From Caldilineaceae bacterium (lineage in GTDB: Bacteria > Chloroflexota > Anaerolineae > Caldilineales > Caldilineaceae): a stretch of DNA of 64,000 nucleotides. Position 1 is the first letter of the stretch. Every line of letters starts with the position of its first letter. Positions 1 through 64,000 of this stretch are shown here, in pieces. The notes under the pieces were generated by a model that worked only from the letters and a program-made list of their open reading frames with translations, was not told the DNA's origin and did not search any database. The stretch covers positions 3,745,838-3,809,837 of the forward strand of contig OZ242384.1 of assembly GCA_965208965.1 (NCBI GenBank), in the 5' to 3' direction. Position numbers and translations under genes: made by a program.

Positions 1-597
1 GCTTTCATTCCAAGTCGGCGGGATCCTGCGGTCAATGAGGAGGCGCTGGCCAAAGTACGGGCCGACAAGGAGCGGGAATCGGGTGACGGCTGCGACGGAA
101 CTTGGGTCGCGCATCCCGATCTGGTGCCGCTGGCGCGGGGAATTTTCGAAGAGGCTACGGGAGGCGCGCCGCACCAGAAGCACCGCATGAGGGAGGACGT
201 GGCGGTATCGGCGGAGCAGATCCTGGATGTCGGCGTTCCAGGGGGTACGATTACGGAGAGCGGGTTGCGTACCAATGTGGACGTCTCGCTGCAGTATCTG
301 AATGCGTGGCTGTTGGGTAATGGCGCGGCGGCGATTTACAACCTAATGGAGGACGCGGCCACCGCCGAAATTTCACGCTCACAGATCTGGCAGTGGATCC
401 GGCACAATGCGAAACTGGACGACGGCAGGCCGGTCACGCGCGAGTTGTACGAGCAGATCCGTGACGAGGAGCTCAAAAAGCTTGGCGAATACGGTCCGGG
501 GCGTTTGGAGGAAGCGGGTGAGATTCTGGACAGGCTCATTTTGACAGACGATTTCGTTGAGTTCCTCACACTAATTGCCTACGATCATTTGACGTAA
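1..597 (+). CDS. aceB: malate synthase A, C-terminal portion (5' end outside the window)
   Basis: Frame 1 is open from nt 1 ([43 protein letters not shown]...). It runs into the listed 124..597 ORF (...[22 protein letters not shown]...). This is the conserved C-terminal pattern of malate synthase A. Stop at 595-597. Confidence 0.85.
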
Positions 598-704
598 CCT
601 GATTGGCCCCGTCTTTGAGGCAAATGAGGCTTGCCAAGTCCTGTTCGTTATGGCATTACTGTTAAGGTTAGAGCAACTATCTTCGCGGAGATGGCGACCA
701 GGAA

Positions 705-977
705 ATGCAATTCGAAGGTCAGGAAAAGATACCACTCGCTCTTCAAAGGCAGATGGCTGGCGCGCCTGATCAGAAGATGTTTCTACTTTTGCACGTCAGT
801 GAAACCGGGCCCGCGCAGCTTGCCGAAATCAAGAGGGCGGGATATGTCGTGCATCAACAGACATCGATCATTCCCTGTTACGCGGTGAGCGGTCCGGGAC
901 GGGGACTGCAGGCATTGGCGAAGGAAGCCTGGCTGGTCAGGGTCGAGGAAGACAGCGCCGTACAGACGATGCAGTAA
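705..977 (+). CDS. small hypothetical protein with a peptidase-inhibitor I9 (subtilisin propeptide)-like pattern
   Basis: The C-terminal half GYVVHQQTSIIPCYAVSGPGRGLQALAKEAWLVRVEEDSAVQTMQ follows the I9 propeptide pattern (..y..i.gfa..l....l..L...p.V..VE.D..v). It lies 325 nt upstream of an S8 protease. The start is uncertain (ATG 705, 753 or 777). The overlapping ORF 631..888 is in another frame. Confidence 0.4.
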   Translation: MQFEGQEKIPLALQRQMAGAPDQKMFLLLHVSETGPAQLAEIKRAGYVVHQQTSIIPCYAVSGPGRGLQALAKEAWLVRVEEDSAVQTMQ

Positions 978-1301
978 TAGACATCGTCCCGTTCAAGTCA
1001 TTTTGCGACGGCCCAATTGACGGGAACAGTCAGGCTCCCGCTTGCGCAGCTCTGGGAGATCATTGGCTGACCCGCCCAATAAACAGGTCTCGGACAAGGT
1101 CCTTCCCCAGAAAAACGTCTGCCGTCAAGCAGACGTTGACCAGCGAAGAAACTAGGGTAGGAAACTTCCAGGACAATCGGGTCTTTGGAAAGGCAGCGTG
1201 TTGCTTGCAGGTAGAGGCCGCACGCGCCTCATGGTTCAAGGCGGTGCCTCTATTTTGTCTTGCCGGACGTGGGCAAGAATTCTTCAGGAGGAATTTGGTC
1301 A

Positions 1302-2603
1302 ATGTATTCGGAGAAATTCTCCGCCCATGTACGGGACGCAGTTGAACAGGCCCGGATGGCCAGTGAAGAAGTGCAGGTGATAGTCAGGTTTCATTCACAA
1401 GGAGGCCAGCGAAGCATTGGAAGGCTGGCTGCAAGCGCAGGCACTATCAAGGTCAATCAGGAGTACAGACTGATTCCTGCTACCGCCCTCTCCCTTACGG
1501 CGCCGGCCGTGGACGAACTGACGGATTCGGACGATGTTGCGGAGATTTGGCTGGACGAAGTCGTGCACATATTGCTGGACGTGTCGACGCCGCACATCAG
1601 GGCGCCTCAAGTTTGGGAGCAGTTGAACAACGATGGGGAGGGGGTCACCATCTGCATCGTTGACACAGGCATTGACGCGACACACCCTGACTTTGCCGGC
1701 CGGGTTGGGTTGACGGCCGATTTCAGCGGCAAAGGATCGGCTGCCGACGGCAACGGCCACGGAACTCATGTTGCCTCTACGGCGGCTGGCACTGGTGCGG
1801 CTAGCGGCGGCAAGTACATAGGGGTTGCCCCGGGGGCCACGATCATGGCGGCTAAGGCCCTGGCCGACAACGGCAGCGGCCGCATGAGTAACGTCATGGC
1901 TGGCCTGGAATGGTCGGCTCAGAACGGCGCCGACATCCTGAATCTGTCCTTGGGCAGCCGGGGAAGCAGCGACGGCTCGGATGCGCTCAGCACAATGTGC
2001 AATGCCATCGTAGATATGGGCAAAATCATGATCGTTGCCGCGGGGAACAGCGGGCCCCGTCAGAGCACTATTGGCAGCCCGGGGGCGGCCGAAAGAGTGA
2101 TCACGGTCGGCGCCTCCAATGACCAGGACAGTGTTGCCCGCTTCAGTAGCAGGGGTCCGACTGCAGACGGCCGGGTTAAGCCGGACGTCGTGGCGCCCGG
2201 CAGCAGGATCGTAGCCGCAAGGGCATCAGGTACCTCGGTTGGCCAGGTGGTGGACGAGCACTACACGACCGCCAGCGGAACGAGTATGGCTACGCCTCAC
2301 GTGGCCGGTCTCGCTGCCCTGATGCTCAGAGCCAATTCAGGATTGGGCCCGGCGGAAGTCAAGAAGATGCTGATGGCCACAAGCGTCGACATAAACAGTT
2401 CGGAATATGGACAGACCGAGGCTGACAAGAACATTCAGGGTGATGGACGCATCGACGCATTGACTGCAGTGCAATTTGCAGACACCGGCGAGCAGCCTCC
2501 CCCTCACAAACCCTCCCTGCCCGTGCCGTCTCCGCCTTCTCCTGGCCCCACTCCGCCAATCGGCTGTTTAGCGGCGCCGCTGAAATTCCTCAGGTTGAAG
2601 TAA
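1302..2603 (+). CDS. S8 family (subtilisin-like) serine protease with N-terminal I9-like propeptide and Pro-rich tail
   Basis: Catalytic triad motifs are present: VDTGIDATHPDF, GHGTHVAST and SGTSMATPHVAG. AGGAGG at 1286-1291 precedes ATG 1302, so that start is preferred over the track start 1260. No obvious signal peptide. Confidence 0.9.
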   Translation: MYSEKFSAHVRDAVEQARMASEEVQVIVRFHSQGGQRSIGRLAASAGTIKVNQEYRLIPATALSLTAPAVDELTDSDDVAEIWLDEVVHILLDVSTPHIRAPQVWEQLNNDGEGVTICIVDTGIDATHPDFAGRVGLTADFSGKGSAADGNGHGTHVASTAAGTGAASGGKYIGVAPGATIMAAKALADNGSGRMSNVMAGLEWSAQNGADILNLSLGSRGSSDGSDALSTMCNAIVDMGKIMIVAAGNSGPRQSTIGSPGAAERVITVGASNDQDSVARFSSRGPTADGRVKPDVVAPGSRIVAARASGTSVGQVVDEHYTTASGTSMATPHVAGLAALMLRANSGLGPAEVKKMLMATSVDINSSEYGQTEADKNIQGDGRIDALTAVQFADTGEQPPPHKPSLPVPSPPSPGPTPPIGCLAAPLKFLRLK

Positions 2604-2715
2604 CGCCTCCTGTAAGGTGCCAGGTCGAGTCAAGCCGCAGGGGCTTCCAACGACGCTCGCATAAGGCCCGCGTTCCTTCGAAGCCTGCCAGGAACTGCGG
2701 CCGGGCGGCACACCC

Positions 2716-3531
2716 ATGAGCGAACTGGACACTACTTCGAGAGACCTGGAGGAACGGGCGCAAAAAAGGGAAGCCATAGGTCTGTCGCCGCACCGGCCTA
2801 CGGCTAAGAAGGTAGTTCACAGCCCTCCTGAGCCCAGGTACGGCCTTCCATTCGCACGCCTGGCGCTCGTCCTCCTTGCTGCAATTGCGGTTGCCCTCGT
2901 GTTCCTGAACAGGTCGATCTTCACCCAAGGGTCGGTCGGCTGGCGTGCTCCTGCATCAGCTGAAGCAGGTCGCCTGATTGTCAGGGACGACTTCGCAGAA
3001 CCCCATTTCGACCTGCCCGTTCGCAGTGACCAGGATTTCGAGCAGCGATTTGTGGGAGATCTCTATCTTATACAGGTCAAAAAACCCGGGGCCAGAGTGT
3101 GGACGACACTGGGCCAGCAGCTGCCGGGTGCGTATAAACTCGAGGCCGACCTGCGTCTGGACCCGCAAGAGCAGTATGCCCGGGGATACGGCGGACTTCT
3201 CGTCCGCTATCAGAATGACGAAAACTTCTATCTGTTCATGGTCGACCGCGAGGGGCGGTACCGGATAGAGCTTGTAGAAGAGGGCGCGTGGCGTACACTC
3301 CGGCCCTGGACCCCGTCGAGTTCGCAGTCAAGCGGGCGGCGAACCATTTTGGCGGTGGTTGATGACGGGGCCGAGCTTCACCTGCTGGTCAACGCCGTCC
3401 ACGAGGATACCGTGTCTGATCCCCGGCTGCCCGCCGGCGATGCCGGCCTCGCAGTTGGCGCCGTCAGCCCAGGCCGGGCTCGGGGTCTGTTCGACTGGAT
3501 CGCGCTGTACGAGATTCCGCTCGCCGACTAA
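2716..3531 (+). CDS. hypothetical membrane-anchored protein (one TM helix, C-terminal beta-rich domain, possibly LamG/DUF1080-like)
   Basis: ATG at 2716. Hydrophobic segment LALVLLAAIAVALVFL. The domain assignment is only a visual impression (…YGGLLVRYQNDENFYLFMVDREGRYRIE…). Confidence 0.55.
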   Translation: MSELDTTSRDLEERAQKREAIGLSPHRPTAKKVVHSPPEPRYGLPFARLALVLLAAIAVALVFLNRSIFTQGSVGWRAPASAEAGRLIVRDDFAEPHFDLPVRSDQDFEQRFVGDLYLIQVKKPGARVWTTLGQQLPGAYKLEADLRLDPQEQYARGYGGLLVRYQNDENFYLFMVDREGRYRIELVEEGAWRTLRPWTPSSSQSSGRRTILAVVDDGAELHLLVNAVHEDTVSDPRLPAGDAGLAVGAVSPGRARGLFDWIALYEIPLAD

Positions 3532-3560
3532 ACGGTGGGCGGGCGGCTGCGTCGAGGCGG

Positions 3561-3583
3561 CAGGCCTCCGGAATCGAGGCCTG
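3561..3583. terminator. GC-rich 8-bp hairpin between convergent genes (no U-tract)
   Basis: CAGGCCTC (3561-3568), loop CGGAATC, GAGGCCTG (3576-3583). It sits between the stop of 2716..3531 (+) and the stop of 3609..4268 (-). There is no T-run on either strand, so it is not a canonical intrinsic terminator. Confidence 0.35.
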
Positions 3584-3608
3584 GTTCAGTGTGTTGATCG
3601 AAGTCGAC

Positions 3609-4268
3609 TCAAGTGATCTGGATCTCGCTTTCGAGGACGTCAAATGCCTTGACGCGAGCCTCGGCAACAGGACTGTCCCCGAACTGATCGAGAAGCAGTG
3701 TCCAGATCATCGTGTCGATAGGTGAGCCGTCAATTCCTGTGGCGCGACGGTGGAGAAGTGCTTCATGTGTGAATCCCAGTTTGCGGGGAATCGCGGCGCT
3801 GCGCACGTTGGCCGGATTGCAATGGATTTCGACACGGTCCACCTTGTTTACAGTGAAGGCTACCTTGGTCAGTGCCGCGGCAACCTCAGTCGCCAGACCC
3901 CGGTTGATAAGGTCCGCCCGAATCCAGTACCCGATCTCGAGAGCGTCCCCTGCCAGCCGTTTGTGCAGTCCGGTTCCGCCCCACACCTCCTCTTCGTCCG
4001 ACGAAAAGATCCCGTAAGTGTAATCAGTGTCCCCGTCGAATTCAGAGCGCCAGTGGCGGAGTAACCCGATCTTTTCTTCCAGGGTCGTCGGTTCGTTCTT
4101 TGCCCAGGGCATCCACTCCCTCAAGTGGTCGACGCTCTGGGAGACCGCCTGCAGCAGTTTGTCGGCGTCGGCTGGATGCCAGCAGCGCACGACCGCGCGC
4201 TCGGTTTCGATGCGGTAGGCCGGGCGCCTGGCCGGAGGCTCAGGGTCGGGAGGAGTTTCGGAACTCAT
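3609..4268 (-). CDS. GNAT family N-acetyltransferase (RimJ/RimL-like)
   Basis: EIGYWIRADLINRGLATEVAAALTKVAF...VDRVEIHCNPANVRSAAIPRKLGFTHE is the GNAT motif A/B pattern. It starts 22 nt downstream of clpB on the same strand. Confidence 0.85.
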   Translation of the reverse strand: MSSETPPDPEPPARRPAYRIETERAVVRCWHPADADKLLQAVSQSVDHLREWMPWAKNEPTTLEEKIGLLRHWRSEFDGDTDYTYGIFSSDEEEVWGGTGLHKRLAGDALEIGYWIRADLINRGLATEVAAALTKVAFTVNKVDRVEIHCNPANVRSAAIPRKLGFTHEALLHRRATGIDGSPIDTMIWTLLLDQFGDSPVAEARVKAFDVLESEIQIT

Positions 4269-4290
4269 CGGCGCTGCCTAACCGTTGCTC

Positions 4291-6825
4291 TCATTCCTGC
4301 GATCCCTGTTGCCCAACGCCCGGGCCGGCTTCGGCCTGCGTTCCGGGCGACCATTCTACCGCGATCGGCTCCGGGTCTCTCCTCACAAAGACCAGTCTTT
4401 CCTCTCCTGAATCCTCGTCCGCGGCATAGTCGATCAGGATATCGTCGCCCGTCTTGTATTCGGCGCGCAGCAGGCGCTTGCTGAGTTCATTCTCGATCCG
4501 CTTTTGCAGCAGACGGCGCAAGGGCCGGGCGCCGTATTCGGCATGGTAACCTGTGTCGGCGAGATGATCGCGGGCCTTCTCGGTCATCTCGATAGTGATA
4601 CCGATTTCATTGAGCCGCTGCGCGATCTCTCCCATCAGCAGGGACACGATGTCTCGTACGTGTTCCCTGCTAAGTGGATCGAAAATGATGGTCTCGTCGA
4701 TTCGATTGAGGAATTCGGGGCGGAAAAGTCTCTTCATCTCTTTGCTGTATTCGCCCTGTGCAAGTGCGTTTTCGTCAAGCTCAGGCGTGGCAAACCCCAG
4801 CGGACCGCGCTTGATCGAGTCTGCGCCGACATTGCTGGTCATAATCACGACCGTGTTTCGGAAGTTCACGGTGCGCCCTTGGCCGTCAGTCATGTGGCCG
4901 TCCTCCATGATCTGGAGAAGCGTGTTCCAGACCTCGGGGTGGGCCTTTTCGATCTCATCGAAAAGCAACACCTGGTAGGGGCGTCTTCGCACCTGTTCCG
5001 TGAGCTGGCCGCCCTGTTCGTAGCCTACATATCCCGGAGGCGCGCCGAACAGTTTGCTGACCGTGTGTCCTTCGCGGTATTCGCTCATGTCGACGCGCAA
5101 GAGCGCGTCTTCCGAGTCGAAGAGGAACGCGGCCAGAACATTGGCCAGCTCGGTCTTGCCGATCCCGGTCGGCCCGAGGAAAAGAAAGGTTCCAATCGGC
5201 CGGCGCGGGTCCTTGAGGCCGCTGCGGGCGCGGCGGATGGCATCGCTGACCGCTTCGATGGCCCGCTCCTGGCCGATGATGCGCTGCCGGAGGAACTCTT
5301 CCATCCGCAGCAGCTTGTCCATCTCCTCTTCGAGCAGGTCCATGACGGGGATTCCGGTCCAGCTGTGCACGATTGCCGCGACATCGTCGGTGTCAACGAC
5401 GTCGTCGAGGTTTGTCTCGCTCTTCCAGGACTTGAGGGCCGACTTGAACTCCTCCTTAAGCCGGGCGAGTTCCGCCTTGGTCTGCGCCGCCCTTTCGTAA
5501 TCGCGTTCGGCCCACGCATTTTCTTCGAGATCTTCGAGATCCTGGATCGACACCTTGGTTCTCTTCAGGTCTTCGGGCATGGCGTGCATGGCCACCCGCA
5601 GGCGGGCGGCAGCCTCGTCGATCAGGTCGATCGCCTTATCCGGCAGCTTGCGGTCCGGGACGTAGCGGTGGCTCAGTCGGACTGCCTGCTCAAGCGCGTC
5701 GTCGGTATAGGTAATGGCGTGATGCTCTTCATAGCGGAGGCGCAGCCCGCGCAGGATGGCGATGGCGTCATCGATGTCCGGTTCGTCGACGTAGACAGGC
5801 GCGAAGCGCCGCTCCAGCGCGGAGTCTTTCTCGATGTGCTGGCGGTATTCGTCGAGAGTGGTAGCGCCGATGCACTGCAGTTCACCGCGGGAGAGAGCCG
5901 GCTTTAGCATGTTGCTGGCATCGAGCGCGCCGGCTGCGTTTCCTGCGCCGACGACCGTGTGCAGCTCATCCACGAAAAGGATGATCTCGCCCTCGCTGCG
6001 GCGAATCTCATCCATGGCCGCCTTCAGCCGCTCCTCGAACTCGCCTCGGAACCGGGTCCCTGCGATCATGGCCCCCAAGTCCAACGAGACCAATCTCTTG
6101 CCGGACAGGATTTCGGGCACGTCATTGGCCGTTATCTGTTGAGCGAGACCTTCAATGATGGCGGTCTTGCCCACACCTGCCTCCCCGATGAGGACCGGGT
6201 TGTTCTTCGACCGCCGACACAACACTTGCATCACACGGGTAATCTCTTCGACGCGACCGACGACCGGGTCCAGTTTGTCTTCCGCGGCAGCTTGTGTGAG
6301 GTCCCGCCCGTACTTCTCCAGGACCTGGAACTTGCTTTCTGCGTCAGGCTCATCTACTCGCTGCCCGCCTCTCATGTCCTCTATGGCGCCATAGAGCCGC
6401 TCTTTGGTGACACCGGCGTCCCGCAGGATGTTCGCGCTGTGTGTGTTCCGCTCGCTGGCGATGGCAAGCAATATGTGTTCGGTACTAATGTATTCGTCCT
6501 GAAGTCTGTTCGCCTCATCGTTTGCGACACCCATCACGCGATTAAGCCTTGGCGTGATGAAAACTTGCACGGTTGGTACGCCGCTGTGAGGCGACCCGCC
6601 GCTCTTGTGCGCGGCGGCGAGGACGGCTTCCAGCTTGCGGGCAATGACGTCGGCGGATGCCCCGAGTGTCTCGAGCAGTTGGGGCGCCGTTCCCTCCGGC
6701 TGTTCGACAAGAGCCAGGAAGAAATGTTCGGTATCGATCTGCGAGTGTTTGTACTTCTGCAGAATCTCGAGCGAACGGGTTGCAGCCTGCTGGGCCTTCT
6801 GGGTGAATCGGTCAAATGGCATCAT
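4291..6825 (-). CDS. clpB: ATP-dependent chaperone ClpB
   Basis: N-terminus [14 protein letters not shown]. Two AAA+ modules ([10 protein letters not shown] and [11 protein letters not shown] Walker A) are separated by a coiled-coil middle domain. Start set to the ATG pair at 6825/6822, not the upstream track start 6933. Confidence 0.95.
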
Positions 6826-7098
6826 GGTGGTTTTTCCGTCAACTGAAAGTGGTCTATTGCCACTGGACAGTGAATTCAGCAGAATCTGAAGTCCACGGTT
6901 CAACGTCCTTTGAAAGCAGGTCCCGCACTGCAACGCCGAAAGGGCTGGACTGTGTCAGGTGAGCGCGGGCAGTATTGGACCGGACACTCCAATAGTAAAC
7001 CATTTCTGTATCAGCGCCACCTTTGAGGACTATTTGAAAACTGTATGTCCTGCGGCCCAGCGGAGTCGACGGACCGTGCACGGCCGTCTTATCTGGAA

Positions 7099-7175
7099 TT
7101 ATTCTAATTTAAACTTGACAGGGCCGCAATGCAGGTGTACAATGAGCCCGATGCTGTTTAGAGTTATTCTAATTT
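7099..7175 (+). promoter_or_regulatory. two identical AT-rich 12-mers (TTATTCTAATTT) bracketing the promoter; candidate Fur-family operator
   Basis: Copies at 7099-7110 and 7164-7175. Copy 1 lies in the 5-3-5 palindrome AATTA-TTC-TAATT. Confidence 0.4.
7115..7143 (+). promoter_or_regulatory. sigma70-type promoter of the fur-like/ATPase operon
   Basis: TTGACA (7115-7120), 17 nt spacer, TACAAT (7138-7143). It lies about 50 nt upstream of ATG 7193. Confidence 0.5.
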
Positions 7176-7192
7176 CTGTGAGGTGTCCACGT

Positions 7193-7714
7193 ATGACGGC
7201 ACGGTTCATCAACACACTTCGGCGTGCTGGTTTGCGGGTAACGAGTCAGAGGGTCGCCGTATGCGAGTTTCTTGCCCGCACAAGGATTCACCCAACGACT
7301 TCTCAGGTCTTCGAAGCTGTTCGGGAGAAGCATCCGGAGATCAGCCAGGCCACGGTCTACAACACGCTCAACACCCTGCGGGACCTGGGCGCCATCGTAG
7401 AGATCAGTGCCGGTACTGAGCATACGCATTACGAGACCGATCCCGAGCCGCACGTCAACTTGGTCTGTCTGCGATGCCATCAGATTTCTGACCTGCAGGA
7501 CACGCTGGCGCCCGATGTCCTCATGGACAATATCTTTCATGATACAGGATTCAGGGCGACCACGCTCCAGGTCCAGGTTACCGGATTCTGTCCTGCATGT
7601 CAGAAGGCGAAACGGCAGGAGATTGGAGAAAAGCTGCGGGCGAGGGCAGGTCGGATGTCGGGGAAGGCAGCCGGTGCAGGAGGATCGGCCGCCGCTTCCA
7701 GCGGCGAACTGTGA
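7193..7714 (+). CDS. Fur family transcriptional regulator (metal specificity not assignable)
   Basis: MTARFINTLRRAGLRVTSQRVAVCEFL...QATVYNTLNTLRDLG is the winged-helix pattern. It also has an HTHYE site and two CxxC pairs (CLRC, CPAC). AGGTG lies 7 nt before ATG 7193. The track ORF start 6959 is upstream of the promoter. Confidence 0.9.
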   Translation: MTARFINTLRRAGLRVTSQRVAVCEFLARTRIHPTTSQVFEAVREKHPEISQATVYNTLNTLRDLGAIVEISAGTEHTHYETDPEPHVNLVCLRCHQISDLQDTLAPDVLMDNIFHDTGFRATTLQVQVTGFCPACQKAKRQEIGEKLRARAGRMSGKAAGAGGSAAASSGEL

Positions 7715-7731
7715 GAGAAAGGGTGGAAAAA

Positions 7732-9831
7732 ATGGCCACCGTTTCATATGATCAAGTAATGGCTACGAAAAAAAGTGAACCGTCTCAATTCAGCCTGCGG
7801 GCATTTCCGCAGTTCGTGCCGCTTTTCTGGCGGGCAAATCCTGAGCTGATACTGGCTTCGATAACACTTGTCGCTCTACTGATTGGATGGTTGGGCGGCT
7901 CTGTCAGCGGTCTGCTGCCGGTTTGGGCGGTGGTCCTCTTTGCCCTGGTTGCCTACGCCGCGGGGGGATATTCCGGGGCCAAGGTAGCGCTGGCCAATGC
8001 CTGCTGCGGAATCTTCAATATCGATCTTCTGATGGTAGTGGCGGCTTTGGGGGCGGCTCTTATCGGCGAATGGGAGGAGGGCGCCCTGCTTCTCTTTCTC
8101 TTTTCCTTGAGCGGCGCCCTGGAATCATTTGCATCTGAACGGACTCGACAGGCGATTACCCGGCTGGCTGAACTGCGGCCTGATACGGCGCGCGTTCGGC
8201 GGGACGGCGAGGAGGTAGAGATCGGCGTTGAGGATCTGTCCGTTGGTGATGTGGTTGTCGTGAGGCCGGGCGAACGGATGCCGGTTGACGGCGCCGTGTT
8301 GATGGGATCGAGTACGGTGGACCAGAGTCCGATTACCGGGGAGAGCATCCCGGTATACAAGGCGGTTGGCGACCCTGTCTTTTCTGGAACGATCAACGGA
8401 AGCGGGGCGCTGGAGCTGCAAGTCACCAAACTGGCGTCGGAGAGCGCCATCAGCAAGATCATCAGCCTCGTCCGGAAGGCGCAGAGCAACGCCGCCCCTA
8501 CACAAAGGTTGATCGACAGATTCAGTCAGCCGTACACGCTGGTCGTTTTGGGCGCTACGGCTCTGTCGGCGATTGTCCCTATACTGTTCACCGACGAACC
8601 GGTCACCCAGACAGTCTACCGAGCGATTACGCTTCTCGTGGTTGCGAGCCCCTGCGCGCTCATCATCAGCACGCCCGCATCCATCCTGAGCGCCATTGCC
8701 GCAGCAGCGCGCGAGGGTATTCTGTTCAAAGGCGGGGCACACCTCGAGAAGGCGGCCGGTCTGGATATACTCGCCTTTGACAAGACCGGAACTTTGACAA
8801 ACGGCAAACTCCAACTGACCGATGTCGTACCCTTGAACGGTTACACCGAGCAGGAGCTAATCTCGATTGCCGCCGGCGCCGAGAGTCTCAGTGAGCACCC
8901 GATAGCTCAGGCGGTCGTGAGGCGGGCGCAGGAGATGGAATTGCCTTATGAGTCGCCTCGGGACTTTCGCGGCATCGCTGGGCATGGCGTTCAGGCAGTT
9001 TACGCGCGCTGCGCCGGCCTGGAGCTGATCTCCATCGGCAATGACAAGCAGTTTGAGAGCGAAGAAATGGACCTGCCCCCTGCCGTCCGCATGATTGGCC
9101 GGCGCTTGCAGGGGGAGGGCAAAACGGCCATTCTCGTAGCGCGGCGCAGCATCGCAAAGGACGCCGTCGACAGGGAAAACGCGACCGCAAACGGAGACAG
9201 TCTGGTCAGTGCCAGTAGTCTGGGTGCAGCCGGTGGGGAATCTGACCTGGTCGGGTTTCTGGCCGTGGCGGATTCAGTTCGAACTGGGGCGGCCGATACG
9301 ATAGGTGCCCTGAAGGAGCTCGGCATCGACCGTATAGCAATGTTGACCGGTGACAATCGCGACGTAGCGGATGCCGTCGCAGAGCAGGTTGGCGTGGAGG
9401 ACATCTATGCCGAACTGCTGCCGGGGGAAAAGGTCGAGATTGTAGAAAAGCTTGTGAAGTCCGGTTCCGTCGGAATGATTGGAGATGGGGTAAACGACGC
9501 GCCTGCGATGGCGACTTCCAGCCTTGGAATTGCAATGGGCGGCGCGGGCACGGATGTTGCCCTGGAGACGGCCGACGTAGTACTCATGTCCGACGACCTC
9601 GGAAAACTTCCCTTTATGCTGCGCCTGAGCCGGAGCGCGCGTGACATTGTGCGTCAAAACCTCTATTTTTCGGTGGCGGTGATCTTCGCTCTGGTTGCGC
9701 TTACGGTCGTCGTTCCTCTGTTGGTTCCTGGATTCAGACTGCCCCTCCCGGTAGGCGTACTGGGCCATGAAGGCAGCACACTCATTGTAGTCGCCAACGG
9801 GCTGCGGATGTTGACGATGAAATCCACCTAG
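7732..9831 (+). CDS. heavy-metal P-type ATPase, P1B-4 subgroup (Co2+/Fe2+-type, CtpD/PfeT/CzcP-like)
   Basis: Motifs seen: TGES, DKTGTLT, GDGVNDAPA, SPC in the transmembrane region (VVASPCALII) and HEGST near the C-terminus. There is no N-terminal CxxC metal-binding domain. ATG 7732 lies 17 nt after the fur-like stop. Confidence 0.9.
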   Translation: MATVSYDQVMATKKSEPSQFSLRAFPQFVPLFWRANPELILASITLVALLIGWLGGSVSGLLPVWAVVLFALVAYAAGGYSGAKVALANACCGIFNIDLLMVVAALGAALIGEWEEGALLLFLFSLSGALESFASERTRQAITRLAELRPDTARVRRDGEEVEIGVEDLSVGDVVVVRPGERMPVDGAVLMGSSTVDQSPITGESIPVYKAVGDPVFSGTINGSGALELQVTKLASESAISKIISLVRKAQSNAAPTQRLIDRFSQPYTLVVLGATALSAIVPILFTDEPVTQTVYRAITLLVVASPCALIISTPASILSAIAAAAREGILFKGGAHLEKAAGLDILAFDKTGTLTNGKLQLTDVVPLNGYTEQELISIAAGAESLSEHPIAQAVVRRAQEMELPYESPRDFRGIAGHGVQAVYARCAGLELISIGNDKQFESEEMDLPPAVRMIGRRLQGEGKTAILVARRSIAKDAVDRENATANGDSLVSASSLGAAGGESDLVGFLAVADSVRTGAADTIGALKELGIDRIAMLTGDNRDVADAVAEQVGVEDIYAELLPGEKVEIVEKLVKSGSVGMIGDGVNDAPAMATSSLGIAMGGAGTDVALETADVVLMSDDLGKLPFMLRLSRSARDIVRQNLYFSVAVIFALVALTVVVPLLVPGFRLPLPVGVLGHEGSTLIVVANGLRMLTMKST

Positions 9832-9864
9832 GCGCGCCGGCACTCTGTCTGCCGCAGGCTTCAG

Positions 9865-10518
9865 CTATTCGATGTCGGGGTAGGCCGCGGGCAGCGAGAC
9901 CCTCAGGCCCAGGATCGAGCACCAGACGAAATAGGCGAGATTCGCGACAAGAAGGTGCATCAGCACCGGAAGCACAAAGGGAGAAAGCAGCGACAGAACA
10001 CCGGCGACTGCGCCGGGTACCATCCAGGATGTTGGCAGCTTGTCCAGGATGACCAGATCGATGCAGATCCAGGTCGTCACGCCTCCCCCCATGAGTAGCC
10101 CTGCGCCCAGAAAAGTTAAGGCAAATTGCTCTACGAGATTCAGGTAGATGTCGAACCGTGCGACAGGATGGCCGTCGCTCAGAATCTCGGTCAGCCCAAA
10201 GAGGTTCATTCCGGCCAGGACACCGATGATCAGAAGAGTCGAGGCGACGACGACCAGCCCCGACTGGAGCATGCTGCTGATCCGGTGAACCGGCGAATAA
10301 TAGTGCTTCAAAGCCACCAGCAGGATCATCCACGCAAAAATAGCGATTAGCCAGAGCCAACCCCCAAGTCGCCACTGCCAGATGGAGTCCAGGGCCAACT
10401 GCGACGCCTCGTGCACTTGGACGGACTTGAGATAAAACGGTCTGAGAACGAGGAGAGAATAGATTCCAGCGGCGAGTGCAGCAATGCCGGCAAATCGAGC
10501 CGCACGAATCAGCTTCAT
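9865..10518 (-). CDS. hypothetical polytopic membrane protein (about 6 TM)
   Basis: Starts MKLIRAARFAGIAALAAGIY. ATG 10518 overlaps the recO stop in an ATGA arrangement. The sequence is strongly hydrophobic throughout. Confidence 0.6.
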   Translation of the reverse strand: MKLIRAARFAGIAALAAGIYSLLVLRPFYLKSVQVHEASQLALDSIWQWRLGGWLWLIAIFAWMILLVALKHYYSPVHRISSMLQSGLVVVASTLLIIGVLAGMNLFGLTEILSDGHPVARFDIYLNLVEQFALTFLGAGLLMGGGVTTWICIDLVILDKLPTSWMVPGAVAGVLSLLSPFVLPVLMHLLVANLAYFVWCSILGLRVSLPAAYPDIE

Positions 10519-11393
10519 CGGTCTCCCCCACTGTCTGAGTTCCCTGAATCGAGTGGGCGGCGATTGACACCGCTGGCGGCGGAAGGAGTTGCCGGATCGC
10601 CGCTGCTGGCTTCCTCCGCCGGGAACTGGCGCAAGCGGTATACGAAGTCGGTGGACTTCAAGCGGCGCTCGAGAATGGTCACAAGGTAGCGCTGCAGGAC
10701 GCTCTCCGCCGCCAGGGCCGTGGCGCGCCCGATTCGGAGGCCCCGCAACGACTCCCATTGGTTACGGGAGAGATGGCGCAGTATCCTCAGCGTCGCGACG
10801 TTGATCGGCTCTGCGCCCCGCGCCGTACGACCGCAACTGGGGCAGAATACTCCGCCGGCGTCCAGTTGCAGGAAATTCTCCACCGGCAGCAGATCATCCC
10901 CGCAGCCCAGACACGCGAACAGCGAGGGCTGAAAACCCATCATACGCAGGAGTTGCAGTTCATACCAGCGCAGCAGCAGATCCAACCTTGTTACGTCGCC
11001 CGAGGTGCTGTCCAACTCTCTCAGACAAATCAGAAGCAGCTCCCACACCGGTTCGAAGTCGTCCTCTTCGGCGGTGAAAGCGTCAACCAGTTCACAAACG
11101 TATGCGGCCCGGCCGATTCTGTCCAGGTCGTTGCGCAGCTGCAGAAAGCTTTCCACGGTAGCGCTTTCGGTAATGATGTCCCAGGTGCGCGCCCGCGCAA
11201 CCTGGAGATTGGCGTGGCTGAAGAGTTCCAGGTGCCCGGCCTGGCGGCTGGTTGTCTTGCGCGTACCTTTGGCGATGAGCATCCGTTTGCCCATGCGCGG
11301 TGTGAAGACTGTTAATATCCGGTCTGCGTCGCCGTAGTTTCGTCTCCGTAAAATCACGGCCCGCGTTCGGTAGGACTGGCTTCGCTCTGCCAC
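10515..11393 (-). CDS. recO: DNA repair protein RecO
   Basis: MAERSQSYRTRAVILRRRNYGDADRILTVFTPRMGK is an N-terminal OB-fold pattern. Zinc-finger cysteines CLGCG...CPSCG are present. GTG start at 11393. The C-terminal ~50 aa is a low-complexity extension. Confidence 0.9.
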   Translation of the reverse strand: MAERSQSYRTRAVILRRRNYGDADRILTVFTPRMGKRMLIAKGTRKTTSRQAGHLELFSHANLQVARARTWDIITESATVESFLQLRNDLDRIGRAAYVCELVDAFTAEEDDFEPVWELLLICLRELDSTSGDVTRLDLLLRWYELQLLRMMGFQPSLFACLGCGDDLLPVENFLQLDAGGVFCPSCGRTARGAEPINVATLRILRHLSRNQWESLRGLRIGRATALAAESVLQRYLVTILERRLKSTDFVYRLRQFPAEEASSGDPATPSAASGVNRRPLDSGNSDSGGDR

Positions 11394-11653
11394 TGGCGTT
11401 TCTCGCTTCTCCCTGCTGAATCCCCAACTGGGTTCAGGACCTGTCTGGACGCGGTGACATGCCCGGCTGATTGGCTCTTCAATGAGTCAGGCAGTGAAAT
11501 TCAGGTTGTTCCTTGGCGGACGCGTACGCGGAGGGCGAACCCATCGGAATAAAGTGCGTTCACCCTGTTGAAAGCTGCAGCGTCGTCAGACGAACATGGC
11601 GCGGCGTGCGTAATGTGGGTCTGCAGTCCGACGCAGCGCGGAGTCCGTCTCCC

Positions 11654-12682
11654 CTATCCTTGGTTCCTTCGGTCTTCCGCTTCGGTGGCCAGGAGATTGA
11701 GCTGTTCAGGTGTTCCCAGCGCGATCAGGGTGTCGCCCGCGCGCAGGGCAAACTCCACGCCCGGGTTGACGAATGTCTCGCCGTCGGGACGCCGTACGGC
11801 CAGGATATTGGCTCCCAGCCGCTTTCGCACTTCGGTGTCGGCGATGGTCTGGTCGCGCAGCGAAGATCGTTCGCCTACTCCGATGTCCTCGATCAGAATG
11901 TCGACCTCGCCGCGGTGAAATACGACGTCCATGAACTCCAGGATGTTGGGATGAATGAGTTGCCGCGCCATGCGCCGGCCGCTTGTGACATAGGGATTGA
12001 TCACATGGTTGACGCCGGCAATCTGCAGTTTGCGCTCGCTCTCAAAGCTGTTTGCACGAGATATTATCGTGAGTTCGGGGTTCAGGGCGCGGGCCGTCAG
12101 CGCTACATAGACGTTGTCGGAGTCGTTGGGAAGGCAGCAGCAGATCCCGGATGCCCGCTCGATTCCGGCTCGAATGAGGGCCGCGTCGTCGGTCGCATTG
12201 CCTTCAACGGGAATCACACCCAGGTTTTCTAAGTCCGGCCCCAGCGTTGCCAGAATCTCGACCACCACAAGTGAAACTCTGTTAGTCAGGAGTTCCTTTG
12301 CGACCTGCTCGCCCACGCGACCGTACCCACAGACGATGAAATGTCCGTTCATTTTATCGATCCGGTTCTGCATGCGTTTTCTCCATATGAGGCCGCGGAA
12401 CTCACCTGCGACGATTACGTCAGCCAGAGTGCTGATGGCATAGGCGGTCGTACTGACGCCGAGAATGATCAATCCGCCGGTGAAAACGCGGCCAATGGGC
12501 GAGAGCGGTCGAATCTCGCCGAATCCAACTGTACTGATAGTAATGACAGTCATATAGATGCTGTCGGTCCACGGCCAGCCTTCGATCAACATGTAGCCCC
12601 CGCTGCCAACGCCGAAAAGGAGGAGATAGAGCGTCGCCACGAAGATTAGGTGTTGATAGAGCCTGCGGGCAGTAACTGTCAA
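11654..12682 (-). CDS. potassium channel protein with RCK/TrkA-N and TrkA-C domains
   Basis: Selectivity filter TVGFGE. Rossmann motif FIVCGYGRVGEQVAKEL. TTG start at 12682, preceded by AGGAGG at 9 nt. Confidence 0.85.
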   Translation of the reverse strand: MTVTARRLYQHLIFVATLYLLLFGVGSGGYMLIEGWPWTDSIYMTVITISTVGFGEIRPLSPIGRVFTGGLIILGVSTTAYAISTLADVIVAGEFRGLIWRKRMQNRIDKMNGHFIVCGYGRVGEQVAKELLTNRVSLVVVEILATLGPDLENLGVIPVEGNATDDAALIRAGIERASGICCCLPNDSDNVYVALTARALNPELTIISRANSFESERKLQIAGVNHVINPYVTSGRRMARQLIHPNILEFMDVVFHRGEVDILIEDIGVGERSSLRDQTIADTEVRKRLGANILAVRRPDGETFVNPGVEFALRAGDTLIALGTPEQLNLLATEAEDRRNQG

Positions 12683-12756
12683 GTCCGCATGCCTCCTGAT
12701 TCGGACTGATCAACGGCGTCTCTGGTAAGGGGATTTGCCGGAAAATGTAGCGAGTC

Positions 12757-13686
12757 CTATTGAGTCGGCTTCTGAGCCTGACGCTGTTCTTCACGCTTGA
12801 CAAATACGGGTACAGTGCGGCCGCGCCTTCGGAATTGGAGTGACTCGTAAAGATTCTGGGAGGGCGTATTGCTTTCCTGCGTGTTGAGAAAGACTCGACC
12901 GAATCCCAGGTCGGTAGCGCGGCAAAGGCCCGCTACAAGCAGCTGACGACCTACGCCTCTTGTCTGAGCCCTTGGGTGAACGGCAAGACGCACAAGCTGC
13001 GCTGACCCGGATCCTTGCCGTGATCCATCCGAAACCAGGCGAAGAGCTGAATACCCCACCGTCGTCTCCGCCGCCTCCGCGATCTCTATGTGACAGTCGC
13101 GCTGCAGTTGCTGCAGTTCGGTCACGCCCATGTGCCACAGGGGTTCGAAGGCCGCGGCGTCCAACTTGGCCAGCTTGGGCAGATCGGATGGCTGTGCCGG
13201 ACGCAGTGCGGCCGGCTGCGAAACTGGCTCCACGGTGCTGGACCTGCGTTCATAGAACCGGACCGCATCCCACTGGTCGAAACCGGACTCCTTCAGGCTG
13301 GCCCGGAGCCACCCCTGCCTGGTCAGCGCGAAAAAGAGATAGCCTTGAGATTGCAGTGGAAGCTGCTGACGCGTGTGCTCGAACAGCGCACGAAAATGCG
13401 ATCGCGCAGCCGGCCCGGCAGACGAAATCGCAGCCGCCCGCAGGGGAACCTTTGACGGCGCCGATTCAGGTAGGGCCTGAGACCTCAGGACGCGGTCGAA
13501 GGCGACAAAGCCCTTCAGCTTTCTTGTATGCCGGTCGACGAAGACTGCGTTTACGCCTCTGATCAGCTCAGGCTCCTCACTGTTACCCAGGTCATCGTAG
13601 TAGTAGCTGCGCAAGCTTTCGGCGTGCAAACGCTGCAGCTCAGGCAGATCTTCCAACCGACCGGGGCGAATCGACGAATGGTTCAT
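12757..13686 (-). CDS. tandem-GNAT acetyltransferase
   Basis: The C-terminal GNAT motif is LVRLAVHPRAQTRGVGRQLLVAGL. A second, weaker GNAT-like N-terminal half is present. ATG 13686 overlaps the rfbB stop (ATGA). Confidence 0.75.
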   Translation of the reverse strand: MNHSSIRPGRLEDLPELQRLHAESLRSYYYDDLGNSEEPELIRGVNAVFVDRHTRKLKGFVAFDRVLRSQALPESAPSKVPLRAAAISSAGPAARSHFRALFEHTRQQLPLQSQGYLFFALTRQGWLRASLKESGFDQWDAVRFYERRSSTVEPVSQPAALRPAQPSDLPKLAKLDAAAFEPLWHMGVTELQQLQRDCHIEIAEAAETTVGYSALRLVSDGSRQGSGSAQLVRLAVHPRAQTRGVGRQLLVAGLCRATDLGFGRVFLNTQESNTPSQNLYESLQFRRRGRTVPVFVKREEQRQAQKPTQ

Positions 13687-14720
13687 CTCTGAGGATCGAG
13701 CTCTCTGCGTTCTCCGTAGACTGTTTCGTAGTACGCTTTGAACTCCCCGTCCCGAATAGGTTGCCACCACCAACGGTTGTCCCGGTACCATCGGGCGGTC
13801 GCTCGGATCGCCTCCTCGGGCGTGTAATCCGGCTCCCAGCCCAGGGCCAGAGTCTTGCCTACGTCCAGGCTGTAGCGGCGGTCGTGTCCCAGCCTGTCTT
13901 CGACGTGCCGGATAAGGCTGCGGGGCCTGTCAAGCTCGTCGATCAGGATCTCTACCATGGCAAGATTGGTCATCTCGCTGCCCGTGCCAATGTTATATGC
14001 TTCGCCGATGCGGCCTTTTTTTAGGATGAGGTGAATTGCCGCGCAGTGATCGGCCACGTATTGGTAGTCCCGCATCTGTTTTCCGTCACCGTAAACGGGC
14101 AAAGGAATGGACTCGAGGGCGTTCGTAACGAAGAGCGGGACCACCTTTTCGGGGTACTGGTAGGGCCCGATGTTGTTGGCGCCGCGGCTGATGGTCACGG
14201 GCAGGCCGTAGGTGATATGATAGGCGTTGACGAAGAGGTCTGCGCTGGCCTTGCTGGCGGAATAGGGGCTGCGCGGGGCCAGGGCGTCGCCTTCGACCGA
14301 ACGGCGTTTGCCCGCTATGTGGCCGTATACTTCGTCGGTGCTGATCTGGTGGAAGCGGAGATTTCCCAGTTTGCGGGCGGCTTCCAGAAGCACGTAGGTT
14401 CCGTAAACGTCGGTCTTTACGAAGGCGTCGGGATCGAGAATTGATCTGTCTACGTGCGTTTCCGCCGCGAAATTGATGATTGTGTCGATTTTGCAGGCGG
14501 CAACCGCCTCTTCCACCTTGGCCGCGTCGCAGATGTCACCCTGAACGAACTGGTAGCGACCCCCGAACCGCTCGCCGACTTCGGCAAGGTTTTCGAGACG
14601 GCCGGCGTACGTCAGCTTGTCGAAAACTGTTACCTTCACGTCCGGTTCGCAGCTGAGGATGTAGCGGACAAAATTACAGCCGATAAATCCTGCCCCGCCC
14701 GTAACCAGGATGTCTTTCAT
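13683..14720 (-). CDS. rfbB: dTDP-glucose 4,6-dehydratase
   Basis: MKDILVTGGAGFIGCNFVRYIL plus the YSASKA catalytic motif. The full length shows the RmlB pattern. Confidence 0.95.
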   Translation of the reverse strand: MKDILVTGGAGFIGCNFVRYILSCEPDVKVTVFDKLTYAGRLENLAEVGERFGGRYQFVQGDICDAAKVEEAVAACKIDTIINFAAETHVDRSILDPDAFVKTDVYGTYVLLEAARKLGNLRFHQISTDEVYGHIAGKRRSVEGDALAPRSPYSASKASADLFVNAYHITYGLPVTISRGANNIGPYQYPEKVVPLFVTNALESIPLPVYGDGKQMRDYQYVADHCAAIHLILKKGRIGEAYNIGTGSEMTNLAMVEILIDELDRPRSLIRHVEDRLGHDRRYSLDVGKTLALGWEPDYTPEEAIRATARWYRDNRWWWQPIRDGEFKAYYETVYGERRELDPQR

Positions 14721-14749
14721 CTGAGTCTTCTATAGTCTTGCTTGGTACG

Positions 14750-15568
14750 TTATACGCGCCATTCGGGCCTGCTCTCCCAGGTGCGGCGCAATCTCCTCAC
14801 CCTCCCGGGTTGACGGCTGGCGGGCAGGGGAAACTCAACCCCCAGCGTCAATGTCGGCAGCTGTTGCAGCGGCGGCAGGAGGCACTCGTCGAGGCCGGGA
14901 GACGCGGGACCGCGCCAAGCCCACTGCCAATACGCTTTCTCTTCCCCTCCGGCGGTCGCGGCGAGGAAATCAATGTCGTTCCAGAGTGCGCTTCGCGTCT
15001 CGACCGCGACTTCAAGCACTTTTTCCCAGTAGGCGCGCATCTTTGGCTGCTCGAATTCGATAAAGTGCGCTGTGAAACTGGAACTGTCTGCGGACGAGTT
15101 GAAGGGGGGTCTGGCCGTCTGATAGGCCGGGAAAAACTCCTGCGCCCAATACTGTTCGGCGCGGTGGAAGGAGGGCAGAAGAAGATCGGCAAAGAAGGTG
15201 ACGTTTACCGTGCTTACCCGCTCCTCCACGTCGACGAGGCACGGGGCATGTTCCGGCCACAGGTCGAAAAAGGCCGGAATATCGAACGCCTTCCATTCGC
15301 CGTATGCCCTGGCCAGCCGGCGCAGTTTATCCGCCACCTGGGAGATGGCTGTTACGGCGGTCTGCACCTCTCTGGGGCCGGTCCGGTTTTGCACGAGATA
15401 GGCAGGCGAAAGAGATCGTGTCCTGAAGATTTCCGTGAAAGATGCAGGTAGCACGCACCTGTCAATCTGGCGCATTCTAGCCGCCAGCGCCGGAACGCTG
15501 CGGACCGCGGCCATGCTCTTGGTTTGTGCGCCATCGCGCCTTTCGAAGGCGACCGTCGTATGGGACAT
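14750..15568 (-). CDS. hypothetical protein embedded between rfbA and rfbB
   Basis: Starts [16 protein letters not shown] 15568 shares one nt with the rfbA stop (TGATG). Third-position GC is high in this frame. I recognise no family. The antisense ORF 14738..15451 is judged to be a shadow. Confidence 0.55.
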   Translation of the reverse strand: MSHTTVAFERRDGAQTKSMAAVRSVPALAARMRQIDRCVLPASFTEIFRTRSLSPAYLVQNRTGPREVQTAVTAISQVADKLRRLARAYGEWKAFDIPAFFDLWPEHAPCLVDVEERVSTVNVTFFADLLLPSFHRAEQYWAQEFFPAYQTARPPFNSSADSSSFTAHFIEFEQPKMRAYWEKVLEVAVETRSALWNDIDFLAATAGGEEKAYWQWAWRGPASPGLDECLLPPLQQLPTLTLGVEFPLPASRQPGRVRRLRRTWESRPEWRV

Positions 15569-16455
15569 CAGGATAGTGACTCTGAGAACTCGTCCCGAAG
15601 GAGCTGCAGAAGATAACTGCCGTATCGGTTTGTCTGCAGCGCTTCGGCCAGCGCTCGGAACTGCTCGCGATCTATGAATCCCTGCCTCAGGGCGATTTCC
15701 TCCGGGCAGGAAATCATCATTCCCTGCCTCTCCTGCAGGGCTTGCACAAAATTGGCGGCTTGCAGGAGAGATTCGTGGGTGCCGGCATCCAGCCACGCAA
15801 AGCCGCGGCCCAGAATCTCAACTCGCAGCTTCCCCCGCTCCAGGTAGAAGTTGTTTATGTCGGTAATCTCCAATTCACCCCTGGCGGAAGGCTCCAAATG
15901 CTCCGCCGCTTCAAGGACGCGGTTGTCATAAAAGTATACGCCCGGCACGGCATAATTGGAACGGGGCTGCTGCGGCTTCTCCTCTATGCTCAAAGCCCTG
16001 CCTGAATCGTTGAACTCAACCACGCCGTATCGACGGGGGTCGGCGACGGGATAGGCGAAGACGAGGGCGCCCTGATCGAGGTTGGCCGCCCTCCGCAGGA
16101 TTTCCGGCAAGCCGTGGCCGTAAAAGATGTTGTCGCCCAACGCCAGGCATACGCTGGAGTCGCCGACGAACTCCCTGCCTATGACGAAGGCATCGGCAAT
16201 GCCGCGGGGCTGGGACTGTTCTACATAGGCGAATTGAACGCCCCACTGGCTGCCGTCCCTGAGCAGTTCTCTGTACAGGGGAAGAGCGGTCGGCGTGCTC
16301 ACGACAAGGACATCCCGAATCCCCGCCAGCATCAGCATCGACAGGGGGTAATAGATCATCGGCTTGTCGTAGACCGGCAGGATCTGTTTGCTCAGGCTTG
16401 TGGTAAGGGGATAAAGCCGGGTACCGTGGCCTCCGGCGAGAAGGATGCCTTTCAT
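15568..16455 (-). CDS. rfbA: glucose-1-phosphate thymidylyltransferase
   Basis: [46 protein letters not shown] is the canonical RmlA N-terminus. ATG at 16455 follows a GGGGGTGG RBS. Confidence 0.95.
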
Positions 16456-16557
16456 CACACCACCCCCGGCTTGGCGCGGCGAAAGGGAAATTCGACGGTA
16501 AGTGGTGAGAGAGTGCTTGTCTTTCTGGACATGACTATCGCCGATCGAGGGCAAACT

Positions 16558-17208
16558 CTACTGTCCGTAGCCGGTGACAACCATTGAATCTTCAGCATCC
16601 AGCAGCACGGCGCCAATGATATTTGTCTGGACCTTTTCCAGTACTTCCTTGGCTCGCTGCGCCTGGTCCCGCTTGGTGCGTCCCGCCGTTACCGCCAAGA
16701 GCGTTCCATCTACCTGGCTGGCCCAGAGAGCAGCATCCGTAACCGCCAGAACCGGGGGCGCGTCGACAAGGATATAGTCCGCTTCACCGGATAGTGTTTC
16801 GAGCAGTTCGGCAAGCCTCTTGTGACTGAGGAGTGCGACGGGGTTTGGCGGCAGGGGCCCGGCCGCAAGCAGACGCAGGTGCGGCACCTGTGTCTCCATC
16901 AGCGCAGGTTCGCCTCCCTTCTGCAACCAGTTCGTCAAACCTGCATCCCCCCTGGTACCGAAGATTACATGTTGGAGAGGGCGGCGTAGATCGCCGTCAA
17001 CGACGATTACCCGGTCGCCTGCATTGGCCATTACGACGGCAAGATTGGCCAGGGCGTCGCTCTTGTCCGTCTCTTTATCGGGGCATGTAACAAGCAATGT
17101 ACTCAGCTCCGTGCCCAGACCGGAGAACTCGATATTGGTGCGAAGACTCTGGTAGGCTTCGGCAGCGGCGCTGCGGGGTGCGGTCAATGTAACCAGGTCT
17201 GAGGACAT
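16558..17208 (-). CDS. BY-kinase (CpsD/CapB)-like ATPase with a degenerate P-loop
   Basis: Walker A' (VIVVDGDLRRP) and Walker B (YILVDAPPVL) are conserved. The Walker A position reads CPDKETDKSD instead of G-x-G-K-S/T. The C-terminus (...VVTGYGQ) has a single Tyr. Confidence 0.75.
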   Translation of the reverse strand: MSSDLVTLTAPRSAAAEAYQSLRTNIEFSGLGTELSTLLVTCPDKETDKSDALANLAVVMANAGDRVIVVDGDLRRPLQHVIFGTRGDAGLTNWLQKGGEPALMETQVPHLRLLAAGPLPPNPVALLSHKRLAELLETLSGEADYILVDAPPVLAVTDAALWASQVDGTLLAVTAGRTKRDQAQRAKEVLEKVQTNIIGAVLLDAEDSMVVTGYGQ

Positions 17209-17271
17209 CTGCCAATCCTTTGAAGAATCTGCCTGGGCAGGGGTTGTGACTCTCGGAGTGTCCCCTGCCCC

Positions 17272-17985
17272 CTAAGCGCTTACGGCCGGCGTGGGAATGC
17301 CTTCCCGCACCTCGGTCTTCGAAGCCGAACTTGAGTTTGTTACGGGAATCGCCCCGAGAACGGTCAGATCAAGCGTCCGCTCCACCGAATCGGGTGTTCG
17401 AAGGAATCCGCTTTCGATCCAGATAATCAGCAGAATCAGGCCGACCCCCAACAGGAAGCCGAGTACTGCGCCTGCCATGGCATTGATGAGAGGCTGCGGC
17501 TGGTAGCGGGCCCCCTCGATCACACTGCTGACGATCTTGACCTCGATTCGGTCGCGTTTGTCCTGTTGCGCGTAGTAGGCCGTCCGTTCGTCGACAAAAT
17601 ACTCGGCCAGGGTTAATGCCATGTTTTCCGATACGATCTTGTCTCTGGATCGGGATTCGATCTCGATCGTGAAAGTGGACGAATCGGGCGCAACATTCGT
17701 CAGTCGCATGAACTCGCTCGGGTGCATGTCCAGCTGTGCTCGTGCGATTACCTCCTCGGCGACTTCAAATGTCTGCAGATTGAGTACGAAGTTGCGCATC
17801 AGCTCCTTGGCCGAGTTTCCCAGCCCCCAATCCGGTCGCGCTGGAACAGTACTTACATGGACCGTCGACCTGTACATCTCAACCTGGAGATAGCTGACTC
17901 CGTATGAGAGCGCACTTGCCAGCAGGACTGCTGCTATGAGGATCCAGCCGAATCGACGCACTACGCCACTGTATTCCTGTATCAC
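17272..17985 (-). CDS. Wzz/CpsC-like chain-length determinant protein
   Basis: N-terminal TM (FGWILIAAVLLASALSYGV), a periplasmic-type middle and a C-terminal TM (AVLGFLLGVGLILLIIWI). GTG start with a GGAGGAG RBS. Confidence 0.7.
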   Translation of the reverse strand: MIQEYSGVVRRFGWILIAAVLLASALSYGVSYLQVEMYRSTVHVSTVPARPDWGLGNSAKELMRNFVLNLQTFEVAEEVIARAQLDMHPSEFMRLTNVAPDSSTFTIEIESRSRDKIVSENMALTLAEYFVDERTAYYAQQDKRDRIEVKIVSSVIEGARYQPQPLINAMAGAVLGFLLGVGLILLIIWIESGFLRTPDSVERTLDLTVLGAIPVTNSSSASKTEVREGIPTPAVSA

Positions 17986-18066
17986 AAACTCCTCCGATCT
18001 GCAGCATCGGCTGCGCCATGGGCTGTGGCAGACTGCGCCACGGCAGACTCTTGCCGGGACCCCCGT

Positions 18067-18762
18067 CTACCTTCGCTGCTTGGGGACGGCGACCAAAAGT
18101 GAGAGGCCCAGTTCTTCCAATTCTCGCCTGCGCCGTACGGTATCGTCGAGGTACTCCTGCAGGAAGGCCAGGCCGATGCCGGCGACCAGGGCCAGCAGGA
18201 TGCGCAAAGGCCATTCGACGCGCTGACGGGCACTGGGGCCCACCGGAACTACGGTCGGCGGATCCATAACGTAGACGCCGGCGCCTTGGGTTCCCAGCTG
18301 GGCAAAATATGCGGCTGCGTTGTCCTCCAACTCGGCAACTGCCGCGGCCCCGATCTCCTGCAGCTGCGCGGCACTGTGCCAGTTGAAAGTGAGCCGGATG
18401 ATACGGTGCTGTTTGCCTGTATTGGCGCTTGCGCTGAGCAGGCCGGCCGGTATGGCAATCTCCCTTTCGGCCAGGCGGGCATTTACGGCGCTCGCAAACA
18501 GCTCGGATCCCAGCACTTCGGTGAAGTCGTCAACCAGGTATTCGCTGGTCATCCAGGCGTAGTAGCGGGGGTCGTACTCTCCGTCCTCTACGCCTTCCAG
18601 GGGCAGAACGCCTACCAGTAGGCGCATCGAAGCGCTGTAAGTCGGGGGCGGCGTCTCCCAGGGGCGCAGCTGCACCGCGCTGAAAAGGGCAACCAGGACG
18701 GGCAGGAGGATTGGGGCAGCCCAGCGCCTCCTCAGGATTGCCCAGTACTCCCGAAGTTCCAT
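18067..18762 (-). CDS. Wzz/CpsC-like chain-length determinant protein (second paralog)
   Basis: MELREYWAILRRRWAAPILLPVLVALFSAV... plus a C-terminal TM (LRILLALVAGIGLAFL). It starts 5 nt after the mutS2 stop. Confidence 0.7.
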   Translation of the reverse strand: MELREYWAILRRRWAAPILLPVLVALFSAVQLRPWETPPPTYSASMRLLVGVLPLEGVEDGEYDPRYYAWMTSEYLVDDFTEVLGSELFASAVNARLAEREIAIPAGLLSASANTGKQHRIIRLTFNWHSAAQLQEIGAAAVAELEDNAAAYFAQLGTQGAGVYVMDPPTVVPVGPSARQRVEWPLRILLALVAGIGLAFLQEYLDDTVRRRRELEELGLSLLVAVPKQRR

Positions 18763-18767
18763 GGCCC

Positions 18768-21257
18768 CTACCCCTCGTCGGTCATCAGGTTGGCGACTGT
18801 CACGCCGTCATCGCCCTCGCCAATCTCGCCGGGCCGGTATCTGCTCACCAGGGGATGGCCCTTCAGGGCGGCGCGAACGGCATCCCGCATAGCCCCGGTC
18901 CCCTTACCATGAATGATGCGCACCCATGGAAGGTTCTCGAGATACGCGTCGTCGAGATAGCCTTCCAGCCGTTGCAGCCCGGCATCCACCCTCTCGCCGC
19001 GCAGATCGATCTCAGTAAGAGAGTCCGAACTGGCGCCTCCCGTTTTGGACTTCGTCTGTACCCTTACAGCAGGTTGCGGGACGGATGAAGCCTCTGATTG
19101 GGCTTTGCTCCGCAGCTCCAGCCGCCTGATGGGCAGCCTGAGGCGGAAGTTCCCAACCTGGACGTCGGCCTCGTGCGGTGCCCCCGCTCGCTTCTCGACT
19201 ACGATAACTTCGCCTGTCGCCTGGAGATTGGGAACGAAGACACGGTCTCCCTTTTCGATGGGACCGCCAACACGCACGTCGGGCGCGCCCGGCGTCGCGA
19301 CCTCCTGTTCGACGCGGCCTTCTGTATCGAGCTGGCGGCGGCCAACGGTTTGGGTGGCCTGTTGCAGGAACTGTGTGTGGGCATCCTGGCTGTCGATCCC
19401 GCCCTTGGCCATACGCCGGCGAAAAGAATCGATCTCCCTTCTTATCTCAGCCAGCTCATTCTGCATGGTCGTGCGGGTCTCCGCCACAACTTGGCGGCGG
19501 GCCTCTTCGATTCTGGCCAGCTGATAGCGCAGGTCCTCTTCGGCGACATGGGCCCGACTTTCTCTCTCCTTGGCGTGGTCGAGAACGCGTTTCGCCTCCT
19601 GGCGGGCGTGACGCACATCCTCCAGCATGGCTTCAACTTCGAGGGACTCCGGACGCGACATCTTTTCCGCGTCATCGACGATGACAGGATTCAGGCCGAG
19701 CCTGCGGGCGATGGTCAGGGCATTGGAGCGGCCAGGCAGGCCGATACTGAGCTCAAATGTAGGGCTCAGGTTTTCGACGTCGAACTCAACGGAGGCGTTG
19801 CGTACGCCCGCGGTGTTGTGTGCATAGAGTTTGAGATCGCTGTAGTGTGTCGTGGCCAGCGTCGTAATGCCGCGATCGCGCAGGTTTTCCAGCAGAGCCG
19901 CGGCGAGGGCAGAACCTTCGTCCGGATCCGTGCCGGCGCCGAGTTCATCGAGCAGGACGAGGCTCTGGGGGTCTGCCTCTTCCAGGATGCTTATGATATT
20001 TGTCATGTGACTTGAAAACGTGCTCAAGTTCTGTTCGATCGACTGCTCGTCGCCGATGTCTGCGTAGACGCCTTCAAAGACGGAAAGGGAGCTGCCCTCC
20101 TCGACCGGGATCATCATGCCCGACTGAGCCATAAGAGTCAGAAGACCGACGGTCTTGAGCGTAACTGTCTTTCCGCCGGTATTGGGGCCGGTGACGACAA
20201 GAATGTAGCAGTCGTTGTCGAAGTATGCGTCGATTGGGACGACGGATTCCGGGTCCAGAAGTGGATGGCGGGCCTGACGGTAGTTGAGGACGGAGCCGGG
20301 GTGCTGGATTGTGCGTTCTTCCTTGGTATCTTCGTCGATTCCTGCGAAAATCTCTGCGCGCTTCTGCTGGAAGGGTACGATCTCGGGCGCGGTGGCTTCC
20401 ATTTCGAGGGCGTACTTGGCCTTGGCAAAAGTGAAGTCGAGCTGGGAGAGAATCTGTACGTTGCGGCTGATGTAGGGCCCTTCATCGGCAACCAGGTCCG
20501 AGAGTTCCGAAAGTATGCGCCGTACCTCCTTCTCTTCCTCCAGTTCCAGCTCCCGCACGGCGTTGTTCTGCTCGACCACGGTCAGCGGTTCAATGAAGAA
20601 GGTGGCGCCGCTCGCAGACTGATCGTGAACGATTCCCTGCACCTGCCCCTTGTACTCCGATCGCACCGGTATGACGTAGCGGCCCTGCCGCTGCGTGACG
20701 ATCGATTCCTGCAGAAATGGGATGACTTCAGTATTCTGTACCAGCCTGTCCAATGTACTCAGCAGCCTGTCCTGGGCGACTCGTAGTTGGGCGCGGATCC
20801 GGCCCAGGTCTGAGGACGCGCTGTCGACCACCTCGGCGCGGTCGTTGATGCAGCGGCTGATTTCGCCGATAACGTGTTCACAGGGCTCGATAGAGAATGC
20901 GATATCGGCCAGTCGCGGGAACTGACGGTTGAGCCGCGTCAAAGTATTGCGAAGTGTGCGGGCGCGCATTAAGGTCGTACGAACTTCAACCAGCTCGGTC
21001 GGAATCAGGATACTTCCTCGTTCGGACTTTGCCACGAGGGCGCGTAAGTCGTAGACGCCGCCAAAGTAAACGTCCGTCTTCTGGTCAAGCAGACGGCATG
21101 CTTCGCTGGTCTGCTCCATCCAATCGTTGATTGTACGCAAATCGTCGCTGGGAAGAAGTGAAGACGCCAGTTCGGCGCCGCCTTCAAAGGCGCAAAACGC
21201 GGCCAGTTGCTTCAGTATTTTATCGTATTCGAGAACGCGAATCGTATGGGGATTCAT
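18768..21257 (-). CDS. mutS2: endonuclease MutS2 (MutS domain V ATPase + C-terminal Smr)
   Basis: MNPHTIRVLEYDKIL..., Walker A GPNTGGKTVTLKTVGL, and Smr domain IDLRGERVDAGL...IIHGKGTGAMRDAV. Confidence 0.95.
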   Translation of the reverse strand: MNPHTIRVLEYDKILKQLAAFCAFEGGAELASSLLPSDDLRTINDWMEQTSEACRLLDQKTDVYFGGVYDLRALVAKSERGSILIPTELVEVRTTLMRARTLRNTLTRLNRQFPRLADIAFSIEPCEHVIGEISRCINDRAEVVDSASSDLGRIRAQLRVAQDRLLSTLDRLVQNTEVIPFLQESIVTQRQGRYVIPVRSEYKGQVQGIVHDQSASGATFFIEPLTVVEQNNAVRELELEEEKEVRRILSELSDLVADEGPYISRNVQILSQLDFTFAKAKYALEMEATAPEIVPFQQKRAEIFAGIDEDTKEERTIQHPGSVLNYRQARHPLLDPESVVPIDAYFDNDCYILVVTGPNTGGKTVTLKTVGLLTLMAQSGMMIPVEEGSSLSVFEGVYADIGDEQSIEQNLSTFSSHMTNIISILEEADPQSLVLLDELGAGTDPDEGSALAAALLENLRDRGITTLATTHYSDLKLYAHNTAGVRNASVEFDVENLSPTFELSIGLPGRSNALTIARRLGLNPVIVDDAEKMSRPESLEVEAMLEDVRHARQEAKRVLDHAKERESRAHVAEEDLRYQLARIEEARRQVVAETRTTMQNELAEIRREIDSFRRRMAKGGIDSQDAHTQFLQQATQTVGRRQLDTEGRVEQEVATPGAPDVRVGGPIEKGDRVFVPNLQATGEVIVVEKRAGAPHEADVQVGNFRLRLPIRRLELRSKAQSEASSVPQPAVRVQTKSKTGGASSDSLTEIDLRGERVDAGLQRLEGYLDDAYLENLPWVRIIHGKGTGAMRDAVRAALKGHPLVSRYRPGEIGEGDDGVTVANLMTDEG

Positions 21258-21325
21258 CCTTGAACTCTGGCGCTAGACATTTGCGATTCTGGGCCGATCA
21301 TATCACAGCGCGTACCCTGAATCCA

Positions 21326-21358
21326 AAGAAAAAGCCAGCGGCAGAGTGTGGCTTTTTC
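21326..21358 (-). terminator. putative intrinsic terminator downstream of era (A-run/T-run flanked, potentially bidirectional)
   Basis: AAAAGCCA (21330-21337), 11-nt loop, TGGCTTTT (21349-21356). On the minus strand the stem is followed by UUUUUCUUU. The GC core of the stem is short. Confidence 0.45.
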
Positions 21359-21413
21359 GGCGCGACTTCGGGGCCAATGCGCCCGCTCCAACCGGGCCTC
21401 TCTCCTGTACTCC

Positions 21414-22403
21414 CTACATGTGATAACCAAGCCGCCTCAGGAGATTCTCCTTCCGGCGCCACTTCTGCAACACCTTCACCCAGAGCTCCAGGTAGACGCG
21501 CGTGCCGACCATTTCTTCGATTTCCGGTCGGGCGGCCTGCCCGATTTTCTTGATCATGGAGCCCTTGCCGCCCAATACGATTCCCTTCTGGCTGTGGCGC
21601 TCTACGTATAGCGTGACGGCAATATGTGTCATCTCAGGACTGCGCTCGTTCCACTCGGTCACCGACACGGCCAGGCTGTGCGGGATCTCCTGGCGCAGAA
21701 GCCGGAGGGCCTTTTCCCGAACGATTTCCGCGGCGATGAATCGCATGGAAAGGTCTGTAACCTGTTCGCTCGGGTAGTAGAGCGGGCCGGGAGGGAGGAG
21801 CTCGGCCAGCGCGTTGACGAGTTCCTCTACCCCCTCACCGGTTTCGGCGCTCAAGGTCAACACGGGAACCGACGCCTGACCCCCGTCGGCTGCGGTAAGC
21901 CAGCGCAGGAGGGCCAGATACTCGTCCTTCCGTTCCTCGATGGCGGCGTCGGCCAGGCTGTCGACCTTGTTGGCGCCGAGCAGCATAAAGGGTAGCTCGC
22001 CGCCCGCGTCCAGCAATTCCTTGAGTCGCTCGACGATATAGAGGTCTTCGTCGGTTGGTGGTGTCGCTACGTCTACCAGCCACAGTATTACGTCGGAATC
22101 GCTGGCGATCGCCTGTTCAGCTACGTTAACCATGTGCTTGCCGAGCTTGCTGCGGGGCTGGTGGATTCCGGGCGTGTCGAGAAAGATAAACTGAGCGTCG
22201 TCATCGGTGCGAATGCCCAGGATCTGGTCGCGAGTCGTCTGCGGTTTGTCGCTGGTGATGGCTATCTTCTGCCCGAGCAACTGGTTCAATAGAGTCGACT
22301 TGCCGACATTCGGTCGTCCTATCACGGCGATGAAGCCGCTGCGAAACGACGTCGCAGATTCATCACTTCCATTCTCAGTTAAGGTTAGGGTTATCATGGA
22401 CAT
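21414..22403 (-). CDS. era: GTPase Era
   Basis: G1 GRPNVGKST, G3 DTPGIH and a C-terminal KH domain pattern. Start set to ATG 22403 (or 22397), not the track start 22616. Confidence 0.95.
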   Translation of the reverse strand: MSMITLTLTENGSDESATSFRSGFIAVIGRPNVGKSTLLNQLLGQKIAITSDKPQTTRDQILGIRTDDDAQFIFLDTPGIHQPRSKLGKHMVNVAEQAIASDSDVILWLVDVATPPTDEDLYIVERLKELLDAGGELPFMLLGANKVDSLADAAIEERKDEYLALLRWLTAADGGQASVPVLTLSAETGEGVEELVNALAELLPPGPLYYPSEQVTDLSMRFIAAEIVREKALRLLRQEIPHSLAVSVTEWNERSPEMTHIAVTLYVERHSQKGIVLGGKGSMIKKIGQAARPEIEEMVGTRVYLELWVKVLQKWRRKENLLRRLGYHM

Positions 22404-22648
22404 ACTCTCAAGGGCAGCGCCGGCCCGGCTGGACCGGGGGCAGGTATCTCGGCCCCGGCGCATTATAGCATAAACGACTGAAACCCGATCGGGGTTCCTG
22501 AATAGATGCGATGAGAAAAACTGCAGGCGCGGCCGTCCGTTCTCGCGTCGCGCCTGGACGGCTGCGTACGGGGCGCAATGGCAGAAGTTGCAGACCTCCT
22601 GTTGGAGGCGTGTCAACTGTTTGGCTGGTTAAGGAGAAGAGTGGAGAG

Positions 22649-22720
22649 TGGATCGGACAGGACTCGAACCTGTAACCCAGGAGTTATGAGCTCCTTGCTC
22701 TGCCATTGAGCTACCGATCC
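22649..22720 (-). tRNA. tRNA-Met (anticodon CAT), elongator-type (or Ile2 if lysidinylated)
   Basis: The reverse complement reads GGATCGGTAGCTCAATGGCAGAGCAAGGAGCTCATAACTCCTGGGTTACAGGTTCGAGTCCTGTCCGATCCA. It forms a cloverleaf with T-loop GGTTCGAGTCC. A G1-C72 pair is present and there is no GGG/CCC in the anticodon stem. CCA is not encoded. Confidence 0.9.
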
Positions 22721-22742
22721 AACCTTGGGACGAAGGGCTTAG

Positions 22743-22813
22743 AGCGGGTAGCGGGAATCGAACCCGCATCGTCGGCTTGGAAGGCCGGCGCTCTACCATT
22801 GAGCTATACCCGC
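22743..22813 (-). tRNA. tRNA-Gly (anticodon TCC)
   Basis: The reverse complement reads GCGGGTATAGCTCAATGGTAGAGCGCCGGCCTTCCAAGCCGACGATGCGGGTTCGATTCCCGCTACCCGCT. The anticodon loop is CTTCCAA. Confidence 0.9.
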
Positions 22814-22816
22814 AAG

Positions 22817-22890
22817 TCGGGGAGAGAGGATTTGAACCTCCGACCCCAGCGTCCCAAACGCTGTGCGCTGCCAGACTGCGCTACTCCCCG
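22817..22890 (-). tRNA. tRNA-Pro (anticodon TGG)
   Basis: The reverse complement reads CGGGGAGTAGCGCAGTCTGGCAGCGCACAGCGTTTGGGACGCTGGGGTCGGAGGTTCAAATCCTCTCTCCCCGA. The anticodon loop is TTTGGGA. Confidence 0.9.
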
Positions 22891-23080
22891 GTTCTGCGCC
22901 AACTCATTATAGCCCTAATCGCCCGGAAAAACAATTTCCGCGGAGTTCTTGTGGCGCAGCCAAAAGTGGGTGGTGAGCTCTTGCAAACCTGTGGCAGCGA
23001 ATGGACCATGGCCTGTCCGCATTCGACTCTGGGGCGGAAGAAGCGCCCGCCTCCGCCTTCCCTCTCAATCTACGCTAGGA

Positions 23081-23977
23081 CTAACCGCTGCTCGTGTTTC
23101 CACAGTTCACGACAAGCTCGTCCCGTCTTCCCCGCAATTCCAGCCAGTCAAGCACAGCGATTGCGCTCGTGTATTCTGCGGCTGCAGCGCACCAATTCTC
23201 CTCGCGGGCGAAACTTTCTCCCTGTTGGACGTGCGCCCTTTGCAGGAGGTACTGTACGTCGCGATACTCGGGATCCATGCGGTACAGATCCCCAAGGAGA
23301 CGAATGACTCGGGACCAGTCTGCCCCCCAATATGTTTTCACATCGACGTAGTGAGCGGTCATGTAGCGCTCTTGTTGGATCAACGTATTGTTCGGGTCCA
23401 CTTCAAGGGCACTGTCAAACAGCTGCACTGCCTCTTCCAGGTTTCCCTCGGCGATTACCGCCCGGGCCGACTCGACGTAGGAGAAGAAGAGCAGCTCGTC
23501 CCTTTCAACGACTTTGTAGTCGGTCTGCATGGTCCGTACGAGCAACAGGCGCTGAATGGCCTCCTGCCAGCGGCCCTCTCCAAACAGAGTAACTGCCCTG
23601 GCCCATTCGATGTCAACGGCCGTCGGCTCGGCGTTCGTTTCCGGAACCGTCTCTACCTTAGGGGGCGCCTCCAGCGCCAGTATTGCGCTGTGCGCTGCCT
23701 CATTCTGCGGGTCGAACGAAATTATCCTCTCGTATACGGCGCGGGCCTCGTCGTGCATGCCGGCGTCCAGCATGTCTGAAGCGCGTTGCAGGAGAATGGC
23801 GACCTGCTGCCGTGTATGCGCTTCGCCGCGCTTGAGCCCGTCGCGATAGCCCAGAACAACCATTGCCAGGATTACAATGACGGCAAGCGCCGTCGAGGAA
23901 GTTACGATAGTCCAGAATGATGTAGGCAGGCCGCGAAGGGTTAGCGGGGCATCGCTGCTATGTTGCCGATTTTCCAT
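23081..23977 (-). CDS. membrane-anchored TPR-repeat protein
   Basis: N-terminal TM ([24 protein letters not shown]) followed by TPR-like helical repeats (…[17 protein letters not shown]…, …[10 protein letters not shown]…). It overlaps the metK 3' end by 20 nt. Confidence 0.7.
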
Positions 23978-25205
23978 TTCTGACGTTGGTTCGGGATACT
24001 GCCCGCTTCAGCAAGTGGGCCTTGTCGGTAGATTCCCAGGGCAGACAGATGTCGTCGCGGCCGAAATGTCCGTAGGTTGCGGTCTGCCGGTAGATCGGAC
24101 GGCGAAGGTCGAGATCGCGAATAATGGCGCCGGGACGCAGGTCGAAATGTTCGCCTATCAATCTTTCAATCTCTTCATCGCTGGTACTTCCGGTGCCGAA
24201 AGTTTCGACATTGACACTCAGTGGCCGGGCCACGCCGATGGCATAGGCCAGCTGGATTTCGCAGCGGTCTGCGAGGTCGGCGGCGACGATGTTTTTGGCG
24301 ACCCAGCGGGCCGCGTAAGCGCCGCTGCGGTCGACCTTTGTGCAGTCTTTGCCGCTGAAAGCACCGCCTCCGTGCCGGCCCATGCCGCCGTAAGTGTCGA
24401 CGATTATTTTGCGGCCTGTCAGACCGGCGTCGCCCATCGGACCACCGACGACAAAGCGGCCGGTTGGGTTTACGTAGATGAGCATGTCCTCGTCGACGAG
24501 CTCCTCGGGCAGCGAAGGGATTATGCAAAGTTCGGTTACCTGGCGCTTGATCTCTTCCTGACAGATGTCGGGAAGATGCTGTGTGCTGATCAAGACGGTG
24601 TGAATACGTTTCGGCTTGCCGAAACTGTACTCCACCGTTACCTGTGATTTGCCGTCTGGGCACAACCAGGGCAGTTCGCCGCACTTGCGGAGCATGGCAA
24701 GGCGGCGGCTGAGCTTATGGGCCAGGTAGATGGGCAAGGGCATCAGCGAGTCGGTCTCATTGCAGGCGAAGCCGAACATCATGCCTTGGTCGCCCGCGCC
24801 AACAGACTCGATCTCATCCTCCTCGCTGTCCATGGTGTCGTTCTTGAACTCCTGCGCCTGGTCCACGCCGAGCGCGATGTCCGGCGACTGCGAAGCAATG
24901 GCGACCTGCACACCGCAAGTGTCGGCGTCGAAGCCTTTGGTGCTGCTGTCGAATCCGATCTCCTTGACAACCTTCCTTACGAGTTCATCATAGTTCACTG
25001 AAGCCGTTGTCGTTATCTCACCGAGAAGAATTACAAATCCCGTCTTTACGGCCGCCTCGCAAGCGATTCGCGCTTGGGGATCCTGGCAGATGATGGCGTC
25101 AACGACCGCGTCGCTGATCTGATCGCACATCTTGTCGGGGTGTCCCTCCGTTACCGATTCACTGGTAAAGAGTAGAGACGGAGCGGTCATGAAAGTGCTG
25201 CTCAT
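23958..25205 (-). CDS. metK: S-adenosylmethionine synthetase
   Basis: [37 protein letters not shown] and DTYGG motifs. AGGAGA lies 7 nt upstream of ATG 25205; ATG 25211 is too close to the RBS. Confidence 0.95.
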
Positions 25206-25250
25206 TTGCATTTCTCCTGCTAGCCGCTTTTCTGGCGGCGTTCGACGGTC

Positions 25251-26549
<1,299 letters not shown>

Positions 26550-26644
26550 TCAAACGGGTGTTGGAACTTTAGGAACGAGCAGATCAATCTCTGAAGTGAA
26601 GCCAACCGTACCTGCCCTTGTACTGCGGTCCTGCTTCCCAAATC

Positions 26645-26674
26645 ATTCTACGGAATTCTACGATGAAATGACAA
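26645..26674 (-). promoter_or_regulatory. candidate promoter for ahcY-metK
   Basis: On the minus strand: TTGTCA (26674-26669), 18 nt spacer, TAGAAT (26650-26645). This sits in an AT-rich patch about 110 nt upstream of the ahcY ATG. Confidence 0.35.
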
Positions 26675-26777
26675 AACACTTCGGATCCTAGCTTCTCATA
26701 TATGGATCTGGCAACCAAACTTTATTCGTCCAAGTTGGGCATTTGCACAAATAAACTATTTCTTTGATGTTGTGTAC

Positions 26778-27769
26778 TTAACCTGAATTCGGAGTAACTG
26801 AGCGCCTAACCAAGCTGGTAGAATAGAAGTTCGACAACAACGAATCACCAGCATGGAAAGGCGCTCAAGATGAGTATACTTGAACTGTTCTGTGATGTCG
26901 ATGCTTTATGTCAGTGGCTGAGTAGATGGGAGGATGCGAAGCTGTTTGTGCTGACTGGTAAGCGAGGGCCGGCCCCTCGGCTGAGCTTGAGCGAAGTAAT
27001 GACGATTCTGATTCACTTTCATCAGTCGCATTATCGCAATTTCAAAGCCTACTATAGGCAGCACGTGTGTAAGCATCTATGCAGTGAATTCCCTGCTCTG
27101 GTCAGTTATACGCGTTTTGTGGAGTTGATTCCAGCCGTTTTGCCAGCCATGTGTCTCTATCTGCGCGTGCGCTTTGGCCAGGGAACAGGGGTCGCATTCA
27201 TTGATTCAACCCCGTTGCCAGTCTGCCACAACCAGCGCATCGGTCGCCACCGGGTCTTTGCCGGGATGGCCAGGCGCGGCAAGAGCAGCTTGGGTTGGTT
27301 CTATGGCTTCAAGCTCCATCTGATTGTCAACGACCAGGGGGAGTTGCTGGCGGTTCAACTCACGCCCGCCAACACCGATGACCGCAAACCGGTCCCACAG
27401 ATGTCCAAATCGTTGTGGGGTAAGCTGGTTGGCGACCGCGGCTATCTCTCCCAGGCTCTCTTTGAGCAACTCTACGCACAAGGACTGCAACTGATCACCC
27501 CGATTCGCAAAAACATGCGCAATCGACTCGTCCTTCTCCAAGACAAGCTGCTGACACGCAAACGTTTCATTATCGAGACCATCATCGACCAACTCAAGAA
27601 TATCTCCCAGATTGAACACACCCGCCACCGCAGCAGCACCAACTTTCTTGTCAATCTCATCGCCGGCCTGATTGCCTACACTTGGCAACCCCCAAAAACC
27701 GTCTCTTCATCTCTGCGAAAATGAGTTGGCCCTCTTGCCAACCACTATCTAACTCCGAACTCAGGTTAA
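26778..27769 (+). mobile_element. IS982-family insertion sequence (about 0.99 kb), apparently intact
   Basis: Terminal inverted repeats are TTAACCTGAATTCGGAGT (26778-26795) and ACTCCGAACTCAGGTTAA (27752-27769), matching 17/18. A single transposase ORF lies between them. The element is visibly lower in GC than its flanks. I see no clear target-site duplication. Confidence 0.8.
26870..27724 (+). CDS. IS982 family transposase (DDE)
   Basis: [17 protein letters not shown]..., [15 protein letters not shown]..., [19 protein letters not shown]..., GDRGYLS..., [35 protein letters not shown]. This is the pattern I associate with IS982-family transposases. Confidence 0.85.
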
Positions 27770-28225
27770 CTATCTTGGCAGGGGAAGGCATCACGAAAAC
27801 CTGTCCAGGATTCGCGAACTGGAGGCAGAACTGCGGGGCCGGCAAGGGGCTTAGCGCCTCGGCCCATACGATCAGCATAGCGCGGCAATCCGGACTCCCG
27901 TCCGGCGGGCCTGCAACTGACCAGACGCGAATTCAGGTCAGGGCAACCTGTCTAAAGCGGAAGGCGATCCTCGCTTGTAACAGTGGGGAAAGCGCACTTT
28001 GGCGGGAAGCAAGTCCTTGCACGCTGTAACCTGTCCCCAATGCTTGTATCACCCGTAATGTTAGTCCGACAAGCACGGGGACAGGTTCGGCAGGCAAGAG
28101 GGCCTGAGCCGCTGTGAGGGCGGGACAAATCCGGGCTGAATTCATCTGCTTCGTGGGAAGATCGAACAGGGCCATCAGGCAGGATGTCACCAACGGCCCC
28201 TTTGACCGCGTGATCGCCTCCCACG

Positions 28226-29182
28226 TCAAGCCGGCTCTCCCCAGAGCAGCCTTTCCCCGAAAGCCTCCTCGTACCGGAGCGCAAACTCCTCTTGGGTGAA
28301 CCGGTGATTGGTTGTACCAAACTGCTCCAGTACGTAGGTGGCGCACAGCGCACCGACGCGGCCGCACACATCTACCGGCAGGCCCGCGCTATGTGCCGCA
28401 AAATAGGCGCCGCGATAAGCGTCACCGGCTCCCGTCGGTTCAGCCACCTTCTGTGGCGGCGCTATCGGTATATGGTACTCTTGGCCCTCATGATAGATCC
28501 TGCTGCCGGCTCTTCCTTCTGTTACGACGAGCGTGCCGACCTCCTGAACAATCGTCTCTCTCGACCAGCCGGTCTTCTCTTCGATGACTGCCATTTCGTA
28601 GTCATTGACCATCAGCCAGGCGGCGCCGGGAATACTCCTGCGCAGGTCCTCTCCGCTAAACCGCGCCGTCTGCTGGCTGGGATCGTAGGCGAACGGGATG
28701 CCCAGCTCCCGGCACTCCGACGTAAAGTTAAGCATGGCCTGCGGATCGTTGGGGCTGATGATCACCACGTCCGCATCGGTTAGACCGTGGTCTGCGAGCG
28801 AGACGTCGCGGCAGTCGCTCATCGCGCCGGAGTAGAAGTTCGCGATTTGGTTCTGCTCTTCGTCAGTGCTCACGAAGAAACTGGCGGTGAATTTGCTGGG
28901 GATTTCGACGATATGGTCGGTGCGGATACCGTGCTCGTCCAGCCAGGCCTTATAATCGCCGAAGTCCTGGCCTACAGTTCCAAAGACGATCGGATCGCCG
29001 CCGAGGAGCTTTAGGGAGTAAGCGATATTCGCGGCCGTGCCTCCCCTCTGGCGAACCATGTCCTCCACCAGGAAACTGACGCTCAGGCTGGACAGTTTTT
29101 CGGAAATGATCTGGTCGGTAAAGCGTCCCGGGAAGGACATCAGGTAGTCATATGCGATTGAGCCGGAAACGACGATTCTCAT
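28226..29182 (-). CDS. adoK: PfkB-family adenosine kinase
   Basis: MRIVVSGSIAYDYLMSFPGRFTDQIISEKLSSLSVSFLVEDMVRQRGGTAANIAYSL... and C-terminal PTGAGDAYRGAYF. By recollection it is close to the mycobacterial-type adenosine kinase. Start at ATG 29182, not the TTG at 29275. Confidence 0.75.
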   Translation of the reverse strand: MRIVVSGSIAYDYLMSFPGRFTDQIISEKLSSLSVSFLVEDMVRQRGGTAANIAYSLKLLGGDPIVFGTVGQDFGDYKAWLDEHGIRTDHIVEIPSKFTASFFVSTDEEQNQIANFYSGAMSDCRDVSLADHGLTDADVVIISPNDPQAMLNFTSECRELGIPFAYDPSQQTARFSGEDLRRSIPGAAWLMVNDYEMAVIEEKTGWSRETIVQEVGTLVVTEGRAGSRIYHEGQEYHIPIAPPQKVAEPTGAGDAYRGAYFAAHSAGLPVDVCGRVGALCATYVLEQFGTTNHRFTQEEFALRYEEAFGERLLWGEPA

Positions 29183-29217
29183 GGGGCACCTGTTCGAAAA
29201 ATTGTTCAGATGAAAGT

Positions 29218-29955
29218 TTATTCGCCGTCGCTTTCCAGGCGAACCAGGACGGAAGGGCTCAGCGCTGACTCGCAAGCGCCTTCAGGCGTACGCTCTACCC
29301 GGTAGGCGGTAGCGCTCGCACGGGAGGAGACTACGCGGGGCGGCCCGGAGCCGGCGAAGTGCAGGGCTGCGTTGTCATCGATTCCAAAGCCGCCGGCCAT
29401 CCCCCCTTCGGCGATCAAGCGCTCGTATGTGGGCCGCCGTTCGGACTCCCCGTCAAAGTGGGGCGAGCAGCTGCCGGAGAGAAACCCGAGGCAGCTGAGA
29501 GCGGTAAGCTTACCCGGAATCGAATCGGTGAGACCTTCTTCGAACCAGCAAATGGCGCCCGCGCTGACGCCGGAAAGGAGTGTGCCTTGTTCCCACGCCT
29601 GTCCCAGCGTCCGGTCCACACCCCATTCTCTCCAAAGAGCCAGCATCGACTTCGTATTGCCGCCCCCAACATAGATGATGTCCTGTGTCAGGAGAAACCC
29701 GGCAATGTCGGCTGTGTGAGGCTTGAAGAGGGAGAGGTCGGAAGGCAGCGCGTTGAGCGCCAGAAAGTGACGGTAAAAGTTGGCGACGTAGAAGGCGTCC
29801 TCACCGCTTCCCTGGGACAAAAAACAGATTCGAGGACTTCCTGCAGGCACCTGGTTCAGAATGTAGCAGCTCAGGGCGGCGTCCTCGTCACCGGTCGTCA
29901 AGTTGTGGCCGCCAAGGGCGATTATCTGTCCCAACGCATTCCTGCTGGCTGACAT
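29218..29955 (-). CDS. peptidase S51 family protein (dipeptidase E / cyanophycinase-like)
   Basis: VGGGNTKSMLALW and GVSAGAICW (nucleophile Ser) motifs. Confidence 0.8.
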   Translation of the reverse strand: MSASRNALGQIIALGGHNLTTGDEDAALSCYILNQVPAGSPRICFLSQGSGEDAFYVANFYRHFLALNALPSDLSLFKPHTADIAGFLLTQDIIYVGGGNTKSMLALWREWGVDRTLGQAWEQGTLLSGVSAGAICWFEEGLTDSIPGKLTALSCLGFLSGSCSPHFDGESERRPTYERLIAEGGMAGGFGIDDNAALHFAGSGPPRVVSSRASATAYRVERTPEGACESALSPSVLVRLESDGE

Positions 29956-30039
29956 TTTCCCTGTCTTTACGCGAGAAACTGAACTGACAACCTTCGCAAT
30001 TCTGAATTGAGAATGGGTTGCTGGGAATTCGAAGGGCGG

Positions 30040-30642
30040 TCACGCCTGTGCCGGCGTGATCCACTGGACTGAACTCTTAGGTGTTTCGTGTCTGAGCAGG
30101 CGATCGATCAGTTCGCCAGGTTCCTCTTCGACGACAAGCAGGTTGCGATACCTGGGGGCGATAAACCCCTGATCGATCTGGTGGGCAAGCATCTGCAGGA
30201 GGGAATCGAAAAAGCCGTTGACATTCAGCATGCCCATCGGCTTACTGTGAATGCCCAGCTGGATCCAGGAGATCGTCTCAAACAGCTCTTCCAGCGTGCC
30301 TATGCCTCCAGGCAGGGTGATAAATGCGTCCGCGAGCTCGGCCATGCGGGCCTTGCGCTGGTGCATCGTCTCCACAACCTCGATAATCCCAATGGTCTCC
30401 CCTGCAATCTCCTTCGCTGCCAGGGGGCCCGGTATGATTCCGTAGACTGTCGCGCCGCCGTTGTAAGCTGCCCTGCTGACTGCCCCCATCAGGCCCAGGT
30501 TGCCGCCGCCGTAGACCAGCTCGTACCCTCGCCTGGCGATTTCAGATCCAAGGTCGGCAGCCAGCCGCGAGTAATGTTCGTCGACACCGGCGCTGGACCC
30601 GCAAAAGACGCAGATACGTTCAATCTCGCGCAGTTCGCTCAT
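30040..30642 (-). CDS. LOG family protein (nucleotide 5'-monophosphate N-glycosidase / cytokinin riboside 5'-monophosphate phosphoribohydrolase family)
   Basis: [15 protein letters not shown] and PGGIGTLEE motifs. ATG 30642 overlaps the mtnA stop (ATGA). Confidence 0.9.
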
Positions 30643-31736
30643 GTCACCCTTCTTTCAGACCTCTCCGCCTCGATGGCGGCCCGCCCTCTTTCTACGGCGT
30701 TTCGCAAGCTCTGGTCGAACGGGGGATAACAGATTCCTTCCTCGGTTACGATTCCGGTCAGGTAGCGATGGGGCGTTATGTCGAATGCCGGATTGTATAC
30801 AGGTACGTCGATGGGCGCGACTGCACGTGCACCGACCTCCACCACTTCCTCCGGGCCCCGTTCCTCGATCGGAATGTGGTCACCGTCGGGAAGGTCGAGA
30901 TCGACGGTACTCGTAGGTGCGACGCAGTAGACCGGTATACCGTTCTCTCTGGCAACGACCGCGACTTTGTACGTGCCGATCTTGTTGGCGACGTCGCCGT
31001 TCGCGGCCACACGATCGGCTCCGAAGACGACGACGTCGACCTGACCGGTGCGCATCAGGTGGCCTGCGGCGTTGTCTGCAATGAGATGCATCGGCACCTC
31101 GGCCCGCATCAGCTCCCAGGCGGTCAGCCGGGCACCCTGGAGTCGGGGTCGAGTCTCATCTACCCAGACATGGATGTTCTTGCCCTGTTCCTGGCAGGCA
31201 TAGATGACGCCCAGAGCGGTGCCGAAGTCAACGGTTGCCAGTGAACCGGTGTTGCAGTGGTGGAGAAGATTCGAGCCGTCAGGTATGACTGCCGCGCCGT
31301 TGAAGCCCATGCGCCGGTTTATTCTGACGTCTTCATCGGCCAGCGCTTCGGCCTCGGCCAGCAGGGCCTCCTTCAGCCCGCGGACGCTGCCCTGGCCGGG
31401 CCCTGCTTCACTGGCAATCTGTTCGGCCAGAGTGAGAAGCCTGCGAGTAGCCCAGCTCAGGTTAACGGCAGTCGGCCTTGCCGCGTCCAGCGTTTCCTTT
31501 GCCTGCCGCAGATCGTTGAGCAGGCCCTCGGGATCCCCGGCCTGGCTGAGGTGGGCTGCCAGGGCCATGCCGTAGGCGGCGGTGGCGCCGATGGCCGGCG
31601 CGCCCCTCACGTACATTTCGCTGATGCTGCGCGCGACCTCCGGGACGGTGGCAAATTCGGCGATTACTTCCTCGCCGGGAAGCAGTCGCTGATCGATCAT
31701 CTTTACCTGTCCGTCCCGCCAGTAGACGGTTCGCAT
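30639..31736 (-). CDS. mtnA: S-methyl-5-thioribose-1-phosphate isomerase
   Basis: [22 protein letters not shown]...[13 protein letters not shown]...[18 protein letters not shown] is the eIF-2B/MtnA pattern. GGGAG lies 8 nt upstream of ATG 31736. The TTG at 31757 falls inside the leader terminator U-tract. Confidence 0.9.
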
Positions 31737-31755
31737 AGGTGGAACTCCCTTCGCC

Positions 31756-31789
31756 AAAACGAAACCCCTCCGGGTCGATCCAGAGGGGT
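31756..31789 (-). terminator. intrinsic terminator forming the expression platform of the SAM-I riboswitch
   Basis: Minus-strand RNA: CCCCUCUGG, loop AUCGAC, CCGGAGGGG (9 bp including one G-U), followed by UUUCGUUUU. It lies about 20 nt upstream of the mtnA RBS. Confidence 0.7.
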
Positions 31790-31806
31790 TCTTTTGCGCT
31801 GGACAT

Positions 31807-32024
31807 TCTCATCTCTCGAGCCACACATCACTCGGCGGCATCGGCGCCTTCAGAGGAATCCCAACGGAGCTGACCGGAGATGTCAACCAGGAAGCTGTGC
31901 CTGCAATACCCTAGCCGACCATACGGTGGGGCGTGCCATATTCCGGTCATCAATCGAAAACCGGGACTCCGGCAGGTTGCAGGGGGATCATCGGGCCGGT
32001 CCCTCACCCCACTCTGGATAAGAG
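31807..32024 (-). promoter_or_regulatory. SAM-I (S-box) riboswitch aptamer, unusually long (about 218 nt)
   Basis: Minus-strand RNA: CUCUUAUCCAGAGUGGGGUGAGGGACCGGCCCGAUGAUCCCCCUGCAACC ... GAGAGAUGAGAAU. The 5' half matches the S-box core nearly position for position (UCUUAUC-AGAG-GG-GAGGGA-GGCCCGAUGA-CC-GCAACC). The 3' AGAUGAGA closes P1 with UCUUAUC. Confidence 0.85.
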
Positions 32025-32090
32025 AAGTCAGTTTCAAACGTGCTGTTAGGGGAAGGTTAGCACAGGCTGCTTCCCTGTGTCAAGAGGTGT

Positions 32091-33296
32091 CAATTTTGGT
32101 GTGCATCCCAGATTTGGGGTGGGAACTAAAAGGAAGTGTGAGGCGCGAGGAACGGGAACTACCGGCGCCTCTGCAGCAGATAGGATTGCGTGCTGGCCGC
32201 GGTGTTGTCGTTGGTTGAATCATATGAAAGTTCGTCAACACTTTGGGATTCGTTCATATGTACATGTTGGCTTGCGGGGGCGGGCGGGGAGGCGCGGACT
32301 CTTCCGTTTTGTATAGCTCTTGCGGGGGACGCCAGTTCGTCTTTTCGATGGCTGTGGTCGGTCTTTCGGCGCTGCGGCGGGGCGCCCGAAAGGGGCCGCG
32401 AAGGTGTTGCGTTTTCGGCAAAAGTGATGCATTACTGGTCTTTGGGGTTCTGACCAGAGAGAATAAGGGCAAAAAAAGGGGGAAAAACGGCGCGAAAAAA
32501 ATGCATCAATAGAGATGCATCACTTTTGGTCAAAAATCGGGGGAAATCGAGGTGCCTCGGGAACGTGTTTTCGAGTTGATTTTGGCCGCATAATCGGCGC
32601 AGAATCGCGGTTGTTGGCGGTTGGTGGTTTGTCGAAGGTGTACAGATTTTGTTTATGTTTTGTACAGGTTTTCAAGATTTAGCCGAAGGGAACGCCCCAT
32701 GCCTGGTTGCCTGCCGAAGTATATGAAACGCGTCCAATTTTGGGGTGCATCCAAGATTTGTGATTCTCCAGAGTAGCGGGCTGTGGATCCCGGTATAACT
32801 CCCCAGAATTAGCCTGAATCTCACCCCCATTTTGGACTACACCCCAATTTGGGGAAGTACCCGCAGGAAAGAGTGCATCCCAGCATCGAGGCGGGAGCGG
32901 GCTTGCTTGGAATCGGCGCCGGCGGCGGGCGAATTGGGAACAGGCTTTTTCAGGGATACAGGGCGGGCGAGGATGAACAGAATGGGCACAACGGGCACAA
33001 TAGAGCCGTCACATACCGTTCAGCATGGACGGGCGAGGCCGCGCCCTCGACAACGTCTTCTGCGAACGTCTATGGCGCAGCGTCAAATACGAGAACATCT
33101 ATCTCAACCAGTATGACACCGTACCTCAGCTGCACCTTGGGCTGACCGCCTATTTCAACTTCTACAACCATGAACGACCGCATCAAAGTCTCAACTATCG
33201 CACGCCGGCGGAAGAGCACTTCGTGCTCTGTTCAGAGCCGGCCCTACTCGCCTAGATGCACCTTATTTTTCCCATTTCGTGGTCTAACGATTGGGG
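32091..33296 (+). repeat. four direct copies of a ~27-nt motif (C)CATTTTGG-N9-12-(A)ATTTGGGG
   Basis: A at 32091-32119 is CAATTTTGGTGTGCATCCCAGATTTGGGG. B at 32735-32762 is CAATTTTGGGGTGCATCCAAGATTTGTG. C at 32828-32854 is CCATTTTGGACTACACCCCAATTTGGGG. D at 33272-33296 is CCATTTCGTGGTCTAACGATTGGGG and is more diverged. All four are in the same orientation, in a tract without credible ORFs. Confidence 0.6.
33004..33255 (+). pseudogene. 3' fragment of an IS3-family transposase (orfB, integrase-core C-terminus)
   Basis: ..SRHIPFSMDGRGRALDNVFCERLWRSVKYENIYLNQYDTVPQLHLGLTAYFNFYNHERPHQSLNYRTPAEE is the conserved tail of the IS3-family rve domain. An in-frame stop at 33001-33003 precedes it. No upstream DDE region or orfA is present. 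Confidence 0.75.
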
Positions 33297-33777
33297 CCAA
33301 CCATAGACTATGCTGGGCCCCGCCGGGCCCCACCGTCACGTTTTTCGGCATCTTCCGCTTCAACTCCGCATCACCCACGACCACGACAGACTTTACTGTA
33401 CCTCTCGGTAGCCCGATGCCTGAAATAGCGCCTTCCAACGCACGAACGTGGCCGTGATTCTGCCGCAGCGGGTTCTGAAATCTGACCTTCCTTCCTCTTG
33501 GAAAGACCTGCGTCCAGTTTCGGTCCTGCTCGCTCCCGAAAATCCACCCGGACATGTTTTTCGTTTCCACTACGAATACCCCGAACACCGAAACGAACAC
33601 ATGATCGATCTGCGTCGTGCCGCTTTCTGTCGGAAGTGTCACGTCGTGAAACTGCCGGTACACTGACGACGGCAACATTACCGCCGCTCCGGCCTGCACC
33701 AGCGTCTCACCAATTTTTCCTTTGATCGGCGCCTTTAATGCCGATCCGAGCAACCGCCCCATGCCCTTCATTCGCAT
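33244..33777 (-). CDS. NERD (nuclease-related domain) protein
   Basis: GETLVQAGAAVMLPSSVYRQFHDVTLPTESGTTQIDHVFVSVFGVFVVETKNMSGWIFG...FQNPLRQNHGHVRAL is the NERD pattern. The start may be ATG 33771. The last ~20 codons run into repeat copy D and the IS3 remnant. Confidence 0.75.
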   Translation of the reverse strand: MRMKGMGRLLGSALKAPIKGKIGETLVQAGAAVMLPSSVYRQFHDVTLPTESGTTQIDHVFVSVFGVFVVETKNMSGWIFGSEQDRNWTQVFPRGRKVRFQNPLRQNHGHVRALEGAISGIGLPRGTVKSVVVVGDAELKRKMPKNVTVGPGGAQHSLWLAPIVRPRNGKNKVHLGE

Positions 33778-33840
33778 TCCTTTACTTCTCTTACAACTTC
33801 AATCCCTTTCGCAGTCTTGAAGGCCGAATTCCCTCTCCCC

Positions 33841-34686
33841 TCACTCCGCCAGATTCCCCATCACCGCCAGCGGCGTCGCCGCCAGCAGCCCGCCGTCGAC
33901 CGGCATTACGATCCCCGAAATCCAGCGCGCCTCATCACTGGCAAAGTAGAGCGCCGCATACGCCACATCCCACGCCGTCCCTTCCGTCCCCAGTGGCCCA
34001 ATTTTTCGCCGCCTCTCTCGCTCTTCTATCGAAAACTCAGCAGTGAAAGAGGCATGCACATGCCCGGGCGCCAGGCAGTTCACGCGGATACCCTCCCGCC
34101 CATGATGTACAGCCATCAGCCTTGTCAGTGTAGCCAGCCCACCCTTGGCAACCGAATAGGGGACGTTGATGTAGGCGCCTGCCAAAAGCCCGTCAATCGA
34201 CGAAATGTGAATAATCGACCCGCCCCCGCCCGCAGCCATATGCGGTACCGCATACTTGCAGGCCATCACCGGGCCCTTCAGGTTCACGTCCAAAGCCACA
34301 TTCCAGAGGGCCTCTTCGTAATCCGTAACCTTGCCCCCGCCGACCCCACCGGCATTGTTCACCAGTATATCCAGGCTGCCGTACCGTCCGACACACGCCT
34401 CGGCCAGTTCGCGACAGTCCTCTTCCCTGGTAATGTCCGCTGAGATGAAAAAGGCCTCGCCTCCATGCTCCTTGATGAACTTGATCGTCGCCTTGGCCCT
34501 GTCCTCGTCCAGGTCCGCCACCACCACCCGCGCCCCTTGGCGCGCGAAGAGGACAGCGGTTGCATAGCCTATTCCTAGAGCTGCCCGGCCTCGCGACCCC
34601 GCGCCCGTGACAATCGCCGCCTTGCCTTCCAACCTGTCTCCTTGAGGAGGAAGGCCGCCTGACACAGTCAATTCAGATTTGCTCAT
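33841..34686 (-). CDS. SDR family oxidoreductase
   Basis: AAIVTGAGS..GIG, NNAG and YSVAK motifs. ATG at 34686. Confidence 0.85.
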   Translation of the reverse strand: MSKSELTVSGGLPPQGDRLEGKAAIVTGAGSRGRAALGIGYATAVLFARQGARVVVADLDEDRAKATIKFIKEHGGEAFFISADITREEDCRELAEACVGRYGSLDILVNNAGGVGGGKVTDYEEALWNVALDVNLKGPVMACKYAVPHMAAGGGGSIIHISSIDGLLAGAYINVPYSVAKGGLATLTRLMAVHHGREGIRVNCLAPGHVHASFTAEFSIEERERRRKIGPLGTEGTAWDVAYAALYFASDEARWISGIVMPVDGGLLAATPLAVMGNLAE

Positions 34687-34785
34687 TTGAGTTTCTTCGC
34701 GTAGTAACTGGGGTGGGCAGTGTAACAGTTCCGAGCCTTGCATCCTCTTGCCCGTTCATCGCTGCTCGTTCCCCGATTGTGAGAG

Positions 34786-35616
34786 TCAGATAACATCCGA
34801 CAGGTAGCGGGCCTTCGTGATCTCGACGACCTCATCCGGATCGCGCCGCCACCAGTTGCGCTCCGAGAAAATCTCCACTTCGCGGTAACCGTTGTAACCC
34901 GTCGCCTCCACCAGACGCCGGATGCGCCGGTTGTCGATCACGCCGTCACCCATCATGCCTCGGTCCAACCGCAGGTCGGTCGTATCCATCAGCCAGTCAC
35001 AAACATGGAAGGAAGCGATGCGGCCCGCAGACCGTTCAATTTCACGCTCCATGTTCGGGTCCCACCAGACGTGATAGACATCGACGACGATGCCCAGCTC
35101 TGGACCGGCCCCCAGCGCCTCTATCCAGTCGTTCGCCTGCCCCAAGGTGGACAAACAGGAACGGAACGCACAGATCATCGGGTGCAGCGGTTCCAGCGCC
35201 AGCGTCACGCCGGTCTGTTTCGCATAGGGAAGAAGCGCTGCCAGGCCCTCGAGGCAGCGCGCTCTCGCCGCCGGCAGATCTCTTGACCCCTCAGGTAGCC
35301 CGCCCGCGACGAAAACAATACACTCAGCCCCAAGCTCTGCGGCTTCGTCAATGGCCCGCCTGGACTCGTTCAGATTTGCCTGAAACCGGTCATTGTCCGA
35401 GTCGGTCAGCAAGCCGCAGATGCAGAGACAGGTGACGGTCATATCGTGAGCCTTGAGCCATCGCCCCGCCTCGCCCACGCCCACCTCCTGCAGCTTGTCG
35501 CGAACAATCCCAATCGCATGGACGCCATGCCGCGCATAGCCCTCAATTGCCTGGGGCAAGGACCACTGCTCCAGCGTCGTAAACTGGTTGATTGCGAGTC
35601 TGCTGTAGTCGCTCAT
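34786..35616 (-). CDS. sugar phosphate isomerase/epimerase (xylose isomerase-like TIM barrel)
   Basis: MSDYSRLAINQFTTLEQWSLPQAIEGYARHGVHAIG... and CIVFVAGG...LALEPLHP, typical of the AP_endonuc_2/IolE-like family. Confidence 0.8.
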   Translation of the reverse strand: MSDYSRLAINQFTTLEQWSLPQAIEGYARHGVHAIGIVRDKLQEVGVGEAGRWLKAHDMTVTCLCICGLLTDSDNDRFQANLNESRRAIDEAAELGAECIVFVAGGLPEGSRDLPAARARCLEGLAALLPYAKQTGVTLALEPLHPMICAFRSCLSTLGQANDWIEALGAGPELGIVVDVYHVWWDPNMEREIERSAGRIASFHVCDWLMDTTDLRLDRGMMGDGVIDNRRIRRLVEATGYNGYREVEIFSERNWWRRDPDEVVEITKARYLSDVI

Positions 35617-35768
35617 CCTACGTCTCAAAATGCCAAAGTCATTCTCTATTGTAGATTGATAAGGTATAATGCATCCACATCATAGACTCAATGAATCGAG
35701 TGACAAAACACAAACGTCGGGGCTGTAGTCAGAGGTTCTTTTATGTCACGCATTATAGGGAACCACCT

Positions 35769-37118
35769 ATGACAAACCGGTCGATCCAAATGCCTCTTCC
35801 CCTATCGGGCCATTCGGGTCTTGGAACAAGGGTAGCCAAGTCTATTACAAGGGGCCAGAATTCAGTTGCGCCGCAAGATCGTCCTTTTCACAACTGGTAT
35901 CGCTTCGTTCTGTCGTATCCTCCCCACTTGGTCAGAGAATATCTTGAGGACTTTGGCTTGACAAACGGTGCGACTGTTCTCGACCCATTTTGCGGCACAG
36001 GTACCACAGTAGTTGAGGCGAAATTGCAAGGACTGCAAGGAATAGGGATAGAAGCCAATCCCTTTCCCCATTTTGCTTCATGCGTCAAGACTGACTGGCA
36101 TGTAGATCCGTCTACTTTGCTTGAAACAGCTTCGGAGATTGCACGTGGCGCTAAGAATACTCTGAATGGCCAGGGAATCGATGACGAAATTCATACAGCA
36201 TGTGAAGGCCAAGTTTTGAAGAGGTTACCGCGCGATGCTGAACGCGTACTTATCAAGAATTCCATAAGCCCTCTTCCTCTGCATAAGACATTGACTTTGC
36301 TTGAGAAAATCAATTGCTATAAACACTTCGCTGGACACGGACATCTCTTACTGGCTCTAGGGAATGCCTTGGTCAACAAGATTGGGAATCTCAGATTCGG
36401 GCCCGAAGTAGGTGTAGGCAAGATTAAGCACGATATTCCCGTCGTCTCCCCCTGGTTGGCCGAGGTAGGTGGAATGGCCGCTGATTTGCGCAAAGTTCAA
36501 GGCTTGGATTTTCCCCAAACGACTCTTCACTTGGGGGACGCCAGAAGTCTTTCCCGAATCATCTCGCCGAATTCGGTTGACGCAGTTATCACCTCGCCTC
36601 CCTACCCTAATGAGAAGGATTATACGAGAACAACGCGGCTGGAGTCCGTGCTTTTGGGATTCTATGAAGAAATGGCCCACCTGAGACGCTTCAAGAAGTC
36701 ATTGCTACGTTCCAATACTCGCGGTGTCTACGCAGCCGACGATGATGATGAATGGGTTTCGGGGCATAGTGAAATCCAGCGGATCGCGGAAGAGATTGAG
36801 GAACGAAGGATTTCACTTGGAAAGACGTCTGGATTCGAGAGAATGTACTCGCGAGTAACAAAACTGTATTTTGGAGGAATGACTCGCCACCTTGCCCAGC
36901 TACGAGGCGTTTTGAAGCCTGATGCCCGCCTGGCGTATGTTGTAGGTGACCAAGCGTCTTATCTTCAGGTGATGATTCGTACTGGAGAACTCTTAGCAGA
37001 TGTGGCAAAAAGTCTGGGATATGAACTGGTGCGAATAGATCTCTTTCGAACCAGATTTGCCACCGCCACACTGAGCGACCTGCGTGAGGAAGTAGTCGTG
37101 CTAAAGTGGCCGGGTTGA
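35769..37118 (+). CDS. nucleic-acid (probably DNA N4-C/N6-A) methyltransferase with motif I before motif IV
   Basis: SAM-binding motif VLDPFCGTGTTVVEAKLQGLQGIGIEANP at about aa 70. Catalytic motif VDAVITSPPYPNE about 210 aa later. The gene lies in a visibly low-GC island. TATAAT at 35665-35670. AGGGA lies 9 nt upstream of ATG 35769, preferred over ATG 35691. Confidence 0.7.
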   Translation: MTNRSIQMPLPLSGHSGLGTRVAKSITRGQNSVAPQDRPFHNWYRFVLSYPPHLVREYLEDFGLTNGATVLDPFCGTGTTVVEAKLQGLQGIGIEANPFPHFASCVKTDWHVDPSTLLETASEIARGAKNTLNGQGIDDEIHTACEGQVLKRLPRDAERVLIKNSISPLPLHKTLTLLEKINCYKHFAGHGHLLLALGNALVNKIGNLRFGPEVGVGKIKHDIPVVSPWLAEVGGMAADLRKVQGLDFPQTTLHLGDARSLSRIISPNSVDAVITSPPYPNEKDYTRTTRLESVLLGFYEEMAHLRRFKKSLLRSNTRGVYAADDDDEWVSGHSEIQRIAEEIEERRISLGKTSGFERMYSRVTKLYFGGMTRHLAQLRGVLKPDARLAYVVGDQASYLQVMIRTGELLADVAKSLGYELVRIDLFRTRFATATLSDLREEVVVLKWPG

Positions 37119-37213
37119 CGGTATGAAAACCGTTCCTATCGAATGCAGCATGTATCTTACACTGGCGCTGGAGGCACGTAAACGGGCATGAGCAAGTATG
37201 AACAGGTAATTGA

Positions 37214-37999
37214 ATGGTGTTTCAAAAGAACTTCAATTCTGGCAATGTTCGGGTGAGGTTTACGCGCGAAGAGTTGGTCGAGGCACACGACGCTTTAGGA
37301 TTACCTCGGACGAAAAACATTGGGGACATTCCCTACTCATTTCGCTTTCGTAGAGAGCTGCCCTCTAGTATCCTGGAAACCGCTCCGCAAGATTCTGAGT
37401 GGATTATCGTTGGTGCAGGAATTGCCGAATATCAGTTTCGCCTGTCGATGCCAGGAAAAATTGTACCTACACTGCACTACTACCCAATTAAGATCCCGGA
37501 CGCAACACCTGAAATTGTCAGGCACTACGCGTCTGGTACGGATGAACAGGCTCTTCTGACTCAGGTGCGATACAATCGCCTAGTTGACGTCTTTACAGGG
37601 TTGACCTGCTATTCAGTACAAAACCATCTGAGGACCACAGTGCCAAGTATTGGCCAAGTAGAAGTAGACGAAATCTATGTAGGTTTGAACATGCGAGGAA
37701 CACATTTCGTGCTTCCGTGCCAAGCAAAGTCGAAAGGCGACAGATTTGGAATCGCGCAGGTCATGCAGGATATTGAACTGTGCGAGGACAGATATCCAAA
37801 CGCAATTTGTCGTCCGATTGCGCTTCAATTTGTGGAGGAGAACAATGTCGCGGTCTTAGAACTGGCAGTGCGTGAAGAAGATGACATTCATAGACTTAAC
37901 ATCGTTGAAGAAAGGCAATACTTGCTGGTTCCTCGATCAGAAATCTCTGAAAGCGATCTGAGAATGCTTAAGGATATCGAGCCGACCTACTCCGCTTAA
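37214..37999 (+). CDS. hypothetical protein, candidate PD-(D/E)xK-type restriction endonuclease partner
   Basis: It starts 95 nt downstream of the methyltransferase on the same strand and has the same low GC. ...IGQVEVDEIYVGLNMRGTHFVLPCQAKSK... has the spacing of a D...(E/Q)xK nuclease core. I recognise no family, so the confidence refers to the gene being real. The nuclease call itself is about 0.35. Confidence 0.7.
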   Translation: MVFQKNFNSGNVRVRFTREELVEAHDALGLPRTKNIGDIPYSFRFRRELPSSILETAPQDSEWIIVGAGIAEYQFRLSMPGKIVPTLHYYPIKIPDATPEIVRHYASGTDEQALLTQVRYNRLVDVFTGLTCYSVQNHLRTTVPSIGQVEVDEIYVGLNMRGTHFVLPCQAKSKGDRFGIAQVMQDIELCEDRYPNAICRPIALQFVEENNVAVLELAVREEDDIHRLNIVEERQYLLVPRSEISESDLRMLKDIEPTYSA

Positions 38000-38048
38000 T
38001 CTCGCCGATCAATCCGGTATTTGCCCCAACGATTGCTCCACAATTACC

Positions 38049-38792
38049 TCAATAGGTCGCGCGCCCACCGGATACATCAAACACCGCGCCCGTAGCAAAA
38101 CTGCAGGCGTCGCTGCACAGCCACGCCACCATCTCGGCGTTCTCCTCAATCGTTCCAAACCGTCCCATCGGGATCTTGGCCGTCACAGTCCTGATGTACT
38201 CCGGCGTCATTTCGCCGAGAAGATCGGTCTGCACCATTGCCGGAGCCACGCAGTTGACGATGATGCCGCTCTGCGCCAGCTCCTTGCCGAGTGACTTGGT
38301 CAGAGCGATCACGCCCGCCTTGGCCGCCGAGTAAGCGCAGGCGTTGGCGTTGCCCTCCTTGCCTGCAACCGACGCCACGTTTACGATCCGGCCTCCTCCC
38401 TGCTCCAGCATGAACGGGATAACCGCCCGGCTGCATAAGAAGACCGAATTGAGGTCGGCCGCGATGACCCTGTCCCACTCTTCCAGCGGGTACTCCCACG
38501 TCGGCAGCGTCGGGCCGGAGACGCCGGCATTATTGACCAGGATATCGATAACGCCCAGCTGGGCCAGCGTATCCTGCACCGCCTGCTCAACGCTCGCCGG
38601 TTCCGTCACGTCCACGGAAAAGGCCGCCTCGAACCCTCGCCCGGCCTCCGTGCCGCGCACTGGCCCCGGGTCCAGATCCCAAACCGCCACAGCCGCGCCT
38701 GAGCCGGCCAGCCTCTGCGCAATTCCGAGCCCAATACCCTTGGCCCCTCCGGTTACAACCGCCGTCCGCCCACTGAAATCGTATTCAATCAT
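38049..38792 (-). CDS. SDR family oxidoreductase (FabG-like)
   Basis: TAVVTGGAKGIGLGIA, NNAGV and YSAAKAG motifs. ATG 38792 with an AAGGGAA RBS. Confidence 0.9.
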   Translation of the reverse strand: MIEYDFSGRTAVVTGGAKGIGLGIAQRLAGSGAAVAVWDLDPGPVRGTEAGRGFEAAFSVDVTEPASVEQAVQDTLAQLGVIDILVNNAGVSGPTLPTWEYPLEEWDRVIAADLNSVFLCSRAVIPFMLEQGGGRIVNVASVAGKEGNANACAYSAAKAGVIALTKSLGKELAQSGIIVNCVAPAMVQTDLLGEMTPEYIRTVTAKIPMGRFGTIEENAEMVAWLCSDACSFATGAVFDVSGGRATY

Positions 38793-39011
38793 CTTCAATT
38801 CCCTTGACCGCGACCTGCCCTCGTCTGGCGCGCTTCTCAACTGACCACCAACCACTGACCACTGCAGTTCCACTTATACCCCAAGTCGTGGGAAAGTGCT
38901 ACAGATGAGGGCCGCGCTGACTACCTTTTCGTCCGAAAAACTGTGTTGGTCAGAACCGGTGCAATTCAGCTAGAATGCGAGGGGGAATAGCCGCAGCACG
39001 GGAGCAGATGT

Positions 39012-40061
39012 GTGAGTAGACTGCGCATAGTCATAATAGGCGCAGGGACAATGGGCCGCCGCCATATCGAATATGTAAAAGCAAGCGGCGAATGCCAACT
39101 AGTCGGCATCTGCGACTCCGATTCCGGGGTGGCGGAGCTGGCGGCAGAGGTTGAGGCGCCCTTCTTCCTTGATGCCTTCGAAGCGCTCGATCTCGCCTCT
39201 CCGGATGGGGCGATCATCGCCGCTCCCACCAACCTGCACGAAGAGCTTGCCCTTGCCTGCATCCGCCGCGGCATCGTTCCCCTGGTTGAGAAGCCGGTCA
39301 CCGCCGCACTCGACGAGGGCAGAAGAGTGGTCGACGAAGCCGCCGCGGCCGCTGTGCCGGTCCTGGTCGGCCATCACCGGCGCTATCATCCCCGCATCAA
39401 GCGGCTCTGGAAACTGGTGAAGAAGGGCGCCATCGGCTCCTTGATCGGAGTCTCGCTCTTGTGGGCTGTCAAGAAGCCGGACGCCTATTACGACATCGCC
39501 TGGCGGACGCGCGCTGGCGGTGGGCCGGTACTGACTAATCTGATCCATGAGATCGACACACTGCGCTATGTCTGCGGCGAGATAAACAGTGTCTATGCCG
39601 CCACCAGTTCGGCTACACGCGGCTTTGAAGTGGAGGATTCCGCCGCCATAACCTTGAGGTTTGCAGGCGGCGTGGTGGGCTCGATCTTTCTCTCCGACGC
39701 GGCGCCGTCACCCTGGTCATACGAACTGACCATGTTCGAGAACCCATCCTACGCCCACGTGGACGGCAACTGCGCCTTCTTCTTCGGCACCGAGGGCTCA
39801 ATTGCCTTTCCCAGGCTGGAGTTGTGGCGCTATCCCTGCGCCGACAACGCCGGCTGGGAGCATCCACTCGATCAGCAGCAGCAAGAAACGGACGATGCCG
39901 ATCCCTTGGCGGCGCAACTGGTCCATTTCTGCCGCGTCATACGAAGAGAAGAGCCGCCTCTCGTCAGCGGCGAAGAGGGCTTACGAACGCTTGCAGCAAC
40001 CCAGGCCGTACTGACCTCTGGCAGCGAGGGCATACCCGTTGAGCCCTACCCGCTTGAGTAG
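39012..40061 (+). CDS. Gfo/Idh/MocA family oxidoreductase
   Basis: RIVIIGAGTMGRRHIEYV Rossmann N-terminus plus the ...EKP... motif. GTG start at 39012. Confidence 0.9.
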   Translation: MSRLRIVIIGAGTMGRRHIEYVKASGECQLVGICDSDSGVAELAAEVEAPFFLDAFEALDLASPDGAIIAAPTNLHEELALACIRRGIVPLVEKPVTAALDEGRRVVDEAAAAAVPVLVGHHRRYHPRIKRLWKLVKKGAIGSLIGVSLLWAVKKPDAYYDIAWRTRAGGGPVLTNLIHEIDTLRYVCGEINSVYAATSSATRGFEVEDSAAITLRFAGGVVGSIFLSDAAPSPWSYELTMFENPSYAHVDGNCAFFFGTEGSIAFPRLELWRYPCADNAGWEHPLDQQQQETDDADPLAAQLVHFCRVIRREEPPLVSGEEGLRTLAATQAVLTSGSEGIPVEPYPLE

Positions 40062-40148
40062 AACTGCTCGGCCCCTGGTCTGCAGAACTGATTTCTTTGC
40101 ACGTTATCGAAAGTGACAGGCCCGAAACAAAAGGAAAGGAGACTCCCG

Positions 40149-42467
40149 ATGGCATACGCAACCTACATGGGCGCACAGATCAAGCGCAAAGAAGACCCCC
40201 GTCTGATCACCGGAAGCGGTTCCTACGTCGGCGATCTGAAACTGCCCGGCATGCACCATGTCGCCTTCGTCCGCAGCCCCTACGCGCATGCCCGCGTCGG
40301 CGAGATCGACGCCTCGGCCGCCCTGGCGCTTGACGGCGTCGTCGCCGTAGTGACCGGTCAGGAACTGGCCGCAGACACGGAACCGATGCCTTTCCCCTTT
40401 GAGGTCGGTTCCGCTGACGGCGAGGCCAACAGCGTACGTACCCACCATGCCCTCACGACCGGAAAGGTGCTCCACATGGGAGAGTGCGTGGCCGCGGTAA
40501 TCGCCTCCGACGCCGCCACCGCCGCCGATGCCGCCGAGGAAGTCTATGTCGACTGGGAACCCCTCCCGGCCGTCGCCGGGATCGAACAGGCGCTCAAGGC
40601 AGATGCCGCCGTTCTTTTCGACGACATGGATAGCAACGTCCAGGAGGTGTGGCGGCGCAAAGTCGGCGATGTTGATGCCGCCTTCTCCTCCGCACACAAA
40701 GTGGTCAGCCAGCACATAACCAGCCAGCGGCTCGCCGCCGTACCCATGGAAGGCCGCAGCATCGTTGCCGCGCCCGACCCAACCACGGCAGGCCTGACCG
40801 TCTGGACCAGCACCCAAGCGCCCCACCTGGTGCGCGGACAACTGGCCGGCGTCCTGCGCATGTCCGAAAACGCCATCCGGGTTATCGCCCCCGAAGTCGG
40901 CGGCGGATTCGGCGTAAAGATCGGCATCTATCCCGAGGAGGTGGTGATAGCCAGCCTGGCCATGCGCTACCAGCTTCCGCTGAGCTGGGTCGAAGGGCGC
41001 AGCGAGCACCTGCTCACCACGACGCATGGCCGCGGCCAGATAGCAGACTACGCGCTGGCCGTCACCGAAGAAGGCCGCATCACCGGCATGAGAATGCGCG
41101 TCGTAGCCGACATGGGCGCCTATCCAATTGTGCTGATCATCCCCGAGCTGACCGGATGGATGGCTGTCGGCGTCTACGACATCCCCGCCCTGGATATAGA
41201 GATCGACTGCGTTTTCACCAATACCACGCCCATCGCCGCCTACCGGGGCGCGGGCCGGCCGGAAGCGGCCTACTACATTGAACGTATGGTAGACCTGGTA
41301 GCAAATGAGCTGGGCCTGGATCCGACAGAGGTGCGCCGCAGAAACTTCATTGCCCCCGACGCCTTCCCCTACGACACGCGTACCACGCTGACCTACGACA
41401 GCGGCGAATACGAGAAGTCGTTGGCCAAAGCCCTCGACGTTTCCAACTACGCCTCGCTGCGCGCGGAACAGGAGCAACGCCGCAGCCAGAACAATGGCAA
41501 TCTGCTGGGAATCGGCCTCGCCACCTACGTGGAGATTTGCGGATTCGGCCCCTACGAGAGCGCCGAGGTACGCGTCGAGCCCAGCGGAACGGTCACCGTC
41601 TTTACCGGTATCTCACCGCACGGCCAGGGACAGGAAACGACCTTTGCCCAGATTGTAGCCGACCAGCTGGGAGCAGACTACGATCAGATCGTCGTCAAGC
41701 ACGGCGACACCGCCAACACGCCGATGGGCATCGGCACGATGGGCAGCCGCGGTCTGGCGGTGGGCGGCACCGCCCTCGTGCGGGCGACCGGCAAAGTGCG
41801 GGACAAGGCCAAGGAGATTGCAGGGCATATCCTTGAAGCCGCCGCCGAAGACATTGAGCTGACGGAAGGGCAGTACCAGGTGCGGGGCGTCCCCGACAAG
41901 GCCGTAACCCTCGTCGACATCGCCGCACGCGCCTACAGCGATGACCTGCCAGAGGCGATCGACACGGGTCTCGAAGGCACCGACTACTTCCGGCCCGACC
42001 TGGTTTACCCGTTCGGCACGCACGTCGCCGTGGTCGAGGTCGAGCGGGCGACCGGTGGTGTCACCATTCGCGAATACTATTCCGTCGACGACTGCGGGCC
42101 GCGCATCAGCCCCAAACTGGTCGACGGCCAGGTCCACGGCGGCCTTGCCCAGGGCATCGCCCAAGCGCTTTTGGAAGAGGTCGTATACAGTGAGGAAGGT
42201 CAGCTGCTGACGGGTACGCTGATGGACTATGCCATCCCCAAAGCCGGGCAGTTCCCACGCTTCGTGACCGATTCAACCGTAACCAATACGCCCCATAACC
42301 CGCTAGGCGCAAAGGGTATCGGTGAAGCCGCCACCATCGGTTCCACGCCTGCCATCGCCAACGCCGTCATGGACGCCCTCAAGCCGCTGGGCGTACACCA
42401 TCTCGACATGCCCTTGACACCCGAGAAGATCTGGCAAGCAATTAACTCGAACGGGCCCGCCGCCTGA
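40149..42467 (+). CDS. molybdopterin-binding subunit of the xanthine dehydrogenase/CO-dehydrogenase family (form II CoxL-like)
   Basis: MAYATYMGAQIKRKEDPRLITG... and active-site loop PIAAYRGAGRPEA (AYRGAGR rather than the AYxCSFR of true CO dehydrogenases). AAAGGAGA RBS before ATG 40149. Confidence 0.9.
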   Translation: MAYATYMGAQIKRKEDPRLITGSGSYVGDLKLPGMHHVAFVRSPYAHARVGEIDASAALALDGVVAVVTGQELAADTEPMPFPFEVGSADGEANSVRTHHALTTGKVLHMGECVAAVIASDAATAADAAEEVYVDWEPLPAVAGIEQALKADAAVLFDDMDSNVQEVWRRKVGDVDAAFSSAHKVVSQHITSQRLAAVPMEGRSIVAAPDPTTAGLTVWTSTQAPHLVRGQLAGVLRMSENAIRVIAPEVGGGFGVKIGIYPEEVVIASLAMRYQLPLSWVEGRSEHLLTTTHGRGQIADYALAVTEEGRITGMRMRVVADMGAYPIVLIIPELTGWMAVGVYDIPALDIEIDCVFTNTTPIAAYRGAGRPEAAYYIERMVDLVANELGLDPTEVRRRNFIAPDAFPYDTRTTLTYDSGEYEKSLAKALDVSNYASLRAEQEQRRSQNNGNLLGIGLATYVEICGFGPYESAEVRVEPSGTVTVFTGISPHGQGQETTFAQIVADQLGADYDQIVVKHGDTANTPMGIGTMGSRGLAVGGTALVRATGKVRDKAKEIAGHILEAAAEDIELTEGQYQVRGVPDKAVTLVDIAARAYSDDLPEAIDTGLEGTDYFRPDLVYPFGTHVAVVEVERATGGVTIREYYSVDDCGPRISPKLVDGQVHGGLAQGIAQALLEEVVYSEEGQLLTGTLMDYAIPKAGQFPRFVTDSTVTNTPHNPLGAKGIGEAATIGSTPAIANAVMDALKPLGVHHLDMPLTPEKIWQAINSNGPAA

Positions 42468-42500
42468 ACGGCGACGATCAGAGGAGAGAGGAGAACCAGG

Positions 42501-42935
42501 GTGAGCAGCTTCCACGTGGACATTGGCGACAGCGTTTCTTTCAGCAAGACCGTCGGCGAGAGCGACGTCTATCTCTTCGCCGGCATCACCGGTGATCTGG
42601 CGCCGAACCACGTCGACGAAGAGTACATGAAACGCTCCAGCTACGGTACCCGTATCGCCCACGGCGCGCTCCTCATCGGCTATATGTCCACCGCCTCATC
42701 CATGGCGATCGCAGACTCTCGCAGCAGCGACGAGGAGACGCCTGTCTCCCTGGGGTACGATCGCATCCGCTTTCTCGCTCCGGTCTTCCTGGGCGACACG
42801 ATCACCGTTCACTACGAAATCGTTGCAATTGACCAGGAGCGCAGACGGTCCGTATCCGACATACGCGTCACCAATCAGTCCGGCACCTTAGTTGCCGTAG
42901 CCCAGCACATCCTCAAATGGGTGGCGAACAGGTAG
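42501..42935 (+). CDS. MaoC-like (R)-specific enoyl-CoA hydratase (hotdog fold)
   Basis: FSKTVGESDVYLFAGITGDLAPNHVDEEYMKRSSYGTRIAHGALL. GTG start after a GAGGAGAGAGGAG RBS. Confidence 0.9.
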   Translation: MSSFHVDIGDSVSFSKTVGESDVYLFAGITGDLAPNHVDEEYMKRSSYGTRIAHGALLIGYMSTASSMAIADSRSSDEETPVSLGYDRIRFLAPVFLGDTITVHYEIVAIDQERRRSVSDIRVTNQSGTLVAVAQHILKWVANR

Positions 42936-42951
42936 AGAAGAGAGGGGTACT

Positions 42952-43695
42952 ATGAATCAGGAATGGCGCAAACAGATCGAGGAAACCGCTGTACTGAATC
43001 TTGGCCAGGTTCTGGAAGGCGAGGAGTTGGACCACTTTCGCAGCATGTTCGACACGGATCGCTCCGACTACCCCTACTTCTGGCGCGCCTACGGCCATCA
43101 CCAGGTCGCCAACTACGATGCGCTGATCACCACCCCGCGCTTCGACGAGCTGATTCGTCATCCGCGCATCCTGCCCGTAATCGAAGAACTGATGGGGGGT
43201 CCCGTCTGCTTCGGCGAAATCGGCTTGCGCTATATGGGCCCCTACGACGGCCAGCTTCACCGCGGATGGCATCGCGACAAACCGCACTGGCCCGACCACC
43301 CTCTGCGCATGGACTATATTCAGCTGATGGTCTACCTGACCGACGTCGACGAGAGCACGCACTGCATCTCCTTCTCGCCCGAGTCGATCGACCAGCCCGT
43401 ACTCAAGGACCAGCAGGCCCAACTGGACCGCGGCGGCATCTACGACCTCCACGGTCCGGCCGGGACCTGCGCCCTCTTCAACGTCGCTGCCTTGCACACC
43501 GCCACAACCCGCCCTACCATCTCAGAACGCAAGACAGTTCAGATCTACTACGGACACCGTGACAGAGCCCCTCTTGCCAACGACTCCGGCATTCCCGCAC
43601 CTCTGTGGCGCGATCACCCGGACGCAGAAACACGGGCCTTCTACGGAGTCTTGAACCAGCGTACCAAACTCTATATGGCTGCCTTTGGCAACTGA
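42952..43695 (+). CDS. phytanoyl-CoA dioxygenase (PhyH) family Fe(II)/2-oxoglutarate oxygenase
   Basis: GWHRD (HxD), ...LMVYLTDVDESTHCISFSPES... and a distal His (ALHTATT). Confidence 0.85.
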   Translation: MNQEWRKQIEETAVLNLGQVLEGEELDHFRSMFDTDRSDYPYFWRAYGHHQVANYDALITTPRFDELIRHPRILPVIEELMGGPVCFGEIGLRYMGPYDGQLHRGWHRDKPHWPDHPLRMDYIQLMVYLTDVDESTHCISFSPESIDQPVLKDQQAQLDRGGIYDLHGPAGTCALFNVAALHTATTRPTISERKTVQIYYGHRDRAPLANDSGIPAPLWRDHPDAETRAFYGVLNQRTKLYMAAFGN

Positions 43696-43706
43696 TCAAA
43701 CCTGCT

Positions 43707-44807
43707 TCAGACCGGGCTGATCTCCCGGCAGCGCTCCAGAATCTCCACCTGCCGCCGCACACTGGCCGCCGAAATCGCCGCTTGTTCCCCTGTGCGGATG
43801 GTCGTAAAGATGTCCTCATAGAGACTGAACATGCCCGTGAAGAAATTGAACTCGGGCGTGAAAGTCTCCTCTTTCCAGGGCAGCGTTTCGCTGTTGTAGC
43901 TGCGGTCCGGGGTCGGCTTCGTGTCCAGCACGAGCGGCGGCGCCTCTTCCGGATCGAAATACTTCCAGTTGACCGTGCGCCGGTCCGCGCTCACGAGCGT
44001 CCCCTGCGTTCCCATCACCAGCCACGCGTCCTGCGGATAGGCGCAGCAGTTGGTCATCTCCACGTCGATGACAGGTCCGTCGTTCGGCTTGATGACCAGC
44101 TTGACGTGGCTCTCCGCGTCCCCGGCAAACAGGGGCGTCGTCTCCATCTGGCAGAAGATCTCCGGGTTGGGATCGTCGAAAAAGTGAATCGCCCAGTCGA
44201 TTGAGTGAGCACCCTTGTTGTTCAGGTCCCCGCCGCCGTATTTCTTGAGCGTCTGCCAGTCCCAGCGCCTGCGAAAGCCGTTGCCGGTAATCCGCATCTG
44301 CACGATGCGACCCAAGACGCCTGAATCGACCACCTCCTTCACCTTCAGGAAGTCGGCGTGATAGCGGTAATTCTGATTGACGGTCAGAAGCATCCCCGTC
44401 TCTTCGGCCACTGCGATCATTTCGTCAACACCGGCCAGAGTAGGTGCCATCGGCTTCTCGACAATGACATGCTTCCCGGCCTGCATCGCCGCGGAAGCGT
44501 CGCTCACGTGCAGCTGGCTGGGCGTTGCGACGACGAGCAGCTCCACTGCCTTGTCGGCGATGATCTCATCGATGTCTGAGTAGGCCAGGCAGTCAAACCG
44601 TTCAATCGCCTCCTCCTGGCGGGCGGAATCCGGATCGCATACCGCCGTGACTCTGAACTTTTCACCGATCTGGGCCAGGACGTTTGCGTGGATGCCCCAG
44701 CCGCTTCGACCCAATCCGCTGATTCCGATTCTCAAGGGCTCGTCCGAGGTTCCGGTCTGAGTACCGTTGCCCGTTTCCATGCCACTCTTCGGCGTAGACT
44801 CTGCCAT
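43707..44807 (-). CDS. Gfo/Idh/MocA family oxidoreductase
   Basis: LRIGISGLGRSGWGIHANVL...VVATPSQLH...VIVEKP. AAAGGAAG RBS before ATG 44807. Confidence 0.9.
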   Translation of the reverse strand: MAESTPKSGMETGNGTQTGTSDEPLRIGISGLGRSGWGIHANVLAQIGEKFRVTAVCDPDSARQEEAIERFDCLAYSDIDEIIADKAVELLVVATPSQLHVSDASAAMQAGKHVIVEKPMAPTLAGVDEMIAVAEETGMLLTVNQNYRYHADFLKVKEVVDSGVLGRIVQMRITGNGFRRRWDWQTLKKYGGGDLNNKGAHSIDWAIHFFDDPNPEIFCQMETTPLFAGDAESHVKLVIKPNDGPVIDVEMTNCCAYPQDAWLVMGTQGTLVSADRRTVNWKYFDPEEAPPLVLDTKPTPDRSYNSETLPWKEETFTPEFNFFTGMFSLYEDIFTTIRTGEQAAISAASVRRQVEILERCREISPV

Positions 44808-45040
44808 GTCAGGCTTCCTTTCTGCGAGTGATTAGTACGGCCAAGAGGCGTTCGGGCTTTCAAACGCCGCCAAACCATTTGGTTCTGAGGTGGAGTGAAT
44901 GTCATGCTACAATGGCCATTCGGACATCCGCACAAGCATAGCAGAAAGTCCGTTTAAGTCGTAAAGTCGCAAGCCTAATGTTGCCCGTCTGGCTATTTTC
45001 ATTCGGAGGTCAAGAGAGTTCCTGTTTTTCCTTTCTCCCC

Positions 45041-45370
45041 TGTAACGCTCGTAAACGCTTGTAGACTCTCATAGACTCTCGTGCGAGAATTTCAGTACCT
45101 TGTGCAACACTCGTAAGCGCTCGTAAATCCACTAAGAAATATCGTGTGCACCCTTGGAGCCCTTTGCAACACTCGTAAACACTTGCAGACTCTTGTGGGA
45201 CAGTTTTGGTCTTTGCAGCACCTGTCGTAAACGCTCCCAAACTCCAAGGGAATCGCGCTCGACAGGCCTGGCGACTTGTGCGACGCCCGCATACTGTTGC
45301 AGGCTCCCGTGGGACACCAGTAGTACCAGGAGGAACGCTTGCAGACTCTTGTGCTCTCTTGTGAGCGGTC
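45041..45370. repeat. degenerate tandem repeat with a 10-bp sub-period and a ~62-bp higher-order period
   Basis: Consecutive decamers include gtaaacgctt / gtagactctc / atagactctc / gtgcgagaat, then tcgtaagcgc / tcgtaaatcc, then actcgtaaac / acttgcagac / tcttgtggga, then gcagactctt / gtgctctctt / gtgagcggtc. caacactcgtaa recurs at 45105 and 45167. Confidence 0.65.
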
Positions 45371-46105
45371 GCGATGCGCTATTGACATCAAAGGAAAATC
45401 GTTAGCCGGGCCAATTGAACCATGTTGCGTTAAACTCTTTGGAGGTTGTCCGAAATGAAGGAGCAGGCCTTGGACCTGCCCACGCAAGTAGATGCACTTT
45501 TGCCTCAAATCATCTTTCCATTCTCTCAGTTGAGGCGCTAATGGAACAGGGGGTCCCCCCAAAAACGTGCCAAATTGTGCCAAGTCGCGCTTTAATCCTT
45601 CTCCGCTTTCACTGTTGAGTAGTTGAATCGCAAGGCTCGCTGACGCTCGTCAGAAGAGCAGTTTGCGGGACCAAACAGCCCGTCCGCGCAAGGCCCCGGC
45701 AGTCTCGCCGGTAAAGTCCGATACGCTTCATGTGTTCTTCGAGGCATTACGAGTCGCTTTCCGCATCGAAGAGTGTTGCTCTGCCTCGCCGCACGGTTCG
45801 CCGAAGTCTGAAATCGCATAACGTAGCTGCCAAACCATTAGATGCTTCTGCGCTGACCGTTTCAGGCACTGCAGCGGTCAATGGGTTTTGGGCTGAGAAA
45901 ACATGAGGGCTAGCAGGCCGGACCAAGGCCCGCCCAGGGACCCGAACTCGCCGGTCGCGCCAAACCTGGACTTGCCTGCAGGGACAAAAGCCGCTACGGC
46001 GAATCAGGCGAGTTGGTATATAATCCAGGCGTGTACGACTTGAATGGCCTTCCTGTAGACTTGGCGTGGACCGCCAACCAAGCGGCTGCATTCTAGACGG
46101 TGCCA

Positions 46106-47650
46106 ATGCGTTTCTCAGTCCTGCTGATCTCCTGCTACGAACTCGGCCATCAGCCTCTCAGCCTGGCTTGGCCGTTGGCCGCACTCCGGGAAGCCTCCCT
46201 TGACGCCGCAGCTGCCGATCTGGCCGTCGAGGAGTTTCCAACCGGAAAAGCGGCCGGCGCCGACCTGATCGCCATTGCCGTACCCATGCACACTGCGCTG
46301 CGCATCGGCGTGGACGCGGCCCGGAAGGCGCGCGCAGCGAATCCCGACGCCCACCTCTGCTTCTTCGGCCTCTACGCCTGGCTCAACCGCCAATACCTGC
46401 TGCAACTTGACGGCAGCAAGGGGCCGATCGCCGACTCGGTTGTCGCCGGTGAAGCGGAGCCAGTCCTGGTCGCGCTGGCAAACGCCCTGCTCGCAGGCAA
46501 GCAGGCAGCAGATGTCCCCGGTCTTACCACGCTCAACAATGAGGCATCACCTCATCTGGGGCGGCACTCTCTGCCGCTTCCGGATCGAACATCGTTGCCC
46601 TCCCTGGACAACTATGCCCATTACGTTCCAGGCTCGTCTTCAGACCCCGAGGGGATGTCAACGGGCAACGGTGAACGGGTAGAAGATCCGGTCGCCTACC
46701 CGGCCGGCTATACTGAGGCCAGCCGCGGCTGTCTACACACCTGCCGCCACTGTCCGGTCGTGCCCGTTTACAATGGCCGCTTTTTCGTGGTGCCCGTCGA
46801 AACCGTTCTCGCCGACATCGCCCAGCAGGTCGAGAACGGCGCCCAGCATATCACTTTCGGTGACCCGGACTTTCTCAATGGTCCCGGCCACGCCCGCAAA
46901 GTAGCCAGAGCCCTCAATACCGCCTTCCCCCATGTCAGCTTCGATTTCACAGCAAAGGTGGAACACCTGCTCAAGCATCGCCGGCTCTTGCCGGAACTGG
47001 CTGAGCAAGGCGCATCATTCGTCGTCTCTGCCTTCGAGTCAACCAGCGAACATGTTCTCTCCCGCCTCCAAAAAGGCCACACACGCCAACAGATGGAGGA
47101 GGCCCTGGCCATCGTGGAGGAAGCAGGCCTCTCGATCCAACCGACCTGGATGCCCTTTACACCCTGGACCAGCCTGGACGACTATCTCTTTATGCTGCAA
47201 TGGATCCGTGACCAGGGCCTGATAACGCAAGTACCCGCTGTGCAGCTCTCGATTCGGATGTTGGTTCCCCCAGGGAGCGCCCTACTCTCCGAAGAAGACA
47301 CTGAGGCATGGCAGGGAACGCTCGACGCGCCAAACTTCACTTTCCAATGGCAGCACCCGGACCCGCGCATGGACGCGCTCCAGCAACAGGTAGCGCGCAT
47401 CGCCGAAATGGCGGGCCAGTATGAAGCCGAAGGTTCGTCCGGCGCCGGCGGAGGAAACCTGCCGGATCCGGTCGGAGACGCGGCCAGTCCATACGCTGTA
47501 TTCCATCGCATCCAATGTGCCGCTCACAGTGCCGCCGGTCGCCCGGCCCCCGTTTTGCCGCCTCTCTCCTCCTACATTCCCCGGCCGCCTCGCCTGACCG
47601 AGCACTGGTTCTGCTGAGCGGAGCCCACCGCCGACCAGTTGGCCGGCTGA
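46106..47650 (+). CDS. radical SAM protein with C-terminal C-U-A-E-P tail; selenocysteine candidate at TGA 47615-47617
   Basis: MRFSVLLISCYELGHQP is a B12-binding-like N-domain pattern. The CX3CX2C cluster is RGCLHTCRHCPV. After ...EHWFC, the TGA is followed in frame by GCG GAG CCC (A E P) plus 7 codons to TGA 47648-47650. Start is ATG 46106 (GTG 46100 is possible). Confidence 0.7.
47630..47647 (+). promoter_or_regulatory. candidate bacterial SECIS hairpin
   Basis: GCCGACC-AGUU-GGCCGGC forms 6 bp plus one A.C mismatch. The tetraloop has G at position 2. It starts 12 nt after the UGA. Confidence 0.4.
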
Positions 47651-47659
47651 AATGAACGC

Positions 47660-49288
47660 ATGAACGACCGTTCCACAGCTGAAGGTATCCTGTTTACCGA
47701 TCAGTATCACCTGACGATGGCGCAGCTGTACTTTCGCCTTGGGATGCACGAACGGCAGGCCCAGTTCGACCACTTCTTTCGAAACTACCCGGACTACGGC
47801 GAGCACAGGGCCGGCTTCTGCGTAAATGCCGGGCTGGAATGGCTGCTGGATTGGATGGAGGAAGCCCGTTTCGGCGAGCGGGAAATCTCGCTGTTGCGGG
47901 GCATGACCTCCCGTAGCGGACGCCGGCTTTTTGACGAAGACTTCCTGTCCTGGCTGGGCGAAAACGGTGACTTCAGCGGCATCTCGATTCAGGCAGTTCC
48001 CGAAGGGCGGGTCGTACATGCCCACGTGCCTCTGACCGTTGTGAACGGCCCTCTTGCCCTGGCACAGATCCTGGAAACACCGCTGCTGAACATTCTCAAC
48101 TACCAGACGCTCATCGCTACCAAGGCAGCCCGCGTTCGTGAGAGCGCCGGCGACGCGCTGGTGCTCGAGTTCGGCGTGCGCCGCGCGCATGACCGGGGCG
48201 GCAATGCCGGAACGCGCGCGGCACTGATCGGCGGCGCCGACTTCTCCTCCAATGCCGGCGTCTCGCACATGCTGGGCTACCCCCCCAAAGGTACGCACGC
48301 CCACTCCCTCGTACAGGCCTTCCTGGCACAGGGCATGACCGAGCTCGACGCGTTTCAGGCGTACGCCGATATCTATCCGGACGAATGCCTGCTCCTCGTC
48401 GATACGATCGATACGCTGGAGAGCGGTGTGCCCAATGCGATTCGCGTTTTCGAAAGGCTGAGGCGGAAAGGGTATGCGCCCGTGGGCGTGCGCCTTGACT
48501 CAGGCGATCTCGCCCGGTTGAGTACGCGTGTTGCTCAAATGCTGGATGAAGCCGGCTTTCCCAACGCGTCGATTGTGCTCTCCAATGAACTGGATGAATT
48601 GAGGATTCGGGACATCAGGTTACAGATCGTTCGCGATGCGAAGGAGAGTGGACTGGATGCCGACAGTATTATCAACCGTCTCGTTTACGGGGTGGGTACC
48701 CGCCTGGTCACTTCGGCGGGAGACAGTTCACTGGGCGGCGTCTACAAGCTGGTCGGTCTGAAAGTGGATAAGACTTGGAAGCCGGCGATAAAGGTCTCGG
48801 AGGATCCCGGCAAGACGGCGATCCCCGGTAACAAGCGGGTATGGCGCATCGTCGACGCTCGCGGCCTGGCTGCCGCCGACCTCCTAACGCTCAACGAGGA
48901 GGACCCGGCCGGCGAGTGGCAGAGCGGATGCAGCCGGAAGAGCCCTGCGGACCGGCCGTACGGCTTCGACTTCCATCTGCTCCATCAAAGTCATATGTAC
49001 CAGCGTCGGAGCATGCCCTTCGCGAGCATCTCCGGCATTGAGCCGCTGCTGACTGACGTGCTGACGGCAGGGCGACTCGTGTACGAAAGGCCTTCTTTGG
49101 AGGCGATCCGGGCCTCACGCCAGGCGGACGTGGCCGAACTTGATGAAAAGGTACGCAGGCTGATTGATCCTAAACCGTACAATGTCGCCGTCAGCGAGAG
49201 CCTGTGGGCGCTGCAGGAGAAGCTTCTGCACACGTATCGACCGGCAGGGCTGGCCCGAATTCTTGACCAACCACCCTCACATCGATAG
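47660..49288 (+). CDS. pncB: nicotinate phosphoribosyltransferase
   Basis: ILFTDQYHLTMAQLYFRLGMHERQAQFDHFFR... and GTHAHS motif. ATG 47660 lies 10 nt after the extended radical SAM stop. Confidence 0.9.
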   Translation: MNDRSTAEGILFTDQYHLTMAQLYFRLGMHERQAQFDHFFRNYPDYGEHRAGFCVNAGLEWLLDWMEEARFGEREISLLRGMTSRSGRRLFDEDFLSWLGENGDFSGISIQAVPEGRVVHAHVPLTVVNGPLALAQILETPLLNILNYQTLIATKAARVRESAGDALVLEFGVRRAHDRGGNAGTRAALIGGADFSSNAGVSHMLGYPPKGTHAHSLVQAFLAQGMTELDAFQAYADIYPDECLLLVDTIDTLESGVPNAIRVFERLRRKGYAPVGVRLDSGDLARLSTRVAQMLDEAGFPNASIVLSNELDELRIRDIRLQIVRDAKESGLDADSIINRLVYGVGTRLVTSAGDSSLGGVYKLVGLKVDKTWKPAIKVSEDPGKTAIPGNKRVWRIVDARGLAAADLLTLNEEDPAGEWQSGCSRKSPADRPYGFDFHLLHQSHMYQRRSMPFASISGIEPLLTDVLTAGRLVYERPSLEAIRASRQADVAELDEKVRRLIDPKPYNVAVSESLWALQEKLLHTYRPAGLARILDQPPSHR

Positions 49289-49387
49289 AATACACTCTGC
49301 ACAAAGAGCGCGCTGCGCCGCGACAGTTCCGCAGTACTGCGGTTTGCCGGCGATCAAGAGGCCGCTTCGCCTGCCGAAGAGGATAAA

Positions 49388-50953
<1,566 letters not shown>

Positions 50954-51034
50954 TCGCATGCCGGCGCGTGCGCTGTCTGTGTGCGCTGGGACGAAACCAA
51001 CTAGCGGGCCGCGGCCTGGTCGATTGCTTCCCAT

Positions 51035-52168
51035 ATGAATTCACTCGTTTTCAATATCCTGATCTTTCTTGTCGGCTTCGCGCTCCTCACCGGCGGAGCC
51101 GATTTTCTTGTACGCGGGGCGAGTCGCCTGGCAGTTCGCCTGAATGTGCCCCTGGTTGTCATCGGGCTGACTGTTGTGGCGTTCGGCACGAGCTTGCCGG
51201 AGCTGGTCGTCAGCCTGATAGCGAATCTTCAGGGTGGGACCAAAGCCAACCTGGCCATCGGTAATGTCGTCGGTAGCAACATTGCAAACCTCGCCCTGAT
51301 CCTCGGGGTTGTCGCCGTGCTGCGTCCGCTCCCCGTCGACCGCCAGCTGATTCAGCGTGAATATCCCCTGATGATCGGCGTTTCTCTGCTGTTCACTCTT
51401 ATGGCATGGGACGGACAGATCGTTCGCTGGGAAGGGGTCCTTCTCTTCCTCGGGCTTCTCGGATTCATCTACTGGAGCTACGTAGGCAGCCGCTCGCTTG
51501 CCGAGGAGAAAGAGAGCGAAGCGCTTGAATACATTGGAGAGGAGGCAGAGGTCAGTCCCTCTTCGGAAGATTCTGCGGACGCAGCCGGCAGCGAAGCAGA
51601 AGGCTCCGAAGCCGAACTTACTCAGTCACAGGAAAGAATTGCCCGCGCGGCCAGGAATCCGTTGCTGCCTGCCGCCATCTCCGGACTCCTTCGCTCTCTC
51701 CTGCTGAGGGATATCGGCTTGGTAGTGATCGGCATCTCAATTCTTGTCTTTGGAGCCGACCTGCTCGTCGACTCGGCAACATTCATCGCCAGGTACTTTG
51801 GCGTCAGTGAGCTTGTGATTGGGCTGAGCCTGGTGGCCTTGGGGACGAGTCTGCCTGAGCTCGCCGCCTCGGTCGTGGCCATTCTGTACAAGAGAGGCGA
51901 CATCGCCCTGGGCAATCTCGTAGGCAGTAATCTGTTCAATATGCTGGCAATCGTGGGGATAACGGCTGGCGTCCGGGCCTTGCCCGCCCCCTTAACCATG
52001 CGTTGTGTAGATTTCCCCGCCATGCTCGTGATAGCAGTTCTACCGCTCCTGCTGGTGCTGCGGGATCCCCACCAGGTAAGTCGTTGGAAAGGGGCGGTTA
52101 TGCTGACCCTCTATTTGGCTTACACGATCGGGATATTCATCATTGAGCAGGGAAACGGGTTTTGCTAG
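51035..52168 (+). CDS. CaCA family calcium/sodium antiporter (YrbG-like)
   Basis: Two alpha-repeats, GTSLPELVVS and GTSLPELAAS, with an acidic cytoplasmic loop between them. Confidence 0.9.
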   Translation: MNSLVFNILIFLVGFALLTGGADFLVRGASRLAVRLNVPLVVIGLTVVAFGTSLPELVVSLIANLQGGTKANLAIGNVVGSNIANLALILGVVAVLRPLPVDRQLIQREYPLMIGVSLLFTLMAWDGQIVRWEGVLLFLGLLGFIYWSYVGSRSLAEEKESEALEYIGEEAEVSPSSEDSADAAGSEAEGSEAELTQSQERIARAARNPLLPAAISGLLRSLLLRDIGLVVIGISILVFGADLLVDSATFIARYFGVSELVIGLSLVALGTSLPELAASVVAILYKRGDIALGNLVGSNLFNMLAIVGITAGVRALPAPLTMRCVDFPAMLVIAVLPLLLVLRDPHQVSRWKGAVMLTLYLAYTIGIFIIEQGNGFC

Positions 52169-52402
52169 AGAAGCGATGAATGTCCTGGCAAAGTGGGACC
52201 CTTCTCTCAGAATAGTACGTGAAAGATTCTGAAGCTATCGGAGAAAGGTGACCGGACGAACGACAGGCCCTCAGCCCTCAATGTTCTAGTCCAACTGGTA
52301 AGACGTTGCAAATCCCGGTCCCCGGTTTTGCACAAGAGGGGAAGCCACAGCCGATTTCACCGAACTGAAGGAATGACAGCAGGTTGGAGGGAAAGCAACC
52401 TG

Positions 52403-54250
52403 TTACTCCGTCATCTGAATGGAAGTCGCGATCTGGCGATAAATCTCTTCAATCGTCGTTTCGTCGGCGCGATAGAACCGGCCATTGCCGATCCGGGCGA
52501 GGTCTTCCAGTAGACCTGCATCAGCATCTCGGCCAAAGGCCACCGTATGGACGGAAACCGGATTTGTGCCTCCCTGTATGACCCTCTGCAAATCACGCAA
52601 GCGGTATCCGCTTTCGTTATCGCGACCATCGGTCACTACCACAATTGCATATGTGGCTTCGGAGTCGACCAAGTCCGTAAGCTCACTTTGCGCCGCCCAC
52701 AGCGCATCAATTAACCTGGTGGAGCCGCCGGCCTGCATGCTTTCGATCATGTGCAGCACGTGACCGCGCCCCTCAGCATCCAACCTGTGTAGTGAGCCAA
52801 ACTGCTTCACGCCAGATCCAAACTCCACAAGTCCGATTCTGTCGCCATCTCCCTGCATCTGGTCCACGAATCCTTGAAGGGCGGTCTTTGCTAAGGAGAG
52901 CTTGCTTCCTTTCATTGATTCGCTTGTATCCACTACCAGCATCACGTTTACGGGACGCAGTGACAAACGCCAAACGTCCAATACGATTTCCAGGACCGGT
53001 TGCGGCGGCAGCGTCAGGATCGTCTGCGGCGAGAGAGGGTCGACTGTTCCGGCCTCTGCGAATGGGCTTGGCTCAGCCGTCAGGTCAATGGTCAAGTCTA
53101 CCGGTCTGAACCCAGCCTCAAGCAGTGCATGCTGGCTGTCTTTACTGAGCAAGAACCGGGTGAACGTGCGGTAGGTGCTGCGCTGGTTCCAGGTCACGGC
53201 AGGACCTGCCCGCCCGTCCAATTCCAGCAATGCGAAGGGATAATCCGCCCAAAGCGTTCCCTCTTTCGGATAGATGGCAACCAACTGCCCGTTCGAAAAG
53301 ACTGGATCGGCATTGCCTTCGCCGGACAGCCAGGAGAGACCGCGATCAGAGGACCGGTTCCAGGCGATTACCGACTGCTCTTGCGTTACGAAGGCATCGA
53401 GAGGCCCCTTGACTTCACCTTCCTCGCCGTTTGCGCCGAGAACAATCGCTGCTCGCTCCGCCTGACGTACATAGTCTAATACGTTACCTCGGGTTGCGAT
53501 CTCTGTCGTGAGTCCGCGAGTGATGTCGGCGCCGGCGTAAAACTTGGATAATGTCGCCGCGACGCCGGAGGTGCTCTCCGGACCGGGATGGCCCCATCTG
53601 AACTTCGTTGAAGGCGCGGCCGCCCTGGCATGGACCTCCTTCCATCCAATCGACTGATGCGGCCAGCCCAACTGCTGTGCCGCGTTTAGCTGCACGGCGA
53701 TGACGACCGGGCTGACGGCAAATAGCGTGGTCTGGCCGACCCGGCGCGCCGGCAAAATGCCTGACTCCGTCGGAAACAGCCTGGCCCAGCGCAATTCAAT
53801 CAAATCAAGCCAAAGTGAGCTGTCCGGTACGACAGCCTGAAAGCCTGGTTGCTGTAACGATTCCGCGACGATTTCAGGGGAGGAGCGGGTAACCAACTCA
53901 ACTTGCATCAATTCCCCGTCCCGCGTGCGGAGTCTGAGCCCGTTGAACTTGCCGGCCCGTTCCCTCAGCGATTCCGCCATTGATGGAGTAACGACCACGG
54001 TCAATGTTGCACTGTTGGAAGGCCATGGGTAAGCAACTGCTCCGTTGACTTCGGGTGTTGCGGAACCTTCGCCGGACAGAATGCCCGCGATCCAGGCACC
54101 AGCGCGCACAGTTGTCATCCCGCAGGCGCACAGAAGAAAGCTGCCCACAACCGCGAACGCGACAATCTGCCGTCGCGGCGGGAAGCGCGAAAGCTTTGCT
54201 TCGCTTTGAACTGCGAGCTCCTGCACTTTCCCGTTCTGAGTCCCGCTCAT
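52403..54250 (-). CDS. membrane-anchored substrate-binding-like + von Willebrand factor A domain protein
   Basis: N-terminal TM, a periplasmic-binding-protein-like middle, and a C-terminal VWA with MIDAS VVDTSESM...GGSTRL...VVVTDGRDNES. ATG 54250 overlaps the upstream stop (ATGA). Confidence 0.8.
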   Translation of the reverse strand: MSGTQNGKVQELAVQSEAKLSRFPPRRQIVAFAVVGSFLLCACGMTTVRAGAWIAGILSGEGSATPEVNGAVAYPWPSNSATLTVVVTPSMAESLRERAGKFNGLRLRTRDGELMQVELVTRSSPEIVAESLQQPGFQAVVPDSSLWLDLIELRWARLFPTESGILPARRVGQTTLFAVSPVVIAVQLNAAQQLGWPHQSIGWKEVHARAAAPSTKFRWGHPGPESTSGVAATLSKFYAGADITRGLTTEIATRGNVLDYVRQAERAAIVLGANGEEGEVKGPLDAFVTQEQSVIAWNRSSDRGLSWLSGEGNADPVFSNGQLVAIYPKEGTLWADYPFALLELDGRAGPAVTWNQRSTYRTFTRFLLSKDSQHALLEAGFRPVDLTIDLTAEPSPFAEAGTVDPLSPQTILTLPPQPVLEIVLDVWRLSLRPVNVMLVVDTSESMKGSKLSLAKTALQGFVDQMQGDGDRIGLVEFGSGVKQFGSLHRLDAEGRGHVLHMIESMQAGGSTRLIDALWAAQSELTDLVDSEATYAIVVVTDGRDNESGYRLRDLQRVIQGGTNPVSVHTVAFGRDADAGLLEDLARIGNGRFYRADETTIEEIYRQIATSIQMTE

Positions 54251-55503
54251 CGCTTCTCGTTCATCTCCTGCTGGCGCAATAGCGCCGACAGCAGTTCTCG
54301 GTTAAGTGGCTGCATCACATTGACCCTGGAAACGTCGTCCTCTACGCCCAACCGGCGCCACTGTTTGAAGAGGCTCCGCTCCGCGGCGCTGACCTGCGGG
54401 CTGGAATCGGCTGGACGCAGCCCGAATTCGAGCGCGCTGCGCTGCTGCCCTTCGCTGAGCAGAAAACTCTGGAACGCCAGCGATGCCTCCTTTTGCACCG
54501 CCGATGTCTCAGGGCCTGCCCAGATCGCGAAAGGGAAGTCGAACCAGGTAGTAAGCTTAGGGTAGTAGAGGAGTACCGGCTCCTGCCAGCGGTTCTGAAT
54601 GCCCTCCATGTTTTGGAGCAGTTCGCTTTCCAGGAACTGCCCTCCATCTCCCGCCGTATATCCGAACAGGGCCACGCTCTCCGCAGCGCCTCTCGCGCCA
54701 ACTCTGACTTGGGTCGTCGCTCCCATCAGCTCAGTCAGCCATGTTCCGAACTGGGGGTCGACGACGTTTTCAGCGAGAATTTCAGTTCTGTCAAAGTATT
54801 CACCCGCCGCTGTGACGAAGGCCGCCAAGCCGCCCACACTCTCGCCCGCTGGGTTGACCGCCAACTTGAAGTTTCCCCAGGCGGGATCTCCGCCCAGCTC
54901 CTTCCAGCCGGTAGGGGCGACTGCCGCCTTGTGAAATGTGGACCATGAGGGCGGGCCGAGATTCTCAAGCAGCGGAGCGCCCCGGCTGCGAAACAGTCCC
55001 CAGACCAGAAGTGTACTCGCCAGCGGCCTCATGCGGTATTGCCCGTCGTTCAGGAACTGATCCCGCCCCAGTTGCTCCCGGAAGGACGCGTTGGCCATTT
55101 CCACGAGAAAACGGCCATCTGCTATCCAAGCAGTTGGAAAGGATTCAAGAGCTTCTAACTTCTCCTGGGACAGGTCTTCGAGGAACACGTCTGCTGGCAA
55201 TGCTGCGAAGTCGTTGCGTTCCCACTTGCCCAGCGCTGCGAGGCCGTCCATGGGGATGAGTTCCACCTCAATGGCCGCGCCATCCGCCAACTGGGCTGTG
55301 GCATTGAATTCATCAGCCGCAGCCTGCACCCACAGTTCCACAGGAAGGGCAGTGATGACCTGAATTCGGACGACATGTGGGCGAGCAGGCGCCAAGCCGA
55401 GGGCGACAGCGTTCCCAGTGATCGTGCGCCAGGCCAGCATCCCGACTACCACGACGACCGCCGCCGACAATAGGGCAACAATGAATAGCCGCGTACGAAT
55501 CAT
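54247..55503 (-). CDS. membrane-anchored substrate-binding-like protein (paralogous to the N-half of the VWA protein)
   Basis: MIRTRLFIVALLSAAVVVVVGMLAW TM helix, followed by a solute-binding-protein-like sequence. ATGA overlaps occur at both ends. Confidence 0.65.
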   Translation of the reverse strand: MIRTRLFIVALLSAAVVVVVGMLAWRTITGNAVALGLAPARPHVVRIQVITALPVELWVQAAADEFNATAQLADGAAIEVELIPMDGLAALGKWERNDFAALPADVFLEDLSQEKLEALESFPTAWIADGRFLVEMANASFREQLGRDQFLNDGQYRMRPLASTLLVWGLFRSRGAPLLENLGPPSWSTFHKAAVAPTGWKELGGDPAWGNFKLAVNPAGESVGGLAAFVTAAGEYFDRTEILAENVVDPQFGTWLTELMGATTQVRVGARGAAESVALFGYTAGDGGQFLESELLQNMEGIQNRWQEPVLLYYPKLTTWFDFPFAIWAGPETSAVQKEASLAFQSFLLSEGQQRSALEFGLRPADSSPQVSAAERSLFKQWRRLGVEDDVSRVNVMQPLNRELLSALLRQQEMNEKR

Positions 55504-55847
55504 TGTTCCTGGGCGAGCGGAGTGCCGCAGAATCCGCAGACCGCGTTCACGTCGGCGGCCGTGCCTTCAATAATGTCCTCCGGAGTCGTCGCGCCGCAAG
55601 ACGCGCACTGCGCCGCATACCGCGCCGGAGGTCTCGGCTCGTCCTCCAATGGCTTGTCGACTCGCAACGGAATGTCCTCGTCGTCCGAATCCGAATGCCC
55701 CAGGTATGCTCCCAACAGACTGGTCACACCTACCAGTACGAGAATCCCCGGCCAAATCCAGTCCGTGGCGAACAGGATGGCCAGCCCGATCATGAATACG
55801 GCACCGGTCAGTCCTTGGCGGGGAGCGGCGAATTTCTTAGTTTTCAT
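55500..55847 (-). CDS. small membrane protein with C-terminal zinc-ribbon
   Basis: MKTKKFAAPRQGLTGAVFMIGLAILFATDWIWPGILVLVGVTSLLGAYLG gives two TM helices. An acidic linker follows, then CASCG...CGFCG. AGGAAT RBS before ATG 55847. Confidence 0.6.
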   Translation of the reverse strand: MKTKKFAAPRQGLTGAVFMIGLAILFATDWIWPGILVLVGVTSLLGAYLGHSDSDDEDIPLRVDKPLEDEPRPPARYAAQCASCGATTPEDIIEGTAADVNAVCGFCGTPLAQEQ

Positions 55848-56059
55848 GGATAAAGGATTCCTACTTTGGTGCACACCGTCGCTGTCGCGTTAGATTCTAC
55901 TACAGTCTGGCTGGAGGCAACACTATCTGCGAAGGTGGGAATTGCAGCTGGTTCCAAGTCTCAAATGACAGCGTTTGAGCAATGGAAACCACTGTTTTCG
56001 TTTGGCTAAGGGGTCAGGGACAGTACCAGAGGATGCAAAAGATGCAGAGGTCCGGTCTT

Positions 56060-57316
56060 TCAGGAGAGGTGTTTCCGATACAACCCGTGGCGACTATGAA
56101 GAGATTTAGCCCGATGTTGTGAAGCTTCCGAATTTCTTCCTCGAGCCAGAGTTTTACGCCTGTTGGCGACGTAATTGTTCCATGCTCTATCGCTCATGTC
56201 CGAAGATGCAGCGTGAACATAGTGCACCAGGCGCCCATCGACCCGGCTATCGCCCGCGTACTGGCAAAGCATTGAGCGACTAATGTTTCCATTCTGGATT
56301 TCTCCAATAAGCCAGTCTTCGTATTGGGGCGTGTTTCGAGCAGTCGGCCGACGTTCCTGAATCAGTCGAATTGCGTCTTTATTGGAAACTGCCTCAGCTC
56401 TTGCAGGCGCCTCACGTTTCTGCACACGGCGAAGTTCGGCTTCGACCTCCTCAAGCCTCCGTTCCGTTTCTCGCAAGACTTCCATCGTCGCCAGTTTCTG
56501 TCTCTCTGCTTCTCGTTGACCGGCCTCAGCAGCCATGGTTCGGCTCTCAGCTTCCTGGCGGGCGAGTTCATTCCTTTTTGCCAGGTCCTCGACCTTTTGC
56601 TTGGCGGCTTCTAAAGAGTTTTTCTCCTTTTCCGCGTGGGCTAGCGAGATTTCGGCGGCCTTGGTCCTCTCATGTGCCTCAGTCGTGCGCCCTTCCAGGA
56701 TTCTTGCTCTATTCTCGGCTGCGAGTATCCCTGCATTGGCCTCCTTTACCTTTGCCTCCATTTCCCTCGAAGCGGTATCTTCTTCTCCTGAGAAGGACTT
56801 GGCAGGGTCACCTAATTCATGCCTGAGACGGGATACGGCCTCGTGTTCTTCCCGAGCCCTGATGCTTTCGAGCAGATAGGCAATGTGGCAAAGACTTCCT
56901 TGAGTGAATTCGTCATCCAGGTCGCGCAAGTGGGTAGGATGCGACGCCCGGTTCCTAGCCTCTGTGACTCTCCACAACTTCCGAAGGACCCTTCTGTCTT
57001 CACCAAAACGAGCTGAGAAAGAGACATCCCAGTAACACGCTGCGATTGTCGCCAAGAAGCTGACTTCTATGGCAGATTCCAAGTCGGAGCAGAATCGCAG
57101 GTTTCTGGAAAAGCTCTTGCTCTGATCATCATTCAAAGATCGCTCCAAGGAAACTTGCGCTGATGCGCCTGGAGTAAGTTCAAGACATTCAACAAAGAAT
57201 GGACGCATTGTGTCCATAAATATGTCCAACGCCTTCAACAGAGCTTCTTTGTTCGGGCGGTCTACAACGGCCATTATTTCCCCTGCATCCTTAGGGAAGA
57301 GTTCAGCGCTCTTCAT
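56060..57316 (-). CDS. Swt1-like HEPN domain protein with long coiled coil and uncharacterised C-terminal domain
   Basis: The N-domain reads ALDIFMDTMRPFFVECL...YWDVSFSARFGEDRRVLRKLWRVTEARNRASHPTHLRDL, which contains the R-x4-H HEPN motif (RNRASH). About 150 aa of E/A/R/K-rich heptad-like sequence follows. The gene is lower in GC than its neighbours. Start at ATG 57316; the track start is the TTG at 57322. Confidence 0.7.
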   Translation of the reverse strand: MKSAELFPKDAGEIMAVVDRPNKEALLKALDIFMDTMRPFFVECLELTPGASAQVSLERSLNDDQSKSFSRNLRFCSDLESAIEVSFLATIAACYWDVSFSARFGEDRRVLRKLWRVTEARNRASHPTHLRDLDDEFTQGSLCHIAYLLESIRAREEHEAVSRLRHELGDPAKSFSGEEDTASREMEAKVKEANAGILAAENRARILEGRTTEAHERTKAAEISLAHAEKEKNSLEAAKQKVEDLAKRNELARQEAESRTMAAEAGQREAERQKLATMEVLRETERRLEEVEAELRRVQKREAPARAEAVSNKDAIRLIQERRPTARNTPQYEDWLIGEIQNGNISRSMLCQYAGDSRVDGRLVHYVHAASSDMSDRAWNNYVANRRKTLARGRNSEASQHRAKSLHSRHGLYRKHLS

Positions 57317-57842
57317 CGTCAACAGATTCCACCTCTACAATACTCAAGAGGGATTACCAAGTGGGGGAGGACTTCACCAGTCTGCAGTTGCACCAACGGC
57401 CAGAGTTAATGGCAAACAGAGGCGTACAATGCGAGGTGGCGTGTGGTCTTGCAAGCGGGTCCGGCCTCTCTTCTCTGCCTCCGGTAGTTGCGTGCTAGCG
57501 CCTCTGGATGAAATTGATTGGAGAATGCCATAGTCTAGCGAGTACTAAGAGACGGACCGTGACATCCAACTGACCAGGAATCTGACAGAATACCGACATG
57601 AAATCCTTAATCTGACAAAGACGACCTACCGATTTATTGCTCCCCATCCATAGTGCTTCTTCGACCGAGAATCCATCACTTCAGAAGTCAGTATTCCGAC
57701 TTCTGAAGCACTGCGCCCCAGAGGCCAAGACATGCCCTCTCCCAAAACTTGGACACTGCTCCAAAGAAATCGGAAGATACAATCCAAAAAACAATACATT
57801 ACTCGCGTAAAATAAGAGTAGAGGATCACGTGTCGAGGATTC

Positions 57843-57871
57843 TTGACAAAAAGGCCGAATTGGTATATATC
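57843..57871 (+). promoter_or_regulatory. candidate promoter for the LysM gene
   Basis: TTGACA (57843-57848), then either a 17 nt spacer to TATATC (57866-57871) or TGgTATATA as an extended -10. It would give a leader of about 120 nt. Confidence 0.4.
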
Positions 57872-57993
57872 CCGGTAAGAATCCCCGATGAGACTGACCA
57901 ACGGGGCAATCTGAGTCGAAAGGGAAGTCAGTACGAACTAAAGCGAAAAACTGATCCTCGAGAAGCCAGACTGCACCATGAAGGAGGAATATC

Positions 57994-59151
57994 ATGATAC
58001 CTGCAGATATTTCGCCTGCCAGATGGACTTGGCGGCCTCGACGAGCTTCAATGGCAATCTTGCTGATGCTATTGTTGTCGCTGTTATTGGTTCCTCAGCC
58101 GGTGGTCGCAGCCCCCGCCGAGCGCCCAGCCTCCGCCCGGACCTACGTCCACATCGTCAGACCTGGCGAATCCCTTAACGACATTGCAGCGCTATACGGC
58201 ATTGCGGTCGAAGACCTGAGGGCTGCAAACAACCTCGCAAACCGAGCCCAGTTCGTGAGTTGCACTCCCAATGCAGACAGCACGCAGGTGCGAGGCACCG
58301 TGCGGGTGAACGGCCATCCCGCCAGCGGTTTCCGGGTGGTCTTCAGTTGGCATCCGGACGAGGCAGCCGTAGCGATGGCGGTTTCCGGCGGCGGCGGCCA
58401 GGAAGGAGGCCAGTACAGCCACATTCTCGGAGGCGGCGCCCGCGAAGGAAACTGGTGGTTCTGGATTGTAGACGGCGCCGGCGTCCGCATTTCGGAGATG
58501 GCGCACGTTCACACTGACAAATACCCCCATGAAGGTAAGTGCCAGCGAGCGGTGATCGACTTTGATATCCAAAATCCCGAGCTCACTTACGTTGGGCGCA
58601 GACTGCAGATTCCTCTGTCGGCGCAACCTGCACCTGAAAAGCCTGTGATCTTGAAACAAGCCAGCACCAAGACTGTCTATGGCCACGTTGTCAAGTCCGG
58701 GGAAACACTCGACAGAATTGCAAAGACATACGGCGCATCAGTCCAGGACTTGAAAGCCGCCAACGACCTCGTCAATCGCGCAAGTTTGGTACGCTGCGAC
58801 GCCAGCGCCGGAAGTACCCGAGCGGTGGGAACAGTGCGGCTGAACGGCCAGCCAGCCGACGGCTACCGGGTCGCCTTTAGTTGGCAGCCTGACGGGGAAG
58901 TCGTGGCCAGGAAGAGCTCTTCTGAAGGTGGTCACTTTACCCACATCCTTCAAGCGTCCGGTCCGCGGGAAGGGAGCTGGTGGTTCTGGATCGAAAATGA
59001 AGACGGCCACCGCATTTCCGAGATGGCGTATGTCCGCACTCACAAAGATCCAAGTCCGGGCAACTGCCAGCAAGCGGTGATTGATTTCGACATTCAGAAT
59101 CCGCACTTCTTCTACATTGGCCGCAAGCTTCATATCCCATCTTCCGGTTAG
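57994..59151 (+). CDS. secreted protein with two LysM motifs, each interrupted by a ~120 aa inserted domain
   Basis: AAGGAGG RBS lies 6 nt before ATG 57994. Signal-like N-terminus MAILLMLLLSLLLVPQPVVAAPA. The module is duplicated: YVHIVRPGESLNDIAALYGIAVEDLRAANNL...LTYVGRRLQIP and VYGHVVKSGETLDRIAKTYGASVQDLKAANDL...FFYIGRKLHIP. Confidence 0.8.
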   Translation: MIPADISPARWTWRPRRASMAILLMLLLSLLLVPQPVVAAPAERPASARTYVHIVRPGESLNDIAALYGIAVEDLRAANNLANRAQFVSCTPNADSTQVRGTVRVNGHPASGFRVVFSWHPDEAAVAMAVSGGGGQEGGQYSHILGGGAREGNWWFWIVDGAGVRISEMAHVHTDKYPHEGKCQRAVIDFDIQNPELTYVGRRLQIPLSAQPAPEKPVILKQASTKTVYGHVVKSGETLDRIAKTYGASVQDLKAANDLVNRASLVRCDASAGSTRAVGTVRLNGQPADGYRVAFSWQPDGEVVARKSSSEGGHFTHILQASGPREGSWWFWIENEDGHRISEMAYVRTHKDPSPGNCQQAVIDFDIQNPHFFYIGRKLHIPSSG

Positions 59152-59255
59152 GTCGAGACGGCGGCAAGAGCAGCACTGTCGGCTCTGAGGAAAGCCCGAA
59201 CTCCTTACCGGATCCTCCATAGCGCCGAGAGTCAGGCAGTACGGCAGCCGATACT

Positions 59256-59287
59256 GGGGGTGACATGATAGTGTCATCCCCTTTTTG
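59256..59287 (+). terminator. intrinsic terminator downstream of the LysM gene
   Basis: GGGGGTGACA (59256-59265), loop TGATAG, TGTCATCCCC (59272-59281, one bulge), then TTTTT (59282-59286). Confidence 0.6.
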
Positions 59288-59561
59288 TGATGACTACGAT
59301 GGAGCGGGGCGCGAACGTGAAAACGAGAGGGCGAGTTCCAGGATTGCCGGGTCCTGTCGCGCGGAAGCCGCGCACAACCCAGAGTGCGATAGCAAGCTGT
59401 TTGGGAACTGAATCCCCGTTTCAGCCATGCGCGAAGCGCAGCGTCCCATTTGTGGTATAATTCCCCAATTCGAAAGGACTGTACTCAGACGGGGTGGCTT
59501 CAACCTGGCAGCGAGCGGAAGCGTCCTTCATTGGAAGCCAACCATTGGAGTGAGCAATCCA

Positions 59562-61001
59562 ATGATTACCCGTATCGAACTCGATGGCTTTAAGACTTTT
59601 CAGGATTTCTCCCTGGATCTATCACCTCTTCAGGTCATCGTAGGCGCCAACGGTGTGGGCAAGAGCAATCTCTTCGATGCCTTACAACTGCTCGGGCGCC
59701 TGGCCGATTCGAAGGTCGGCGCAGCGTTTCACGAATTGCGGGATGAGGTAGGGGAGCTGTTTTCCGTTCGCCATGACGGTGCGTCGGCTGACCGCATCCG
59801 AATGGCGGTCGAAGTTCTGGTTAATCGCGAGGTGCGCGACGACTGGGGCGCCAGTCTTGAGATCAAGTTTCCCCGCATGCGCTATGACCTGGAGATTGTA
59901 CGTCGCAGAGACGCCCAGGGGCAGGAAGGGCTATTCGTCGAACATGAATCGTTGGCCCCGATCCCGCGTCTGAGAGACAGATGGACGAAGTCCAACAAGC
60001 TGAAGACCGGCAGCCCTTGGATTCCGGCCATGACCGGTGGACGTTCTTCCCCCTTTATTTCCACACAAAAGAGCAGACAAGAAACGTTCCTGGTTCTCCA
60101 TCAGGACGGCAGCAGCGGCAGGCGAGACGTCCTCGCGGCGCAGGCAGAGAGGACAGTGTTGAGCGGTGCAAGGAACACGGAGTTCCCACACGCATTTGCC
60201 GCCGCCGAAGAGATGCGTGCGTGGAGACTCTTGCACCTGGACCCGGAGATACTGCGGCAGCCCAGCTTCGCGACGGCGCCCGGAATGTTGGGTGAAGGTG
60301 GCAGAAACCTGGCAAGAGTGCTGGCCCGAATGAAGGCGGCCGATTCTGCGCTGTTGGCCGACGTTTCTCGAGATCTTTCGAACCACCTTCCTGAGGCAGT
60401 TCAGATTGACTTGAAAGAGGATCGTGCCGCTGGCCAAATAGTGATCAGTGCCCAAACGGAGGATGGTCGGCGGTTCTCGTCCCGAGCTCTCTCTGACGGC
60501 GCGCTGCGCGCTCTTGCTCTGGTTACACTGAGGAACGACCCTGAGCACGGCGGCCTCCTCTGTTTCGAGAACCCGGAAAACAGCGTTCATCCTTCCCGTC
60601 TGAAGGGACTGACGCAGATTCTGCAGGATCTGACTACCGATTTCTCATCCTCAGACCAGGAAGGCGCACCCCTGAGGCAGGTAATCTGCAACACACATTC
60701 CCCCGTATTCATTAGCCACCCGGACATTCTGTCCCACGTTCTTTTTGCGCATTTAACACCGAATGTCGACCCTAAAGGCAACTCTCAACTTCACACTGCA
60801 ACTCGCATGGTTCCCGTAATTCCCGACCCGTTGCAGCCGGCGCTCCCGATTCCCGAAGAAGTGCAAAGTTACACCCTCAGCGAAGTCCTGAGTTACCTGC
60901 AAAGCGCCGACCTGGCCACCGCGCGGTCCCATTTGGGGGTCCACTTGGCCCGCAACCTCGACAGTTTCATTTCCGAGGGCGAAACGGAAAACACCGACTA
61001 G
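59562..61001 (+). CDS. ABC/SMC-like AAA_15/AAA_21-type ATPase, no recognisable effector domain
   Basis: MITRIELDGFKTFQDFSLDLSPLQVIVGANGVGKSNLFDAL (Walker A), signature-like LSDGALRALAL, Walker B region GGLLCFENPENSVHP, and NTHSP. GGAG RBS before ATG 59562. Confidence 0.8.
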   Translation: MITRIELDGFKTFQDFSLDLSPLQVIVGANGVGKSNLFDALQLLGRLADSKVGAAFHELRDEVGELFSVRHDGASADRIRMAVEVLVNREVRDDWGASLEIKFPRMRYDLEIVRRRDAQGQEGLFVEHESLAPIPRLRDRWTKSNKLKTGSPWIPAMTGGRSSPFISTQKSRQETFLVLHQDGSSGRRDVLAAQAERTVLSGARNTEFPHAFAAAEEMRAWRLLHLDPEILRQPSFATAPGMLGEGGRNLARVLARMKAADSALLADVSRDLSNHLPEAVQIDLKEDRAAGQIVISAQTEDGRRFSSRALSDGALRALALVTLRNDPEHGGLLCFENPENSVHPSRLKGLTQILQDLTTDFSSSDQEGAPLRQVICNTHSPVFISHPDILSHVLFAHLTPNVDPKGNSQLHTATRMVPVIPDPLQPALPIPEEVQSYTLSEVLSYLQSADLATARSHLGVHLARNLDSFISEGETENTD

Positions 61002-61102
61002 GCGCCACTTTTCGGCTACAGATCTTACCCCCGAATGGCAGCCTTTTTCCTCCAACTCGGAATTCGTTCAGCAACAGAAAGATAGAGTAAAATAGGAGAA
61101 TC

Positions 61103-62158
61103 ATGCCCAATATTCAACCTTCTACTTTGCGAGACGTCGGCTATCAACTTTTCGAAGCTTCTGGCTGCACCGCCGAGGATGCTCGCGCTGTGGTCGACCA
61201 CCTTGTGGAGTCAAACCTCTTCGGCCACGACTCCCACGGCGCGATTCGCTACTACGAATACACGCGTGCAATTCGCGAGGGACGTTTTCAACCGCGGGCA
61301 ACGCCCACCATCGTTCGCGACTATCCGAGCACGGCCGTCGTTGACGCAGGAGGAGCACTGGGTCAGGTTGGAGCGACCTTCGCAATAAGGCTGGCCACAG
61401 AGAAGGCCCGTCAGCACGGCCTGGCAACTGTTACCCTCCGCAACACAAGCCACGTAGGCCGCGCAGGCGCCTATCCACTGATGGCGGCCCGCGAGGGCAA
61501 CATGATCGCCCTGGCATTCGTGAACGCCGGTCGGCTTGGTTACCAGATAGCCCCGTTTGGCGGGCTTGAAGGCCGCTTAAGCACCAACCCCATCGCGTTT
61601 TCCGCACCCCGCCCCGACACGGACCCGATCCTGGTCGACATGACCACCTCCGTCGTCGCCGAAGGCAAGGTCCGAGTCGCTATCAACCAGGGAAGCCAGG
61701 TCCCTGAGGGCTGGCTAATCGATTCCGAAGGCAACCCCACGACCGAGCCGAATGACTTCAGGGCCGACCCTCCAGGCGCAATCCTGCCATTAGGTGGGGT
61801 AGTAGCCCATAAAGGCTTTGCCCTCGGTCTTGTGGTAGAATTGCTGGGCGGCGCGCTCAGCGGCGAGGGCTGTGCCGATGGTTCCCGGACCATGAGTAGC
61901 AACGGCGTCCTCTTCACCGTCTACAACATTGAGCACTTCACCGAGCTCTCAACCTACTTTAAGGAAGTCGAGGCATTGCTCCGTCACGTCAAGTCCAGCC
62001 GCCTCGCGCCGGGATTCAAAGAGATTCTGGCCCCGGGCGAGCCCGAGTTCCGCAGTGCGCAGCGTAAAGAGAAGGACGGGATCGACATCGACGAAACGAC
62101 TTGGGGCCACATTTGCCAGGAAGGACGAATTCTGGGGCTCGATCCGGACAGCTGGTAG
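61103..62158 (+). CDS. Ldh family oxidoreductase (malate/L-lactate dehydrogenase family 2)
   Basis: VDHLVESNLFGHDSHGAIRYYEY, ...HKGFALGLVVELLGG.... AGGAG RBS. Confidence 0.9.
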   Translation: MPNIQPSTLRDVGYQLFEASGCTAEDARAVVDHLVESNLFGHDSHGAIRYYEYTRAIREGRFQPRATPTIVRDYPSTAVVDAGGALGQVGATFAIRLATEKARQHGLATVTLRNTSHVGRAGAYPLMAAREGNMIALAFVNAGRLGYQIAPFGGLEGRLSTNPIAFSAPRPDTDPILVDMTTSVVAEGKVRVAINQGSQVPEGWLIDSEGNPTTEPNDFRADPPGAILPLGGVVAHKGFALGLVVELLGGALSGEGCADGSRTMSSNGVLFTVYNIEHFTELSTYFKEVEALLRHVKSSRLAPGFKEILAPGEPEFRSAQRKEKDGIDIDETTWGHICQEGRILGLDPDSW

Positions 62159-62230
62159 AGAGCGCTCTACTCCTGCGGCCCACCGTTGCCGCACGAACTG
62201 ATCCGAAAACAACGCTGAAGGGAGCAAGCC

Positions 62231-63259
62231 ATGGAACAGATGACTTCGAAACAGCGGTTTTTGGCTGGGCTGAACGGCGATCCCGTGGACAGGCCGCCGG
62301 CGGCCAGCATTGTGTCCGTTATTACCTACGAGCTGATGGACATTACCGGGGCACACTTCCCCTACGCTAATACCGAGCCCGAGCCTATGGCGACGCTCGC
62401 CGCCGGTGCACACGAAGTGATGGGGTTCGATAGCGTAATGCCTATCTTCAGTATCGCACAGGAGGCCATGGCACTCGGCTGCCAGGTAGACTGGTCCGAT
62501 ACCGACATGATGCCGAATCCGACGGATTCACCCTGGGCCGATCGCGATGTGGAGATCAAGTTGCCTGACGGTTTTCCCGATTCGTTCCTGGAGGACAAGT
62601 ACGTCAAGTGCTCCATCGATGCGATTCGGCTGCTCAAGCAACACTTTGGCGATGAGGTTATGGTTCTGGGCAAAGTAATGGGGCCCTGGACACTGTCCTA
62701 CCACTGCTACAATACGCAGGAGTTCCTCTTCGACACGATTATGGATCCGGACCGCGTTCGTAAATCGCTGGAGACACTGGCGCCCGTGCCACTGGCCTAT
62801 GCCACGGCCCAACTTGAGGCGGGCGCAGACGCCATTGTCTGGGCCGATCATGCCACCGGCGACCTCGTTCGAAACACAATGTACCGGGACTTTCTCTTGC
62901 CCCATCACCAGGAGCTGGTGCCCCAGGTTGACGCGCCCGTCATTCTGCACTGTTGCGGGAGGACCCTGGACCGAGTCGAGTATTTCAACGAGGCCGGCTT
63001 CGCCTGTTATCACTTCGAGTCGGCCAACGCGCCCGATCTGATGGTCGAAAAGGCCGCCGGTAAGATGAAGTTGACTGGCAATGTCAATAACCCGATAACC
63101 TTATACGCCCGTGGGCCAGCGGAAGCACGCGCCGAAGCGCAGGCCGCTATCGACGCCGGCGTGGACATTATCGCTCCAGAATGCGCCGTTCCCTTGCAGG
63201 CGCCGGTTGCCAACCTCAAGGCAATTGTGGAAACGTGCATTGACAACACCTACCAATAG
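62231..63259 (+). CDS. uroporphyrinogen decarboxylase-family methyltransferase (MtaA/CmuA-like corrinoid:acceptor methyltransferase)
   Basis: MEQMTSKQRFLAGLNGDPVDRPP..., ...WADHATGDLV..., ...ILHCCG.... AAGGGAG RBS. Confidence 0.8.
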   Translation: MEQMTSKQRFLAGLNGDPVDRPPAASIVSVITYELMDITGAHFPYANTEPEPMATLAAGAHEVMGFDSVMPIFSIAQEAMALGCQVDWSDTDMMPNPTDSPWADRDVEIKLPDGFPDSFLEDKYVKCSIDAIRLLKQHFGDEVMVLGKVMGPWTLSYHCYNTQEFLFDTIMDPDRVRKSLETLAPVPLAYATAQLEAGADAIVWADHATGDLVRNTMYRDFLLPHHQELVPQVDAPVILHCCGRTLDRVEYFNEAGFACYHFESANAPDLMVEKAAGKMKLTGNVNNPITLYARGPAEARAEAQAAIDAGVDIIAPECAVPLQAPVANLKAIVETCIDNTYQ

Positions 63260-63271
63260 GAGCCCTGTACC

Positions 63272-64000
63272 ATGAGCCGCGAAGAAGAAATCAAAGAAGG
63301 GCTGTACGAACACACATTAGTGGGTGAAGCCGCTGAAGTTGTCGAGTTGACCCAGGAGGGAATCGAACTGGGGATGGACCCCTTGGATATCCTCTTCGGC
63401 GCGCTGATTCCTTCTTTGCAGGAAGTTGGCCGGTTGTTTGAGATTGGTGAGTACTTCGTGCCCGAAATGTTGGTGGCCGCCCGCGCAATGCAGGGGGCCA
63501 TGGCCCTTCTGCGGCCCTTGCTGGTAGACAAGGGGGCGGAGCCAATTGGCAAGGTCGTCATGCTAACGGTCAAAGGCGATGTCCACGACATTGGCAAGAA
63601 CCTGTGCAATATCATGTTGGAGGGCGAAGGCTTCGACATCGTCGACTTGGGGGTCAATGTCAAGCCGGAAGACGTCGTTGCCGCGGTTCAGGAGCATGAA
63701 CCCCAGCTCCTGGGCTTTTCCGCGTTTCTGACGACAACGATGCCTTTCTTCAAGTCCAACCTGACCGCGCTGACCGACGCCGGGCTACGAGACTCAGTCA
63801 AGGTGATGGTAGGCGGCGCCCCGGTTACACAGGAGTACGCTGATAGCGTCGGCGCCGACGGCTTCGCGCCCGACGCCAGCGCCGCAGTCCGCCTGGCAAA
63901 GCAGCTCATGGTCGACATGGGCTATGACGTCAGCATGGGTGGCGACGACGGAGAAGGCGCGACTGCTCTGGCCAGCGCCGTACAGGCCGTCGAGGAACTT
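63272..64000 (+). CDS. corrinoid (B12-binding) protein, MtaC/MttC-like; 3' end outside the window
   Basis: This ORF is not in the ORF track because it is open to the window end. My translation from ATG 63272 (TAGGAG RBS) reads MSREEEIKEGLYEHTLVGEAAEVVELTQEG...VVMLTVKGDVHDIGKNLCNIMLEGEGFDIVDLG. It has the DxHxxG cobalamin-binding motif and an N-terminal helical cap. Confidence 0.85.
   Translation, partial: MSREEEIKEGLYEHTLVGEAAEVVELTQEGIELGMDPLDILFGALIPSLQEVGRLFEIGEYFVPEMLVAARAMQGAMALLRPLLVDKGAEPIGKVVMLTVKGDVHDIGKNLCNIMLEGEGFDIVDLGVNVKPEDVVAAVQEHEPQLLGFSAFLTTTMPFFKSNLTALTDAGLRDSVKVMVGGAPVTQEYADSVGADGFAPDASAAVRLAKQLMVDMGYDVSMGGDDGEGATALASAVQAVEEL

What the first reader, a model, noticed from the sequence alone, without database searches (positions are those of the whole stretch)
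46106..47650. Radical SAM gene reads through an in-frame UGA to give a C-U-A-E-P tail: selenoprotein candidate truncated in the ORF track
Seen:
- The track ends the 505-aa ORF at TGA 47615-47617, after …TEHWFC.
- The next in-frame codons are GCG GAG CCC ACC GCC GAC CAG TTG GCC GGC TGA, so the tail would be C-U-A-E-P-T-A-D-Q-L-A-G.
- A hairpin GCCGACC-AGUU-GGCCGGC (47630-47647) begins 12 nt after the UGA, and its apical loop has G as second base.
- The extended ORF ends 10 nt before the pncB ATG. Without the extension the spacer is 42 nt.
- The protein has the CX3CX2C cluster (CLHTCRHC) and a B12-binding-like N-domain.

Knowledge, from memory:
- RefSeq has a family named CUAEP/CCAEP-tail radical SAM (seleno)protein, whose members end with Cys-Sec/Cys-Ala-Glu-Pro near the C-terminus. 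Its function is unknown.
- Bacterial SECIS elements are hairpins starting about 11 nt after the UGA, with a G in the apical loop.

Inference: UGA 47615 encodes selenocysteine.
Basis: partly seen in the sequence, partly recalled or inferred. Interest (0 to 1): 0.8.

Follow-up and report, generated by a model that had tools for sequence, protein, structure and literature searches.

The report
Selenocysteine-tailed radical SAM enzyme gene
The apparent stop codon near the end of this radical SAM enzyme gene almost certainly encodes selenocysteine, which makes the gene a correctly spotted but database-truncated member of an already catalogued selenoprotein family whose chemistry is still unknown.

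Summary

- **Family:** The ORF (ATG 46106) reaches TGA 47615-47617 after ...TEHWFC, continues in frame as AEPTADQLAG and ends at TGA 47648-47650. With the tail it scores 636 bits against NCBIfam NF040546 (CUAEP/CCAEP-tail radical SAM (seleno)protein, cut-off 500).
- **Codon column:** In 81 homologous loci from at least six phyla this column is TGA 63 times, TGC/TGT 18 times, never TAA or TAG. The real terminators use all three stops.
- **Tail:** A-E-P-T-x-x-Q is conserved with third-position wobble in Sec and Cys forms alike.
- **Hairpin:** All 59 distinct Sec forms carry a hairpin 12-13 nt after the UGA with an AGUU(N) loop. Six of seven pairs covary, and Cys forms mostly lack it. The window's copy meets the published bacterial SECIS criteria but is not significant alone.
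- **Not verified:** selA, selB, selD and tRNA-Sec are absent from the 64 kb, and the rest of the genome could not be reached.
- **Relatives and novelty:** The nearest characterised relative is ArsL (32-34% identity). In other phyla the gene sits beside YggX or Nfu and an ATP-grasp ligase, but not here. This is a new member of a known kind, and its function is open.

The parts
46106..47650 (+). Full coding sequence of the CUAEP-tail radical SAM selenoprotein: 514 residues, Sec at residue 504, including the true stop codon. The ORF track's GTG 46100 is an alternative start two codons upstream.
   Evidence: NF040546 636.4 bits against a cut-off of 500, profile positions 1-467 of 468 aligned once the tail is included. 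N-terminal alignment with homologues favours MRFSVLLISCYELG. Sequence read.
46106..46540 (+). N-terminal Rossmann-like (cobalamin-binding-domain-like) domain. Boundaries are approximate.
   Evidence: AlphaFold2 model of the Cys-form homologue P0040 (pLDDT 87.4, pTM 0.88) has beta/alpha repeats at residues 6-143. Foldseek top hits are AprD4, TsrM, OxsB and MgmA with TM 0.55-0.65. There is no Pfam B12-binding hit in this protein.
46730..46753 (+). CX3CX2C radical SAM [4Fe-4S] motif CLHTCRHC (Cys209, Cys213, Cys216 counted from ATG 46106).
   Evidence: Read. Pfam PF04055 E = 9e-11. The three Cys are invariant in alignments A1, A3 and A4.
47615..47617 (+). In-frame UGA read as selenocysteine (residue 504), directly after Cys503. 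Together they form the C-U dipeptide.
   Evidence: The column is TGA 63, TGC 13, TGT 5, TAA 0, TAG 0 in 81 loci. 117 of 120 database homologues are called as ending ...WFC and 2 read ...WFCCAEPT. TGA is an ordinary stop for 17 other large ORFs of the window.
47618..47647 (+). Translated tail AEPTADQLAG (residues 505-514).
   Evidence: [A/S]EPTxxQ[L/F] is conserved in Sec and Cys forms. Variability after the UGA is concentrated at third codon positions, as it is before it. Within Caldilineaceae 6 of 30 sites vary (0/2/4 by codon position), against 8 of 9 in the spacer after the second stop.
47630..47647 (+). SECIS hairpin: 5' arm 47630-47636, loop AGUU 47637-47640, 3' arm 47641-47647, with an A.C mismatch at 47634/47643. 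The loop starts 19 nt after the UGA.
   Evidence: MFE -9.2 kcal/mol in context. It meets the bSECIS criteria quoted in PMC13188914. All 59 distinct Sec forms have a hairpin at this offset, with mean dG -11.4 against -7.1 kcal/mol in 18 Cys forms, p = 1.3e-5. Six of 7 pairs show compensatory changes, 0 of 500 shuffles reach the observed covariation, and slid controls are much lower. The loop G (third base of CAG) is kept in 58 of 61 Sec forms but is CAG 11 / CAA 5 in Cys forms.
47648..47650 (+). True terminator (TGA), directly after the 3' arm of the hairpin.
   Evidence: True terminators across the Sec-form loci are TGA 32, TAA 19, TAG 11.
47660..49288 (+). Context: nicotinate phosphoribosyltransferase gene, co-directional, 9 nt after the true stop. 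Not part of the selenoprotein itself.
   Evidence: NF006695 552.9 bits against a cut-off of 469. The 9-nt spacer length is conserved in all 10 Caldilineaceae loci although 8 of its 9 bases vary. The synteny rSAM-NAPRTase-MiaB-Na/Ca exchanger is kept in L001 and L002.

Best explanation
Window 46106-47650 encodes a 514-residue radical SAM enzyme of the CUAEP/CCAEP-tail family (NCBIfam NF040546) from a Caldilineaceae (Chloroflexota) bacterium.

Recoding. UGA 47615-47617 is not a stop. It is decoded as selenocysteine, which gives the C-terminus ...TEHWF-C-U-AEPTADQLAG. Recoding is directed by a bacterial SECIS hairpin inside the last codons of the gene (47630-47647, loop AGUU). That hairpin would recruit SelB carrying Sec-tRNA(Sec) to the ribosome paused at the UGA. 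Translation then ends at TGA 47648. Gene callers, including those behind most public records, truncate the protein at the Cys.

Shown here:
- family membership;
- a Sec/Cys column that never holds TAA or TAG;
- translation-type conservation of the tail;
- a covarying hairpin specific to the UGA forms.

Inferred: that SelB and tRNA-Sec carry out the decoding in this organism.

Enzyme chemistry (inference, about 0.35). The protein is the sister family of ArsL. ArsL cleaves SAM to methylthioadenosine plus a 3-amino-3-carboxypropyl (ACP) unit and transfers that unit to As(III) held by its Cys-rich C-terminal tail. By analogy, the flexible Cys-Sec tail here would hold a soft metalloid or chalcogen atom, or act as a redox or relay arm, at the [4Fe-4S]/SAM site. 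In other phyla the product, probably an unusual amino acid, would pass to the adjacent ATP-grasp (L-amino-acid-ligase-like) enzyme, and an adjacent YggX or Nfu protein would service the iron-sulfur cluster.
For: Family:
- NF040546 scores 636.4 bits (cut-off 500) end to end, and ArsL NF040542 is second at 279.6 bits.

Sec/Cys column:
- The 81 loci count TGA 63, TGC 13, TGT 5, with no TAA or TAG, while the true terminators are TGA 32, TAA 19, TAG 11.
- Among diverse 50%-identity representatives, 39 end at W[FY]C and 44 read W[FY]CC[AS]EP.

Translated tail:
- [A/S]EPTxxQ is conserved in both forms.
- After the UGA the variability is concentrated at third codon positions, for example Pro CCC 23, CCG 21, CCA 12, CCT 5.
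- In the Caldilineaceae clade the tail varies at 6 of 30 sites, against 8 of 9 in the following spacer and 31 of 60 in the upstream coding sequence.

SECIS:
- All 59 Sec forms fold a hairpin at the same offset, and Cys forms are weaker (p = 1.3e-5).
- 82% of cells are paired, 6 of 7 pairs are compensatory, and 85 cells are changed on both sides against 34.5 +/- 5.2 in shuffles. Zero of 500 shuffles reach this, and the signal collapses when partners are slid.
- The loop G and the GCG after the UGA are constrained only in Sec forms.
- The window's hairpin meets all four published bSECIS criteria.

No code reassignment:
- 17 other large ORFs of the window stop at TGA.

Prior knowledge:
- NF040546 is named as a CU-motif selenoprotein.
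- Chloroflexi are documented to have tRNA-Sec, SelB and selenoproteins.
- selD lies next to the gene cluster in L026 and L074 and 8 kb away in L072.

Chemistry:
- The protein is 32-34% identical to bona fide ArsL over the whole core, and the CC/CU dipeptide aligns.
- The ArsL tail binds As(III), and ArsL makes the ACP radical or an Fe-C species.
- Neighbours over 81 loci are YggX 23, Nfu 17 (mutually exclusive), ATP-grasp/LAL 31, formyltransferase-like 16, DUF169 11 and ATG22-like MFS 7.
Against: Recoding:
- No selA, selB, selD or tRNA-Sec is present in the 64-kb window or in the 10-kb flanks of any Caldilineaceae locus. The machinery could not be sought in the rest of the genome.
- The window's own hairpin is weak (A.C mismatch, -9.2 kcal/mol) and not significant alone.
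- The covariation shuffle control ignores phylogeny, and the hairpin lies in coding sequence.

Chemistry:
- The protein fails the ArsL cut-off and lacks the RCCLKC tail with its third Cys.
- An ArsM-like gene is nearby in only 1 of 81 loci.
- None of the conserved partner genes (YggX, Nfu, ATP-grasp, DUF169) occurs in this window or in any Caldilineaceae locus.
- The tail is modelled with low confidence.
- Nothing here distinguishes ACP-type from canonical 5'-deoxyadenosyl chemistry.
Confidence: 0.9

Rival explanations
1. UGA 47615 is read through and the tail is made, but not by the Sec pathway. For example, a near-cognate Cys or Trp tRNA could suppress it, stimulated by the downstream hairpin, so that residue 504 is Cys or Trp rather than Sec.
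For: The Sec machinery was not found in the window or in the flanks of any Caldilineaceae locus. The comparative evidence shows that the tail is translated and that the hairpin matters. It does not show which amino acid is inserted.
Against: - The column alternates only with Cys codons, the classic Sec/Cys signature.
- The hairpin has the geometry and the G-U loop of bacterial SECIS elements, and its loop G is constrained only in UGA forms.
- The family is curated as a selenoprotein.
- selD is adjacent in some loci.
- Sec decoding is documented in Chloroflexi.
- Leaky suppression would not be expected to keep UGA fixed in 63 of 81 loci across several phyla.
Confidence: 0.05
2. UGA 47615 is the real stop and the protein ends at ...WFC. 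The conserved downstream sequence is then a non-coding RNA element, such as a stem-loop controlling mRNA stability or translation of the next gene (pncB).
For: The hairpin ends 12 nt before the pncB start codon and the spacing is conserved in the clade. All gene callers stop at the UGA.
Against: - The same tail is read as protein in 18 Cys-form loci.
- Variation after the UGA sits mainly at third codon positions and is mostly synonymous.
- A true stop would sometimes be TAA or TAG, but 0 of 63 are.
- The downstream gene differs between phyla while the tail and hairpin stay.
- The NF040546 profile aligns through the tail.
Confidence: 0.03
3. [quoted passage not shown] It may be cobalamin-dependent, like its structural neighbours. 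The Cys-Sec tail would be a redox-active selenenylsulfide or hydrogen-atom/electron relay, analogous to the GCUG tail of thioredoxin reductase, and not a metalloid-binding site.
For: - The fold is closest to the Rossmann-plus-rSAM class (AprD4, TsrM, OxsB, MgmA).
- The motif is the canonical CX3CX2C.
- Only two chalcogen ligands sit in the tail, against three in ArsL.
- There is no arsenic-gene context.
- Sec is typically used in redox catalysis.
Against: - The closest sequence relative by far is ArsL, at 280 bits. The next family scores 34 bits. ArsL has the same canonical motif yet performs ACP chemistry.
- This protein has no Pfam B12-binding hit.
- CU motifs in other bacterial selenoproteins cluster in metal and organometallic systems.
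Confidence: 0.3
4. The TGA is a sequencing or assembly error or a recent nonsense mutation, so the gene is a pseudogene.
For: None beyond the single sequence.
Against: The same TGA occurs in 63 independent assemblies from several phyla, with the tail and hairpin intact.
Confidence: 0.01

Closest known systems
CUAEP/CCAEP-tail radical SAM (seleno)protein, NCBIfam NF040546
   Same: It passes the curated cut-off end to end (636 against 500 bits). It has the CX3CX2C motif and the C-U-A-E-P tail. The family is already described as a CU-motif selenoprotein of unknown structure and function.
   Different: Nothing defining differs. This Caldilineaceae subclade has the shortest tail (10 residues after Sec) and a 4-nt loop variant of the hairpin. 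Its context is pncB-miaB, and it lacks the YggX/Nfu and ATP-grasp partners seen in other phyla.
ArsL, arsinothricin-biosynthesis radical SAM enzyme (RCCLKC-tail family, NF040542)
   Same: It has the same domain architecture and is 32-34% identical over the whole core. Both carry a vicinal dichalcogen (CC or CU) in a C-terminal tail, and the two align. In ArsL the tail binds the As(III) substrate.
   Different: - It scores below the ArsL cut-off (280 against 450 bits).
- The tail is C-U-A-E-P and not R-C-C-L-K-C, so there are two ligands rather than three.
- There is an extra helical insert of about 60-80 residues before the tail.
- The cluster motif is CxHxCxHC, against CxxxCTYC in ArsL.
- There is no arsM/arsQ context.
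- The substrate and the mode of SAM cleavage are unknown.
Bacterial SECIS elements (E. coli fdhF type; consensus model of Zhang and Gladyshev as summarised in PMC13188914)
   Same: It is a stem-loop within the coding sequence just after the UGA, with a small apical loop carrying G then U at its second and third positions. The loop starts 19 nt after the UGA (allowed range 16-37), and the MFE is at or below -7.5 kcal/mol.
   Different: No Rfam family matches it. The hairpin occupies the very last codons and abuts the true stop. The family consensus loop AGUU(N) and the near-invariant GCG after the UGA are family-specific features.
C-terminal Cys-Sec or Cys-Cys swinging tails of flavoprotein disulfide reductases (thioredoxin reductase GCUG, mercuric reductase CC). 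Cited from general knowledge, not tested here.
   Same: A vicinal Cys-Sec or Cys-Cys pair on a flexible C-terminal extension carries electrons or a soft metal ion to a buried active site.
   Different: The enzyme superfamily is unrelated. No evidence here shows that this tail moves or is redox-active. The resemblance is a lead only.
Rossmann-domain-containing ('class B', cobalamin-type) radical SAM enzymes: AprD4, TsrM, OxsB, MgmA
   Same: The overall two-domain fold matches (Foldseek E about 1e-16 to 1e-14, TM 0.55-0.65).
   Different: Sequence identity is only 14-17%. The window protein has no Pfam B12-binding hit, and no solved structure is detectable by sequence. As I recall it, and not shown by any search, AprD4 has this fold without using cobalamin. 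The fold therefore does not imply B12 use.

Membership tests
NF040546 CUAEP/CCAEP-tail radical SAM (seleno)protein | Whole-protein HMM score at or above the curated cut-off (500 bits), aligned end to end | tested here: met
   636.4 bits. Residues 7-515 align to profile positions 1-467 of 468, with U written as C.
NF040546 CUAEP/CCAEP-tail radical SAM (seleno)protein | C-terminal C-[U/C]-A-E-P motif | tested here: met
   TGC TGA GCG GAG CCC at 47612-47626. The same motif is found in 81 loci.
NF040546 CUAEP/CCAEP-tail radical SAM (seleno)protein | Radical SAM CX3CX2C cluster motif | tested here: met
   CLHTCRHC at 46730-46753. PF04055 E = 9e-11.
Bacterial selenoprotein (UGA decoded as Sec) | In-frame UGA aligned with Cys in homologues and never with another stop codon | tested here: met
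   TGA 63, TGC 13, TGT 5, TAA 0, TAG 0. Among representatives, 39 are Sec-type and 44 Cys-type.
Bacterial selenoprotein (UGA decoded as Sec) | Sequence downstream of the UGA conserved as protein-coding | tested here: met
   The tail is conserved in both forms. Variability is concentrated at third codon positions. Within the clade, 6 of 30 tail sites vary against 8 of 9 in the spacer.
Bacterial selenoprotein (UGA decoded as Sec) | bSECIS hairpin: loop 3-9 nt, stem 4-16 bp, G in the first two loop positions followed by G or U, 16-37 nt from the UGA, MFE at or below -7.5 kcal/mol | tested here: met
   Loop AGUU, 6 pairs plus one A.C mismatch, 19 nt from the UGA, -9.2 kcal/mol. Supported by covariation and the Sec-versus-Cys contrast. 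Not significant as a single sequence.
Bacterial selenoprotein (UGA decoded as Sec) | selA, selB, selD and tRNA-Sec present in the same genome | not testable with these tools
   They are absent from the 64-kb window and from the flanks of the Caldilineaceae loci. Only phylum-level literature support exists.
Bacterial selenoprotein (UGA decoded as Sec) | Selenium shown in the polypeptide | not testable with these tools
   This needs 75Se labelling or mass spectrometry.
ArsL (NF040542, RCCLKC-tail radical SAM) | HMM score at or above the cut-off (450 bits) | tested here: not met
   279.6 bits. Genuine ArsL representatives score 516-656 bits.
ArsL (NF040542, RCCLKC-tail radical SAM) | C-terminal RCCLKC motif with three As(III)-binding Cys | tested here: not met
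   The tail is F-C-U-A-E-P.
ArsL (NF040542, RCCLKC-tail radical SAM) | Gene context with arsM and arsQ | tested here: not met
   None in the window. An ArsM-like gene occurs in 1 of 81 loci.
ArsL (NF040542, RCCLKC-tail radical SAM) | Cleaves SAM to methylthioadenosine plus the ACP radical | not testable with these tools
   This is a biochemical assay.
Cobalamin-dependent (class B) radical SAM enzymes | N-terminal Rossmann-like cobalamin-binding-type domain | tested here: inconclusive
   The fold is present. There is no Pfam PF02310 hit in the window protein, though some homologues carry a precomputed one. Cobalamin binding cannot be tested here.

The most novel reading that the evidence does not exclude
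The CUAEP family would be a second, far more widespread branch of ArsL-like non-canonical radical SAM chemistry. The Cys-Sec tail would hold a soft atom (As, Sb, Se or Te), and the enzyme would attach the 3-amino-3-carboxypropyl group of SAM to it, forging a carbon-metalloid or carbon-selenium bond. The resulting unusual amino acid would then be built into a peptide by the adjacent BacD/DdaF-like ATP-grasp ligase. YggX or Nfu would repair the iron-sulfur cluster that carries the organometallic intermediate. That would amount to an unrecognised family of organometalloid natural products in Chloroflexota, Acidobacteriota, Nitrospirota, Methylomirabilota and others.
Probability: 0.25. Interest if true: 0.8.

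Novelty: new member of a known kind. Interest (0 to 1): 0.4.

Why it matters
For annotation:
- The gene is truncated by 11 residues, including its two most distinctive ones.
- The same truncation affects almost every public copy I looked at: 117 of 120 close homologues. That includes NCBI records that already carry the family name.
- A 2026 catalogue of prokaryotic selenoprotein families does not list the family.

For biology:
- The Sec form is unusually frequent. It makes up 78% of the sampled genome loci and about half of the diverse representatives.
- The family is spread over several soil and sediment phyla, including largely aerobic ones. This implies strong selection for selenium at this one position.
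- Its only characterised relative, ArsL, performs a rare reaction in which a C-terminal thiol tail holds the substrate atom.
- The conserved partners found here (an iron or Fe-S helper and an amino-acid-ligase-like enzyme) make the function experimentally approachable.

What this instance adds: it adds no new principle. It is a clean, well-supported example of a known family.

Tried and rejected
1. Sec machinery.
- ARAGORN and Rfam found no tRNA-Sec in the window or in 60 related loci.
- tblastn with E. coli SelA, SelB and SelD found nothing in the window. It found selD only in L026, L072 and L074.
- I looked for a Chloroflexota selD on plasmids or chromids to use as a closer probe and found none.
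- The literature gave only phylum-level statements.

2. A scan of the window for other ORFs split by one in-frame TGA gave 39 candidates. These are dominated by shadow ORFs and same-frame neighbours in this high-GC DNA. I abandoned it as uninformative.

3. Rfam at a permissive threshold over 44700-47800 gave no hit. The simple promoter and terminator scan gave nothing useful for this gene.

4. An arsenic context was rejected. An ArsM-like gene two genes from the rSAM gene in L028 looked promising but occurs in only 1 of 81 loci.

5. The invariant N-terminal Cys (LLSCYELG) as a third ligand replacing ArsL's third Cys was rejected. It is Thr in most of the wider family.

6. Sequence search of the PDB found no relative.

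I modelled the natural Cys-form P0040 instead. The tool returns no coordinates, so the distance from the tail to the cluster could not be measured, and the tail has low confidence.

8. Genome-wide UGA reassignment was rejected.
Full report
**1. What is in the sequence**

The + strand ORF listed as 46100-47617 (505 aa from GTG) ends ...CTG ACC GAG CAC TGG TTC TGC TGA. The TGA is at 47615-47617. Reading on in frame gives GCG GAG CCC ACC GCC GAC CAG TTG GCC GGC TGA, that is A-E-P-T-A-D-Q-L-A-G and a second stop at 47648-47650.

- The CX3CX2C motif CLHTCRHC is at 46730-46753.
- The next gene starts at ATG 47660 and is a nicotinate phosphoribosyltransferase (NF006695, 553 bits against a cut-off of 469).
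Without the extension it would be 42 nt.
- Alignment of N-termini favours ATG 46106 as the start (MRFSVLLISCYELG...). That gives a 514-residue protein with Cys503 and Sec504.

**2. Family**

With the tail included (U written as C) the protein scores 636.4 bits against NCBIfam NF040546, 'CUAEP/CCAEP-tail radical SAM (seleno)protein'. The cut-off is 500 bits and the alignment covers profile positions 1-467 of 468. The second-best family is ArsL (NF040542) at 279.6 bits, below its cut-off of 450. All other families score below 35 bits. Pfam sees only Radical_SAM.

The closest database proteins come from Caldilineaceae and other Chloroflexota. Of the 120 best, 117 are called as ending exactly at ...WFC and two read ...WFCCAEPT.... 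The truncated ones include NCBI records that already carry the family name.

**3. Is the UGA a stop?**

I fetched 80 homologous loci from the genome collection and two through exact-protein look-up. They cover Caldilineaceae, other Chloroflexota, Blastocatellia/Acidobacteriota, Nitrospirota, Gemmatimonadota, Methylomirabilota, Planctomycetota and others.

| Test | Result |
|---|---|
| Codon in the column after ...W-[F/Y]-C | TGA 63, TGC 13, TGT 5, TAA 0, TAG 0 |
| Genuine terminators further down in the TGA loci | TGA 32, TAA 19, TAG 11 |
| Sequence after the column | [A/S]-E-P-T-x-x-Q-[L/F] in both TGA and Cys forms |
| Tails among 150 representatives (50% identity) | 39 end at W[FY]C, 44 read W[FY]CC[AS]EP, 4 are ArsL-type (KRCC[LI]KC) |
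| Other large ORFs of the window ending in TGA | 17 |

- Per-site variability after the UGA is concentrated at third codon positions, as it is before the UGA and in the Cys forms. For example, codon +3 is CCC 23, CCG 21, CCA 12, CCT 5.
- Because TGA is an ordinary stop elsewhere in the window, the genetic code is not reassigned.

Within the Caldilineaceae clade alone (10 loci, 69-95% protein identity) the variable sites are:

| Stretch | Variable sites |
|---|---|
| 30-nt tail | 6 of 30 (0/2/4 by codon position) |
| 9-nt spacer after the second stop | 8 of 9 |
| 60 nt of coding sequence before the UGA | 31 of 60 |

The tail is therefore translated in this lineage. A plain stop, a pseudogene and an assembly error are all excluded.

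**4. The hairpin**

On its own the window's hairpin is unremarkable. It spans 47630-47647, with stem GCCGACC/GGCCGGC, an A.C mismatch and loop AGUU. The z-score is -0.98, and 149 of 2000 dinucleotide shuffles fold at least as well. Comparison with homologues changes the picture.

- All 59 distinct TGA-form sequences fold a hairpin at the same offset. The loop is AGUU, or AGUUN with the 3' arm shifted by one base.
- Mean folding energy is -11.4 kcal/mol, against -7.1 for the 18 Cys forms (Mann-Whitney p = 1.3e-5).
- On the ungapped alignment, 82% of cells pair and six of seven pairs show compensatory changes.
- 85 cells are changed on both sides, against 34.5 +/- 5.2 in shuffles. Zero of 500 shuffles reach the observed score, and all measures collapse when the 3' partners are slid by 1-3 columns.
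- Two positions are constrained only when the codon is TGA. The third base of codon +7 (the loop G) is CAG in 58 of 61 Sec forms but CAG 11 / CAA 5 in Cys forms. Codon +1 is GCG in 50 of 61 Sec forms but 8 of 18 Cys forms.

The Cys forms keep the same peptide motif without the hairpin. The pairing is therefore selected at the RNA level and not as a by-product of the protein sequence.

A 2026 review gives these bacterial SECIS criteria: loop of 3-9 nt, stem of 4-16 bp, G in the first two loop positions followed by G or U, 16-37 nt between UGA and loop, MFE at or below -7.5 kcal/mol (PMC13188914). The window's element has loop AGUU, 6 pairs plus a mismatch, 19 nt spacing and -9.2 kcal/mol. All four criteria are met. 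No Rfam family matches.

**5. What could not be shown**

- The window holds no tRNA-Sec and no selA, selB or selD (tblastn with the E. coli proteins). The 10-kb flanks of the Caldilineaceae loci hold none either.
- selD does lie beside the gene cluster in L026 (a Cys form) and L074, and 8 kb away in L072.
- Published work documents SelB, tRNA-Sec and selenoproteins in Chloroflexi, but not specifically in Caldilineae.
- I could not reach the rest of this genome or the complete Caldilineaceae chromosomes. An attempt to get a closer probe failed.

The identity of the inserted residue therefore rests on the Sec/Cys column, the SECIS-type hairpin and the family's curated status. It does not rest on the machinery.

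**6. What the enzyme may do**

*Fold.* An AlphaFold2 model of the natural Cys-form homologue P0040 is confident (pLDDT 87.4, pTM 0.88). It shows an N-terminal Rossmann-like domain and a radical SAM barrel, and confidence is low in the last 15 or so residues. The nearest solved folds are AprD4, TsrM, OxsB, MgmA, CysS, TokK and MiaB, with TM about 0.5-0.65. No PDB relative is detectable by sequence. 'B12-binding-like' is therefore a fold statement only.

*Nearest relative.* By sequence this is ArsL, at 32-34% identity over the whole core. ArsL's R-C-C aligns with this family's F-C-[C/U]. This family has an extra insert of about 60-80 residues before the tail.

*What ArsL does.*
- It cleaves SAM to methylthioadenosine and a 3-amino-3-carboxypropyl unit, as a radical or an Fe-C species.
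- It joins that unit to As(III).
- Its C-terminal cysteines bind the arsenic and are needed for product formation but not for SAM cleavage.

Haft's preprint notes that CU motifs are rare and cluster in metal and organometallic systems. It lists NF040546 as uncharacterised.

*Neighbours of the gene over the 81 loci:*

| Neighbour | Loci |
|---|---|
| YggX (oxidative damage protection / Fe trafficking), immediately upstream on the same strand | 23 |
| Nfu-type Fe-S carrier, nearly always immediately downstream | 17 |
| YggX or Nfu (never both) | 40 of 81 |
| ATP-grasp enzyme with an L-amino-acid-ligase C-domain, weakly BacD/DdaF-like | 31 |
| Formyltransferase-like gene | 16 |
| DUF169 | 11 |
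| ATG22-like MFS transporter | 7 |
| ArsM-like gene | 1 |

None of these partners is in this window or in any Caldilineaceae locus. There the gene sits in a conserved rSAM-pncB-miaB-Na/Ca-exchanger arrangement.

My best guess, at about 0.35, is ArsL-like chemistry on an atom held by the Cys-Sec tail. The main alternative is canonical radical chemistry with the tail as a redox or relay arm. Neither can be decided here.

**7. Verdict**

- Its inference that UGA 47615 encodes selenocysteine is supported at about 0.9. The one untested condition is the Sec machinery.
- The family and its selenoprotein status are already curated, so this is a new member of a known kind.
- Three things lift it above routine: near-universal truncation in public records, absence from a recent selenoprotein catalogue, and an unknown function next to a very unusual characterised relative.

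Noticed in passing
window 44808-46099: A 1.3-kb stretch with no convincing ORF lies between the divergent GFO/IDH/MocA oxidoreductase gene and the rSAM gene. GC drops to 0.48-0.55. It contains a degenerate direct-repeat array (45041-45359, about 9 copies of a unit like TGCAACACTCGTAAACACTTGCAGACTCT, spacing 10/52/62). There is no Rfam match. The same gap varies from 0.8 to 2.5 kb in close relatives L001 and L002.
   Followed up: partly
window 47641-47662: The 3' arm of the SECIS hairpin abuts the true stop, and the pncB ATG follows after exactly 9 nt. That spacer length is conserved in all 10 Caldilineaceae loci although 8 of its 9 bases vary. pncB translation may be coupled to ribosomes that have read through the UGA and melted the hairpin. 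This was not tested.
   Followed up: no
L065:11375-11420 (Thermogemmatispora carboxidivorans), also L042 and L044: A Cys-form (TGT) homologue still carries a strong SECIS-like hairpin at the usual offset (-15.3 kcal/mol, the strongest of the Cys forms). It looks like a fossil of a recent Sec-to-Cys replacement. L042 and L044 keep partial remnants.
   Followed up: partly
L011-L081, flanks of the rSAM gene: An iron or Fe-S helper sits next to the gene in 40 of 81 loci. It is either YggX (23 loci, always immediately upstream on the same strand) or an Nfu-type protein (17 loci, nearly always immediately downstream), never both. An ATP-grasp/L-amino-acid-ligase-like gene is present in 31 loci. In Nitrospirota the order is rSAM-DUF169-ATP-grasp with gaps of 10-16 nt.
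   Followed up: partly
L026:3995-4912 and L074:4-261: selD lies divergently next to the ATP-grasp-rSAM pair. In L026 the rSAM is a Cys form, so selD there is not explained by this gene needing Sec.
   Followed up: no
L031, L046, L065 tails; protein P0121: Several Cys-form proteins have a longer tail with a second Cys-Cys pair 13-17 residues after CCAEP, for example ...CCAEPSAEQFERIAGGRSGCCST....
   Followed up: no
L028:7318-8127 (- strand): A Cys-rich SAM methyltransferase resembling arsenite methyltransferase ArsM lies two genes from the rSAM gene in this one groundwater Chloroflexi contig. It is not seen in any of the other 80 loci.
   Followed up: yes
L018, L035, L057, L066, L074 (record titles): Some MAG labels (Patescibacteria, Clostridia, Enterobacteriaceae, Nitrosotalea) do not fit the content of these contigs. 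Their rSAM tails and neighbours closely match Chloroflexota, Blastocatellia or Nitrospirota loci. For example, the L057 DUF169 and ATP-grasp proteins are 88% and 77% identical to those of Nitrospira L059. These contigs are probably mis-binned.
   Followed up: no
proteins P0002, P0005, P0053, P0055, P0118: [quoted passage not shown]
   Followed up: yes
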